Under the pieces are notes generated by a model. The model saw only the letters and a program-made list of their open reading frames with translations, did not search any database and had not been told where the DNA came from. Both the position numbers and the translations under genes were made by a program. A stretch of 64,000 bases of DNA, taken from NCBI GenBank assembly GCA_964016885.1, contig OZ024742.1, forward strand, positions 156,364,001 through 156,428,000, read 5' to 3'. Numbering within the stretch: position 1 is the first letter of the stretch; each line of letters begins with the position of its first letter. Positions 1-64,000 of this stretch are shown one piece after another. This stretch comes from Eledone cirrhosa. Lineage: Eukaryota.

Positions 1-2790
1 TACGTGGAGAAGTAAAATACAGAAGAATAGACCGTTAAAACATGTTTATTTAAAATAGAACCTACGTACGTTTCGCCCAAATGGGCTTCTCAATGGCATA
101 ATAACTAAAAAGTGTTACTTACGTGACGACCCAGAAAGGCTTTTTAGAGATAAGTTCACCTCAGAGTTAATTTTAGTAAAAAAAAACATGTTTTGGTTTT
201 GCAGTAAGTCAACGGAGATAACTCTGACCGCTGTTAGGGCAGACTTTCCCGGACAAATTTTGTATCCGATACAAGCATGTGGTTACTACCTTACCATTGC
301 CGATACGCAAAGGGTCAGGTATGAAACGTTTGTTTCGAGACGTTTGTTTGATGCGCCTGCCCGCCTGGGTCGATTCATGCCGGGTCTGGGGTGCATGGGT
401 AGGTGTCCGGCTGTCTTCAGCAGCGCCCGCCCGCCGGGCTGTTAAAGCTTGGTGCAGGGAGACACGGTTTACGGTTTCACTCCTTATTCTTATTCCATCT
501 GAAGTAGGATATTTTAAAGCGGTGTGTACATCTTATCGTCGTTTCCGCGCTGCTGTTGATGAGCTCGTGGGGTTCCGTCATGATCTGGTAGAACTCGATG
601 AGACAAAGCTCGCACTTCCTCTTGAAGTAATACGGTGCAGCCCTGCCGACAATTTCCCAGTGCGTGGAGAAGCTGATGTTTAAGTTTGTTTTAATGGTGT
701 GATGTAGTTCGCGAGCGAAGTGGAGTCTCTTAATTTCTTATTTGCGAAAGAGTGGAGATGTGTTCGAAATTTAATTTTGAACGGGCCAGAGGTAGCCCCT
801 ATATAAGGTTTAACGCTATTATGGCTAGTTACGGTGCATCTATATATAACCCTATCAGTGAAGCAGTTTTCCCTAAGGAGGCAGCGTCCTCTCTCTCGAC
901 AGTTGCAATTTCGGTCGCGGTCCCTTCTAACTCCCACGGTAAGGCTATTATTATTGCTATCTACGTTGTTACCTGCGCTCCTACATCTATCATTGGAACT
1001 ATTATAACCCACCATGCGCGGGGTATTCCCATTATTAATCCGCACGCAGCAGCGTCTTCCGTTGCCGCCAGGTGACCTGTGCGGGTCACCTGAATATTCC
1101 TCAGTCATGTCGCGGTTATGTTGCTTGCGTCTGTAGAGGCTGTTGACAGCACTAGTGGATGCTGTTAGGGAGTGGTTAAGGCCGATATAGTTGTTGTCAG
1201 GTGTAGGTGCGTCTGTGCTAAGGTGTCTTCGTGATCTTACTGTGATCTGTGGTTCCTATGATGTCTGCTAGGTTAGGAGTAGTAGAGAAGGATATATTTA
1301 TATCGTTCCTATTAAGGATTCTCCTATACGTATGGTTGGTGAGAAGTTCTTCTCTAGGCTTCGAAGAATATCCGGGGTATGTCGGAGGCCAACCTCCGAG
1401 AGTAAGGGGAATGGAGCCATCGGATGTACGGTGGGGATTATGTGTCTTAGTACGTTTGCTACGGGTAGTGCTATCAGGGTGCCCGTTCTTATGCATGTAT
1501 CCTTTCGCGTTATGCTCGGGTGCACTATTCTTCCTTCTGCTATGTTTATGTATAAGAATATGTTGGTTGGAAGATGTTGGTAATAGGCCGTCGCCTTTGT
1601 TGATTTTATAGTAGGGGAATAATTCAAGTAGGATATAGTGGTCACTGTCACCGGGGTCGTGATCTTTATTGTGTGGTAAGCTACCTATACTATCGCCAGT
1701 GTAATTAACATTGTGGCCGTGTTTCTTAGTGCGATTTTTTATACTATTACATCCGACTCCTTCGAAGTCAACACGTGATCGCTTATAGGTATGGCTTACT
1801 ATAACGTTAGTCTTATGAGAGGAGGGGGTCTGGAGCTAGCATAAGGGATGTAAGAGATTCCTCGGTTAAAACCGGCGCTTATCAAGGCCCTATTGTAGTA
1901 ATCTGCCGCTTGGTTGAATATATCGTCATTGGCGGAGAGCCTCGAGATCCTATGTGAGATGCTATAGACAATGGAGTTAAGAGTCTGCTTAGGGTGGTTG
2001 GAGGCATAATTAATATAACAAGGCTCTCTCCAGTCTTATGGTATGGCTTGTATAGGCCTGTACTAAACTCCAGGGTCACGTCCAGGAAGTTGACAACCTG
2101 GTGCTTGAGGTCTATCGTTACGGATAGGCCGTATGAATTGAAGAACCTGTGTATGTGCTTATTAATGTTCTCTATTCTACGAGGGCTATTGTTCCTAACG
2201 GTAAACAGGGCGTCGTCCCTATATACACCTCCCTGTAGGGCCGGCATCTCGTCCCAAAGCTTATGGGGAGGTATATTCCGACCAGGTCGGTTGCTTGCGC
2301 CGAGTCGCTGGACCCCATCATTATATCGACGTTATCAGGACGGTTGGTTCTGGTCCAGTGGGAGCCTTCGAACAGGATAATGGTTCTACGCGCCACTAGA
2401 ACTTTGTCTATTTCTTTTTTAGTGAGGCTAGTGTTACATTTAGCTATTATGAGTGCCTTATTAAAGAGTAAGGAGGAGAAAGAGGCGTAGCAACTATCTA
2501 TGTCAAACTGGATGAACTTCAGGGACGCTTTATCAGGCAACTCGGTGAACCAATCTATGACCTGGTCGGTGTTGCTCCAGAGGCGGACCTTAGCCTTTCT
2601 ATTAATCTCCAGTAGTACTCTATCGAAGATCACTTTACTAATATTACCTATATCAGATGTACAGGTACATATTAATCTAATTCTCTCGCCCACTAGATAT
2701 TAACACGTCTAATATTTAACACTGCCGTCACTAGTATTGAGCACCTTCTGCATACGCTATTTGGCAAATAACGACATGTATCACCTATCC
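1..2790 (-). mobile_element. Penelope-like retroelement (Naiad-like), frameshifted. RT + C-terminal GIY-YIG at ~680-2690, pLTR at 1-680, inverted tail fragment at 2683-2790
   Basis: Minus-strand ORF pieces give FIQFDIDSCY, DIMMGSSDSAQ, GVYRDDAL, VNFLDVTL and CNCRERGRC...VIYRCTV...YIGATSGPFK. Region 1-680 is homologous to 39136-39800, and 2683-2790 to 40052-40160. Confidence 0.93.
58..98 (-). ncRNA. Minimal type I hammerhead motif (U3-A8 variant) in PLE pLTR
   Basis: Minus strand reads TTGAGAA-GCCCA-TT-TGGGC-GAAA-CGTACG-TA. Helix III is palindromic (ACGTACGT). Helix I is weak in this copy. Confidence 0.75.
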
Positions 2791-3919
2791 CTCCTTTTCT
2801 CTCTCTCGATACGTAAATATTCTCTCTCTCTTTTTCACTCTATATATATATATAAATAGAAGTGGTATTTAATTTGTTGGAAATGCGACAAATATACATT
2901 TTTATAACTGATTTAGAGCACTCAACAGTTTACTGAAGTAAATATTCAATGATATTAAATAAATGGAAACTATACTTATAAAACAATATTTATTTTATTA
3001 TATATATTTCAAGAGCAACCAAGACAACATTGGTACTCTTTCTTCAGATAAAATACAAAGTTTGGTTTATAAATAGAGACATACCCATGAAAATCATACC
3101 TTATCGGTTGGAAATTCACTGGATAGTGGAAATATATTAGGGATTATTAAAACTGATGTGTGAATATGCAAATGAATATGTAAATAACTGAAAAGCAACC
3201 GTTTATTTAAATGACAGTGGAGAAAGAGAGAGAAAGAAAAAGAAATATTACGAGAGAGATAGAGAGAAGAAATTACACAAGAGGATGAATAAAACTCATA
3301 TAACGTAATTTGGGTGAAATATATTCTAATCATATATCTAATGGTACGTGTATTTACGATTAATTAGTTGTTAAATTATTTTCTTATATATTTAGATATA
3401 CGTAGATAGAAAAATAAATAGATAGAAGAATAGATAGAAAAATAAATAAATAAATAAATAAATAAATGAATCAATAAATAGATAAATATATAAATAGATA
3501 AATAAATGAATAGATGGGTATATCGTGTTATAGATAATTGTTTTAATGAGTTTTGAGGGATATTGGTTTTGTATTTAATGTAAGTAAATATTAAGTTAAA
3601 TTAAATTAAGTTAACTGAGTTAATAAGAATATTTATATTTATATATTTTAAAATGGGAAGATACCGAACAAACTCCAGTTTTGTTTATTTATTCGTTAGT
3701 ATGAGACTATTTTGTGAAAATAAGTATAAATGTTGAAAGATATATTTACCCAGAATTAGTTAGTGGTTATAAATCTAATAAAGGATATTGAAAAAATATT
3801 AAAAATTCGGGAAAATTTTGTTTTAAAATAATTTATAACAGATAAGTAATTTTAAAAAAAATAATTTTTAAAAATAGATAACAAATTAAAGAAATAAAAA
3901 ATTAAGAATTAAAAATTAT

Positions 3920-3998
3920 TAAAATTAAAATTAAAATTAAAATTAGAATTAAAATTAAAATTAAAATTAAAATTAAAATTAAAATTAAAATTAAAATT
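3920..3998. repeat. (AAATTA)n hexamer repeat
   Basis: Directly visible tandem array. Confidence 0.95.
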
Positions 3999-4199
3999 TA
4001 AAAAATTAGAATTATATATGTATATATTTTAAGAAACCTTAAGAAATGAAATTATAGCAAATGTTATAGATATGATTTAAAGATATCAATATATTAAAAC
4101 CAAGTGGATACGATTGTTATGGAAATAAGTAGAAATATTATAAGTGTAATTATAATTTACATATAGTTCTAAATGTTGAAATCAGGCGATGTCTACAAG

Positions 4200-4915
4200 A
4201 ACTAAATAAATCCGTCCTTATATTAATAGAGTTCTTACATTTAAGTATGATAATAATTCCTCAACACACACTTTTCAAAATCTAGATAAAGCTGTGTTTC
4301 GGTACGCAGATGCCATCAAAATTATTTCCCAAGTTAAAGAATAGTTCATATTTTTGTATTTTAAGTTCCATATCAGGTTTGAAAGAGAAGTTGAAGATGT
4401 TTTTATCAAATCTTTGGAAATAGCATTTGTGATTATTCCAGCGAATTTTAAATACTGTAGAAGTTGCACCTACATAGGTAAATATATTATCACTGGTTTT
4501 GACTGTACATGTATAGACCACGTCCTTATCTAAACACTTAGGACAGTTTAATTTAATTCTACACTTACATTTTGCGGAGTTGTTGTTATTCAGAACGGAA
4601 CTATTATATTGGATATTGCTAGAGATATTAATGTTATTTTGGTTATGGTTTAAATTTTTATTATTGATTCTATTTATATTATGTGCTATGTCCATAGTAG
4701 TAGAGTAATATAGTTTTATAGTATGTCTGTTAAAGTTTGAGTGGTATCTATGGGTTTTAAGGAAAACATGTATCTAGTGGTTTAAAGAATAGCCCTGCTA
4801 AATGTGTTTTAACGCTTAATGAGAATGGGGGTGATAATATTTATAGTTCTATTTCTTCTGTTAGTTTTAGAGTTTAAGTTAGATTTTTTTAATTGTAATT
4901 ATAATTAATAAACAC
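4200..4915 (-). mobile_element. 3' fragment of a Naiad-like PLE (GIY-YIG endonuclease), degenerate
   Basis: ORF 4282-4695 reads KCKC..NCPKCLDKDVVYTCTV...TYVGATSTVFKIRWNNHK; ORF 4275-4469 reads TSLSNLIWNLK...YSLTWEI. Both match the C-termini of the other copies. Confidence 0.85.
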
Positions 4916-5780
4916 CGGTAGGTTATATCCATACTAAGTAGAGCACTCAGTCCATAGGACAAGTTCAGTAGAAAGTTTGTTCTACAAGTTAGCAAACTAT
5001 CATCGAGGGCGCGCGTTTGCCCTCACGCATTCTCAACTCGATTTGAGAATCCGTTTGGATGAAACGTCCGTCTTCGTGGTTGGTTGGCTAATTTGTTGTG
5101 GAACTAATGTTGCATATAGAGAGCTTCATAACGTTCATAGAAAAAGGGCAGTTGACAAAAACAGTTTAAGTTATGATGATTATTTTTCAACATATGCTCC
5201 ATCTAAGTCAATACATTTGTGCAAGCATTGACACCAGACTTTAAGTCCATATTTTAAAACTGAGGGCCATGTGATTTAGACTATATCGAAGCAGCTTATT
5301 TTACATCATCTGCCGATCAATTTCAACCTCATCTCTTCCACTTCTAAAACAACTTATCCATTAGTAGGTTGTTGATTTCTTTTTGAGTATTGTCCCCATA
5401 AACTTACTCCAGAGCGTCAATGTTTTGGGTGCTCTTCCACCCTAGATTCACCATCAATTTGATGTTTTGATGGAAGCCTTGTTACTCGAGCGGCTGCTAA
5501 CTTCTGACTATCTTTAGATTTGTATATTTTTATATTGGTGTAACTATATTTTCCGAATGTGTTTTCTTTACGGGTTCTTTGCGGGTTAAGGTATGTGACG
5601 ACCATAATGCAAATAAAATATATTAAGACGGTTCAAGATAACATTTGTCTATGCTGCTCTCCTGTAATTTATCTTGTATGAACTAACTATTTATATGACT
5701 CTGCGTGCACGCGTGTCTATCTCTGTACCTGATTGAATATGTGCATGCACACTTCTGACTGTATTTATATATATATATTA

Positions 5781-5970
5781 TGCGGTGGATTGGCAGTATC
5801 GGTAGAGGGTCGGACGCCATGCTTTGATGCATAGAGTTACGGCCCTTGCAATTCTGAGTTCAAATCCCGCCGAGGTTAACTTTGCCTTTCATCCTTATGG
5901 GGTCGATAAAATAAAGTACCAGTAATACACTGGTTAATTGCTGGCCTTGTACCAATAGTAGAAACAATTA
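5781..5970 (+). mobile_element. tRNA-derived SINE with Meta-domain-like core
   Basis: A-box-like TGGCAGTATCGG and B-box GAGTTCAAATCC, then TTTGCCTTTCATCCTT..GGGGTCGATAAAATAAAGTACCAG. Ten copies in the window. Confidence 0.9.
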
Positions 5971-7165
5971 TCTGTACAATATCACATATATATGTACTAT
6001 TTGATTGAATTACCTAGAGGCCTAAGCAATACGTTTATCAATTCCTCAATATATTTATATATAATACTTGGTTATTGACCAAAGCTTTTAAATTTCTCGT
6101 TGGCAGATCAGGAGTATATTATGCTATTCTCTCTTTTCTGTCCCCAGTGAAATACTTAAAGAATATACATTATATATTTGCTTCGTTTAATTCATATACT
6201 ATTTCTGCTGTTATCGGCATTTAGCCGCGTGTTGACTATTCTGCTGTCCACAAACTTGTATATAAATATCGAGTTAAATTCTGGAGCAGTAATACATATT
6301 TTATGCATATACATATATTTTCCTATTTTTCTTTTTACTAAGTAATTTATATCGAATAATATAACACAAATTAATGCTACACGTACTATATTATTTTCAC
6401 CTGTTTCACTGAAGTTTATATCCCTCTGGTGATCTGCTGGTGTCGCACACATTGCTAATGAGTTAATAACGGAAGGACTACTAGGATTCAGCACTCGTAT
6501 GCAATTATGTTACAGCGTTGAAAGCTGTGTTAGTAAATATGATTAAATAAATATTTCTTAAAATGTCATCTCTACCTGACTTATTTTTCCTACTACTTCT
6601 CTTTCTTTCTCTGTCTCTCTGTCTCTCTCTCTCTATGTCTCTCTCTCCCTATCTCTGTCTTTCTTTATCTCTCACTCTCACTAATAAACCTTTTCTCCCT
6701 CTCTCTCAGTTCTTTTATTGCCCTATCCCAAACTTCCATCCAAAATACCCTACACAACAATTCGTTCAAGCTTTTGTTTCCTCCTTTTGCAATCTGACTA
6801 CCTATCATACGTTCTCGCCACCTCTCTCGCTTGATAATACTTGTTCCAGGACTTATGCCCTGTCAACCTCTATTAACAATTTCCATTTATTAAGGTTACT
6901 ACCCACAGTTATGTGTGCAGCTTTCGGTTTTAACATTTTCCCGTTCCTTATCACCATGTCGTTATTTCTATATTGTTTTATATTTTTGTTCGTCCAACGT
7001 CGGTTGCATTTTCTACCCAAGTAGCTATTCGAGATTAGTTACTTGTGCACTGTTTTGAATAGCCCTTTCTTTAATGCATTCGAAATTATAGTCATCCACA
7101 GAAAACAGCAGATGAGCTGGAATCGTCTTTGGTTTTCTGTTTTCTATTCGCGTTTTCCCCAAATG

Positions 7166-7313
<148 letters not shown>

Positions 7314-7319
7314 AATAAA

Positions 7320-7680
7320 ATTTCAGCGATATCGTATTTCGGCTGTGGTCAAAATCAAAGTGAAACGCAATTTTCGAGATATCCGGCAGGCTGTCAATGG
7401 ACTAAAAGAAAACCAGAGCAATTAATATACGTTATAGAGGCCAGACAAAATGAAATCGGCGGTCATGAAGCTATTAGCCACCCGAGCTATGAAAACGAAG
7501 CAAGCTAAACAGGTTAACAAAAGAATTTACCTGGATCTCCTGGAAATTGATAGTATAAACAAGTGGGAGGTTTCTGTGACATCTAAATCAATTATACTGC
7601 CTGCTTTCGTTGTAAGCTTTTGGTGTAACGATCGAACAAGACAGCCATTTCGTCAACATGTATTTTCTTAACAGCCGGCT
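7320..7680 (-). mobile_element. Diverged relative of the 616-bp repeat family, with large hammerhead motif at 7529-7661
   Basis: Collinear by-eye similarity to 29313-29700 and 38483-38835. Minus strand reads ACATG-TTGACGA...GAAA-CCTCC...GGAG-ATC-CAGGT. Confidence 0.72.
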
Positions 7681-7698
7681 GGCGGCTGAGTATTGGTG

Positions 7699-7734
<36 letters not shown>

Positions 7735-7741
<7 letters not shown>

Positions 7742-10700
7742 TAACAGATTAAAGTTTAAGCAAATAATCGCTGCTTACACACATAACGGGATCTTCTGAA
7801 ACTAATGAAGGCAATCTGTGAACGCAGAAGTGAATATTTCAAAAAACGTGTCAACCGGAGGAAGACAGGAAGCCGATACTTTGGTTCGTGGAAACGTTCC
7901 CTGGCAAAGAACGGGAAAAAACGAATATAATACGTCATTATTTGGAGCGGTGAAATACAATTACACGCAAAGAGAAAACCACGTTTATGGTATAAAAGAT
8001 GTCGTAGACTAATATTCTATTAGGTGGTTCATAGAGACGTTCTCTGGCAATGAACGGAGAAAACGAAGATAATACGTCATATGTGGGGCGTGGAGAACAA
8101 TTGCACGCAAAGACAAAACCACGTAAATGATATAACTGAAGTCGTAGACTAAAATTCTAACCAGGAAACCGAATGATACTCGGCTTCAGAGTTAAGAATA
8201 AAGTAAATAAAATACAGAGGTAATGAAATTAAATAAATACAAACAAGCATCCATATACGTACATACATAAGCATACGCTAAAACACTCGCCATAGGTATA
8301 CAAATACACGCACATATAAATATGTGTGTGTGTGTGCGCGTGTATAAAAATAATTAAATAAAAGTATATAAATAAATAAATATGTATATAACAAGCGCAC
8401 AGACATACCTACATGTAAATACACATATGTTCGGAAACAACGTAAACCAAAACACGAAGTACACATATACACACACCCTACTTACGTGCGAACCCGCGTA
8501 ATCACACAGACGCAAAACTCACGTGTACACATAACCAAAAGCATATGTACCAGAATATATGAAAAAATATACGCCATAACATATACAATCAAATATACGT
8601 ACGAGAAAGTATATGTACCTTCACAAAACATACAGGTAATATATACATACCTATGCAAATAAGTAATGGTTTTAACATAACATATACTTAGCTACCACAT
8701 CAAGACGTAAAATATCCGTGTATAGATCGTACTATCCGTTAGGGTACAATGTGGGGCTGTAATACAGGAAAGTTTTGTGCAATTTATGTTTACAAGCCGA
8801 AATTGCCTTAGATTTTTTGTTTAAGATGTGGTCTGTGGCGTAGGGTATTTCCACAAGCCTCAGCGGCGCAGAGGTCACATGGTATTTTATTTCCGTTATA
8901 CGATCTAGCCCTAACTAGGATCTCCCAGTGTAATTTATATTGGGTGTGGTTGTCTTTTCGACTCCAGATATAAACTTAAAGTGACGTCATATTCCTTCTT
9001 AGAGGGTAACGAAAAGAATGGGTATGCATGTAAAGACGCTGCTTGAATCTATTGGCGGTTAACCCTATGTAGGCCCTACAGGACGTGGTAGTTTCAACAT
9101 TACATTTGTAGACACTGTTACTAGAGATGCATATCCGGGATATGGGACAGTAAACCCGATTCCTACAATTACAGTTAGTACTAACTACAGGGTTGCACGT
9201 ATCCTACGGCTAGGTAGTTTAGCTAAATGTGAAGATGTGATGTTATGTGCAAGGTTAGGAGTCGTAGAGTAAGAAATGTTAATAGTATTTCTATTAAAAA
9301 TGTTACTATATTTATGTGTAGGGGGAAAATGCTTCGTAATTAGGGAGAGAAAGATCTTAGCTAATGGTCTGGCCACCTCCATATTATATGGTGGGTTATA
9401 CCATATAATGCGTCTGGAGCTAATTCTTCTAGCTCTATTCTCGTACTCTGTATATGCTACCTTATAGACAAATCCACTCCTAGCAAAAGCTCCACTGTAA
9501 TATGTGGAATGGTCGTTGAAAATATATTCGTTAGTAGATAGACGGGAAAGCCTCAAAGAAACGTTTCTTTCCAGGTTCTTGGTTATGCTGGCAGGATGGT
9601 TAGAATGCTTACTTATGTAATTAAGCGTATCATTCAGCTTTCTATACTCGTAATACAAGCCATTCGATAAATTGAGGGTAACATCGAGGTAATTAACGAT
9701 CAAGAGGTTGGCCTCAACCTGTATAGAGAGGTTGAAGCCTTTAAAGAAGGCTGTGAGTTCTTTTCTGAACCTGTCGCAAGCATGTGGGCTGCACTTAGTC
9801 ATGGTCAAAAGACCATCATCACGGTACAACCACCTCCCACGTTGGGGAATTCGTCCTTGATAGAGAAAAGAAGGAAAAAGCCGATAAGCTCAGTAACCTC
9901 CGCAGAATCGCTGGCCTCCATACTCACGTCGAATGGGGTACTATTAGATTTTTTTATCCAAATAGAGTCGTCGAAATTAATCACCGACTTACGGGCAATG
10001 AGGATGGCATCAACTTCGAAATCCTTAACCACTGTGAGTGTTTTAGCGAAATTGTTAACTCTAAGGAGAAGTGGTAAAGTGATGGAGGAGGAGTAATTAT
10101 TGATGTCGAATTGGATAAAACGGCAATGTTCCTTGTTGCATATGCCGTTCAACCAATCAATCACCGCGAAATAATTGTCTCACAGTTCAATAGGTGCCAA
10201 ACTTCTAATTTCAGGTATAATTCTATCACGAATCCTTTTACTAAGTGTACCAAAATCGGACTTCGTAGGGTTAATAAGCCGAATAGAGGGTTTGTTCGGA
10301 AAATTGGATTTGTGATCCTTCAGGGTAAAGTGGGGAGAAATGGGGGTACAGAGTTTCGGTCCGGGCCAGGATGTTGAGATCAGAGGAGATTTTAACCCAA
10401 GCATCGTTGATTTCATCAATGACGCACCGAGTAGTTTTACGGTAATCCTTAGTTACAAGTTTAGTCTATGACTTCAGTCATACCATTTACGTGGTTTTGA
10501 CTTTGCGTGCAATTGTTCTCCACGCTCCACATATGACGTATTATCTTCGTTTTCTCCGTTCATTGCCAGAGAACGTCTCTATGAACCACCTAATAGAATA
10601 TTAGTCTACGACTTCTTTTAAACCATAAACGTGGTTTTGTCTTTGCGTGTAATTGTATTTCACCGCTACAAATAATGATGTATTATATTCGTTTTTTCCC

Positions 10701-10960
10701 GTTTTTGCCAGTGAGCGTTTGCACGAATCAAAGTATCGTCTTCCTGTCTTCCTCCGGTTGACATGTTGTTTGAAATATTCACTTCTGTGTTCACAGACTG
10801 CCTTTGTTAGTTTCAGAAGATCCCGTTAAGTGTGTAAGCAGCGATTATTTGTTTAAACTTTAATCTGATATTTTAATAAATATTTGCTCTATGGTTCTTA
10901 TATATTTGATATATATTTATCCTTATCGAGCCCTCTTTGGATTTTAGTCTTCAAATGTAT
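7735..10960 (-). mobile_element. Naiad-like PLE, frameshifted (coding ~8790-10440), with 3' pLTR at 7735-8153 and inverted copy at 10460-10960
   Basis: ORFs give FTLKDHK..F..KPSIRLINPTKSD, FIQFDI, PFDVSMEASDSAEV, YRDDGLL, YRKLND.L.YI..HSNHP and IIWYNPP. 7735-8153 is the reverse complement of 10460-10877. Confidence 0.93.
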
Positions 10961-10966
10961 TATTAT

Positions 10967-11016
<50 letters not shown>

Positions 11017-11021
11017 GTATT

Positions 11022-11104
11022 GGTCAGGTCACCAGTTGGTGCTACTGGTAACATGTATCCCAGTACAATCTCTCTCATGATCGGGTCGTTGGCGACTAAA
11101 CTGG
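11022..11104 (+). ncRNA. Degenerate HDV-like ribozyme fold at the LINE 5' end
   Basis: P1 GGTCAGG/CATGATC, P2 CCAGT/ACTGG, GGG after P1, P4 TCG-TTGG-CGA, J4/2 CTAA. P3 is imperfect. Confidence 0.6.
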
Positions 11105-13650
11105 CAAACCCACCAAGGTTTCTTGGTGAGGAGGCTGACTTTGGACATCATGCAGGACTAAACATGAAACCTGTTAAAGGGCAAAGGAACTCCTGGGAGC
11201 TCTTAAGAGCTCTTGGAGTCAATGGCCATCCAAATCCACCACGGCCCGCCGAAAGGCGCTGCAGTGCCGGAAAAGTCAACTTCCTGCTACTAGTATGCTG
11301 GTAAGCTAGTACAACGTATCTCCAGACGGATAGAATGGGTCCGTAGATTTGGTTAGCGACTACTCTAGTGCTTGCAACACGAACAATTATGGCGAGTGTA
11401 TAAATACCAGGTTGGTATCTGGCGCCGGGTAACCCACCACACGGAGGAGAAAGCACCTTCTTCAAGACTTGGCTGTCAAATTCTTTCAGATGTGTGTAGT
11501 AGTGGCGCCAACACACATTATTAGCTATTTGAAAAGATGATGGATTTCACAACTAACTGCACCAGGGTTCCTGTTCCTCAGGGAACCACACTATATGGTA
11601 TACCTGTTGATATAGGTCCAGCCCCTGCTTTCCCAGGTCCTGTTTCTGATCATAATGCACCTACAAAGGCATCGAATGATGATGAATCGTCAAATCTCAA
11701 GGGACGGGGTTCATATGATGGAGAAGAAACAGGTGCTAACCAAACAACAAGCAAATCTCGCTTAGTTAGCTGTTAAAAGCAAATAATAGTTAACTCCTTG
11801 AACACAAGATCCCTCCTTCCAACAGGTAGACGCCAGGAGCTGGCAGAGAATGCCAAACTTCAGAACATTGACATCCTTGCGGTCCAAGAACACCGCTTTT
11901 TCCACCCAAAGGATGATCTCAAGTATCACACCCTAGGACCCTACCAACTTGTCACCTCTTCAGCCACCAAGAACCCTGTCAATGCCTCCATCGGAAGAGT
12001 CGGCTGCCTTCTCTCATCTAAAGCCAGCAATAATCTTCTGGGGATTGAAACAATCTCTCCCAGAATCTTGGTGCTTACACTAGAGGGCAATCCTAGAACC
12101 ACTGCGATATGTGTATACAGTCCTCATAACGCCTCTCCTGAGGATGAGGTAAGATAATTCTACACGACCCTTCGCACAGTTGTTGAGCAAGTACCCTTAC
12201 ACAACTTTTTTATCATCGCTGGAGACCTCAACGCTCAACTTGGCCCGGATGAAGTAAAGTTCACATACAATAGGGTTACCAACCGAAACGGGGAATATCT
12301 CAAGGACTTCATGGAAGAATTCAGTCTATTCAGCTCAAACTACAGCTTCATGAAGACCAGAGGCCGGCTTTGGACCTTCGAATACCCAAATAAAAAACGA
12401 GCTCAGATTGACTATTTGATATTTCGCAAGAAATGGAGAAACTCAATCAAAGATTCTAGATCTTATTCCTTCTTTAGCTCTGTCGGCTCATATCATCGAG
12501 TCATCTCGGCAACAATCAAACTTAGCCTCAGGATATCCAAAAGGGCCGAACCTCATCCCATGAAAAGAATAGACTGGAAAGCCGTTTCTTCCAACAAACA
12601 ACTATCCAATAGCTTCACGCTTCAAGTCTATAACAGATTTCAATCTCTCTCAACTTCTGATATCAATGACGATAATATTGAAGATGTGTATGACTGTCTT
12701 AAGCAATCAACAGAGGAAGTTGCACTTGCTACCCTACCTAAAATGAAAACCGAAGCCAAATGAAACCTAGTGTCTCAGAGAGGGTAGTTGAGGCAAGGGC
12801 CCATCTTAGGTCAATATCCCAATCTCACCATCAATCACCATCTCAAGGGAAAAAGATACAGCTTATCATGGCCAAAAAATCACTAGACGACGCTTATCTT
12901 AATGCTGAAGCCGACTATATCTGAGGTAGGATTGATCAGCTATCGCAACATCACATCAGCAAACACCATCATCTTGCTTGGAAGGTTGTCAAAGATCTTT
13001 CAGGCAAAAACTCAAACTCTGCAGTTAGAATCAAGGGAGGCTCTGCAAAAAAACGTCTTGAAAATCGGTCTGCTCATTTTAAAACTATCTGCTCATTTTA
13101 TAACTATCAACTGCCATCCGTTCAGGTTTCAGAGCCTTTAGGAATCAACACCTCTCTTTTCACCATGCCTGAGCTCAAAGAAGCCATCAAAATGCTCAAA
13201 GCCTCATAAGCCTTTGGGCCGGATAATATACCTACCCTGATTTGGAAGGATGAGCTTTCCACATCCTTTTGCTCAACTTATGTAACCATAATTTCGAGAC
13301 CAATAAACCACCTAGCGTCTGGCATGCAGCTCAAATTATCCCCATGCCCAAAACAGGCATGGGGATAATTTGAGCTGCATGCCAGACTATAGAGGAATTT
13401 AGCCACCAACTATAGAGGAATTTCTCTCATGGCAATTGCTGCAAAAATATACAAGCTTCTTCTTAACCGCTTAATCCCATTTCTTGAGCCAATCCTTCGT
13501 AACAACCAGAATGGATTTAGGAGAGGTAGATCAACACTTAGCCAGATTCTCTGCCTTCGCCGACTTATAGAGGAGTCTCCAAACCGCAATCTAGACCTTG
13601 CACTCATCTTTGTTGATTTTTCAAAAGCCTTCGACTCAGTTGACAGGTCG
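11022..13650 (+). mobile_element. RTE-type LINE (5' UTR, AP endonuclease, N-terminal half of RT), frameshifted and 3'-truncated
   Basis: APE motifs NTRSL, DILAVQEHR, VYSPH, GDLNAQ, QIDYLI, SYHRV. RT motifs NYRGISLM, NQNGFRRGRST, FVDFSKAFDSVDR. Confidence 0.93.
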
Positions 13651-13651
13651 G

Positions 13652-14588
13652 GGATATATATATATATGTACGTATGGATTCACCGAAGATTTATTATACG
13701 AAATTTCATTTCTCATTATAAAATATGTTTGGTGAATCCATACGTACATATATATATGTGTGCATGTATGTATATATACATACATACTACTGTACTTCTG
13801 TATACATATAGGTATGTACATATACATACTTATATTTCAGTAACAGCCGTACTAAGACTGAGAAATGAAATTTCGTTTCATTTTTTTCCGTTTATCGTTT
13901 TCGGTACCCCGGCCGATTAACTCCCTCGATATGCAAACTAGGCTGCTCAGCCGTTAATATGCATAAGGAAAGTATATACTTTCAGACGTTCAACCATCTG
14001 GCAGGAAGGTACACGTTGCTGACGATAGCTGATAAGCTTGAAACTAGTACATCGTTCCTTTGTCAGTGTTGAACAAATGAGCTACGATGGTTGCTAGACA
14101 CTGTACGGCTTAAGTCGGGATGTTTGTTTACAAACACACCGAGCATTACAATAAATGTTCGGTGAATCCATACCTAGATATATATATGTGTGTGCATCTA
14201 TGTATATATATATACATACTACTGTATGTCTCTATACATATATGTATGTAGGTATACATACATATATTTAAGTAACAGCCGTACTAAGAGTGAGATATTA
14301 AATTTCGTTTCATTTTTTCCGTTTATCGTTTTCGGTACTCCGGCCGATTAACTCACTCGATATGCAGATTAGGCTGCTCAGCCGTTCATATGCATAAGGA
14401 AAGTATATACTTTCAAACTTTCAAGCATCTGGTAGGAAGGTACACGTTGCTGACGATAGCTAATAAGCTTGAAACAAGTCAGTGTTGAACAATGAGCAAC
14501 GATGGTTGCTAGACACTGTACGGCTTAATTCGGGATGTTTGTTTACAAACACACCGAGCATTATAGTAAATGTTCGCTGAATCCATAC

Positions 14589-14649
<61 letters not shown>

Positions 14650-14650
14650 C

Positions 14651-14700
<50 letters not shown>

Positions 14701-14757
14701 ACATACTACTATACGTCTGTATACATATATGTATGTACGTATACATACTATATACAT
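13652..14757 (+). mobile_element. Tandem ~432-bp non-coding repeat with hammerhead (retrozyme-like family B), about 2 units
   Basis: TAACAGCCGTACTAAG at 13841 and 14273. HHR ACGTTG-CTGACGA-TAGC..GCTT-GAAA-CTAG-TA-CATCGT at 14013-14055. Confidence 0.88.
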
Positions 14758-14763
14758 ATATAA

Positions 14764-14991
14764 TACAAGGAAAATTTGTTAAGCCTTCGTTTCGTATATT
14801 GTTTGCTGACGAGCGTTATATTATTGATCAGATCAGGGTTTGATCTCTATCGATCTGGAATCGTCTCTGGAATAAAAAAGCTCGTCGGACCTCTGTTGTT
14901 GTAATGACATATCGAACATTTAGCTGATTAATGGCGAAACATGCGTCACCAATCCAGAAATGTAATGAAGGCTTAATAAATAGTCTTTGTA
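14764..14991 (+). ncRNA. Hammerhead motif with ~100-nt loop II insert and long outer stem
   Basis: CTGACGA at 14806-14812, ATTGATCAG/CTGATTAAT helix II, GAAAC-ATGC-GTC at 14936-14947. 14764-14795 pairs with 14960-14991. Confidence 0.68.
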
Positions 14992-15318
14992 TATTTCTAT
15001 TATTATATTACACCGTGTATATCTCTACATACCGCTACTGACGTGAACCTAAACATCGAGTGCTCACCTGATTAAACCTACAGTAACTTCACGTTACACC
15101 CACTGATATATATACTCAAGAATAAACAAGACTTATACAGAGATGCGAAAGCTCAAAGTTTTATGGGATATGTATATTTATGCATAAGGTAAATAGGAAC
15201 AACACATAAAAAAACAGCGTTGAATGAAGAAATATTTTATTTTAATGCTTGATATAGTAGGAAAAGCACTCTTCCAGATTGCTTTCGAATAGAAAACAAA
15301 TACAGTACAGCAATATAT

Positions 15319-15408
<90 letters not shown>

Positions 15409-15424
15409 ACACACACAGACACAC

Positions 15425-15475
<51 letters not shown>

Positions 15476-15555
15476 CATGTATATATATATAACTGAACAA
15501 AAAGAAAAAAATGTAATGAGACTATTTTGTGTTTCTAACTCAATACATGCTTTTG

Positions 15556-15599
<44 letters not shown>

Positions 15600-16070
15600 T
15601 TATATTTTTATTTTGCTTGCATGTATATATTTATATATATGTATGTGTGTAAGTATGTGTATGTGCGTGTGTAAGGGTGGAGCTGTAAATGTCTGCATTT
15701 GTTTGAAAGAATATCTGAAATCACAGTGTGCAGAGGACTGAATAAATTTGTTAAGTTATTTATATAAATTGTTAATGATGTCTGGTTTATTCAATGTAAG
15801 CTGATTGAAAACGCTAAGTTACTTGCTTTTTAAAAATTTCGGTTCCACACCGTCTGGACTATTATTAAGAGAATGGGGAAAACATTATGTACGTCTAACT
15901 CTCACTGAACTATTAAAATCCATTTTTTACTTTGATTGCATCAAATCAAATTTTGTCTTTCTATTATATATATGCATGTGTGCATATGTGTGAATATTTA
16001 TTTGTATGTACATGTGGATGTGTATCTCTTCTCGCTTTCTCTCTCTCTCTCTCTCTCTACATACACACTC

Positions 16071-16125
<55 letters not shown>

Positions 16126-16142
16126 TATTTTTTTTATTTTAT

Positions 16143-16195
<53 letters not shown>

Positions 16196-17159
16196 CATAT
16201 ATATGTGTGTATAAAAGAAAGATGGAGAGCGTGAGTGTGATTATATGTGTGTGTGCGAATTTGTGTTTAAGTTTGTATATATATGTATATTTGTCTCTGT
16301 ATATATGGGTAGAGATAGATTATCACTGACACGAACGACATTTTGACATATGTACCAGTGCATGTATTAAGGAATTCTAATATTATTTCTGGATGAATAG
16401 TTTACTGATTGAAGTGGAATGTCTGCATTGATATATCTTGTTAGCAACGTTGGTTATTTCATATCATAACTGAGTCAATATTACTGAATTCATTATTATC
16501 GAAATTGACGTCTTACTTTCGTATCTAATAACGTTATTTAGAAGACAGTCTAACAATTGTATCTAAAATATGTTAGTTTAAAACGTAAGTATTTATTTTA
16601 AAGGAAAACTACTAATATAGCAAACGAAAACAGGAATTCGATTCATTTCACAAATTGCACTATTACACACGATAGTTTTTGTCCCTTACGGGACTTTTTC
16701 TTGTGTCTCTGAAAAAGAAAAGAAGAAAAAGAAAGACTAGATTATCGTGAATATTATACCGATTCATCTGCTTGTATTTTTCACTTGTATTAATCATTGC
16801 ACTCCGGCCATGCTGTGTTAAATAATTTGTTATCATTCGGTTGAATATATCGACACCAGTGTATGTTTTCACAGATCCAATATTTATTTAATCTACTTAA
16901 TTTTCGAACAGCTAGAAACTACACTCATCCACTCACATACACGCACGCGTGCACACGCATAAACACACACACGGGCGCACGTGTCCGAGCAGTAGCCAAC
17001 CGCACAATGTTTGCAAATTACCTCATAAAGATATTGACCAGCCAGCGGCCATAATACGTTTATGCCACGCAGCATGACTGAACACAAATCATCGTAATTG
17101 CGAAGTGCAATTGTTAACTACACAGTCACACATTCTATGTGTATATATATATGTATTAT

Positions 17160-17300
17160 TTCGAATCCCGCCGAGGTTAACTATGCCTTTCATCCTTACG
17201 GGGTCGATAACATAAAGTACCAGTGACACACTGGGGTAGATTTAATCGACTTTCCCCTCATCTAAAATTGATGGTCTTGTGACGATAAAAGAAAACATTA
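17160..17300 (+). mobile_element. SINE (5'-truncated)
   Basis: TTCGAATCCCGCCGAGG followed by the Meta-like core. Confidence 0.85.
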
Positions 17301-18147
17301 TTTCTTTCAAAGCCTTTTTATATATTCAACAATTTTCTGCATATGGATTTTGGTCTCAACATTATTCTGAATAAACTGGTTAAGCAATTTTATTTTACTT
17401 GTGATGCTTCAATCCACGTTGTATTTTGGCAATCCTTCCTAGAATCTTCTCAGTGATAATCCAGTAAGTAATAGAGTTTCAGTCCTGAAATAAATGAATT
17501 CTACATAAGCTAGAAGGGAAGATTGCTTCAAAAGACACAATTTATTCAATAAAACACTAAAACAAACAATAAATATACTATGAATTCTTTGAAAAATAAA
17601 CAGCACATATAGAGGGAATTATAAAGAATGCAAATATAGATAAGTCAATGGTTAGATCATTCGCTTCACTCTATTTTTCCACGCCAAATAAATAATATAA
17701 CAAGTATTTAACCAGTTCATTTGATGATTCATGTATTATTAGTTCTGCTTTGATCACATTGCCCAACAACAAATATTAAGCATGCTATTTCTAAACAACA
17801 CCATACTGTGAAACTATCAAGCAAAGCACAGACCGAAATATTGCTTACACATCGAAACAAATATCAAATACATCCAGTTTATTGCTGTAAAATATGTATC
17901 ACTTGTTTGCATGCGAAGGAATAAAGGTTTACAGCAATACATCAATAGAAAATTTACCGCATTAGACACATACATGCATACACAAATCAAAGTACGCTTT
18001 CAGATGACCGTTATGTAACTGATTAATGGTAAAGCAACATGCCTGATGGAGAGCTCGATAATGCAGAAACGTTTACAATATTGACACAGCGCTCAAGTCA
18101 ATAATCTAGGAAACATACGTAACGTTGGATATTGAATATAAAACATT

Positions 18148-18824
<677 letters not shown>

Positions 18825-19759
18825 ATTTCTCTTATATTATTATATTATATTATTTATGTTCATGCACGCAACAAAGGTTTCAAGGACCAAATTTGACCAT
18901 ACCTCCAGAAAACAAGAGACATCAAAGTAGTGAACTTTCTTCAGGCACTAATACGCATTGAACCAAAAGTATAAATCGTTATTATTATAATCTTTTGAGA
19001 GCTTTGGGTTTTGCTGTCGGTTATTTAGGTTCTCACATCAGACGTAAACTAAGCGTATGAAATGGAGAACGACTGGGTCTTCTCTCATTTTCTTCATACG
19101 TTTTCGGAGAATATGTGCTGTGATATCTCTAAAATTACTTATTTCCTAACAGAACTCACCTCGTGGTCTATGCTGACTCCTTACAAATAATCGTCGAAAT
19201 CTGATGGTTATGATCCCAAAGCAACAATAATCACACAATTAATGCGTACATCTTTAATCTGCATGTTTGCAGTTTTCACCCTGCACTCCGAATAATTTCC
19301 TAATTTCTCACTTCTTGTTCGACTAAATTGGTCTCCACTGGTCAGACTACGCCAATTCTGCAAATATTATTGGCTGTTTTCTTAAGCAATAAAATGTCGG
19401 GCGGTCTGTGTTTCATCCGTCTATCAGTTCGTATGCTAATATTCAACAATACCATATCATTTCTTGTTTTCTACCAAAGATCATGGTTTACGCCAGTACA
19501 ATATGTCAATAACAATAATGCTACTTATGGCACAATGGCCAATGCAATTTAGCAAACACTTTGTGATACCCCCTTTTGTTTTCCTTTTGTGCTAATGTTT
19601 TGCAACCGCTGACAATATGCAACACATTCTACTCATGACTTCCACACACTCGATATTTCTTTGACACAACCATTTTATAAATTCCACTTTTTAATGAATT
19701 ATTATTTTGAGCTTGCTCATGCGCTGCTAATAGTATGTTGTTCTTGTTCAACTATATAT

Positions 19760-22700
19760 ATGTTATATATATGTATGAGATGAAACAATGGTATTTAACG
19801 AATGCAATGGTACGCGATGGGGCCCTCCCACAGCCCCGGCGGACAGAATGGAGAAGGCGTTTCCCCGGAGGACGGCAAGAGAGACGCGCTGGAAAAGCCA
19901 CTCCAACTCGTGAGGCTCACACCTACGGCTGGTCAACTCAGCGCCTATGGTGGTGAGTAAGGAGGTAGCCCTGGGGCCGAGGACACCAGAAGTTTCCACT
20001 GACAGAGTAACGACCGCAAACCTGTCGGAGAGCGACCGGTATTTGAGGAGTTTGGCCCCCTCAGCCCGACGTGCAGCAGAACCTGGATCAGTCGCAGACT
20101 GCACCAGGTTGCGGCTGCAGACAGTGTCGGTGCAAGTGACATCCCAGACGTTCGCCACCGCGGAACGGGAAGATGGTCATGCCATCTGGCCTTTTGCCGT
20201 CCCCTCGATCCAGCCCCACCGGCTCGAGCTGGGAAGGGAAGCCTGCAGCGTCCAAGCCACGCTTAATGACCTCGTTGGGGGCAGTATGGCGTGGAATGCG
20301 GCCGGCACTGTGGCGACAGGAAAGCGGGTGGAGGCAGAAAGAGTCGACGGTGGAACCGCAGCGACATTGGTGTGGCTGGCAGATCCGGAGGCCGAGCCTC
20401 AGGGAAACGACGATTCGCAGGCTATGGTTGTCTAGCTGCGTGCCAGTAGAGAAGGAGGGCAGAGCATGGAGCCAGGCACCACTGTGGTGTTTGGACGCCG
20501 CACGAAAACAAACAAGGCGGTACTGGTCGAGCTGGCGTGTGAGCCTGTCTGAGGCCAGGTTGCACTGGATGGCATCCCAAGTGCGTTGGGAGAATTGACA
20601 TCAACAGAGGGAGAAGGAGGAGTTGCGTCTACTAGGCTAAGTTCCAGTCGGTCCCACGTCTCACAGACGGCCTCATGTTCTCTGAACACAGAGGGTTCTG
20701 TTGTGTTTTGAAGAACCCTGCTGACGAGAACGCGGCACGAGGTTACCGACGCAAGATACGCCGGCAAAGTTAGTGAGATCGGGGACCGGAGGCCTAGGCC
20801 GCCATACCTGAGAGCTACAGTAGCCTGTTGCTACCCTATGTCGTCAAACTTGACGTTGCATATCACCTCGACTGCTGCTCGGATAGAAGTATCGACGTCA
20901 GCAGAAAGAGAGCTGGGTGGCCGTCATTCAAGCCCAGTCGCCTAGTATGAGTCTGGAGCTGTTGAAGCCTGGACCTGATGGTGGCGCGGACGGCCGGCGG
21001 GTGGATCGGTGACCCGAGGATGAGGACATCCTCTTTGGGGGTCACCTGAACCTGGCGGAGAATGGACCGCACGTCCAAGATGGAGGCTGCAAAGCTCACA
21101 GCATCGAGGCTGACGTTCACCACCTCCAACTTGGCCGAGTTGACCTAGAGGACGATTCCCGCCAGAGCAGGAATCACCGATTGAAGGTCTTTTCGGACCG
21201 TCCGTACGGTCCCGCCCAACGTAGAATCATCCAGATACCAAACGTTCAGAGGGGCCGTGATACTCGGGCCGATGTGGTCAATACCAAGGGCGAACAGTAG
21301 GGGTCCCAAAGGGTCGCCCTGTTGAACCCCAGTAGCCGAGGGTATGACCCTATCAGGAGCTAGGAGCATGCTCGGGGCTCCATATGACAGGTAGGCCAGC
21401 GTGTAGGCAGAGAGGGCTCGGCTGAAGCAGGCCTCGAGCAGATGATCCCGGCGTAAAGAGTTAAAGGCATTCCTCATGTCAAGCTTGACAATGAGGTGCC
21501 TGGAGTCCCTGGATGCCGGTACCGATGGGCAGCTGCTTAAGAACTGCCTGATTGCATGAGAGGCTCCCTCACAGCCACCGGACACGCCGACACCCAGTTG
21601 CACCGGACTAAACTTCTCACCCAGTTCATGTGTGGCGGACTTGCAGATCACCTTGGCAGCCAGCCTCCGGAAGACATTGCCCACAGCAATGGGGCGTATG
21701 CCACCCTCTTTCTTCATGAGAGCGGTGAGGCTGGCCGAAAAAAAGAAGTCTCGAGCGTAAGAGTCGAGGGCACCATGAATGAGCCCATTGGTGAGCCCCA
21801 CAATGCATTCAGAAGGCGGCGCCCGGCCTCAGTGGAGAGGGGGTATGTCAACTCCTTGAGGTAGCCTGGTCGGAGACCATCAACACCTCCGCAGCTGCTA
21901 GCTGGGAAGGACCTGATGGCGGACATGATATATGCATCAGTAGCCACAAGGAGCAGGTGGGGTCGGGTGGGGGTATGGGTCTGAGATCAGGGCGTTGCTC
22001 AGGGTGTTTGAGCCGCAGAGCAGCCAGGATTTCTTCGGTGGGTTGGAGGACAGTGTCCTCTGAGGCAACAACTCTGACTGCGGCCAAGACATCACCCATG
22101 ATAAGCTTTACGTTTACCTGGTCTCGGGATGGAGGATAGGGGGTACCTGAGGGTGGGTGTGTGGGGTCCCTGGGCACGCTTGGAACGGGCGCTCGACCAA
22201 ATGACGAGACATTGGCCTTGACGAAGGCTGCTGCTGACCTGCAGCCCCGGACAGCGCCAGAGCTGGGGAGGCCGAGGGCGAGTGGGCCGCAATGGAACAG
22301 CCGCTCCCAGTCACTGGCTCGATTGGAATCCAGGACGCTCTTAATCGAGGAAGCGAGGGCATCGGCCACCGGCGGCCGTGCCGCTCTCGGGATCCTGAGT
22401 GGGATCTTCCGGAGCCGCCTGAGCCGAGCGATGTTGACCAGCGAGGCTCGGGCGTCAGGCAAGATCGCTGTCCCACCTGGTGGTGTGCCAGAGGGCCGTG
22501 GCTGGGAAGACCTGGGGAAGAGGCAGCTCCTGCACCTCCATGCTGCGAGGGCATTGGAGGCTCGACGAGTCAAGCCAATGCAGGTGAGGTGGTGGTAGCA
22601 GCCGCACCCCAAACAGTTCCGGCCCCTCTTCCATTTGTTAGTAGTGACGCATGTGCTGCAGGTGTCGATTTGGAGGGGTGGGGGATGGGGTGTGGGGCCG

Positions 22701-23010
22701 GGGACTGGGGCACCGATCGGCACCAGGGGTAGGTGGGTGGTGGGTGTAATTGGAGGGGAAAGTGGTGGTAAGTGGGCAGCATAGCTCACCTATATATATA
22801 TGGAGGTGCCAGAAAACGACACCGAAAAGGGGCTGCATGGAGGGGGAGACACAGGAAGGTAGAATGGCAGTAAATGAATGAGTCAATGGATGGATGTACA
22901 CAAAAAAGGAGGGGGCGGGTAGGCAAGGGGTTGCTCCCAGAGGAAAGACCCAGAATTCAGCACGCACATATGCGAGCAACTGAGCGTTTGTCAAACACGA
23001 TATTCTCAAT
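19760..23010 (-). mobile_element. CRE-like non-LTR retrotransposon (PHD-like finger, RT, zinc knuckle, restriction-like endonuclease), frameshifted
   Basis: GGIRPIAVGNVFRRL, QLGVGVSGGCE, KLDMRNAFNSL, GVQQGDPLGPLLF, WYLDD. C-terminal WDVTC.DT...E.AK..KY...VETSG. N-terminal CSTC...CLGC..YHHLTC...WRCRSC. Confidence 0.9.
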
Positions 23011-23229
23011 GGATGTGTTTCCCTTTTGACGTTTTAATTTCTTAACCAGTTCCCTGAATCACACGTTTTTTTTTCTGTATATCTTTCAAACTTGCTATGC
23101 AGCGTTTATCTTCTGAACTCTTGTTATTCATGTTCTCCTCGTTCATGTAGTTTTGCTTGTTTTCATTATTTTCTTTTAATATATCTTCTTTTACTACTAT
23201 GTCATCCAACAATGTCTCATTATTATTTC

Positions 23230-23415
23230 GGATTGGCAGTAACGGTAGAGTGTGGGACGCTATGCTTTGCAGCAATAGTTATGGCCTTTTATGGTCTGAG
23301 TTCAAATCACGCCGAGATTAACTTTGCCTTTCATCCTTACGGGATCGATAAAATAAAGTATCAGTAATGCACTGGAATAATTACTGGCCTTGTGCCAAAA
23401 GTAGAAACCATTATT
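23230..23415 (+). mobile_element. SINE
   Basis: Full-length match to the 5781 copy. Confidence 0.9.
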
Positions 23416-23419
23416 ATTT

Positions 23420-24130
23420 CCCAAGTAGTAGTGTAAACTTCTTACCTTTGACCTGCAAATTTCCTCAAACACAATAAGGCAGCTTCCTCCATTTTCTTTC
23501 TTCAAATGTAAGTCTTTAAAGGTCTGAGTTTCGATACAGAGCAGCTCCTTCACTAATAGTGTACTTTACCGTCTATCAAGCTTTGGGGCTTCGTCTCTCG
23601 TATACCGATAAATGCAGTGCTATACTTGATGGATGATACTACCGAGGCATTATATTCCCCAAGAATAAATTCCTTGCGTTTAAGTTAATTTACATTAACA
23701 CAAATCCCATTCAAATATAGCTATTCTGTTTTTCCTTCCATATACTTGCACAACATGCTGGCAAATTCAAGTAAACACAATTTGTGGTATCCTTCTACAT
23801 CAGGTTCACATGTTTCATCTCTGGTTGGGAATGTAATACTGTTGAAATCTATCCTCTTGCGCTTTTGAAACAACACTATTGAACACTGGATGATACCAAC
23901 ACTCATTTTTATGTCCATGTCACTTTGACAAATAGTCCGTATCATTAAATCAACAGGACTCCTAGCTTCCCCATATAATTTTACGTCATACATCAACTTA
24001 TCAGCACCATATTTTCTCATACAAATCCTGTGATATTATTATGTAATCCGAACATTTTCATTGTTTGTATGATCCAAAAATATGGAATCATATCAAAGTC
24101 TTATTTATAGTCAATCCAAGTTAGATCTCC
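23420..24130 (-). mobile_element. Degenerate R4/Dong-like LINE RT fragment
   Basis: WIDYK*DFDMIPYFW near 24070-24118. ORF 23721-24020 LMYDVKLYG...SDMDIKMSVG..QC resembles the YMDDLKLY...DI.M.FG..KC region. Confidence 0.65.
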
Positions 24131-24753
24131 TTTTATTGTTTTTTCCAGGATACATACTAGAATCCACAACAACAAACGCAAATGCCTTAAAAAGTCATAA
24201 ATTTACACATCACGCAGCCATGAACACGAACAGCCAGTAATCAAAACCTCTTTTAAAGCAAAATGCTACAATTGCAGAAACCGGTTACATCAACCCTAAA
24301 ATTACTACACTGCCCATACAGATCATACAAATCTACACATACATACAGATCTACACATACATACAGATCATACAAATCACACATAAAATATACACCAAAT
24401 TAAAAGCAAAATTCTCTAATGCAATTGACGATCTCCATGCCACATTGAAACAAAGGTAATAATCAAAAATTATTGTGGAAGTGCCTTCAACTAGAAAAAG
24501 ATTAACATAGTTTTACTTTGGATAGTCTGTATGAATGCAGGCGGCCTGGGGTTGTCATTGAAGAAAGATCACCTGCTAAACGGTCATCAATGAAATCAGA
24601 ATTTCTGAGGCATGTGTATTAGTGAAGATTGTCCGGGGCTTCATAGACTGGGATTATTGGAAGCTGAATGCATAAGTCCCGACGCGCTAAGATTACACTA
24701 ATTGAATTAGTAAATTAGTTAAGCGGGAGTTGACGGGTGCAATTGTCGAAAAG

Positions 24754-24792
<39 letters not shown>

Positions 24793-24870
24793 CATATTGA
24801 AACTAATTATACGATGCATAATATTAATATATATATATATATATATATTACATATACACACACACATATA

Positions 24871-25044
<174 letters not shown>

Positions 25045-26467
25045 TAAATGTTGAGTATATGTTGGTTATTTACCGGCACGTAAGTATGCAGGTCGGAGCA
25101 CTCGACGAAGAACGAAGGTTGGTTTGTTTAATCCGGAGTAATGTAAATTAAGTAAGTCAAACATGTTAAATTTGACTTCGTTTATTTTAAAATGTCTGCT
25201 ATATATATTTCAGTGACAGCTATTATTGGCTTTGACCTCTTCAGCAAGTACAAATTAATGTAGAAAGAACAGGTAAACATGGTGTTGAAATGTGTTCCAC
25301 TCTGTCAATTCATCGATATAACCAGCTCCTGGCTGTGTTGTTAGTCCTACGAGGAACTGGAATCATTTTATTGTATGTATATATACATACTATGCACCGT
25401 GTAAACTGTCTGGTGTTGGAAAGATTAGTAGAAACAAATATAAACCAATATCAGCATAAACAATACCTTTACCTAAGAGGTTTAACTGGAATTGACACCA
25501 AGAAAAATGTGCTGCGCAAAATCAATTGTGTTCCGACTGATATCAATTTACAAATTTACTGTATAAATTGTCATATGTCTTGTCTAGTCCAAGTGATACT
25601 GCAAAACGGCCACTCTATCGTATTATAATGTATAGTTGGATATCACCTTTCCTATTACAATTGTACTTTTACAACGCTTTAAGCGCAGCATATTTATCCA
25701 CTACTATAGCTCGCATATGGTTAAAACCAATTAATCTCTCACATGAAATATTTACAACAATGGACATTTGAATCGCACATTTTATTTCCACTGCTCTGTA
25801 TGAAATTGAGTAAAACAAACTGATTGTGAAATCCGAGAACAATCAGATTATGGCTCGTGCCACTAAACCAATGGAAGCATAATTGAGGTTAACTTAAACA
25901 TTGAAATGTTCATAGAATCTAGATGTCAAATGATCATAGAAAGTATTAATTTATTTTCGAAATAATTAATAATCTAATTATCTAATTGAAAAATGAATTG
26001 ATAAATTGTAAACATATTTGTAGGAAAATGCTGAAAGGAACAAGCAGCGCAATCGAAATAAGATGAAAATGATTGAAACTAATTAAAAGGAAATATAATT
26101 ACTACTGTGCAGTTTTTATTTCCTTTTATTACTTTCTTAAAGCAATAATAGGAAAGTCAGACTTTCCAAGAAAAGATTTTATCTTTTTAATCAAATGTCA
26201 AATGGCGGCTGCAATTTGTGAGAAACACTCACATGTGTGGACGTTGAAACGAGATATCAGATATTATTTACGCATATTATATAATACTGATGTATACTTA
26301 AAAAAATCATATGGAACCATTTTAATACACACACACACATACGCACACATACTTACACTCACAATCACACCCATACACACACATCCACACGCACATATAT
26401 ATATATATATATATATATGAAAATATATATATGTCTATATATATACATATATATATACATATATATT

Positions 26468-26507
<40 letters not shown>

Positions 26508-26512
<5 letters not shown>

Positions 26513-27122
26513 TGTAATAAACAACATCATATAATTACTTCATTTACCAGTGGTTTCTTGAAAGCAAACAAATTTTGCTTTCGATCATCAACATGGAAAA
26601 ATCCTGGTGTATTTATTGACATGGGATTTTAAAAGCAAAAATATAATCTATATGAAAGTGAGGCTGGAAATGGAAGAAGCAAAGGAAAAATAAACACACA
26701 TGCACACACACACAATTACATACACCCTAATATATACATACACATATATATATATACATACATATACACACACATAAATATATATATGTATATATACATA
26801 CATATATACATACACGTACAAATACACATACCTATACATATACCTGCATACATACAAATATATCAACATATCCATACATACACAGACACACAAATACACA
26901 GACACACACACACACATAAGAATAAACATGAATGTAAAAATAATTATGAAGTTGACAGCGATACAGTCAACAAATACATGAACAAACACACGTGGTAAGC
27001 AGCACCAACAATTGCACATACACATACATAAAAATAAATACATACACATACACAAATACAGATACATATACATATACACATACATACACATACACATGTA
27101 CATACACACACACACACACATG

Positions 27123-27174
<52 letters not shown>

Positions 27175-27278
27175 CATACATATGTATATACACGCACACA
27201 TAGATACAAATACATACACCCACATGTATGTGTGTAAAACTCATCCTTAGCAGTATTCAATGAACCTTGTTTAACGCT

Positions 27279-27346
<68 letters not shown>

Positions 27347-27800
27347 CATACATATACACACACACATTTATATAAAAACATACATAAATATTATATATAC
27401 ATATATAAATCAAAATGTGAAAGGGGTAAACAAATATTTGGGAATACGACGAATAATAGATAAATAAATAATTAGAAAATGTTATAAATGTTTATAGCTG
27501 ATTTAGAGCACTCACCATATTTCTAGAGCAAATGATCAATGAAAATAAGGATTAAATCACTGTATGTAATTATGCATATACATACGCATACATATATACA
27601 TATACATATATATATATATATATGTATATGTATACACAAATACCATACAAATACACACATATATACATACAATACATACATATACGTTTATATATATATA
27701 TACATATAGGAAAAAGTATGACTTCGACGGCGGAGCTCAAGCCGTTTCTGAGGCTATTATATATATATATAAACAATTATATAAAAATACACACACACAA
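26508..27800. repeat. Left arm of long diverged inverted repeat (right arm 36748-38297)
   Basis: Unique blocks at 26508-26705, 26930-27010, 27235-27282, 27470-27565 and 27705-27760 all recur reverse-complemented, in mirrored order. Confidence 0.9.
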
Positions 27801-27816
27801 ATATAAACACACACAT

Positions 27817-27879
<63 letters not shown>

Positions 27880-27904
27880 TATATATATATAAATATATAT
27901 ATAT

Positions 27905-28393
27905 TTATATATGTAGGAGGTGAGTTTTATTGTAGTACATTAAAGCAATGCAGATATCGGATAAGAAGCACTCTACAGTTTGTAGGACTGGAGTATACAT
28001 AATATATAAGATCAAAAGATGGTTAAAGGAGTTCCATGTATTTTATTAGGCGCATTTCAAAAACAAACATCATCATGCAATAATATTTGCGTTTTCATCA
28101 GATAAAACAGGAGGACATGATATGAAGGCTAAACAACACTTGGGGATAGTGCAGTTTTAAACACAAGTTTTTGTTAGCCTTCATATCATGTCCTCCTGTT
28201 TTATCTGATGAAAACACAAATATTATTGCATGATGATGTTTGTTTTCGAAATGCGCATAATAAAATACACGGAACTCCTTTAACCATCTTTTGATCTTAT
28301 ATATTATGTATACTCCAGTCCTACAAACTGTAGAGTGCTTCTTATCCGATATCTGCATTGCTTTATTGTACTACAATAAAACTCACCTCCTAC

Positions 28394-28400
<7 letters not shown>
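27905..28400. mobile_element. Inverted pair (~230-bp arms) of a pLTR-like element, each arm with a hammerhead
   Basis: 27905-28137 is the reverse complement of 28171-28400. HHRs at 28199-28265 (+) and 28041-28107 (-). Confidence 0.9.
28199..28265 (+). ncRNA. Type I hammerhead ribozyme motif, core intact
   Basis: TTTTAT-CTGATGA-[AAACACAAATATTATT GCAT GATGATGTTTGTTTTC]-GAAA-TGCGCA-TA-ATAAAA. Predicted cleavage after 28259. Confidence 0.88.
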
Positions 28401-28480
<80 letters not shown>

Positions 28481-28504
28481 TACATATACATACATATATA
28501 TATA

Positions 28505-29260
28505 TATACATATATACACATATACGCAACACACACACACAGAAATAAATATCTAAAAATAAAAAAAGGTGGGTATGTAAAGGGTAAGGTGGAAAGTAGG
28601 GGTAAATAAGGGAAATAAATGACATAGGAAAAGGTTTAAATATAAGGGGAGATTAGGGAGAAAAAGAATATAAGTGTATAGACACAGGACAGGTATAAAA
28701 TCAGGTGTTATGCACATGTCGCTTCTTTTAAACACTCCCTTAAAAGAACAGCAACGGCTCTTGCAAATACGGTGTTGGAATTCAAGGATAGAAACATCCC
28801 GTACTCTATTGATTAGTCTATTTGAGACCATTCGAGGGAGTACCAAAGGGGCACAAAGAATTGGTCTTTGTGTACACTGAAGAAATTTAGGATTTTACAA
28901 AACTTTAAAGCCACTTCAACTTGCCTGAACTCCTAGACCGATATCTTCAGATGTTGTCCTCACCTGAAATCACATCTGATCTGTAACTGGATTGACATTC
29001 CTACGATAACTCAACCACCTTGTACTTCTTCTCTGCTCTCTACGCCTTACATCCACAACGATTTTTTTACCTTCTGAACTCCCTTTCTGAACTCTTATAT
29101 TTGTTTTCTCCCTTATCTCCCCTTATATTTAAACCTTTTCCCATGTCATTTATTTTCCTTATTTACCCTTCTTTTTAACTTACCCTTTACATACTCACCT
29201 TTTTTATTTTTAGATATATTTATTTCTCTGTGTGTGTGTGTGTGCGTGTGTGTGCGTTGC

Positions 29261-29278
<18 letters not shown>
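28505..29278. repeat. Element with ~150-bp terminal inverted repeats (28505-28665 / 29100-29278)
   Basis: TCTAAAAATAAAAAAAGGTG...AAAAGGTTTAAATATAAGGGGAGAT recurs reverse-complemented. Confidence 0.85.
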
Positions 29279-29312
<34 letters not shown>

Positions 29313-29320
<8 letters not shown>

Positions 29321-31045
29321 GATCGAGTATCGAAAAATCGGCGCACGAGTTCACGATAAACGAAATTCGATATGAGCGGCAGAGGGCTCAATAATTCAGA
29401 TGAATCAGAGCTATAACTATCGTTAAAATACCGTCACATATAGAACAAGTCTACAATCAACCATACGATTTAAAATCGATAAAGGAAGATTCGGGCCAAA
29501 CAGATAAAAAATATCAATAAAACAATACGTCAATAATTTAAATGAATGTAAAATCATACCCGGACCCACTAGACAGGTGTTAAATCTAGCTTCATGGGTT
29601 TCTGTAAATCCTTAGACTGTACTCTATCAGCTCACATATAAATATAAAAGCCTACTAGAGCAAGTGGAACGGAGGTTTACGTTATCAACGAGTTTTTTCC
29701 TGGCGGCAGAGGAGCCAACTACCAGTGAAAAACGCACATGGCATTAGACAAGGGAGATGACCCCTATATCCGCGAAAACAATTCGAGTGAATGTGGAAAT
29801 ACACATATCGAATTAGAGTGCTCAATAGACATGTTAAAATAAAACAAAAGCTATTCATCACTCAATAGAATCGACAAAAAATGAGCAATAAAATTAACTG
29901 GTGGATAGCTATGTCCAGAGCTAAATATATTAGAAAGATCGAGTATCGAAAAATCGGCGCACGAGTTCACGATAAACGAAATTCGATATGAGCGGCAGAG
30001 GGCTCAATAATTCAGATGAATCAGAGCTATAACTATCGTTAAAATACCGTCACATATAGAACAAGTCTACAATCAACCATACGATTTAAAATCGATAAAG
30101 GAAGATTCGGGCCAAACAGATAAAAAATATCAATAAAACAATACGTCAATAATTTAAATGAATGTAAAATCATACCCGGACCCACTAGACAGGTGTTAAA
30201 TCTAGCTTCATGGGTTTCTGTAAATCCTTAGACTGTACTCTATCAGCTCACATATAAATATAAAAGCCTACTAGAGCAAGTGGAACGGAGGTTTACGTTA
30301 TCAACGAGTTTTTTCCTGTCGGCAGAGGAGCCAACTACCAGTGAAAAACGCACATGGCATTAGACAAGGGAGATGACCCCTATATCCGCGAAAACAATTC
30401 GAGTGAATGTGGAAATACACATATCGAATTAGAGTGCTCAATAGACATGTTAAAATAAAACAAAAGCTATTCATCACTCAATAGAATCGACAAAAAATGA
30501 GCAATAAAATTAACTGGTGGATAGCTATGTCCAGAGCTAAATATATTATAAAGATCGAGTATCGAAAAATCGGCGCACGAGTTCACGATAAACGAAATTC
30601 GATATGAGCGGCAGAGGGCTCAATAATTCAGATGAATCAGAGCTATAACTATCGTTAAAATACCGTCACATATAGAACAAGTCTACAATCAACCATACGA
30701 TTTAAAATCGATAAAGGAAGATTCGGGCCAAACAGATAAAAAATATCAATAAAACAATACGTCAATAATTTAAATGAATGTAAAATCATACCCGGACCCA
30801 CTAGACAGGTGTTAAATCTAGCTTCATGGGTTTCTGTAAATCCTTAGACTGTACTCTATCAGCTCACATATAAATATAAAAGCCTACTAGAGCAAGTGGA
30901 ACGGAGGTTTACGTTATCAACGAGATTTTTCCTGTCGGCAGAGGAGCCAACTACCAGTGAAAAACGCACATGGCATTAGACAAGGGAGATGACCCCTATA
31001 TCCGCGAAAACAATTCGAGTGAATGTGGAAATACACATATCGAAT
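29313..31045 (-). mobile_element. 616-bp tandem repeat, 2.8 near-identical units, one large hammerhead per unit (retrozyme-like family C)
   Basis: GATCGAGTATCG at 29321, 29937 and 30553. HHRs at 29558-29693, 30174-30309 and 30790-30925. Confidence 0.9.
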
Positions 31046-31149
31046 ATATATATATATATGTGTATGTATATGTATTTATATATATCTGTATGTATATGTA
31101 TGTGTGTATATAATTGTATTTTATATGCTTCTGTTGTATTTGTGTCTGC

Positions 31150-31181
<32 letters not shown>

Positions 31182-31184
<3 letters not shown>

Positions 31185-32125
31185 CGAATTCCAAACGTGA
31201 CCATCCCCACTGAAAGTTTTCGTGAAATAGTATTTTCTAGAATATACAGAGCATTTGAAGTTTTTCCAAATTGAAGGATGAGTATTTTAAACTATATTTT
31301 ATCATGAGTTGAGGCACTCATGATTTTTCACTGGATTTCACTAAATTCTGTTGGATGAATCTATATCCTGATTCTTTTTCAATTATTTTTTCCCACATCT
31401 TACGTTAACTATTTTCCCATTTTCACGCTATAGTCACTTATATATTATAGAATACTGTTCGCTTCTTGCTACAATCATTTCTATATTTTTCATTTATATT
31501 TATACTCGGATTTCTTTCATAGAATGCTATTTGTGACTAATCCCGGTCTTTTTAAAAAAATAACCGCGATAATATTGCTTTTTGCTGAACTCCTTATTGC
31601 AAGTTTTTTTTCGGAATGTGTTTGACTGTTGTTTCATGTAAACAAACATTCGTCTCATTCTGACGTCACCAGCCCCGTTTCCGCATGTGCGTTTTGTTTT
31701 CATAATCACGCATGATGTGGAACTAGCCTGCTTTTAAATTCCCTTTTTGGCATATTATGATCAGTGAGATTTTGGATATCGTGTTGAGCTCTGCTGAGGA
31801 TCGGATTCCAACCGTGACCATCCCCACTGAAAGTTTTCGTAAAATAGTCTGTTCAAGACTATACAGAGCATTTGTAGTTTTTCCAAATTGAAGGATGAGT
31901 ATTTTAAACTTTATTTTATCATGAGTGAAGGCTCAATTGATTTTTTCCCTGAATTTCACTAAATTCTGTTGGATGAATTTATATCCTGATCCTTTTTGAC
32001 TTGAGTTTGAATTATTTTTCCCACATCTTACGTTAACTATTTTCCCATGTTGACGCTATAGTCACTTATATATTATGGAATACTCTTGGCTTCTTGCCAC
32101 AATCATTTCTATACTTTTCATTTAT
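31182..32125 (+). mobile_element. 617-bp-period repeat (1.5 units) with hammerhead motif at 31788-31869 (family D)
   Basis: CGTGACCATCCCCACTGAAAG occurs twice, 617 bp apart. GCTCTG-CTGAGGA...(G/A)AAA-TAGTCT..AGACTA-TA-CAGAGC. Third partial copy at 56451-56730. Confidence 0.82.
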
Positions 32126-32140
32126 ATATATATATATATA

Positions 32141-32249
32141 AACGGAGAAAATAAAACGAAATTTCATTTCTCAATCTTAGTACGGCTGTTACTTAAATAT
32201 AAGTATGTATACGTACATACATATTTGTATACAGACGTACAGTAGCATG

Positions 32250-32329
<80 letters not shown>

Positions 32330-32372
32330 CATACATGCACACTTATTTATATGTACGTATGGATTCACCGAA
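32141..32372 (-). mobile_element. Partial family B unit abutting the truncated 3' end of a PLE
   Basis: Reverse complement of the family B GGTGAATCCATACG...TAACAGCCGTACTAAG segment. Confidence 0.85.
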
Positions 32373-35281
32373 CGACGTCCTCCCGTGTAAGAGTTGGCTC
32401 TGGACACTAAGCTCCAAGTGAGATCATAGGTAATATTGTAATCCTTGAGGTCCCTGATGAGGCCCGAAAGTGTTGTGGCGTGACGCCGGGCCGGGTTGCG
32501 GAAGGTATGTCTGTGTTGCTATAGCCGTGTCTTGAAGTCGCATGCGGTTAATCCTATATAATCTTTGTTGGAGCTGTCCGTCCTCACGTTGCACTAGTAG
32601 ATCACGTTACGATATCTGCATCTGTTGTCGAGGGGCCAAATGGATCCATCAGGGCAGTTGCACCTCCTGGTCGGCTCTCCACTGCTATTTAGGTTATTTC
32701 TTCCATAGGGGGTTGAGTTTATTGTTGTTAGAGGAGACGATGTATTGTGCAAAGTTTGGTGTGGTTCTGTAGGATAGTTTCGTGGTATTTTTGTTAATTA
32801 TGTTGTGGTAGCGGTGTTGTAGTGGGAAGTGTTTTTCGATGAGCCTAAAGAAGATTTTCCCAATAGGAGTTGTCACCTCGGCGTTGAGGGGCGGATTGAA
32901 CCATATTACATTACGTGAGCGGCAGTGTCGCCTGCTGGCTCCGCTAATGGAAGCTGGACAGTAGGATATTTCCTCCCGGAAACCACTCCGCTTGAGGGCC
33001 TGGTTGTAATAAGGCGCATGTTCCTCGAATATCTTCTCATTAGCGGACAAACGAGATATGCGGAGGGAGATGTTTTTAACCAGGTTATTGGTGATGTTCC
33101 TAGGATGGTTTGACCTGCGGTGGATGTAGTGCAGATTGTCGTTGGGTTTCCTGTATGGGTAGTACAGATCATTATCGAGGTCAAGATTAACGTCCAGCAA
33201 GTTTACTCGGGTCAGGGACGTTTGTAGGGTTATTTTAAATCCCCAGTCGCGGAATAAGCTGATTAATTGTTTACGGTCTCGTTCTGTACTACTGAGGTTG
33301 TACCCTTTAAGGGTAAGGAGCCCATCATCTCGGTATAATCCACCGCCGAATGCAGGAAATGTATCGGTGTGTTTAACTAGTAGGAATAATCCTATAAGAT
33401 ATGTGACCTCAGCCGAATCCTTCGCGCCCATGCTGACTTCGAAGGGTGAGTCGGGAGCTCTTTTTATCCATTTGGAGTTGTCGAAGAGTAGGACTGTGTT
33501 CCTGGCGTGGAGGATGATGTTTCTTTCCTGGTCGGTGATGGGCGCAAGTGTTTCGGCAAATTCCAAGGCAGCCGTAAGTAGCGGTAAGGTAATTGTAGCA
33601 TGTCAAACTGGATGAATGTTGTGTCTCGTTTGTCCTCCATATTGCTGAACCATGAGATTACTTCCTGGGTGTTGACCCATAGGCTAAGTCTGGCGTGTTG
33701 CTTAACTTTTGGTATAACGCGGTCCAGGATTTTTTTGCTGTTTCTCCCTATGTCAGACTTCGTTGGGTTTATAAGCCTGATAGAAGGTTTACGGTAGAAA
33801 TCGTATTTGTGGTCCTTCAGTGTGAAGTAGGGTGTCCGTGGGTCTAAGGGTTCCGTACGGTCGGCGACCCCGAGGCAGGAGGTAATTTGTTGTCCATCTC
33901 GATTTATGTCCTCGATGCAGGAGTGGTTAGCCTTTTTATAGGTGGAGTTTAGGCTGCTCCTGATAAGTGTGTGGTATCTGTCGGGGTTGACGAAATAGAG
34001 GTTACCAGTTTTATCCGAGTGCTCCATGATGTCATTGGTGTTATCATACTTTGTTAAGTTGCTAATGTTCTTGACCAGTTGGAAAAGGTCATTCTCGAAG
34101 GATGAGAGAATAGGGTTCGGAGGGGGAGATTTGTAGGTATTAAATCCGAATCTCTCCTTAGTACCGATTGTCGAAATATATGTCGTAGAAAAAAGTGCTC
34201 CATCTATGTCTTTTCGCAAAGAGGTCGATTTTTTGCGTGAGCATCCGAAGGTAAAGTTTTTTCGGTGGAATTGGGTTGTTCTTGGTGGAGAAGTCGATGT
34301 TGTGTTTTCGCATGGTGCGGGTGAAATAACTTGTGCTTAGCGGAAAAGTCTGGATAGGGCGTGGTAGGGTCGTAAAGTGCTCTATTACGGGAATAGGAGC
34401 TAGATAACGAAGGAAATATGGTAAGGAACCAGATGGACCATAACGCACCAACGTACTCAATACTTAGGATAGTAGAGTGGGTAATAGGAACGAGTAGGAC
34501 CCCGACGGCTGAGCTCAAGCCGTTTCGACGGCTAATTCTGGACTAAATGAAAATGTTTATCGTCGTATATGAATAGCCGAGCTTCTCAGGGGGTAATTCC
34601 TTATATGGTAAAAGTGATTGTCACAAGGATTGGTCAAAAGTTTGTTGTTGAGACACATAATACTATCATGGCAATTTGTGGAGGGAAGGGGTAGCTGAAC
34701 CTGCCAGTAGAAGAACGGTGGAGAGGGGGTGGAGGAAACCTAGTCGTGCGTTGATAGTGCCAACTACAGCAGGGCAAGAGGTCAAGGAACTGTACTAGAG
34801 AGGGGGAGGAAGTCGAAACAATAAGTAAAACAATATGGGGTAAATATATAGAAGAATACCGAGAATGTTAAAAAACAATTAAATATTTAAAAAAAAAAAA
34901 TTTCTGGTTACTATTCCCTAACGGCAGCCATCAAGTCTCTCACTGCTACTGCTAGACTATAGAGAGTTGACTAGGTGGGACGGAATTATAATGAGACCCT
35001 TCTAAGAGGTAGTAGTAATCAACCGAGTATATCTTACGGTGACGGGTCACCAAGTGGGGGCGCCAAAATACTAAAGAAACTACCACGAAAAAATAAATCA
35101 GAGTCTCGAGACTAATACGAAATAATTTTGACCAAGCCTTGTGACAATCACTTTTATCATATATGGAATTAACCCCTGGGAAGCTGGGCTATTCATATAC
35201 CAGGATAAAAATATTCATTTAGTCCAGAATTAGCCGTCGAAACGGCTTGAGCTCAGCCGTCGGGTTCCTACTCGTTCCTAT
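32373..35281 (-). mobile_element. Naiad-like PLE, frameshifted (coding ~32375-34320), with 5' pLTR ~34483-34640 and inverted copy ~35126-35281
   Basis: YFTLKDHK..F.RKPSIRLINPTKSDIG, FIQFD, PFEVSMGAKDSAEV, GGLYRDDGLL, YRKPND, VIWFNPP, RCNC...VIY...DYIG. Confidence 0.94.
34500..34593 (-). ncRNA. Hammerhead motif in pLTR (C3/A8 mismatch in this copy)
   Basis: CCCC-CTGAGAA-..CGGCTATTC...GAATTAGCCG..-GAAA-CGGCT-TGAGCTC-AGCCG-TC-GGGG. Inverted, more mutated copy at 35173-35264. Confidence 0.78.
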
Positions 35282-35297
35282 ATATATATATAAATAT

Positions 35298-35715
35298 ATA
35301 TACATACTAGTGTACGTCTGTATACATATATGTATGTACGTATACATACTTATATTTAAGTAACAGCCGTACTAAGAGTGAGAAATGAAATTTCGTTTCA
35401 TTTTTTCCGTTTATCGTTTTCGGTACCCTGGGCGATTAACTCACTCGATATGCAAATTAGGCTGCTCAGCCGTTAATATGCATAAGGAAAGTATATACAT
35501 TCAGACGTTCAACCATCTGGCAGGAAGGTATACGTTGCTGACGATAGCTAATACGCTGGTAACTAGCACAGCGTTCCTTTGTCAGTGTTGAACAAATGAG
35601 CAACGATGGTTGTTAGACACTGTACGGCTTAATTCGGGATGTTGGTTTGCAAAAACACCGAGCATTATAATAAATGTTCGGTGAATCCATACGTACATGT
35701 ATATATATGTGTGCA

Positions 35716-35771
<56 letters not shown>

Positions 35772-36156
35772 CTACAGTACGTCTGTATACATATATGTAT
35801 GTTCGTATACATACGTGTAGTTAAGTAACAGCCGTACTAAGATTTAGAAATGAAATTTCGTTTCATTTTTTCCGTTTATCGTTTACGGTACCCCGGCCGA
35901 TTAACTCATTTGATATGCAAATTAGGCTGGTCAGCCGTTAATATGCATAAGGAAAGTATATACTTTCAGACGTTCAACCATCTGTCTGGAAGGTATGCGT
36001 TGCTAACGATAGCTAATAAGCTTGAAACTAGAACAGCGTTCATTTGTCAGTGTTGAACAAATGAGGAACGATGGTTGCTAGACACTGTTCGGCTTAATCC
36101 GGGTTGTTTGTTTACAAACACACCGAGCATTATAATAAATGTTCGTAAATCCATAC

Positions 36157-36193
<37 letters not shown>

Positions 36194-36197
36194 CATG

Positions 36198-36233
<36 letters not shown>

Positions 36234-36747
36234 CTACTGTACGTCTGTATACATATATGAATGTACGTATACATACGTATATTTAAGTAAAAGCCTTACT
36301 AACAGTGGCAAATGAAATTTCGTTTCATTTTTTTCCGTTTATCGTTTTCGGTACCCCGGCCGATTAACTCACTCGATATGCATATTAGGCTGCTCAGCCG
36401 TTAATATGCATAAGGAAAGTATATACTTTCAGACGTTCAACCATCTGGCAGGAAGGTATAAGTTGCTGACGATAGCTAATAAGCTTGAAACTAGTGCAGC
36501 ATTCCTTTGTCAGTGTTGAACAAATGAGCAACGATGGTTGCTAGACACTGTACGGCTTAATTCGGGATGTTTGTTTACAAACACACCGAGCATTATAATA
36601 AATGTTCGGTGAATTCATACGTACATATACATATATATGTGTGCATGTATGTATATATATATATACATGCTACTGTACGTCTGTATACATATATACATCT
36701 ACGTATACATCCTTATATTTAAGTAACAGCCGTACTAAGAGTGAGAA
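35298..36747 (+). mobile_element. Family B tandem array, about 3 units (465/462/436 bp), hammerheads each point-mutated
   Basis: Unit marker at 35361, 35826, 36288 and 36724. Cores near 35538 (GTAA for GAAA), 36003 (CTAACGA) and 36466 (GTG triplet). Confidence 0.9.
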
Positions 36748-38297
<1,550 letters not shown>

Positions 38298-38353
38298 AAT
38301 CTCTGTAACCTACATAGAGCAATCTTTTTCCTGGACGTTTCCGACTGAATTAC

Positions 38354-38900
<547 letters not shown>

Positions 38901-39135
38901 AAATTACCCATATTTTTGCAAAAGATTCAGTATGTGTATATCATACAAACATTTGCATAGATAGCACAAATCGAATAAGCACTCAACCAAGTAGTTTTAA
39001 AAAATAAAATTATGAAATTAATCTCTCAATAGAATTATTAACGGGATTGTGTAACCAACTTTGCGATTGACGCAGAGCTTAGTAAACGCCCATGCGTCAG
39101 TCACACACACACATATATATATATATAGAGATATA

Positions 39136-40160
39136 TACGTGGGAAAGTAAGAAATCGGAGAATAGACCGTTAAAACATGTTTATTTAAAACAGCAGCTAC
39201 GTACGTTTCGCCCAGTTGGGCTTCTTAATGGCATAAATAATCAAAAGTGTTCCTTATACTGCTCGGAAAGAGTGTTTGAGGTTAAATCCACGTCAAGGTT
39301 CATTGCTCGCAAAAATAGCTTGTTTTGATTTTGCAGCAGGTCAAGGGAGGAAACTCTGTCCGGTGTTAGGGCAGTCTTTCCCAGACAATTTGTTTTATCC
39401 GCTACGAGATGAGGTTACAACCTTACCATTGTCGATACGCATGTAATCAATGCTTATTTTGAGAGTTTCTTTTCGCCGCATCTGTTTGTCTGAGTCGTTT
39501 GAGAGTGGGTCTGGTATGCAAGGATAGTTTCTTGAGTGTTATTTTGCAGCGCCTGCCCGCTGGGTGTTAAGATTTGTTGCACCGAGATCCGGTGCACGGT
39601 TTCACTCCTCATCCTTAACCCATCTGAAGAAGGATATTTTTAAGCGTGGTGTAAACAACTTATCGCTGTTTCATCTCTGCTGATGATGAGCTCGTGGGGT
39701 CAGTTATGATGTGGTAGTGCTCCATGAGGCAAAGATCGCATTTGCTCTTGAAGTTTTACGGGGCAGCCCTGCCGACAATATCCCAGTGCGTGGAGACTGC
39801 CCTAACACCGACCAGAGTTACCTCTCTTGACCTGCTGCAAAATCAAAACAAGCTGTTTTTGCGAGCAATGAACCTTGACATGGATTTAACCACAAAAACT
39901 CTCTCCGAGCAATATAAGGAACACTTTTGATTATTTATGCCCTTGAAAAGCCCAACTGGGCGAAACGTACGTAGGTGCTGTTTTAAATAAAGATGTTTTA
40001 ACGGTCTATTCTCCGATTTCTTACTTTCCTACGTGCTTGCGCTCTGCTAACTCTCTCGCCCACTAAATATTAACACTTCGAATATTCAATACTGCCGGCA
40101 CTAGTATCGAGCACCGTTGGCATACGCTACTTGGCAAATAACTGCATGTATCACCTATCC
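39136..40160. mobile_element. Solo PLE pLTR in inverted arrangement (39136-39800 minus, 39803-40160 plus). Hammerheads at 39193-39232 (-, mutated) and 39939-39978 (+)
   Basis: Homologous to 1-680. 39136-39370 is mirrored at 39803-40035. GCCC-TTGAAAA-GCCCA-AC-TGGGC-GAAA-CGTACG-TA-GGTGC. Confidence 0.9.
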
Positions 40161-40162
40161 TC

Positions 40163-40333
40163 GCACAAGGCCAGCAATTATCCAGTACATTACTGGTACT
40201 TTATTTTATCGACCCCGTAAGGATGAAAGGCAAAGTTGACCTCAGCGGGATTTGAACTCAGACCGGAAAGGGCCGTAATTCTGGGCGTCAAAGCATGATA
40301 TCCTCCCCTCTACCGATACTGCCAATCCACCAC
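40163..40333 (-). mobile_element. SINE
   Basis: Reverse-complement match to the SINE consensus. Confidence 0.9.
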
Positions 40334-40524
40334 CCTTATATTTAGTAATAGTAATAAATGTGAAGACTAAAATCCAAAGAGGGCTCGATAAGCATATATA
40401 TATATCAAATATATAAGAACCGTGGAGCAAATATTTATTAAAATAACAGATTATAGCTTAAGCAAAGAATCGCTGCCCCGTTAGGGTGAAAGCCGCGATC
40501 CTTTGCTTAAACTGTAATCTGTTA

Positions 40525-40648
<124 letters not shown>

Positions 40649-41265
40649 CCTAAAAATCAATTAATTATAATTCGTACTTAGAATTCATTAGAAGTAAAAA
40701 ACAATCAGCCATTCAGTACATACTGAAGGCTAATGTTTGGCAAACCCTCATATAGTTATGCCGCAAAACATGAATGGATCATTCCCTGTTGCGGAGTATG
40801 TATTCTATATTGCATTATATTAACAATAATTTAGTTACTTACTTCCTTCCAGCAACACTGCTTCACTGCGTTTGTGTCAGAGAAATTGAGATGATCTTCA
40901 ACAAGTAACACAAATGGAACCAATGCCAAATAGAAAATATTTATTAGAATTCAACAGTAATCAGTTTTATAATGGATTGTCATATATTTACTCGATATAT
41001 ACCATAGCTGGGTCTGTTGATATCGCAAAATTGCTATCATCACAAATGTTCAGATTTAATACCTAAAATAGATACCTACTATGAAATAATATTAAATATC
41101 CTCTCATCCTAATTGGTATGAATTAAACGTATACTATTTCAAATAGATCTTACGAAACACATGTTCTTATGATTTAAATGACATATCTAAAATTGTGACA
41201 TTCATATCTTTTTGAATTCTGTTGCTTAGTAAACGAAAAAAAAAGCGTAGAATGATATTCAAAAT

Positions 41266-41457
41266 AATTGTTTATACTTTTGGTACAAGGCCAGCAATTA
41301 CCCAGTACATAACTGATACTTAATTTTATCGACCCCGTAAGGATGAAAGGCAAAGTTAAACTCAGCGGGATTTGAACTCAGAATGATAAGGGCCGTAACT
41401 CTATGCGTCAAAGCATGGCGTCCGACCCTCTACCGATACTGCCAATCCACCGCCCTC
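41266..41457 (-). mobile_element. SINE with 16-bp target-site duplication
   Basis: TGATATTCAAAATAAT at 41253-41268 and 41458-41473. Confidence 0.92.
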
Positions 41458-42499
41458 TGATATTCAAAATAATATTTTTAATTTTGTTTGCATAATGGGA
41501 AGAACGATTTGCAGCATTATGTATATGAAGTATAAACTACTACTTTCTCTGTACATCTGTTTCTCTCACTCTCCCACTATACGTATATTCCTTTCTCTTT
41601 CTTTCCTGGTCTTCTTGTCTCTACTACTTTATATTTCACTTTCTCTTTCTCCACACCTTCTTGTATCTGTTGATCTTTGTTATATATTTGACTATTCACA
41701 CACTAATCATTATATTTTTGAGAATTCAGCTAAGTCTTTTTCCTTACAGAGGAGAACACATGAAGGGAGTTCAACTAAATTGTAGTTTCATTGAACATGC
41801 GTTTTGCTCCTAGCTATTCCGTTATTCAACATTATGATGTATGAATTAAACGGATATATGCTTCATGTAAATTGTAGAGTCTTTTCTTGTCATTGTTTTA
41901 ATGATATATTCTTTGAATCCAAGAAAAAGAAAAAAATTACTGAATGTAGGAATCCATACGTGAATTCATCGTTTCTTTGAAGCCATAGTTATATGCTTCA
42001 TCTATAAAGCGTACGTAATTATATATGAGTTTGGGATATAACTGGATATTAAGTTAACTGATTATCTTGAAATGAAATGAGGCAACATAACAGATTGATG
42101 CTTTATCCAAACTGATTATGTTACGTTTTAGAAAGTCAGCTTATCTATCTATAAGTATAAAAATATCGATGTGTCCCTGCAGAGATATGTGATGCATATT
42201 CAAATATATGTTTGGCTTTCAGTAAAAAATTACCAAAAACTCGTATATTCATAAACATAAATTTTGATTTTGTGAATGCTTAATATATTAACAATAAACA
42301 ATTGAACCACTTAATGAAAATAATTCCAATGTTCTTGCTTTTGACAATGACAACTCCAGACAAAACGTCTAACTGAAGACTTTTAAAGAGGTTCGCAGAT
42401 TTGGAGGTTGAACCACCTGATCTCTGACAGCACTGGGAGAGATGGTACCATTTTCTTTTTTCCTAAATCATTTCCGCTAATCTGGCTATTTTATAAATT

Positions 42500-43480
42500 A
42501 GCCGTATAACAGCACTTGACCTGGGATTGTCTTGGAATCATGTTCATCGAACGCTGCTCTTACGTACCCGTTAAGTTCCTCAGGGTCTGGTGTGCTACGG
42601 ATCTCAACGTTAATTCAAATTTGGGCCCACAGGAAGCTAGCCCTGATATAAATGGTAGATATGACGAACATTACACCCATTAAACATTACCATCTAAGTG
42701 TCGCTCCTTGTCACAGTTTCCGCCTATGGATCAGGTTTCACCAATGGAGCAGATCATCTACAAACATCCTGGAAGACTCGTGATGGTGTGGCTGAGAAAG
42801 TGCTAACATGCGCTGATGATACTGCATGTGTAAGTGTTCCTAATGTGAGAACATGTGTGGCCACCTATTGTCAGCTGCGTCTATCCACAGCTCAGCTTTT
42901 TAATTGAGGTGTAGTCTGATGTAAAGTAAAGATGGACACTGAACGCCTCAGCATCAGGAATGTTTTATATCTGTTGGGAAACACAATGAGTGTAAATCTC
43001 ACGTTAGCTTTCCATGGAGAGATTCTGAGGGCCAAATTCAACGATGTTCTCGGTGAAACTCAAGACGGAAACGATATAACCATTCTCTTTTGGGGTAATG
43101 TTCGATATGGGATTTATTGACTAATCGATGACGTTACAATGCAAAGTGGGCAGGGAGTGCACTGACGGTTTAAATGAATCGCTTCAATCATGGAAAGTAT
43201 GTTCGACGAACTTCTCCGAGATGCATCTAAATGGATGAATCCGTTCAGCAGACACTCATACAGTATGGTTGACCCATGAAGTTTTTTCGAACAGCTTTTG
43301 TCACGTCTGAGATGGATCCGGCTATCGTCCGAAACTATCATGAAGATCACCCCGCCGTCTTCATTTCGCCGGTAAGGAGAGACAGCCTTTCTCTGTGAAG
43401 TGTAATGGATGTGGCTGACATGACTGAAAATAGACAATTTCATCTTCAGCCAAGCCCTAATAGACATTACAGGAAGGTGG
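42500..43480 (+). mobile_element. Highly degenerate RTE (BovB-like) LINE RT/C-terminal fragment
   Basis: LTCADDTA (YADD motif), then YLLG..S...EI.RAK, then LNRFNH, in the expected order. Confidence 0.6.
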
Positions 43481-43741
43481 ATTCGAGAGGGAAGTAGTGA
43501 TCCCTAGTACATTTCTTAAAAGGTGGGTAAATGTAGCGAAATATGACTGCGTGAAAGATATAAGACACCTATCTCCTTTTGCACTCTGTGGCTTAATATC
43601 TGTTCCCTTCAACAATTAATGCGTGTGATTTCAGAGAGGAGAATAATACATTCCTCTTATATTACTCTTGGGTACTAGGGTGGGTTTTGATATGTTAATT
43701 TCCACAATTAATGCTGGAAAATTCAGAGAGGAGAAGTAAAT

Positions 43742-43925
43742 AATTGTTTCTACTTTAGGCACAAGGGCAGCAATTACTCAGTGCATTACTGGTACTTTAT
43801 TTTATCGACCCCGTAAGGATGAAAGGCAAAGTCAACCTCGGCGGGATTTGAACTCAGATCGTAAAGGGACGTAACTATGCTAGAAAGCATGGCGTCCGAC
43901 CCTCTACCGACACTGCCAATCCACT
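43742..43925 (-). mobile_element. SINE
   Basis: Reverse-complement match. Confidence 0.9.
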
Positions 43926-44188
43926 AAATAATAATCATACGGTGCTGTTGGCTATGACTGTAGTTGGGGTTTAGTTAGCTTTTACAATTAATCCTGGTCG
44001 GTCCTCAATCTATTGGGGAATTCTTTTGTAAATATATTTCTATTTTTTCACAGACTTCGCTTCTGTTTATTCGATTAAATTAAATACTCATTGTGACTGT
44101 TCAGTTGTATTGCAATGTGTTTTAAGTCAATACATAATCATTAGTAGTAGTAGACGCAGCAGCATATGTAGTCGTCGACGTTACTCAT

Positions 44189-44247
<59 letters not shown>

Positions 44248-44285
44248 TGCAGTAGTAGTAGCAGGAGCAGCAGTAGTAGTAGAAT

Positions 44286-44352
<67 letters not shown>
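44189..44352. repeat. (AGT)n microsatellite
   Basis: Directly visible; explains the poly-Ser and poly-Leu ORFs. Confidence 0.97.
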
Positions 44353-44353
<1 letters not shown>

Positions 44354-45953
44354 TTGGTGGTAGCAACAGTAGTTATATCATATAGTGAAAAAAAATGGCT
44401 GTTCTATCTTCTTTCTAAGTTACTGTTTTGCTTGATCTCTTTTTACATTATTATATATGCAAAGAAAAATCCAAAGAAACTGGGGCCAAATGTGATGGAG
44501 GATGGAGAATGTTGCCGTAAGGTGAATTGTTTAAATTAATTGAGAAACTGTATTTATATAATGCAGTGGAGTGCACAGATGGGAATAGAAAGCAGAACGT
44601 ATGATACAAAAAGAACCAGAAATATGCAACTAATATTCTCCTATTTTAAGTCCGGCAACAGATATATACGGATTACATATTTTTTCTTAAAATTCATATA
44701 ATTATAAACTATTTCTCGGAATGATTATTCTTCTAGATATTTTGTTGCCTCTTTTAAACTAGCTAAACTATACTTCAGGTATGTATGTAGTTAGAAAAGA
44801 TGATCCCCATATATAACTATATTCACACACGGAAAAACCTCCCTTTATCAATTTCACTTCCCTCTATACATGATATCTGTATAGAGGGAAACTCTGCTAG
44901 GAGTATAGCAATCGCTTGTCAGATTATAGAGTTTGGGGCACTTTTAGGCTACGGCCAGCCACACGAACCTGAAACAACATCATGAACAAGCAATGCCTGT
45001 GCTTTGAAGCTTTTTTTAAAGTGGGGAAAGGGCTTGCACTCGACCAATCCCACTCTCTTAGCATCGAAAATACTACCCGAAAAGGAGAACTGGTCAACAT
45101 TATCTGATGCTTCCGAAGCCGCAGTTTTTTTTCAGCTTCCATCTCCTAGAAACGTGTTGTAATAACAACTTCTTTCACTCCCAGGTAAATAGATACATAA
45201 AAAAAGAAAAATAATATTTGAATCGCCGTTGACTCTGCTGAGTCCCTCCGCCCTTTGCCGGGTCTTGTATTTCATCCCGCAGGGTTTCCAAACATCACCC
45301 TCTTCACCAAGGAAACTTAGTAGGGTTATGAGAAAGATATTATATAATGTATTCCTCTCTTTAAATTCTCTATTAAGGATTATTTCACGTTCCTGTCTGT
45401 GTGAGTTCTATTAAGAATTATTTCACGAAGCCTAATCGCAAACATGTTAAATAGTTGTAACGCTATGAATTCAAAAACAAGGAAAACAAATATTCATAAG
45501 GGGAGTTTCTATATAATATGCTCAATATTTTAACTCTTCGCAACAGCTCCTGATACCTTCATATCTGTATAACAAAATATCATTTTGACACTCTTGCTTT
45601 TTAATATGATGTCACTGACACTGTCAATAGTAATGTATATTTATGAATGTTCCGAAGACTAAGAGTATAATTACTTGTTTCAACATTGTGTATGCTCCGT
45701 TCATCCAGACAGTTGTCTGGAAGAAACGATCGTCAGTAATTAAATGTATTAAGCTAAAATTTGATTGTTGTATATGTTGTATCCATGCTCTGTGAAACAT
45801 CGGATAATTTATATTGGTATTTTTCTCTTACTGTTAATTGGGTAGTGATTAATATTACCCTTTCATATTTATAATTATATATAACACATATATAAGTATA
45901 AATATTATTTGTTGAAATGAATATTAAGCCACTACCTGCTCCTACATTTAAAT

Positions 45954-46137
45954 AATCGTTTCTACTTTTGGCACAATGCCAGTTATAATCCAGTACATTA
46001 CTGGTACTTTATTTTATCGACCCCGTAAGGATGAAAGGCAAAGTTAACCACGGCGGGATTTGAACTCAAACCATAAAGGGTCGTAACTCTTTGCTGCACA
46101 GCTTGGCGTCCGACCCTCTACCTATACTGCCAATGCC
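45954..46137 (-). mobile_element. SINE with 16-bp target-site duplication
   Basis: CCTACATTTAAATAAT at 45941-45956 and 46138-46153. Confidence 0.92.
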
Positions 46138-46660
46138 CCTACATTTAAATAATACACATAGGGATACAAGTATAGTCCGACCGTATGTCATTGTGGTTCA
46201 ATGGCAAGTTAATAAATTAACAAGCCAGAACGTATAAAATCAGGGGAAAGCAAATAAAGAAAAAAAATGAAAATAAATTTCCAAAAATTCCCTGTACTTA
46301 CTATATGTGCCTTTACCGCGATTTCAGATCCCAAACAAATAGATAATCCAAGCGGAGTTCCACTGAATAAGAGATCCTCGTCAGAAGGCTTTTCGCCCTC
46401 GGAGAATATAAAACTCCCGAGTTCAAATTACAAACTGGCGCCATACAAAACTGCCCCAGAATGAGAGCAAATGAATGATGAAACAATTTTGTCTAGTACC
46501 GTGTGCAAAGACTGAAAGCAAGATGGACAGTTCAATCTCTTGCTACTAAAAATAGCAGCCGTTCAAATGACCAAAGATTTCTCTAAAGGGGCATATATAG
46601 TAAGTAGAGTGAATTTGTTGATATTAATTAACATTTTTTTTCTTTATTTGTTTTCCCTTG

Positions 46661-46772
<112 letters not shown>

Positions 46773-47352
46773 AAAGATGAATACAAAATGAAAGTGCTTT
46801 CATAAAGGTAACAGACTGAATACCTATGTATCGCTGCTTGCGTAATCCTATAATATTAGCACGTAATCGATAGCAAAATTATAATCAGTTGTCACTTCTT
46901 CAGAGATATTGGATAAATTGGAAAAAATCAGAAAAATCAAAGTATTTATATTAGTTGTAAGAAAGGAAGAGGAGAGGGGAAAGTATATGACAGATGGCAA
47001 TTCAATTTGCTGGTAAACAAGTGTATAGATGGTTTTTAATGAGAACACAATGTGTATATGGCTTATTTTATGTAAATAAGAATTTTAGGGAGTGCCGATT
47101 TTATTTTATATTTGACCAATGGACAGAGCCGGTGGCTTGGTGTGGTAGTATTAATACAGATGTAAGGTGTCAAGTAAGGAAGTGAGATGTTCACTGCTAC
47201 TGTATAACAACAATGCTGGTAGCCTGTTGGTATATGCTTTAGGGAATTGAATTGAGAAATCTTATTTTATCTATAGCAGTTTATATTAAAGAATAGAAGT
47301 GTTGATAGAATTAAAACTAATAGAGATAATGTGTATTATTAAAACCAATAGA

Positions 47353-47540
47353 GGGCGGTGAATTGGCAGATCGGTAGAGGGTTGGACGCCATGCTTTCTA
47401 GCATAGTTACGTCCCTTTACAGTCTGAGTTCAAATCCCGCCGAGGTTAACTTTGTCTTTCATCCTTACGGGGTCGATAAAATAAAGTACCAGTAATGTAC
47501 TGGGTAATTGCTGGTATTGTGCCTAAAGTAGAAACAATTA
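47353..47540 (+). mobile_element. SINE
   Basis: Match to consensus; imperfect TSD ATTATTAAAAC(C/T)AATA. Confidence 0.9.
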
Positions 47541-47585
47541 TTAAAACTAATAAAGATAATGTGTATTAACATTATTGATAACTTA

Positions 47586-47647
<62 letters not shown>

Positions 47648-47650
<3 letters not shown>

Positions 47651-47700
47651 AGTATGTATGTATACATACATACATATATGTATACAGACGTACAGTAGCA

Positions 47701-47742
<42 letters not shown>

Positions 47743-48145
47743 TATACATACAGGTACACATATATATATGTACGTATCAGTTTAGCGAACGTTTATTATA
47801 ACGCCCGCTTTGTCCGTTTGTAAACAAGCGAACAGCCTGATTTATGCCATACGATGTTAAGGCAACCACGTCACCTTTTTGTTCAACACTGACACAGGAA
47901 CGATGTACTAGTTTCAAGCTTGTGAGCTATCATCAGCACCGTATACCCTTCTGCCAGATAGTTGAACGTTCGAAAGTATACACTTTCCTTATGAAAATTA
48001 ACGGCTGAGCAGCCTAATTTGCATATCGAGTGAGTTCAGTCGGCCAGGCGTACCGACAACGATAAGTTGTAATATAATGAAACGAAATTTCATTTCTCAC
48101 TCTTAGTACGGCACTTACTTAAATGTAAGTATGTATGTATACGTA
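47648..48145 (-). mobile_element. Diverged family B unit with intact hammerhead at 47900-47942
   Basis: Minus strand reads ACGGTG-CTGATGA-TAGC-TCACAA-GCTT-GAAA-CTAG-TA-CATCGT. Confidence 0.9.
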
Positions 48146-48310
48146 CAATTTGGCCCAAACGTGCGTCATTTTCAAACTCGTGTCTACGGCGCCCTCTATA
48201 ACAGAAAAAAAACTGACTAAAAAATCATATTTAAGGCACACATTGGGAGAGCCAGAAAGAGAGAGATATTCCGTTATACAGAGAAAGATACAATGTAAGT
48301 GTTAGATATT

Positions 48311-48377
<67 letters not shown>

Positions 48378-48574
48378 GGAGAGAGAGCGAGAGAGAAAGA
48401 GAGAGAGAGAGGGAGATAGAGAAAGAGAGAGAGATAGAGATAGATAGAGAGAGAGAGAGAGAAAGATGTTCCACACTTGCTTTATCTATTTATCAGTGTA
48501 TATCAGTTGAGGGTTTAACAATAAGTCGTTTTAGAGTCTTTGATTGATTTTATAGAATAAAGAAACATTGATAC

Positions 48575-49750
48575 TATTTGAAATTATTGTTGCAAATATG
48601 TGAATTGTGTAATCCTTCGTATTTGTGGTTCAAGCACAAGATGATCATTCTGGGGATTTTAAACGTCTGGCACAATTGCAGTACCCTGGTATGAAAGGTA
48701 CCAGCGATGAGGTCTACAACAGAGCACTGATTGACATAGAAGACAGGATTGTTTAACTCGGTGGAAATGATTTGCCCACATATGGCCTGCTCCAAACATT
48801 CCAAAGAGGGTCAAACGTACTTCCCACAGCCATTCTACGAAAAACATCCAACGACATTAATGCTCTTTCCCAATATGTTATCGACACTGAACCACAACTG
48901 TTTCCGGGCTAACAACGGGTTTACAGCACTCTGCCAACCACGTGTGCCACCGAAAAGTAGGTGCCTTCTTCCTGGATGCACCAGGAGGGGCAAGAAAAAC
49001 TTTTGTAACGAAGCTCCTCCTTGCAAATATTAAGCATATAGGGATATCCGGGTTTATGTTGCCTCCTCTGGGATTGCTGCTACTTTGTTGCTCGGTGGCA
49101 GGACAGCGCACTCGACTTTTAATCTCCCCTGAATTTGTCAACATCTGAAACGCCTATCAGCAACATGAGTAAAATCTCAGACCAGTGTCAGATCCTCTAA
49201 CGGTTTCATCTCATTGTGTGGGATGAGTACACCATGGCACACAAAGAGGTCTGGAAGCAGTAGATAGAACCCTTAAAGATATCAGTGATTGTCATGCTCC
49301 AATGGGACGTTTAACGCTTCTGTTGTTTGGTGATTTCAGACAGACTCTTCCACACTCCCAAAGGTACTAGAGCAGATGGAGTCATGGCGTTCCTTAAATT
49401 AACTTCATTGTGGCGATACGTTACGACCCTAACTATTACCACTAAGATGACCGCTCAACTACACGGTGATCATATGTCCGCCAGGTTTGCACAGGACATT
49501 TTAACACTTGACGATAGCAAGGTGCCTCTCGACGCTACCGGTCGTTTGGCCATTTTGTAACATTGTTAAATCTGTGGAGGAGCTGAAAGACCAAGTATTT
49601 CCGAACTTGAAAGAAAAAATATAAATAGCACAATTGGCTGTGGGAAAGAGAAATAATGGCTCCAAAAACATCGCTGTTAATAAACTGAACGAACAGTTAA
49701 TGGTGACTTTTCCAAGAAATCTACACTCTTATAAGTCTGTCGACACAATC
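48575..49750 (+). mobile_element. Helitron RepHel fragment (linker + PIF1-like helicase), degenerate
   Basis: YNRALIDIED..GG..LP.YGL, FFLDAPGGARKTF (Walker A region), [42 protein letters not shown]. Confidence 0.9.
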
Positions 49751-49758
49751 TTTTGCAC

Positions 49759-49807
<49 letters not shown>

Positions 49808-49850
49808 AAAGAACACAAGAGCGTCTACAACATCAATAATTTTTTTTTAT

Positions 49851-49898
49851 TGGCTTACAATGTTTCTTCCTTACATAACCGTAGATTCTTCAGAGCTA
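49851..49898 (-). ncRNA. Hammerhead motif in an orphan pLTR-like segment (~49805-50100)
   Basis: TAGCT-CTGAAGA-[ATCTAC GGTTAT GTAAGGAA]-GAAA-CATTG-TA-AGCCA. Confidence 0.65.
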
Positions 49899-50607
49899 TA
49901 AAAGGGGTTTGATTGGTGTTATGGACTCTACCAACCAAATATTCAAGAACAAAGAGTAAAGAGAGTAAAGAGCAAAAGCAGGGGACAATAAGTCTAATTT
50001 TTTTTTTTGGGGGGGGGGTCCTTGTTTACAAGCTGTGGTCATATTCGTTCCCGGGAGTCGAGCGGTTAGTGGAGCCATAGATGGGGTGGCATCGAAAGTA
50101 GGGTGCAGAGCACAAAGCACAGACACGATAGGTATTCCTTTGACCAGACCATGAGAAGTAGTAAAACCAGGAGATCATTCTCAAGATCTCAACAGAGACT
50201 ACCAACAAGGAATGTGGAAACAAAACGTAGAATAACCAGATCACTCTCAAGATCTCAACAGAGATTGCCCACAAGAAACTGGACGAAAAAACGATCTAAA
50301 CCTGAAAGCAAACCTAGGTCATTTTCCCAGATTGTTAAAAATAATGCTAACAGGAAGAAAAATAATATACAGAATACCAAAAATAGGACAAAATACATAA
50401 CGAAACCAAATATAATATCACGACCAAAAGTTCATCAACGAACACCAACAGGAATATAAATCCTGAACAGAGAAAATTTCATTTTTTAACGTCAGGACAA
50501 CAAAAACCGGAAACAGAAAAACTCCAGGAGGAAACATACCCAAAACAGCTGTACACGTAGATCCTAAAATAATTAATTTATCTAAAAGAGATCTTGACAA
50601 TGATGAA

Positions 50608-52797
50608 ATGCAAATTCTGTCAAAAGGACTGAAATTCACACCGACTCCAACAATCAACCACCAAGAACTGAAGGAGGATACCCAAGAATTCTGTCGAAAA
50701 TTACGTCTTGTAGAATTCTTCGCTGATAAAAATAATGAGAGTGATGAATCACTAGTAAAGAATCAATCAAATTTCACTCCGCCAAAAGGAAGAAATATCT
50801 ATCTCGACCAATACATTGACATCCTGTCTAAATTTCCTCTTAGACATAATACTAATGTTAGGCCAAACATTAACAAATCAGAAATATTTGCACTTAAACG
50901 TATACAAAATGATAAAACAATAATAATTAAACAAGCAGATAAAGGGGGTGCAGTTGTTATAATGGATACTGAATACTACAAGGATTTGGTTGAGGAACAA
51001 CTGAAAGACACAACATTCTATCATGAAATACCGTCAAATATAGACCACAACATCATGAAGAAGATCAACAACCTGGCTTCAAAATACCACAACTCATTTA
51101 CTGATAAGGAAAGAGACTACATCACCAATTCTGAGCCGAAACCCAGCAACCTGTATGGCCTACCGAAAGTTCACAAGTCAAAAGAAATACAACTGGCAGT
51201 AAGAGAACAAAACAGTGAGTACATTAAATTATTACACCCAAAAGACTTAAAACTTAGACCTATTATAGCTGGTCCAACACGCCCCACTCACCGTCTAAGC
51301 AATTTTGTTGACATTATTTTGAAACCACTATGTATTCACATACCCAGTTTCATCCGGGATGATATCGACTTCCTGTCCCATCTTCCCAAAACCACGGAAA
51401 CGAATTCACTTCTACTCAGTTTTGATGTGGTAAGCCTTTACACCAACATTACACATGATTTAGGAATAAAGGCGGTTAAATACTGGATGGAAAAACACAG
51501 AGAAGTGATTCCCATTAGATTCACAGCGCCATTTATATTAGACGCAGTTAAACTTATTCTGGAAAACAACACTTTCTTCTTCAATGGAAAGAATTACATC
51601 CAAATTAGAGGCACAGCGATGGGAACGAAGTTTGCTCCCGTTTACGCGAACTCTGTAATGGGATACTTAGAACAACAACTCTACCAAGAAATAGAGGAAA
51701 ACTATAGTACTGACTTTAGAAAGTACATTGAAAAATCTTGGAAGAGATACCTTGACGAATGTTTCATCATCTGGACAGAATCTCTAGATACTCTGGATGA
51801 GTTCAATATCCTCCTGAATAACCTACACCCATCTCTCCAATTCACAAAAGAGATGAGTAGGACCAAATTACCATTCCTAGATATAATGATAATCAAAAAC
51901 GACATCACCATTACCACGGATATATATTATAAACACACAGACACCCATCAATATCTGAATTTTAAGTCGTGCCATCCACCTCATACAAAACGCAACATCC
52001 CATACTGCCTAGCCAGAATAATTTGTACCATTGTAGAAGATACGAATACCAGGTACAAACGCCTAACAGAACTAAGAGAATTTTTGCTCAAACAAAAATA
52101 CCCATCTCTACTTATAGAAAATGGCATACAGCGGGCTATAAAAATACCTATACAACAACTTAGAACAACCCACGGAAGAAGAAACCAAGAACTGGTCATA
52201 CCATTTATAATGACACACAACCCATGTCACCATAATATATTCAACACTGCCAAAGCAAACCTACCGATCATTGCTCAAAGTAATGAATTAAAAGGAGGCT
52301 TAATCACAGATCGATCTTTGACTCTTAGTAAAAGACAGCCAAAAAAGTTGAAGCAATTGCTAACAAAAGCAAAGTTTGACCTTAACAACAAAGACCAATC
52401 ATTCACTGTATCTAAATGCAATGATAATCGATGCGGCACATGTCAATCCATAAACGCCGGTCAATATATGAAAACAAAAACTGGAAAAATATTCCCAAAT
52501 GCAAATATGAACTGCAAAAGCAGAAATCTAATTTACTGCATTAAATGCCCGAATTGTGAAGAACTATATGTCGGTCAAACTGGAAATGCACTATCGGAAC
52601 GTGCACGGGTACACTGTCAACAAATAAGAGACCCAAATGTCCGTCAGATACCCCTAAGCGGCCACCTGGCAACATGTGGTCAGGGAATATTAAAAATATT
52701 CCCATTCTACAAATTACACAGCCCAAGTGAAATCAAGAGACAAATCAAAGAAAAGAATTTTATTGATGAATTCAAACCCAAGCTAAATGAACAATAA
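50608..52797 (+). CDS. PLE reverse transcriptase + GIY-YIG endonuclease (729 aa, uninterrupted; YLDE instead of YLDD)
   Basis: LSKGLKFTP, IKQADKGG, LYGLPKVHK, RPIIAG, FDVVSLYTNI, GTAMGT..AP.YAN, RYLDE, LPFLD, CNDNRCGTC, LIYCIKC...LYVGQT. Confidence 0.95.
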   Translation: MQILSKGLKFTPTPTINHQELKEDTQEFCRKLRLVEFFADKNNESDESLVKNQSNFTPPKGRNIYLDQYIDILSKFPLRHNTNVRPNINKSEIFALKRIQNDKTIIIKQADKGGAVVIMDTEYYKDLVEEQLKDTTFYHEIPSNIDHNIMKKINNLASKYHNSFTDKERDYITNSEPKPSNLYGLPKVHKSKEIQLAVREQNSEYIKLLHPKDLKLRPIIAGPTRPTHRLSNFVDIILKPLCIHIPSFIRDDIDFLSHLPKTTETNSLLLSFDVVSLYTNITHDLGIKAVKYWMEKHREVIPIRFTAPFILDAVKLILENNTFFFNGKNYIQIRGTAMGTKFAPVYANSVMGYLEQQLYQEIEENYSTDFRKYIEKSWKRYLDECFIIWTESLDTLDEFNILLNNLHPSLQFTKEMSRTKLPFLDIMIIKNDITITTDIYYKHTDTHQYLNFKSCHPPHTKRNIPYCLARIICTIVEDTNTRYKRLTELREFLLKQKYPSLLIENGIQRAIKIPIQQLRTTHGRRNQELVIPFIMTHNPCHHNIFNTAKANLPIIAQSNELKGGLITDRSLTLSKRQPKKLKQLLTKAKFDLNNKDQSFTVSKCNDNRCGTCQSINAGQYMKTKTGKIFPNANMNCKSRNLIYCIKCPNCEELYVGQTGNALSERARVHCQQIRDPNVRQIPLSGHLATCGQGILKIFPFYKLHSPSEIKRQIKEKNFIDEFKPKLNEQ

Positions 52798-53171
52798 TAA
52801 CGCCTAGGGGTATTACTTCTACTACCACTATGACTACGACCACTAACAACAACAAAAACAACAATAATAATAATAATAAAAGTGATGTTGATGGTGATGA
52901 TTAATAGAAAATGCTATTTTCATCATTTCAAAAAGCAAAACAATTGATACGTTGGGTATGACTATTGGTCGTTAGCATGCTCAACCAGCCGTGACGCTTA
53001 AACCAATCAGCTGTAGTAATTCAGTGAAACTACACACTGATTGGTCGAAATACAGTTTACAGGGCTTTGCATTCTGGAGCCACTTTTCTCTGTATAAAAT
53101 GTATAAAAGGTAGGAAATTTACCCATCTCATTACAGTTGAAAATTGCAAACTCGACTGTCACCACATATCA

Positions 53172-53210
53172 TGAACCTGAAGATTGCGAAAGCATGAACG
53201 TACTTGTTCA
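53172..53210 (+). ncRNA. Minimal hammerhead motif in 3' pLTR, one core substitution
   Basis: TGAAC-CTGAAGA-T-TGC-GAAA-GCA-T-GAAC-GTAC-TT-GTTCA. GAAC in place of GAAA; helix I is perfect. Confidence 0.72.
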
Positions 53211-53324
53211 ATTAACACTTAGAATTTAATATTCTATCATACTATTTCATTATAATACCATTATATATATTTTAAAGGATTGTAAATAAAACGAGTAAAT
53301 CAGACAAAGTTTGAATTCCTCTTA

Positions 53325-53396
<72 letters not shown>

Positions 53397-53473
53397 CTCT
53401 CATATAAAAATATATATATATATAACTATATATATATATATATATATATATACTCTTATATAAAAATATATGC

Positions 53474-53532
<59 letters not shown>

Positions 53533-53574
53533 TCTTTTATAAAAACATATGCATATATATATATATATGTATGC

Positions 53575-55740
53575 CTGTATGCGGAGCAAATATAGCTAGC
53601 AACTACAGGATCTCCTACTTCCTCTCAATGGTTATATGCCCCATATTTAAGATGTACCCAGATGCATGTGGCAGTACAGAGGACTTCCTCAGCAAAATCA
53701 CTGAGTGCAATAAAAACAAAAACCTATCCAACTGCATAATAGGCAGTATGGATGTGGTATCACTGTACCCATCCATTAACATTGATTTTGCTGTGGAAAA
53801 ATGTGTGGAGATGATCATTGAGAGTGAGGTGGAGTTCTGCGCCGTCGACACAGACGAGTTGGCCTCCTACTTAGACTTACCTATGACACTGACTACCTAG
53901 ACAGCCATGACCTTAGACGTTTCTGCCCCAGTAGACCCATAAGAGGTAGACCCCCCACCATAACCTCAATGGCAAATGAGACTCCCATGGGAAGGTGGAT
54001 TGGGTGGACCAAAGTTATACTGAACCCCCAAAACAAGGATCTGGTAAGAGAAATGGTCACACATGCAATAGGGGCTAGTATCAAAACTACCCTAAAGGGC
54101 CACATATTCAAATTCAACTAGAAGATCTACACCTAAAGTGAGCGAGCAGCCAATGGCGTCAGCATAGCTGGTGACGTTGCCAATCTTTTTATGGTATGGT
54201 CGGAAAGGAGACTCAAAGATCTCCTTGATGAGAGCTCCATAGACCTCATCATGTACTCTCCTTACGTAGACGACATCAATATAGTAATAAGGACATCCCC
54301 ACAAGAGAGTACTAACAAGTTTGATTTAGAACGTAGCACAATGGAAAGCATCCAGCAGATAGCTAATTCCATCCACCAGAGTATAACTGTAACTATCGAC
54401 TACCCTTCCAAACACTCCAACAATAGACTACCTGTATTAGACACAGAACTCTGGATTAACACTATAGACGAGTGAGTCCAAATTCTCAACTCACACTATG
54501 CTAAATCCATGGCTTCCAAATACTTGATACTGAAAAACTCAGAAATGTCCAGTAGTGCTAAGTTTAATATTCTGATCGCAGACTGTGTATGAGTGATGAA
54601 TAACGTGTCACGCATGTGCGACCCAACAGAAATCGAAAGACACATCCAACACTTCATCAACTGCATGCAGTTCTCTGGCTACAACCAAAGAGACAGAATT
54701 AGAGTATACGAAGGAGCCACGGAGAAGTATAAGACCCTCATACAACTGGACATGAAAGGAATTTGCCCATTATACAGGAGCAAATCATGGAATAGCTTAG
54801 ATAGGACTAGACATAAGATAGGGTAATCCACCTCATGGTACGACAACCAGAGATACCAGTGTCTCATGTTGGTGGACGCTACCCCTGGAGGGAAATTAAT
54901 TAACCAGTGTAGAAAAGCCTGAGAAAGACCCACTTAAAGATTAAGGTGGTAGAAAAGCCAGGAACCACCATAAGATCCCTAATCAGCAAAACTTACCCTT
55001 TTAAGAAAACCCACTGTACTAATTGGAAATGTATTACAGGTAAAGTAAACCCCCGGATAAACTCTAAAACTAGAAACGTAGTCTATAGCATAAGATGTAT
55101 AGAGGTTACTTTCAGAAACATGACAACAACATACATAGGCGAGACAGCTCGTAGCATAATTGAAAGGATAGACCAACACTAGGGGGAACTAAAAGGACGA
55201 AAAAACGGTTCACTACTATACGAACATGCCAGACAACAACACGACGGTAACATAGACAACATAGCATATAGGAAAATCAGAGGGGCCAGCGAAATAGAAC
55301 TTAGAAGGCCAATGCTAAGCAGAAAAAAACAATGGAATAACAACAACACCCAAACAAACAATACTGATCTAAGAGAAGTATAAATAAATAAATAAATACA
55401 TACACAAGCACAATAACAACAAACACATATAAACACACACTAGTAAACTAAGATAGAATACAATAACCAATACACAATCTCCAAAACACGAACACACACC
55501 AAACAATACACACACACGCAAACGCATGCGCAGAGAAGATAAAAACAAAAATAAACAGATTAAATAAAGATGGCGTAGGCATACAAAACAACGGGAGGAA
55601 ACATAATAGTACCACTGACGATGATGCAGATGTGCAACGAAAGAACTTTGTTAGACTATATATATGTGTTTGTGTCTATATTGTATCTGTATATTTGACG
55701 GTTGGTCAGTCAATGGTAACATTGAGGATCGAATAAATTA
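53575..55740 (+). mobile_element. PLE of a third lineage, degenerate, with decayed hammerhead at 55606-55659
   Basis: [38 protein letters not shown]...YIGETARS. ACCA-CTGACGA-T-GATGCA-GATG-TGCAAC-GAAA-GAAC-TT-TGTT. Confidence 0.88.
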
Positions 55741-55864
55741 AATTAACCGATATAAAAGACACAGAAGAGAAAAGCAACGAAGTGAGTGTGTTCTCTTATT
55801 AATTCTGGCAATATTATTACACAAATATGACCAGCTCCAAGTATAACAATATATATATATATAT

Positions 55865-56377
55865 AAAGTCTGAAATTTGTCTTCAGCCAGAAGGCTCATT
55901 TGGCCGGGGCTCATTCCGGTTTCATGGCATGAAGCGACTCATAGTACAAGACTCTCCCCTGGATAGGACGCCAGCCAATCACAGAGTTTAAACCCCCAGC
56001 TATTCTAATATATATAATATATATATAGTAATAATAATAAATTTGAATATATATATATATATTCAAATATATTATTATTATGGTGGATTGGCAGTATCGG
56101 TAGAGGGTTTGACGCCATGCTTTCCAGCATAGTTACGTCCCTTTACGATCTGAGTTCAAATCCCGCCGAGGTTTACTTTGCCTTTCATCCTTACGGGGTC
56201 GATAAAATAAAGTACCAGTAATGCACTGGATAATTGCTGGCCTTGTGCCTAAAGTAGAAACAGTTATTATTACTATATGTATATATATATATATATTAGA
56301 ATAGCTGGGGGTTTAAACTCTGCGATGGGCTGGCGTCCTATCTGGGGGAGAGTCTTGTACTATGAGTCGCTTCATAT
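55865..56377. repeat. Inverted pair of a second SINE/LINE-tail fragment (55865-56010 minus, 56290-56377 plus) enclosing a Meta-like SINE
   Basis: GCTGGGGGTTTAAACTCTG(C/T)GAT.GGCTGGCGTCCTATC..GGG..GAGTCTTGTACTATGAGTCGCTTCAT on both strands. Confidence 0.85.
56081..56270 (+). mobile_element. SINE
   Basis: Match to consensus. Confidence 0.9.
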
Positions 56378-56416
56378 ATATACATATATAATATATATAT
56401 ATATATGAGTCGCTTC

Positions 56417-56450
<34 letters not shown>

Positions 56451-56730
56451 GAAATAGTTTTTTTAAGACTATTCAGAGCATTTGTAGATTTTCGAAATTG
56501 TAGGATGAGTATTTAGACTTTATTTTATTCTGAATTATGGCTCTATTGATTTTTCCCTGGATTTCACAAAATTCTGTTGATAAGTCAATGTCTTGATTTT
56601 GTTTCATTGAGTTTGAATTATTTTCCCACATCTTACGTTAATTATTTTTCCATTTTGACGTTATAGTCACATATATTATGAAATACTGTTGGCTTCACGC
56701 TCACAATAATTTCTAAACTTTCATGTATAT
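56451..56730 (+). repeat. Partial family D unit starting at the GAAA of the hammerhead
   Basis: GAAATAGTTTTTTAAGACTATTCAGAGC... is collinear with 31224-31495. Confidence 0.85.
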
Positions 56731-56909
56731 ATATATACATTAGAAAAGGGTAGTAAGGTTCTGTACAAACCAGTGGATATAATGAAAAAGTGAAGTTGGA
56801 AATAGCACGGAAAATATAATTAAGGGTGTGTTTATTCTTTTTTTATCCTTTCTTTGGACCTTCAAATTGACGTTATTGAAAAGATAACATCAGTGAAAAA
56901 ATGAGAGGG

Positions 56910-56957
56910 ACAATTACCGGTTTCGATGTATTATTCAAATCCGTCTTATCAAATGTT
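56910..56957 (-). ncRNA. Hammerhead motif (U3-A8 variant), partly decayed
   Basis: AACAT-TTGATAA-[GACGGATT TGAAT AATACATC]-GAAA-CCGG-TA-ATTGT; palindromic ACCGGT. Confidence 0.65.
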
Positions 56958-57315
56958 GAGTATTGAAATAAAAAATTAAAAAGAATGAATAGGAGTTAAA
57001 AGCTGAAAATTAAACATTTAAAATTAAAATCAAATGTTGTAGTAGGTTTTTTTCCACCTTTCTTGCTCAAAATTTAGCTTGAGAATGAGATCTTGTTAAT
57101 AGAGAGGTGGTAATGAAGATAGCAGCAGCTGTGTTTCTTCACAGAACAAATTTGTTTTTTGGAAACACCCTGTAAATATGTGCGTGCATATGTGATTGTG
57201 TTAATTGTTGGGTCAAGAGTTCAAAAGGAGATGGGGAATTGTAAGCTAGAGGTAGGTTCAATGGCAGCAGAAGGAGTGTAGAGAAATTATATTATTGGAA
57301 TATGGTTTTAGGGAG

Positions 57316-57349
<34 letters not shown>

Positions 57350-57352
<3 letters not shown>

Positions 57353-57770
57353 GGAAAAAATGAAACGAAATTTCATTTCCCACTCTTAGTACGGTTGTTA
57401 CTTAAATATAAGTATCGTTTTCGGTGCACCCGGCCGATTAACCCACTCGATATGCAAATTGGGCTACTCAGCCGTTAATATGCATAAGGTAAGTATATAC
57501 GTTCAACTATCTGGCAGGAAGGTATACGTTGCTGACGATAGCTAATAAGCTTGAAACTAGTACAGCGTTCCTTTGTCAGTGTTGAACAAACGAGCAACGA
57601 TGGTTGCTAGACACTACGGCTTAATACGGAATGTTTGTTTACAAACACACCGAGCATTATAATAAATATTGGGTGAATCCATACGTACATATGTATAGGT
57701 GTGCATGTATGTATATATATATACATAGTACTGTACGTCTGTATACATATATGTATGTACGTGTACATAC
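57350..57770 (+). mobile_element. Family B unit with inverted 5' segment and intact hammerhead at 57526-57568
   Basis: ACGTTG-CTGACGA-TAGC-TAATAA-GCTT-GAAA-CTAG-TA-CAGCGT. 57350-57413 is family B sequence in reverse. Confidence 0.9.
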
Positions 57771-57792
57771 TTTTATATATATATATATATAT

Positions 57793-57861
<69 letters not shown>

Positions 57862-58469
57862 TATATATGTAGTGTGAGAGTGTATATATAACAATACACA
57901 CATGTGTGTGTGGGAAGGGGGGCTTGTGATGTGTGTGTTTTTCAGCCTGTCTGTCAAAGTTCCCTTTGCGATGGGAAAGTTAAAAAAAGATTTTCTTCGA
58001 AATTGAAAAAAAATGTTTCCAAAACTTAAAAATTCCTTCACAATTGTGTGTGTGTGTGTGGGGGGGGGGAGTGTGTTTATATTTATGTCGGTCACAGGTC
58101 GCCTTGTGGAGGTATATTAAAAGAATCTTCAACATTTAAAAAAATTCAGAAAGTTTTCAAAAAATTAAGAACTCTAAAGAAAAAAAAATTTTTTTTCAAA
58201 ATCCTAATGATTCTCAAAATCTGAAAGTCTTTAGAAAGAAAAAGAATCTTTAAAAAGAAGCCAGAGTAGAGTATCAGTAGTGGCTCTCGGACAGTAACTT
58301 TTGGAATTAGTAATTTTTTCTTTCTTATTTTGTGGTTTGTGTGTGTTTTTCAGCCTGTTTATCACAGGACCCTTTTTCGTGGGAAATAAAAAAAAAGTTC
58401 CCAGAATTTCAGAAAATTGTCAAAAACTAAAAATGATTTTGCAGTGTGTGCGTGGTATAATGTGGGTGA

Positions 58470-61240
58470 TTACATATTTAGTTTGGGTTTGAATTTGTTA
58501 ATAAATAGTTTTTCCTTATTTATTCTTTGTTGTTGAGGGAATGAATCGGAGCACTTGTAAAGGGGGAAGATTTTAAAATGGGGTAGATGTGTTATTGCAC
58601 AATCTGTAATATGGCTACTTAAGGGGATTTTCCTTGTGTTTACGTCTCGGATTTGTTGTCGATGGTTGGTCATTATTTTGCGTAATGGCACCCTCGTATG
58701 TCATACATAGTTATGTCGACAGCCACCGCATGTGATTACATAGATCAGGTTCTCCGAGTTGTAAGTGAAGTTGTTTTTAACTGTGAAAGTTTGGCCGTCT
58801 TTAAACGTGAATTTATGTCCTTCAGTTAAGTATAGGCATGTTCCACAGTTTGTTTTTCCGCATTTTGTTACCGTAAGGCTGGACATAAGTTTGTGTATTT
58901 TTGTTGCAGTGCGAATGTGTGTTAGTGATTTTAGTTGCCTTTTGCTTTTGATGCTCTTGTGTGTATCTAGCATTTTTTTCATTTTTTCATCTTTAAATAT
59001 AATGGGGAGGTTTCTGTGTAGGAGGTAAAACATTTCGGTGTTTCTGGGATTGAACGTGGATACATATGGTAAGGTATTGTTTGTGGACTGTACTTTGGGT
59101 TGTTGGGTTGATGTAAATTTGCGTGTTTTGCTTTGTCTATTCCGTTATTATTATCAAGTGGGAAGGCTCTTAATGTAAGTGTGTTTTTTTAGTTCATTTA
59201 GTCTTTGTTCCCGTTTGGCTGGGTCTGATACTATGGTGCATATACGTTTGGCCAAATTAAAAGGAATGTTAAGTTGTGTATGTTTTGGGTGATTTGATGT
59301 GAATAGGAGGTACTGTTTGGAGTCCGTGGGTTTATAGAAAATGTCTGTTTCTATTTTCCCATCTGTTTTTAGAATGAGAATATGTGTGAATTGTATATTA
59401 TTGTTAATGTTGTTAAACATATTTTTGAAAAGAATGAGTGTATTCATGTCTTCCTGCCATAGTATGAAGCAATCATCTAGGTATCTCTTCCAATTATTTT
59501 TGAGATGTGTAAGGAAACAGTTTCCGAATAATAGAAGGGATTAGTTGTAGATTTGTTGTTCGTGGAATCCCATGACAAAGTTGGCGTATGTGGGGGCTAC
59601 CTTTGTGAACATTGCAGTCCCTGATATTTGTCGGTATGCTGAGTCATTGAAAGTAAAGGATTTATTCTGTAAGATAAATCGGAGTCCATCAATAATGAAG
59701 TTTTTCTGGATGTGTGTTGGTATTTCAGATTGGTGAGTGTCTGGCCAAAACTGGATTGCTGTTATTCCATAATTATGGGGTTTGTTAGTGTTGAGTTTTA
59801 CTACGTCAAAGGAGACAAGAATAATGTTTTCACTTACTGTTTGGGGTAGGTGGTTCGGCATATCAAGGTAATCCCTTATGTAGTTCTGAATATGTTTTAG
59901 TAGGGGCTTTAGTAGGATGTCCAGGAAGTTTCTAAGTCTGTGGGTTTCACATGCAGGGCCTGCTATAATTGGTCTGAGTTTTAAGTCTTCTGGTGATGTT
60001 AATTATATGTATTTGTTAGGCGAAGTGTCACGTGCATTGCTTATGAGTTTACATTTATGTATCTTCGGTAAGCCGTAGAAAGCACTTGTATTATATTTGG
60101 TAAGCCGTAGAAAGCACTTGTATTATATTTGAAATGGCGGTGGATTGGCAGTATCGGTAGAGGGTCAGACACCATGCTTTCCAGCATAGTTACGTCCCTT
60201 TACGATCTGAGTTCAAATCCCGCCGAGGTTGACTTTGCCTTTCATCCTTACGAGGTCGATACAATAAAGTACCAGTAATGCACTGGGATAATTGATGGCC
60301 TTGTGCCAAAAGTAGAAACAATTATATTTGAAATGGCTTATGTATTCAAATTATTTTGTGGTTAGGCTACTTCGGTATTTTTGTAGTAATGCTAGGAGGT
60401 TCCCCATTGTTTTAGTTTGTCTGGAGTTTACTGTTTTTCCGTAGTACTTATTCTGAGATTTTGAGTGCCAGGTCTCTATAGTAGTCAGTGTCCATACTGA
60501 CTACAGTGCTCCCTTTATCGGCTTCTTTGATGGTTATTTCAGTGTTGTTTCGCAGTGTGAATAATTCTTACCATTCGTGTTTGGAGAGGTTCGATTTCGT
60601 GTGTCTTTGTAATTTGTTCATAGGGAAAGTTGATGGTGCTTTCACAGTAGGTGTCCAGTGTTGTGTTCCACCCTTTATGTGGGCAGAATTCACTTTTGTT
60701 TCTGACTATTGATTCGTCTTCAGTGTTGGTGTCATTGGAGAAGTATTCTATTAGTCTGAGTGTTCGGCAGAATTCCATGATGTCATCTTTCATTTCCGGG
60801 AAGTTAAATTTTTTGTGTGGGTGTAAATTACAGTCTCTAACTTGAAAGGTTAATTATCTTCGCCTCTTCATGAGTGGGGGCCATCGGATGTCCTGGTATT
60901 TCAGTCTTGTTCCTAAAAAGGGAATATTGTTTTGGTTGTAACTATAGTCTGCTTGTCTGTTTTGTATGGGTCTGTAGTTTGTTTTTTCATGAGAGTTAAT
61001 GTGGTGATGAGAGTGCTGTCTGTTGTAGTTTTTATTGTGTAAGGGTTCTGTTATGGGTTTATGTGGTCTGGGTGTGTTCCTTCTGGGATGCATAGTGTTG
61101 ATGTTGTGGGGGTTTGATTTTGTAGTGTTGGGGGTGATAACTGTTGTAGTTGTTAATGTGGAAAGGTTTTGCTGGGATTTCCTGTGGTCTGTGTGGGTTT
61201 CTTCTGGGGTGTTTATATATACATTTGTGTGCATGTGCCT
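58470..61240 (-). mobile_element. Neptune-like PLE, degenerate, interrupted by a SINE
   Basis: FCRTLRLIEYF, FDVVKLNTN, GTAMFTKVAPTYAN, WKRYLDD, FYKPTDSKQYL, CGKTNCGTC, LIYVITC, FINKFKPKLN; collinear with the 50608 ORF. Confidence 0.93.
60139..60320 (+). mobile_element. SINE nested in PLE, 17-bp target-site duplication
   Basis: ATTATATTTGAAATGGC at 60122-60138 and 60321-60337. Confidence 0.93.
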
Positions 61241-61709
61241 GTGTGTCTCTATGTGCGTATGTATACATTATCAATTTTAGAATAATCCAGCAAATTTAGC
61301 TAGTGAATTAGATGATTTAAGTCTTCAACGTATTTCACTAGTACTATATTTAATCTAATTCAGAATAATGAAAGTTAAGTTGTCGGAGGCTGATTTTGAA
61401 CTCCAAGCTCTCAAGGTCAGGAAAATGTACCACAATAAATGTTCCTTTTTTTCTGAGTATGTGATGGTGTTGGTGGGGTCGGGCTATTTTTTGCCGTTTC
61501 TCTCATTTGTATATAGCCGATATAAACACAACCAACCATAATCATCATCGTCATTATTTTTCGTCTTCAACATGATCATGACCATCCTTATCCTCCTCAA
61601 TCGATTCATCATCATCATCATCATCATCTTCATCGTCATCATAATGTCCCAGCCTTTATAATGTTTCTTTCGGTTTTTGTTTATTTTTCATATTTTCGTT
61701 TTTCCCTCC

Positions 61710-61745
61710 TCCCCCTCCTCCTCCTCATCATCATCATCACCATCA

Positions 61746-61795
<50 letters not shown>
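61710..61795. repeat. (CCT)n(CAT)n(CTA)n compound microsatellite
   Basis: Directly visible. Confidence 0.95.
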
Positions 61796-61796
<1 letters not shown>

Positions 61797-62306
61797 CTTT
61801 TATCTTAATTTTATCTTTTGTGGCTGCTTCACCCTCCTATTTATTACTTCTCTCTTAATATTCCCTACTGTTACATACAGTCACTATGTCCCTTGTCCTT
61901 GTCCCAGATAATATTTCCTTTAGTATTAATTTTATTGGTTTTCTCCTTCATTATGGTTTTCTCGTTCTGGAATTAACTCTTTGACACTTATCATATATCT
62001 ATTGCTTTTTAGCGAGATTCGTAACCATCTCTCGGCTGTGTTTAAATTAGTCAACAATAAAATACTTGAACATATCAAACAACACCAAAAAAGCTTCTTG
62101 CTTCAGTTTAGATTTATCATAAATTTCTATTAACTGGCAACATGATAATAGCAGCATTTTTTTTTTCTTCAGAGATGAAAATATTGAAATTAATAGAGAT
62201 AAAAAAAAGTATTAACGCCAAAAACAATATAGTATCAATGCAGTTCTGATTGGATATTTACGTGAGACGTTAAAAGATTTTACCGAAGTAGACAAACACA
62301 CACCCA

Positions 62307-62370
<64 letters not shown>

Positions 62371-64000
62371 CATTTCAATTTCATCTTAATATGAAAAATG
62401 TTGGCAAGATATCCATTGAAGTAATAACTGTAGTCTGTCTAATTTCCAATGTTACATTTTTAAACTATATCTTCAGATCGTGCACTAGCATTCCCTAGAG
62501 ATGTTCTTTATCTATTTCTAGGTATAGAATACGAACCCTCACAAATGTAGTTTATGTTTTCTGTAAATAATAGTATTTCACATGTTTTGTGTTTGACGTG
62601 TATTTGTAAGTTATTTTTGATGAATTAGAATGTTGATTTCAGACACGAAATTGAAATAATTTTATATTTAATAAAAAATAAAGCAAAAAAGAAAATTATG
62701 TATAAAACATTAGTATATGGGACCTTTCATTGAAACAAATATCGTCTATTTGTTAATGTGTGTACGTAGTTTAATGAATGTACTTAGTGAAATTACTGGT
62801 ACATATTTTGTGAAATACCACACGACTGAATGTCTGAGTCTTTATCAGCGGAAGAAAACTTCTCACAATTAGACATGATTTCAGATAATAAATAATCATT
62901 AATCCATAGTTGTGTAGATGTGTGTCATAAGATCAAGGATCCATAGACGAGAAATGAGTTTTCGACCAGCAAGTCATATTACTGTGTGACCATTTAGATT
63001 ATAAACTGTGGGACATTGTAAATATATGACTAAGCAATATAGAAAACGTATAGCACAATGATTATGATTAGACAAAATACATTCTCTACTCAAAATAAAA
63101 AATCTATCGATGATGCGTATTTCGGGTAATCATCAATATATTTTAGCTATGCTTATGGTTGGAGAAATATAACAACACGGAAGATAGCTACGATAACGCA
63201 ATCTGCAGATTACAATTTGATGATAGTGAGGTAATATATAACTTTCTTACACAAAAGGGAAAGTATATTGCGCAACATCTTTGAATTGTCTGGTATATGT
63301 TCCTTTCTCTGTATCATTGGTGAAAAATAGGGCAACAGGAAATATAATCGGATGCGGTCATGACTAGTTGGATCGTTATGGTTACATGCAGTAATATATG
63401 TTCTGTTATGTGATTCTTTCCCTAGCTTTTAGGCTACATATGTCCTCATGAATAATATAATGTTATCATGTATATTTGAATATTATAAAACAAAGCCTCA
63501 TTATAAAAATGTATGTATTTGCGTTATCGGTTAGATCGACAGAAATTAAATAGAAAACAAGGCATTAAATCAATTAAATTAACCAAATTTATACATATTG
63601 CATGATGCTGCTTTCAAAATGGAAAATATTTACATTATATAGATATTTATGCAGATAATCGTCACTTTAAATGCAATGATACATTATTCAATGTTATTAT
63701 GCATATTTTTTTTTCAAATTATACTATAACTTCAATGACTTCGATTATTAGATATCTATATAACTGAATTCGGAGAAAAACAAAATAGATCTATCCAATT
63801 AATGCAGATATATTTATTCATATTATTAATGTTGCTGGCGACATTATTGTCATCAGTTTTATATATTTTGCCATTAAATCTGGAATGGATATAAGATTTA
63901 AACTCTCATTCTCTCTTGATATAAAAAATTGTAACATCTAACAACGCACATAACAACCCTGGAATACAATATAGGAAACAATAAAGCGCATCCTAACACG

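Follow-up and report, generated by a model that had tools for sequence, protein, structure and literature searches.

The animal non-LTR retrozymes, as described in two reports (PMC7229834; bioRxiv 2026.07.22.740005), are non-coding, low-GC units that occur in tandem or solo, carry one type I hammerhead each, fold well as monomers and co-occur with Penelope-like elements. Hammerheads are also known from the terminal repeats of Penelope-like elements themselves, and those set out in PMC4209133 are of type I, with a 5-bp helix I, a longer helix II and an extra nucleotide after A9; U3-A8 occurs among them in Schistosoma Cercyon, and a large helix III in fungal and protist elements. For the Hydra clade of Penelope elements, PMC8557442 reports (TA)n insertion, 5' truncation, partial tandems and hammerheads, and gives DKT and CxCX5C as marks of the clade. 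Work on natural core variants has described U3-A8 covariation and pseudoknots in place of loop-loop contacts (PMC3088659), and one saltern variant, which carries an insertion, is listed as having a U3/G8 core (PMC7151607). Traits of each of these systems recur in repeat families of Eledone cirrhosa, for which a 64,000-nucleotide stretch of one contig, hereafter the window, was the point of departure. What appears new here is a long-armed hammerhead fold in seven diverged families of ~600-bp units; retrozymes, their Penelope origin, U3-A8 and pseudoknots have already been published. The literature covered lies largely outside subscription journals, and its accessible parts hold no description of the long-armed architecture or of a link between retrozymes and the Hydra clade, although published Hydra-clade structures may show similar arms.

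The window belongs to a microsatellite-rich genome of 3.0 Gb and is itself dense in fragments of Penelope-like elements. A sequence-only reading of it had picked out two loci, at 7.5 and 38.7 kb, as diverged relatives of a 616-bp unit (family C) that keep its hammerhead. By sequence comparison, these loci (A and B) are recognizable as decayed, 5'-truncated members of two ~600-bp repeat families, both abundant and both akin to the 616-bp unit (Table 1). First-look candidates in the genome number 699 for A, 1526 for B and 1306 for C, which marks all three as high-copy families. The motifs quoted in that reading are all present, on the minus strand, and the core spacing does match among A, B and C (helix II arm 75, 77 and 79 nt; helix III arm 35, 36 and 34 nt), but the B copy runs past its proposed end at 38835 to 39045. 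The expected alignment between the loci is significant, as A and B share 68% identity (blastn E 1e-18), and the C units are found, at E 3.9e-7 to 8e-6, by a covariance model trained on A/B sister copies alone (30 A and B sister copies, with the window copies excluded). The faint likeness to the 616-bp unit stood only in part: single A or B copies gave no blastn match to C, but the majorities of their families match it along the unit and beyond chance (E 1e-10 to 1e-16; ~52% identity).

Table 1. Hammerhead units and associated features in the window (coordinates counted from its first nucleotide)
Feature	Position	Strand	Description
Family A copy	7313..7700	-	388 of ~615 bp, 5'-truncated; 91% identity to family majority; microsatellite runs on both sides
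Family A hammerhead, decayed type I	7529..7661	-	U3·G8 core; U3 7656, G12 7574, C17 7534
Family C array	29314..31045	-	2.8 head-to-tail 616-bp units
C unit 1 hammerhead	29558..29693	-	U3-A8; C17 29563; 14/14 pairs; equals the minimum-energy fold, intact
C unit 2 hammerhead	30174..30309	-	C17 30179; 14/14 pairs; intact fold
C unit 3 hammerhead	30790..30925	-	C17 30795; 13/14 pairs
Family B copy	38484..39045	-	near full unit (~597 bp); 3' end at (TA)n; 94% identity to family majority
TTGAGYRCT motif of B copy	38554..38562	-	~80 bases upstream of 3' end; candidate helper-enzyme signal
Family B hammerhead, decayed type I	38694..38829	-	U3-A8 core; U3 38824, G12 38740, C17 38699

The A and B copies of the window are probably dead. 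Both of their hammerheads keep 11 of 14 fixed pairs, the A copy is without a hammerhead fold, and in shuffle-control folding the two score worse than shuffles (z +1.66 for A, +1.00 for B). The family C array is young, its sister copies being 99.9% identical to the majority. Hammerhead folds are obtained for C and for two sister copies (z -2.0, -1.9 and -1.8 versus shuffles). The probable death of the window copies, along with the family-wide U3·G8 of A and the TA-targeted, non-autonomous behaviour described below, had no place in the sequence-only reading.

Four further families were added to A, B and C. Family D was found by running a profile over evenly spaced stretches of the genome that total 400 kb. 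A pattern search with no requirement for helix II pairing returned 24 matches against 1 in the control, and families E, F and G were grown from three of these, picked by eye; because of that choice, all 24 were then scored (see below). The majority of family G represents 10 diverged copies and is weak. Identity among the seven families is 42-75%, with the family A unit beginning slightly earlier in the identity table and tree than in the pair scoring. Seven is a lower bound, since the covariance model was applied to samples rather than genome-wide; in the 400 kb of evenly spaced samples it found 1 truncated copy and the whole-unit profile 3. A canonical-core pattern search was also tried as a source of relatives and set aside, its 20 matches falling mostly in one LINE coding stretch, with 2 relatives by profile. 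The copies with C3-G8 from the 24-match search are mainly minority variants within the U3·G8 families.

Read 5' to 3' on the minus strand, A, B and C all present helix I, UUGAYRA, an arm of 75-79 nt, GAAA, an arm of 34-36 nt, NUC and the helix I partner. The ordered core of a type I hammerhead, YUGANRA...GAAA...NUH with helix I open, is found in 7/7 family majorities, and UGA, A9, GAAA and GUC are invariant among them, as is a GUUC inside the helix II arm. The 3-8 pair is always kept, whether as U-A (B, C, D), U·G (A, E, F) or C-G (G). Across the families the helix II arm measures 75-87 nt, and helix III is stable, with arms of 9 to 81 nt. Every family has one additional nucleotide after A9 and an A preceding G12, in all seven an extra A·A or C·A opposition sits where helix II joins the core, and in none of the seven does G10.1-C11.1 lie directly beside A9 and G12. 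The first helix II pair is G-C in five families, G·U in B and A·C in A (28/30 copies). Position numbering and the role of G12 are those generally accepted for hammerheads. Minimum-energy folds of the A-D majorities give the complete three-way junction unprompted, and those of E-G parts of it only. As a type I hammerhead, the fold is atypical. A candidate tertiary contact between helices I and II is a pseudoknot of a leader GARC with the GUUC of the helix II arm, which would span 3-7 bp (7 in E, 6 in F) and is not significant (permutation p=0.17). An Rfam scan of the window found no hammerhead among 122 matches at E up to 1, nearly all of them to microsatellite-driven miRNA models; as the fold is missed by Rfam here, similar elements may be undercounted elsewhere.

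Pairing was scored across the seven family majorities at fixed offsets from the core, a procedure that leaves no alignment freedom, and 96 of the 98 fixed-offset pairs are intact. Over the first five pairs of helix II, 34/35 cells are paired (p=0.0012 when partners are permuted among families), helix II controls that were slid out of register reach 9-18/35, and none of 13,582 variation-matched runs of a tree-based neutral simulation attained 34. The second pair of this helix is U-A, C-G, G-C or A-U, and four pair types occur at two positions. In all 24 unselected pattern matches, 90/120 cells are paired compared with 32-58/120 when slid. A model-fitted alignment, which leans towards the model, contains 16 pairs changed on both sides (0/500 shuffles), and even within family A an A-U pair held by 18/30 copies switches to U-A in 7/30. 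Helix I is fully paired and scarcely variable (p=0.29), with a single true double change, found in C, where C-G replaces U-A; helix III lies at the border of significance (p=0.057). The covariation at the base of helix II is real, and the fold is almost certainly under selection at the level of the family.

This result reaches by another route the conclusion of the sequence-only reading, which had taken covariation in helices I and II at three loci for long-term selection on the fold of an old, diversified family. The conclusion holds through seven families, but not from three loci, and with families D-G included, covariation is upheld at the base of helix II but not in helix I. Families A, B and C alone lack power because there are only six possible pairings, and a swapped pairing scores the same as the true one (41 vs 41). 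Moreover, the differences between A and B in helix I and the triplet are mostly decay of single copies. The ACATG/CAGGT offered as helix I of A contains an A·G mismatch, and ACATG is present in 1/30 A copies; the ACTTG taken as helix I of B is found in only 4/30 B copies, where the majority is ACCTG. In both families the majority is ACCTG/CAGGT (23/30 A, 24/30 B). Similarly, the ATC triplet of A, which breaks the pair beside the cleavage triplet, occurs in 4/30 A copies, and the majority is GTC (25/30 A copies, 28/30 B copies). A general caution follows, in that differences between single decayed repeat copies can mimic covariation.

The units are ~550-650 bp long. Five A, B and D units have a GC content of 0.34-0.40 and, as unit-length RNAs, fold better than shuffles with z of -2.1 to -6.5; C does so with z -3.8. 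Family E is left out of the circular folds. No ORF of at least 100 aa was found over the window units, and coding similarity between the units and the window Penelope proteins reached E 0.064 at best; a coding origin from those proteins was rejected. The families thereby show the features by which non-LTR retrozymes are recognized, namely GC below 45%, non-coding sequence and a strongly folded monomer, and in C also tandem hammerhead units. Downstream of the cut site, the sequence TATATA is found within 150-420 nt and most often at 210-250; this holds for 29/30 A, 30/30 B, 11/11 C, 13/13 E, 11/13 F and 4/5 G copies scored, and family D (1/13 anchored) was left out of this count. Tandem arrays occur in C, and A, B, D and E are mostly solo or partial tandem copies. 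Inserts exceed one unit in 14/30 A and 10/30 B copies, a count to be read with the fact that the hammerhead was the query for all copies, so that crossing of the cut site was selected for. The 5' ends are variable and adjoin TA runs in 20/30 A and 23/30 B. A fixed 3' end, 5' truncation, partial tandems and microsatellite targets are traits of non-autonomous Penelope-like elements, and by these sequence features the families are very likely non-autonomous Penelope-type retroelements.

The best explanation, and a moderately likely one, is that the families share a conserved long-armed type I hammerhead fold and are propagated, as retrozymes, by a reverse transcriptase of Penelope type. Tandem units would be transcribed from the minus strand, and each hammerhead would fold alone, as its helix III is stable, and cut after GUC; the ~600-nt monomer would then circularize. 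A (TA)n target would be nicked by a Penelope-like enzyme, for which the Hydra clade is the most likely source, and copying would start 210-250 nt beyond the cut, at a fixed site, much as PMC11167929 describes Penelope-type insertion, with reverse transcription beginning internally at a fixed site. Copying would pass the cut site and continue round, leaving partial and multiple units. Selection on the fold would act on the few source copies of each round, and inserted copies, including the A and B loci, would then decay. Inserts of more than one unit that span the cut site require a circular or an uncleaved multimeric template, and their sequence fits either. Cleavage is probably active in family C at least. 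The explanation is weakened by departures in the core, namely the extra opposition (7/7), U3·G8 in three families and the A·C start of helix II in A.

The latter two departures also speak for another reading, by which selection maintains a fold that cuts weakly or no longer cuts; the reverse transcriptase would use the structure as a handle, and uncleaved tandem transcripts would be the source of the copies. Families A, E and F have U3·G8, and A has A·C at the helix II base as well, yet they number hundreds of copies; a young Hydra-type element of the window has a C3·A8 mismatch in 16/16 copies. A Penelope enzyme used uncleaved RNA in vitro, and insertion there had no need for cleavage (PMC11167929), and in bioRxiv 2026.07.22.740005, 8/9 Xenopus retrozymes failed to cleave. 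On the other hand, UGA, A9, GAAA and GUC are invariant at 42-75% identity and position 3 is always paired with 8, which is the pattern that catalysis demands, and U3-A8 is reported to be active (PMC3088659). A role purely as a handle is on this evidence somewhat improbable.

If the families are indeed retrozymes copied by a Penelope-type enzyme, the identity of that helper becomes the next matter. A motif, TTGAGYRCT, lies ~75-90 nt upstream of the 3' end in 6/7 families (78/121 copies versus 12/361 random TA flanks), and it is eroded in the window A copy. It also occurs upstream of the TA end in three families of Hydra type. The match is exact in the autonomous family at 34.5 kb and in the element that ends near 2.9 kb, and 8/9 in a third family (L030, one mismatch), whose instance was spotted by eye. 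The ORFs of these elements carry DKT or CxCX5C. An automated count found the motif in 0/6 TA-ended Hydra-type rows, where the 3' regions are long or interrupted by internal TA runs, so that the true Hydra-type ends were not reached. The link to Hydra is one 9-base motif, noticed post hoc; in the fetched loci there was no autonomous element bearing the long-armed hammerhead, and no alignable homology between the units and autonomous Penelope termini. The odds of a Hydra-type Penelope enzyme as the helper may be put at about even. In families A-F, TTGAGNRCT is present twice per unit, ~260-335 bases before and 135-170 after the cut site, the upstream copy being followed by a conserved ATTCG-like word; the two motifs show no mutual pairing in the predicted C circle.

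The same life cycle could conceivably run on a helper of the Neptune/Nematis type. Penelope elements of that kind, including a young 777-aa family, likewise end in (TA)n, and at one locus (L190) a family F unit is fused, without a TA run and in the manner of a template switch, to the 3' untranslated region of such an element. This junction, however, is found at 1/20 loci and could be a deletion between adjacent insertions, and the shared 3' motif is absent (0/28) from Neptune/Nematis-type ends, which come from few families only. A helper of this type is unlikely. The junction at L190 lies on the minus strand ~330 bases upstream of the hammerhead and may be a template-switch chimera; as an autonomous partner the locus was rejected, since its arrangement is not reproduced in 19 sister loci. 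The young Penelope family, seen at L243 and related places, has many 777-aa open frames, and a pattern search of its short 3' end found no hammerhead core.

Spread of the units as DNA satellites that multiply by slippage or unequal crossover, their hammerhead being left over from an ancestral element, would account for the long C arrays, and array-specific variants in all sampled units fit local amplification as well as they fit rolling-circle copying. Most copies are nevertheless dispersed, single and 5'-truncated, with one common 3' end in (TA)n, which is a signature of retrotransposition, and the satellite route is very unlikely. In one C array (C19; L065 and L069), four variants are present in 4/4 sampled C units and absent from other arrays. 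Common ancestry with neutral drift and no selection on RNA structure, true as it is of the two window copies themselves and in keeping with the non-significant helix I taken alone, is contradicted by the helix II tests, the invariant core and the A-D majority folds, and deserves hardly any credence.

Other hammerhead-like sites occur in the window. One, at 34499-34594 (-), lies in the terminal repeat of the young Hydra-type Penelope family at 34.5 kb, which has 2270 first-look candidates; besides the C3·A8 mismatch, this site shows a stable helix III and a helix II arm that is likewise long. Type I candidates with canonical cores are found at 2994-3052 (-), 28200-28264 (+), 28042-28106 (-) and 46309-46389 (-), the two at 28 kb forming an inverted pair, and those at 3.0 and 28.2 kb are followed by a TWGAGTGCT motif and then (TA)n. 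A 776-aa Penelope-like ORF at 50467-52797 (+), with RT and GIY-YIG domains and a CX4CxxC linker, has a minimal hammerhead-like core in its 3' region at ~53177-53200. A separate tandem family of 431-465 bp with TA-rich ends occupies 13714-14633, 35279-36665 and 47813-48036, and contains a compact hammerhead-like core at 47936 (-).

Which enzyme moves animal retrozymes, and whether hammerhead cutting is needed for it, are the questions that these families address. In this genome, seven or more diverged families bring together a fixed start point, a motif that may serve for recognition, a clade that may supply the helper, and core variants in a natural series. A bolder proposal, speculative and rather doubtful as a whole, is that they represent an active, undescribed hammerhead subtype, with a long helix II arm that a leader pseudoknot locks, an extra purine-rich core pair and catalysis tolerant of U3·G8, on ~600-nt circular retrozymes mobilized in trans by Penelope enzymes of the Hydra clade through the 9-base signal. 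If true, the lineage would record the full path through C-G, U·G and U-A, and both the enzyme and its recognition site would be named for an animal retrozyme.

Compared with known systems, the units differ from each of their closest relatives. Non-LTR retrozymes measure 170-400 nt in PMC7229834 and 51-972 bp in bioRxiv 2026.07.22.740005, and their motifs are described there as compact and canonical, whereas the units here measure 550-650 bp, with a helix II arm of 75-87 nt, a long helix III, mostly U3 cores, TA targeting and a fixed 3' end. The metazoan hammerheads of Penelope terminal repeats are, in PMC4209133, minimal, without helix III, and act as dimers; the fold described here has a stable helix III and a further A before G12, and its units carry no ORF. 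Unlike Hydra-clade elements, the units encode nothing and have no alignable terminal homology with them. Finally, in contrast to the core variants published in the accessible literature, C-G, U·G and U-A occur here within one lineage, and U·G is fixed in three high-copy families.

Follow-up and report, generated by a model that had tools for sequence, protein, structure and literature searches.

Family B in the Window

The focal locus of the window (the whole 64-kb stretch of DNA analysed) harbors a short array of a dispersed, non-coding tandem repeat, hereafter family B, preceded by a rearranged inverted piece of the same repeat and inserted next to a fragment of a LINE-type reverse transcriptase (RT). 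In a preliminary description of this DNA, family B was placed at five loci with seven copies of a hammerhead ribozyme (HHR). All five loci are present, at 13.66-14.75k, 32.14-32.37k, 35.28-36.75k, 47.65-48.14k (minus strand) and 57.35-57.78k (Table 1). The seven hammerhead copies, starting at 14013, 14444, 35532, 35997, 36460 and 57526 on the plus strand and at 47942 on the minus strand, exist as well, but the core is intact only in three of them (14013, 47942 and 57526). Both copies singled out earlier as the best preserved (47900-47942 and 57526-57568) belong to this intact group, whereas the copies at 35532 and 35997 carry changes in the core and that at 36460 has a G at the cut site.

Tandem pairs of intact hammerheads are absent from all five window loci. 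Arrays of the kind that characterizes non-LTR retrozymes were found elsewhere in the genome (L002, L029 and L278) and at none of the loci in the window. At the focal locus, the second ribozyme (14444) has no cut site; hence, this locus cannot release a unit-length RNA. It is a decayed family B copy abutting a truncated LINE RT fragment. A second LINE-type RT fragment lies at 21148-21828 on the minus strand, and the end of another short repeat family, whose copies end in a TA repeat too, directly precedes the B1 array (window ~35230-35279).

Table 1. Family B and associated features in the window (unit positions are counted from the predicted cut).
Feature	Position	Strand	Remarks
LINE-type reverse transcriptase fragment	13393..13650	+	RVT_1 E 1.4e-9; stops at the insertion edge; target, outside the element
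Rearranged short inverted arm, 5' side of the focal insertion	13658..13713	-	Unit positions 96-136 plus a piece of ~245-260
Focal arm, 2.5 B1 units	13714..14754	+	From unit position 93 to the short 3' site (217), followed by a short TA run
Hammerhead copy 1	14013..14055	+	Core intact, one U.U mismatch in helix I; predicted cut after 14049
Hammerhead copy 2	14444..14480	+	Cut site and 3' strand of helix I deleted; helix I extension without fold
5'-truncated arm without ribozyme	32138..32373	-	Ends at the long 3' site (277) in a TA repeat
B1 array, period 465	35280..36750	+	Hammerheads 35532, 35997 and 36460 all damaged; 3' end at unit position 250
B2 arm	47653..48135	-	Intact hammerhead 47900-47942, predicted cut between 47906 and 47905; short 3' site in a TA repeat
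Coding Penelope-like element (PLE)	50467..53329	+	776-aa open frame (50467-52797), RT and C-terminal GIY-YIG; short 3' end in a TA repeat
pLTR hammerhead of the coding PLE	~53172-53210	+	pLTR non-homologous to family B
Inverted arm, partner of 57413..57779	57347..57415	-	Ends at the long 3' site (277) in a TA repeat
B1 arm	57413..57779	+	Intact hammerhead 57526-57568, predicted cut after 57562; short 3' site (221) in a TA repeat
Octamer word	57452		In the B1 arm 57413..57779

Extent and Subfamilies of Family B

The TRF periods of the family B arrays in the window, 431 and 465, agree with the repeat size of ~430-465 bp given previously; the natural units, measured from cut to cut, comprise ~424 bases in subfamily B1 and ~463 bases in subfamily B2 (overall range 424-463 bases). 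The tandem units are non-coding, low in GC and carry one type I HHR each. This is also the build of the non-LTR retrozyme unit, i.e., 150-450 bp with one type I HHR and no LTR, PBS or PPT, B2 with its ~463 bases being slightly longer.

A genome-wide pattern search revealed 5,653 occurrences of the exact 34-nt core of family B (genome G000), and the pattern of the core-intact hammerhead was found in 25,988 copies in the 3.0-Gb genome. Since the reversed-pattern controls returned 0 matches in both cases, family B copies occur far beyond chance. Five family B copies were present in a random sample of 590 kb, which corresponds to ~25,000 copies genome-wide (95% range 8,000-59,000), with family B making up about 0.5% of the sampled DNA. 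The window contains three core-intact copies versus 0.6 expected.

In the unit alignment, B1 and B2 are alike in 368 of 469 columns (~78%). The B2 copy at 47.9k shares 98-99% identity with many other copies in the genome, and B2 is therefore young; overall, B1 and B2 are two young subfamilies of family B. The apparent 70%-identical old relatives of the family turned out to be microsatellite artefacts and were discarded.

Several loci outside the window show particular arrangements. An array of ~50 family B units at L183-L185 (G000:C1:51.772-51.794 Mb) is a possible source locus. At L276 (G000:C1:19616700-19626699), there are two different two-armed insertions, each duplicated with identical junctions. 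L182 (G000:C1:49582000-49591999) harbors a 10-unit arm of alternating 420- and 422-bp units, where adjacent units are 97.0% and units two apart 99.6% identical; this arm, with long/short ends (see below), is compatible with a two-unit circular template or with a later DNA duplication. Low-depth contigs in runs X5 and X6, labelled as two other organisms, match family B, and one of these contigs carries the inversion junction seen at window position 57415, which could stem from prey, contamination or a shared sequence.

The Hammerhead Ribozyme

The three intact window copies and the 25,988 genome copies possess the catalytic boxes of a type I hammerhead, a UH cut site and three helices, of which helix I is the open one. 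Folding yielded a helix I of 6 bp followed by a 3-nt bulge and an extension to 23 pairs, and a helix III consisting of a single pair that closes a palindromic tetraloop. Helix II comprises 4 bp, with a U.U mismatch at its base and a tetraloop at its end; this fold replaces the helix II and loop II drawn initially. The fold z-scores range from -2.1 to -2.6 for the three intact copies and amount to -0.9 for the deleted copy at 14444.

The monomer is predicted to fold with the helix III palindrome base-paired to the beginning of the core; imposing the active fold raises the energy by 8-9 kcal/mol above the MFE. Between two copies, the same palindrome is predicted to form a 6-bp duplex (-4.8 kcal/mol). 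Since the active fold of the monomer is costly while the duplex forms between copies, dimer cleavage is predicted, and the ribozyme probably operates in this way; the folding energies thus side with the earlier suggestion that helix III needs a dimer.

The label “minimal”, used at first for this hammerhead, had to be dropped. Minimal motifs are defined by the absence of helix III and loop 3 (Cervera 2014, PMC4209133), whereas family B possesses a palindromic loop 3 along with the 4-bp helix II on U.U and the 6-bp helix I with its long bulged extension; the long helix II, short helix I and G-C pair at the helix II base of minimal motifs are likewise lacking. Canonical motifs are described as having a 6-bp helix I, a 4-bp helix II and a helix III of 1-2 bp with a palindromic loop (PMC4209133). 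By these definitions, the predicted family B ribozyme is of the canonical-layout metazoan type I.

The Rfam search returned no hammerhead match at the gathering threshold in the window. The HH9 match at 47.9k is weak (13.9 bits versus 52 for gathering, E 0.83), and at 57.5k no hammerhead match was obtained from Rfam; in the weak HH9 alignment, the helix I bulge after 6 bp and the 6-nt A-rich loop, candidate elements for a loop 1-loop 2 tertiary contact, are placed as in HH9.

B1 and B2 agree in each of the 12 core bases; their four differences within the 43-nt motif affect N7, loop II and both partners of one helix I pair. The helix I swap reported for the copy at 47.9k is real, but it is a trait of the whole young subfamily B2 (98-99% identical copies) rather than of one copy. 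Among 12 aligned copies, one helix I pair occurs as G-U, U-G and A-U. The pairing of helix cells amounts to 97.8%, a value reached in 2 of 500 shuffles; covariation was recorded at two pairs, which is not significant by pair count (230/500 shuffles). The conservation of the ribozyme relative to the rest of the unit is borderline (39/43 versus 329/426, p 0.05). At the same time, the retention of the core in two diverged young subfamilies, with a compensating change in helix I, needs selection on the RNA.

Upstream of the ribozyme, 70 of 74 units contain an octamer word, located within a predicted hairpin at a distance of 110-120 nt from the cut. Newt satellite 2 is known to have an internal snRNA-type promoter (PMC2220036), whereas in family B the octamer/TATA-like block is possibly an internal promoter, i.e., only a candidate for this role.

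Anatomy of the Insertions

The arm ends were surveyed at C1 loci chosen only by the exact core, most of them from the first 52 Mb of C1. The loci L183-L185, arms below 76% identity or touching the locus edge, the duplicates L197, L209 and L219, and two repeated L276 insertions were dropped before the counts. In this set, 73 of 89 arms end at unit positions 214-226 or 264-280, namely 35 at ~221 and 38 at ~277, and the next 16 bases passed the TA-repeat test in 60 of these 73 arms. The two 3' sites are ~56-61 bases apart, with a tail of 61 nt in B2, where the end classes were assigned by range because of the unit-length differences. The 5' starts are flat (9, 14, 13, 5, 11, 11, 12 and 14 per 53-bp bin), and no shared upstream breakpoint was found among family B loci.

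Many insertions consist of two arms joined head to head, often with an overlap of a few bases; a clean example with one long and one short end is the 57.4k locus of the window. Outside the end-biased set, 64 head-to-head pairs were recorded, with both ends classed in 49 and one end unclassed in 15. One long and one short end were found in 45 of the 49 classed pairs (p 4e-10 versus 0.5), the remainder comprising one long-long and three short-short pairs; this count excludes the end-biased B1 top set (11 long-short, one short-short, one long-long and four with an unclassed end). The long/short pairing holds in B1, in B2 and in all three random pairs. Neither arm is consistently longer, the short-end arm being the longer one in 32 of 56 pairs. 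The uncoupled arm starts and the absence of nesting led to the rejection of classical L1 twin priming and fold-back.

Fixed internal 3' starts, an optional tail, an inverted 5' arm, 5' truncation and an AT-rich target are the hallmarks of a PLE-type insertion, and family B displays all of them. It is very likely that family B has been mobilised by PLE machinery. The long/short pairing suggests that PLE priming of both DNA ends is coupled in vivo.

The Coding PLE and the Search for a Parent Element

The protein of the coding PLE in the window, with its RT and C-terminal GIY-YIG, has named relatives that include those of bivalves. This PLE family, with a unit of 4,211 bp, is represented by many near-identical copies with open frames. 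Its hammerhead combines, like that of family B, the U.U mismatch with a one-pair palindromic helix III; it has two 3' ends ~60 nt apart in a TA repeat, and the long/short pairing is found in all 11 insertions with both ends read. The coding PLE exemplifies the machinery that likely moved family B, of which it is at most a candidate partner. At two of the 11 loci, L224 and L226 (G000:C1:21874917-21879916; C7:65817668-65822667), both arms start at or within a few bases of the element's own hammerhead cut, a hint that the RNA of the coding PLE was self-cleaved in vivo.

The preliminary description had left it to be checked whether family B is attached to a PLE. A sense PLE ORF directly upstream was found at 0 of 147 loci, which supports the independence of family B from a PLE ORF; eight loci do have PLE matches nearby, oriented tail to tail or head to head with family B or lying downstream of it. 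Family B has no counterpart in the pLTR of the 4.2-kb coding PLE, and no PLE with a family B-homologous pLTR was encountered in 30 loci of further PLE families or among PLE fragments within the sampled loci. Thus, neither of the marks expected of a pLTR of a coding PLE, a sense RT-GIY-YIG ORF or pLTR homology, was detected in the PLE families sampled. With a relaxed hammerhead pattern, 21 matches were obtained, 12 of which resemble mutated family B; the other nine have no PLE ORF or family B homology nearby.

An apparent chimera with a PLE at L026 was set aside: the PLE copy is decayed and probably represents the target. A further PLE family (L146, L167, L177 and L188) is often located in the same TA repeats as family B; it carries a hammerhead of its own, and its two 3' ends are separated by roughly 60 nt.

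Circular or Linear Template

A 5' end lies within 3 nt of the cut site at one of 97 places, and 71 of 162 paired arms are longer than one unit. In young arms (L002, L278, L282 and L262), the units are 99.6-100% identical. Subfamily alleles are common to both arms at 1038 of 1118 sites (92.8%), versus 74.9% for shuffled partners (maximum 80.7%), and locus-private substitutions are common to both arms in only 12 of 173 cases; the sharing of alleles could instead reflect co-active subfamilies or gene conversion. Because the cut is read through, many arms exceed one unit, the units in young arms are nearly identical and the alleles are shared, a circle is the simplest explanation. A circular RNA template for family B is considered fairly likely.

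On the sense strand of B1, an excess of A>G was recorded among recurrent variants (107 versus 59; 13/86 A sites versus 2/88 T sites, p 0.003). The excess is gone among rare variants (49 versus 53), and there is none in B2 (20 versus 22). A-to-I scars in B1 are weakly suggested.

Proposed Mechanism and Alternative Explanations

Overall, family B appears to be a non-autonomous non-LTR retrozyme mobilised by PLEs in trans, probably from an RNA circle, a reading that we hold with a probability of about 0.6. The original retrozyme call stands, since the sequence tests revealed non-coding tandem units with one type I HHR each. Tandem copies of family B would be transcribed, possibly from the internal octamer/TATA-like block. 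Two neighbouring ribozymes would pair via the helix III palindrome and cut, the lone monomer being inactive according to the folding prediction, and the monomer would be ligated into a circle by analogy with the retrozymes of coral, mussel and axolotl. A PLE protein, the putative enzyme behind the observed footprint, would nick both strands of a TA repeat and prime both DNA ends on the RNA at ~221 and ~277. From there, each cDNA would extend backwards by a random length, passing the cut site and frequently exceeding one unit, before head-to-head joining of the two, as is suggested by the arrangement seen in the insertions. Two reported observations count against this reading: HHR cleavage was unnecessary for insertion by the anole PLE in vitro (PMC11167929), and eight of nine Xenopus retrozyme dimers were without cleavage.

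The same PLE machinery could instead have copied an uncleaved linear read-through transcript of long arrays, with a slow or irrelevant ribozyme and without any circle. Arrays of ~50 units exist (L183-L185), so long linear transcripts could also give multi-unit arms; uncleaved RNA likewise predicts no pile-up of 5' ends at the cut site, and the anole PLE used mainly unprocessed RNA in vitro (PMC11167929). The ribozyme itself joins two weak features, the U.U at the base of helix II and the one-pair helix III. An irrelevant ribozyme is, however, difficult to reconcile with the intact core of B1 and B2, which are young and diverged, and with the compensating change in helix I. The near-identity of the units in young arms is expected from rounds on one circle, although a homogeneous source array would match it too. 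Taken together, a linear template seems unlikely but deserves serious consideration.

Far less probable is the explanation of the copies as 5'-truncated pLTR fragments of an unsampled coding PLE, the family being an amplified pLTR. It agrees with the PLE-type ends, with the U.U base and one-pair palindromic helix III common to the window PLE, with the match of 24 of 57 Xenopus retrozyme families to known TEs, nearly all of them PLE termini, and with the presence in the genome of many PLE families, few of which were sampled. Yet upstream of each unit there is another unit rather than an ORF (0/147 loci), a common upstream breakpoint is lacking, and neither the pLTR of the 4.2-kb PLE nor the 30 loci of other PLEs resemble family B; a pLTR origin in the distant past is conceivable. 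It is scarcely credible that family B spread at the DNA level in the manner of a satellite or a Helitron-like repeat, its inverted arms arising by fold-back repair and its ribozyme being a fossil, despite the duplications in some arrays (the repeated insertions at L276, the two-unit period at L182). Fold-back predicts that the short-end arm lies inside the long-end arm, at odds with the 32 of 56 pairs where it is the longer one, and the fixed 3' and random 5' ends together with the pairing rule of the coding PLE point to target-primed reverse transcription.

A more specific form of the circle-based reading, offered tentatively and at somewhat less than even odds, is that an asymmetric PLE dimer primes both TA-repeat ends on one circular retrozyme RNA at sites ~56-61 nt apart, with two RTs running round the circle. 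If true, the genome would have recorded directly, in the long/short pairing, in the reading through the cut site and in the alleles shared by both arms, how a ribozyme circle undergoes rolling-circle retrotransposition, a process proposed and not demonstrated in the retrozyme papers cited. The same two-site, one-per-arm end rule is obeyed, within a single genome, by a retrozyme without coding capacity and by a young coding PLE. For the existing in vitro assay, this rule pinpoints where priming should occur (unit positions ~221 and ~277) and names a candidate class of enzyme.

Comparison with Known Systems

The metazoan non-LTR retrozymes (Cervera and de la Pena 2020, PMC7229834; Li, Clavereau and Pollet 2026, 10.64898/2026.07.22.740005) resemble family B in their few-hundred-base non-coding tandem units with one type I hammerhead each, low GC, occurrence as dispersed monomers to long multimers, and the presence of PLEs in the same genome. 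Circular RNA has been demonstrated for these retrozymes, whereas for family B the circle is only proposed. Target-site duplications, where present, are longer than 4 bp in non-LTR retrozymes; the TA repeats at the ends of family B would obscure them. That animal retrozymes return to DNA by PLE enzymes acting on RNA circles is a proposal of PMC7229834, for which 10.64898/2026.07.22.740005 argues on the basis of distribution and pLTR homology; this link rests on co-occurrence and pLTR homology, whereas that of family B comes from the insertion ends, with no pLTR homology found. A term search of the available part of the preprint 10.64898/2026.07.22.740005 returned neither “tail” nor “target site”. 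The literature search found no description of a cephalopod or octopus retrozyme, with the proviso that unseen supplements may list such families or end structures. As far as its sequence tells, family B is a family new to the metazoan non-LTR retrozymes, the element class itself being already known.

Of the axolotl ribozymes, HHR_Amex1 has the one-pair helix III with a palindromic tetraloop and HHR_Amex2 the U.U mismatch at the helix II base, and both cleave much better as dimers (PMC7229834); family B unites the weak helix III of the former and the U.U of the latter in one ribozyme. Its units are longer (424-463 versus 330-350 in the axolotl and newt systems).

Head-to-head inverted arms, an optional 3' tail at one end, microsatellite targets, 5' truncation and a hammerhead near the 3' end are shared by family B and GIY-YIG PLEs (PMC11167929, PMC8557442, PMC3846280, PMC4209133). 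Family B differs in having no ORF and a tail of 56-61 nt versus 30-40. The “tail” at one end of inverted copies is a described mark of PLEs (PMC3846280, PMC8557442), and the anole PLE protein extended both strands in vitro, with two internal RT start sites bounding the tail (PMC11167929). The PLE literature cited states the pairing only qualitatively, whereas in family B a near-strict long/short pairing has been counted. The in vitro work reports no strand difference in the start site (PMC11167929), in contrast to the one-per-arm rule of family B.

Other Elements in the Window

A second PLE, broken and 43% identical to P0001, is located at 58476-60820 on the minus strand, its 3' side abutting the TA repeat at 57.8k; no canonical hammerhead was found in the scanned 3' region of its relatives. 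A head-to-head pair of a different hammerhead-like motif with a long helix II occupies 28055-28101 (minus strand) and 28205-28251 (plus strand), and similar copies of this motif are present in L033 and L069.

Follow-up and report, generated by a model that had tools for sequence, protein, structure and literature searches.

A putative non-LTR retrozyme family with a large type I hammerhead motif in (TA)n repeats of Eledone cirrhosa

As described in the portions of the literature cited here, metazoan non-LTR retrozymes are head-to-tail non-coding units with one type I hammerhead each and a GC content below 50%, and they occur as dispersed monomers to multimers together with Penelope-like elements (PLEs) (PMC7229834; bioRxiv 10.64898/2026.07.22.740005). 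The latter report, in its cited part, gives retrozyme consensus lengths of 51–972 bp, matches 24 of 57 Xenopus retrozyme families to a known transposable element, and records in vitro cleavage by one of nine predicted retrozyme dimers. PLEs, including Naiad and Neptune, show 5′ truncation and a (TA)n or microsatellite target, and a fixed 3′ end with 5′ truncation is the polarity of target-primed reverse transcription known for them (PMC8557442, cited part). The minimal hammerheads of PLEs, including the U3-A8 variant of Cercyon, have a helix I of 4–5 bp and an extra nucleotide after A9, and lie shortly upstream of the 3′ end (PMC4209133, cited part). Among the natural hammerheads covered by the cited part of PMC3088659, about 40% of representatives have a stem I–II pseudoknot, the 3-8 pair covaries to U3-A8, and a U10.1·U11.1 mismatch is tolerated. 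The copying of retrozymes and PLEs is presented as a proposal only, and the in vivo role of the hammerhead is stated to be unclear, in the cited parts of PMC8557442 and PMC4209133.

The element analysed here lies in a window of 64,000 nucleotides (the whole stretch of DNA that was analysed). It shares the layout, GC content, dispersal and PLE co-occurrence of retrozymes, the truncation and target of PLEs, the U3-A8 core, short helix I, extra nucleotide and position of PLE hammerheads, and the pseudoknot and U3-A8 covariation of natural hammerheads. Unlike the retrozymes in the cited reports, it has a ribozyme of ~136 nt with a helix II region of 74–81 nt, a stable extended helix III, a 1×1 mismatch at the base of helix II, a pseudoknot, and a variable 3-8 pair; the cited portions of those reports were not found to describe its strict (TA)n targeting, the mapping of a fixed end, or 5′ ends located at the cut. 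Unlike the PLE hammerheads in the cited part of PMC4209133, it comes without an ORF and with a full rather than minimal palindromic helix III, and unlike PLEs it shows no inverted second arm in 99 loci and no parent PLE was found. Three features of the present element were not found in the cited part of PMC3088659: a predicted pseudoknot between the 5′ flank of helix I and an internal loop in a long helix II, a C·A or A·A mismatch at the base, and whole lineages with U3·G8 or C3·A8.

On the features tested, the element is a metazoan non-LTR retrozyme, and it appears to work as one. This agrees with the initial annotation of non-coding tandem units, each with a type I hammerhead, spread in the manner of PLEs. 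That annotation also presented the larger unit and the U3-A8 pair as novelties. The unit falls within the published size range given above, and U3-A8 has already been published (PMC4209133; PMC3088659, both in their cited parts); what is new here is the long helix II, the base mismatch, the pseudoknot, the drifting 3-8 pair and the cleavage footprint. We place at about 75% the probability of the whole explanation, a non-LTR retrozyme insertion whose hammerhead cuts in the cell and which is copied into (TA)n by a borrowed Penelope-like enzyme.

The 616-bp array and its hammerhead motif

The array and its landmarks are as follows.
29313..31045, minus strand (RNA sense): whole insertion, 2.82 tandem units of 616 bp
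29272..29314, no strand: (TA)n target tract on the fixed-end side
29309..29318, minus strand: fixed 3′ end of the element, putative reverse-transcription priming site
29313..29562, minus strand: 250-nt segment from the cleavage site to the priming site
31040..31060, no strand: variable 5′ truncation point, at unit position 501 of the third unit

At a period of 616 over 29313-31045, 1114 of 1117 compared positions matched, versus 299–348 at other periods tested. The unit is non-coding (longest stop-free stretch 62 codons; GC 36.7%), so the earlier description of 2.8 near-identical non-coding units stands. Each side of the array is bordered by a (TA)n tract; the fixed end shares an AU-rich microhomology with the (TA)n target, and the truncation point is joined to (TA)n through an AT microhomology. 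Many genomic copies consist of about the 250-nt piece alone. A simple pattern search for Pol III A and B boxes gave none, and a promoter was not found.

Directly left of the array lies a 210-nt inverted repeat (84%; window 28480-28677 and 29091-29298), and the array sits inside its (TG)n(TA)n tail. This neighbour was read by eye as a Hydra-type PLE end, and tblastn gave no confirmation. PLEs have a 5′ UTR intron. By eye, the stretch that immediately follows the priming site (window 29900-29928 on the minus strand, unit ~590-616) looks like a 3′ splice site, and pyrimidines followed by YAG were seen at this place in several families.

The hammerhead motif occurs in each unit, and copy 1 is resolved into its parts below.
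29558..29693, minus strand: type I hammerhead, copy 1
30174..30309, minus strand: hammerhead, copy 2
about 30790..30925, minus strand: hammerhead, copy 3, with the outer pair of helix I lost
29693-29689/29562-29558, minus strand: helix I of copy 1, ACUCG/CGGGU
29688-29682, minus strand: core U3-A9 of copy 1, UUGAUAA
C29681·A29603, minus strand: mismatch at the base of helix II of copy 1
G29680/C29604, minus strand: start of helix II of copy 1, with a 77-nt insert
29602-29600, minus strand: G12-A14 of copy 1
29599-29564, minus strand: helix III of copy 1
29562..29563, minus strand: predicted cleavage site after GUC, C17 being 29563

Helix I, the core, GAAA, helix III and GUC lie on the minus strand as first annotated, and the predicted cut falls after unit position 250, counting from 29313. 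The helices and core of that layout were kept, and two letters that it had overlooked were added, a C (29681) after A9 and an A (29603) before G12. Helix II drawn without this mismatch had to be replaced by one whose base is C·A followed by G-C. At about 136 nt, with its long helix II region, the ribozyme is larger than usual, as had been proposed, and the prediction that CUGANGA searches with short loops would miss it was borne out; Rfam misses it too.

The three-way junction is the minimum-energy fold of the window motif, with a z-score of -1.34, and 22 of 200 shuffled sequences fold as well. An Rfam scan of 28000-32500 at E≤10 gave 46 matches, none to a hammerhead family. Because of this z-score and the lack of an Rfam hammerhead, the single window copy by itself does not go beyond chance; the evidence from the family does. 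The same two results would suit a match to a hammerhead arising by chance in an ordinary satellite or a DNA-level repeat, a reading that we consider highly improbable given the 2,896 dispersed polar insertions, the covariation, the core conservation and the ends at the cut site described below; the insertion polarity and the covariation refute it.

Conservation of the fold, the pseudoknot and the 3-8 pair

Core conservation was measured in 55 copies picked by their 3′ end and not by the ribozyme. At U4, G5, A6, A9, G12, A13, A14, A15.1 and U16.1, one of 495 cells deviated (0.2%), versus 11.2% elsewhere; the copies are related, not independent, and 57% of non-core columns were likewise nearly invariant. 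N7 takes all four bases, and the extra A before G12 is invariant. The copies carry the hammerhead core set (U4 G5 A6, A9, G12 A13 A14, A15.1-U16.1 and H17, with N7 free).

Over 42 distinct copies, an alignment that leaves out 22 copies chosen for a helix III mismatch, 94.8% of cells were paired in the proposed structure compared with 33–48% in slid controls, and 26 cells carried double changes versus 7.9 in shuffles. The helices of the initial annotation are thus kept family-wide. The base of helix III shows no covariation in this alignment because it does not vary. In a second set of 31 clusters at 88% identity, in which helix I was partly required by the extraction pattern, pairs 2–5 of helix II were paired in 100 of 124 cases versus 77.6 with swapped strands. 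Six of the 22 mismatch copies are among these clusters and cause most helix III mismatches there. Both sets contain three helices around a junction, open at helix I. The base of helix II, whose flanking letters were part of the search pattern, is A·A in 27 of 31 clusters and C·A in the other four, followed by G-C, and the canonical G10.1-C11.1 pair next to the core is absent. Published active precedents exist, in the portions of the literature used here, for a U·U mismatch at this place.

The following strands of a predicted pseudoknot were located in copy 1.
29697..29700, minus strand: 5′ strand GGAA, upstream of helix I and outside the 136-nt motif first annotated
29666..29669, minus strand: 3′ strand UUCC, in the internal loop of helix II

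The strand just 5′ of helix I pairs with a loop ~9 pairs up helix II, by 4 bp in the window and 4–8 bp elsewhere. Across the 31 clusters, duplexes with their own partner had -6.65 kcal/mol versus -4.90±0.34 kcal/mol for swapped partners (0 of 5000 permutations). For the second pair, 14 of 29 clusters have G-C and 13 have A-U, with the register fitted so that the strands pair. By covariation, the helix I–helix II tertiary contact is a predicted pseudoknot that the initial annotation had overlooked. Since stem I–II pseudoknots are needed for fast cleavage in other hammerheads (PMC3088659, cited part), self-cleavage of the 616-nt unit as a monomer is a fair prediction.

In nearest-neighbour calculations, which include no pseudoknot or tertiary energy, the share of the active fold was 0.51 for the isolated window motif, 0.002 for the whole unit and 0.008 as the median over the 42 copies. 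In the window unit, the predicted fold is prevented by an anti-core helix that lies 26–32 nt after the cut. Since the units scored (17 of 18 tried) do not share the same competing partners, it was rejected as a conserved off-switch. An alternative helix from RNAalifold, with an insert strand over G12, covaries but makes up <0.1% of the ensemble; in 38 of 42 copies the hammerhead is the more stable of the two, and this helix was also rejected as a switch. A search for relatives with a short helix II gave 27 matches versus 8 in the control, mostly deleted copies or chance.

The statement that U3-A8 preserves the 3-8 tertiary pair holds for the window copy, where the pair is Watson-Crick, and is incomplete for the family, in which sister lineages are U3·G8 and C3·A8. 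The 55 copies have U-A (34) or U·G (21), and the 31 clusters have U-A (14), C·A (8), U·G (6) or C-G (3). In the largely open-access literature searched, no natural U3·G8 or C3·A8 lineage was found. A mutational scan of a type III hammerhead recorded rescue of the 3-8 pair by the G-C swap alone (PMC9901934, cited part). The extra letters and the long helix II recur in distant families with the canonical CUGANGA (C3-G8), whose helix III measures 6 to ~90 nt. The core register is fixed because these C3-G8 relatives share the architecture and align in the register first annotated, which rules out a shifted register with an insertion after A6. As far as the sequences indicate, the non-Watson-Crick pairs lower the description of the core as canonical, not the view that the motif works like a hammerhead. 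Among individual loci, L225, L230, L234 and L244 on contig C1 form a related family with the canonical C3-G8 core and a helix III of ~90 nt; L236 and L247 combine the long helix II with a 6-nt helix III.

Dispersal, target and 5′ ends of the family

The host genome is 3.0 Gb and rich in microsatellites. A search with the unit gave 582 candidates, and in the 40 scored there were 137 matches of 98–100% identity on many contigs; all 137 began at query position 1–3, and the opposite end varied. A pattern for the fixed end abutting TA counted at least 2,896 insertions (control 1), a lower bound that supplies the genomic copy count proposed in the initial annotation. Further patterns, each with 0 in the control, counted ribozyme copies whose N7 is not U (1,332), members of older subfamilies (1,775) and copies carrying C3 (171). 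The older units are 69–85% identical to the window unit and have the same end and target, and family units overall are 69–100% alike. The family is dispersed and old and was still spreading recently; the label "young" fits the window subfamily, not the family with its relatives down to 69% identity. The family was also found in sequencing runs labelled as four organisms; the kind and origin of the runs are unrecorded, so no species range is claimed.

The fixed end sits 250 nt 3′ of the cut in the RNA sense. We mapped 99 of the first 100 of the 2,896 matches, all on contig C1, five of them censored. The insertions (n=99) measured ≤250 nt in 31 cases, 251–616 nt in 24 and more than one unit in 44, and 25 span two cut sites. 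The 5′ end joins TA repeats in 80 of 94, and such repeats hide target-site duplications. Two-armed inverted insertions, reported for other families, were rejected: matches on both strands occurred at two of the 99 loci and look like separate neighbouring copies.

Among the 85 insertions reaching unit position 230, 17 end at 230–250, versus 2.1 expected (P=1e-10); no other 21-nt interval in the mapped sample holds more than six ends. Sixteen of these 17 lie at 235–243, just before the 3′ strand of helix I (unit 246–250), and most of them use a weak TA microhomology that falls short of the cut by 13 nt. By nearest-neighbour assignment, which is fallible because it was wrong for locus L362, the pile-up comprises 9 of 53 U-A and 8 of 36 U·G copies. 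It is rarer in later units (3/45 vs 17/85; Fisher P=0.07).

A genome-wide pattern for TA-joined ends at 249–256 returned 23 rows representing 18 loci, which were read by eye. Ends fell at 249 (three), 250 (eight), 251/252 (two) and 256 (five). The seven at 251/252 and 256 are at A microhomologies, and position 250 is a G without microhomology; no end was clearly at 251, 253 or 254. Eight of 18 exactly on the predicted cut corresponds to P=2e-4 for a position named beforehand. Five of these eight are in the first unit and three in the second. Two second-unit copies (L360 and L362) show U3·G8 in their own core; of the other exact-end copies, three are nearest to U3·G8 and three to U3-A8 copies, one of the latter three belonging with the window subfamily. 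The exact-end copy L315 is 99.6% identical to the window subfamily, and L144 ends exactly at the cut in its third unit. For the C3·A8 lineage, 30 of 196 matches were examined for the footprint, in a sample mixed with the U3-A8 sister lineage. No comparable analysis of ribozyme cleavage from genomic ends was found in the literature searched.

The position of the 235–243 cluster could be explained by reverse transcriptase stalling at helix I of a fold that is kept as a structure without cutting. The frequency of non-Watson-Crick 3-8 pairs and the low predicted active-fold share would also suit this reading. It accounts poorly for the sharp peak at 250, a position without microhomology at the distal end of helix I, and for catalytic positions that are invariant while N7 is free, and we regard it as improbable. 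Cutting by the hammerhead at the 29563/29562 site in vivo is very likely, and U3·G8 copies apparently carry the same cleavage footprint.

The family offers a defined 616-nt template. Its priming site, target and cut site are mapped, and the genomic ends indicate that the ribozyme is in use. We tentatively propose, at slightly less than even confidence, that pseudoknot-braced hammerheads passed through C-G, C·A, U-A and U·G at 3-8 and still cut in vivo with U3·G8, and that the 5′ ends form a fossil record, at nucleotide resolution, both of cleavage and of a Penelope-type reverse transcriptase that starts from one fixed internal point of a small RNA circle. If U3·G8 ribozymes are active, the core rule of every hammerhead search pattern would be too strict, a pseudoknot could buffer core mismatches, and many animal hammerheads would therefore be missed at present.

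Probable partner enzyme and template

The unit has no ORF for reverse transcriptase (RT) and GIY-YIG and is not an autonomous PLE. The host genome contains 10,596 GIY-YIG candidates; in 30 of these loci no sequence homology of the element to a PLE was found, nor was any PLE ORF or protein match found joined to an element. In three of the 30 loci, a minimal hammerhead with a U·U mismatch at the base of helix II stands 171–203 nt before (TA)n, and two of the three are U3-A8; these GIY-YIG elements thereby match the family in layout and in its peculiarities. The window itself contains one PLE ORF.
50467-53330, plus strand: PLE ORF of 776 aa, RT with C-terminal GIY-YIG
After the ORF come a minimal hammerhead in degenerate form, near 53175-53215, and a (TA)n end; a relative (L359) has an intact motif. 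Copying by a borrowed PLE reverse transcriptase/endonuclease is likely; the suggested link is drawn from layout, target and the cited parts of the literature (PMC7229834; bioRxiv 10.64898/2026.07.22.740005), not from descent.

In the proposed mechanism, arrays would be transcribed on the minus strand, and the ribozyme, braced by the 4–8-bp pseudoknot instead of the usual loop 1–loop 2 contact, would cut after GUC. Monomers would probably be ligated to circles. Reverse transcription would be primed by a nicked (TA)n strand at the AU-rich site inside the unit, 250 nt away from the cut on its 3′ side. From a linear RNA that has been cut, the enzyme would run off after 250 nt, and from a partly cut multimer after 250 nt plus whole units; the cDNA end would usually be shortened by about 13 nt, as far as a TA microhomology. 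A circular template would let the enzyme roll on and write tandem arrays like that in the window.

We compared 31 arrays (165 units) and found 22 whole-array haplotypes, with 7 of 246 array-by-variant cells mosaic. Six arrays carry a private change in every unit, L209 and L220 have 16 identical units, and some long arrays, L208 and the window array among them, have variants shared by a subset of units. The homogeneity of arrays suggests that each step passes through a single unit, for which a circle is the simplest explanation; expansion in place can make arrays uniform as well. The exact ends in second and third units count against a clean rolling circle because such a circle does not predict them. 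To explain them, a linear multimer that was cut in part or a blocking scar from ligation is required, and those in the second unit point to linear multimers too.

These ends (three of the eight in the second unit, and L144 in the third), together with the subset-shared variants of L208 and the window array, are what would be expected if the ribozyme were active and no circle were involved, the templates being linear multimeric transcripts, cut in part and primed at an internal site or at a (UA)n tail from read-through, with long arrays lengthening later by unequal crossing-over. This course is set against the 22 haplotypes with few mosaic cells, the private changes in every unit of six arrays, the 16 identical units of L209 and L220, and the lower frequency of 230–250 stops in later units; we consider it unlikely, if less so than stalling. 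A circle as the main template of long arrays is the reading we somewhat favour. For 29313-29928, sequencing run X7, whose kind is unrecorded, has a single closed 645-nt contig (615+30) of one haplotype at a depth of 12.8 with no other variant. It was rejected as evidence of an RNA circle, since tandem DNA would give the same.

A second (TA)n-embedded repeat family occurs in the window at 13714-14633, 35279-36710, 47641-48150 and 57413-57815. Its units of ~431–465 bp are 74–82% alike and contain a minimal C3-G8 hammerhead with U·U at the base of helix II, in six motif copies (14019, 14450, 36003, 36466, 47912 and 57532); it is probably another retrozyme. A further hammerhead-like motif with a canonical core and a 52-nt helix II region lies on the minus strand at 46309-46389.

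The longest young arrays sampled (L209, L219, L220, L221 and L207) belong to one 615-bp subfamily. Its pseudoknot looks the weakest by eye, with about 3 pairs, and a slower ribozyme in this subfamily might favour long copies.
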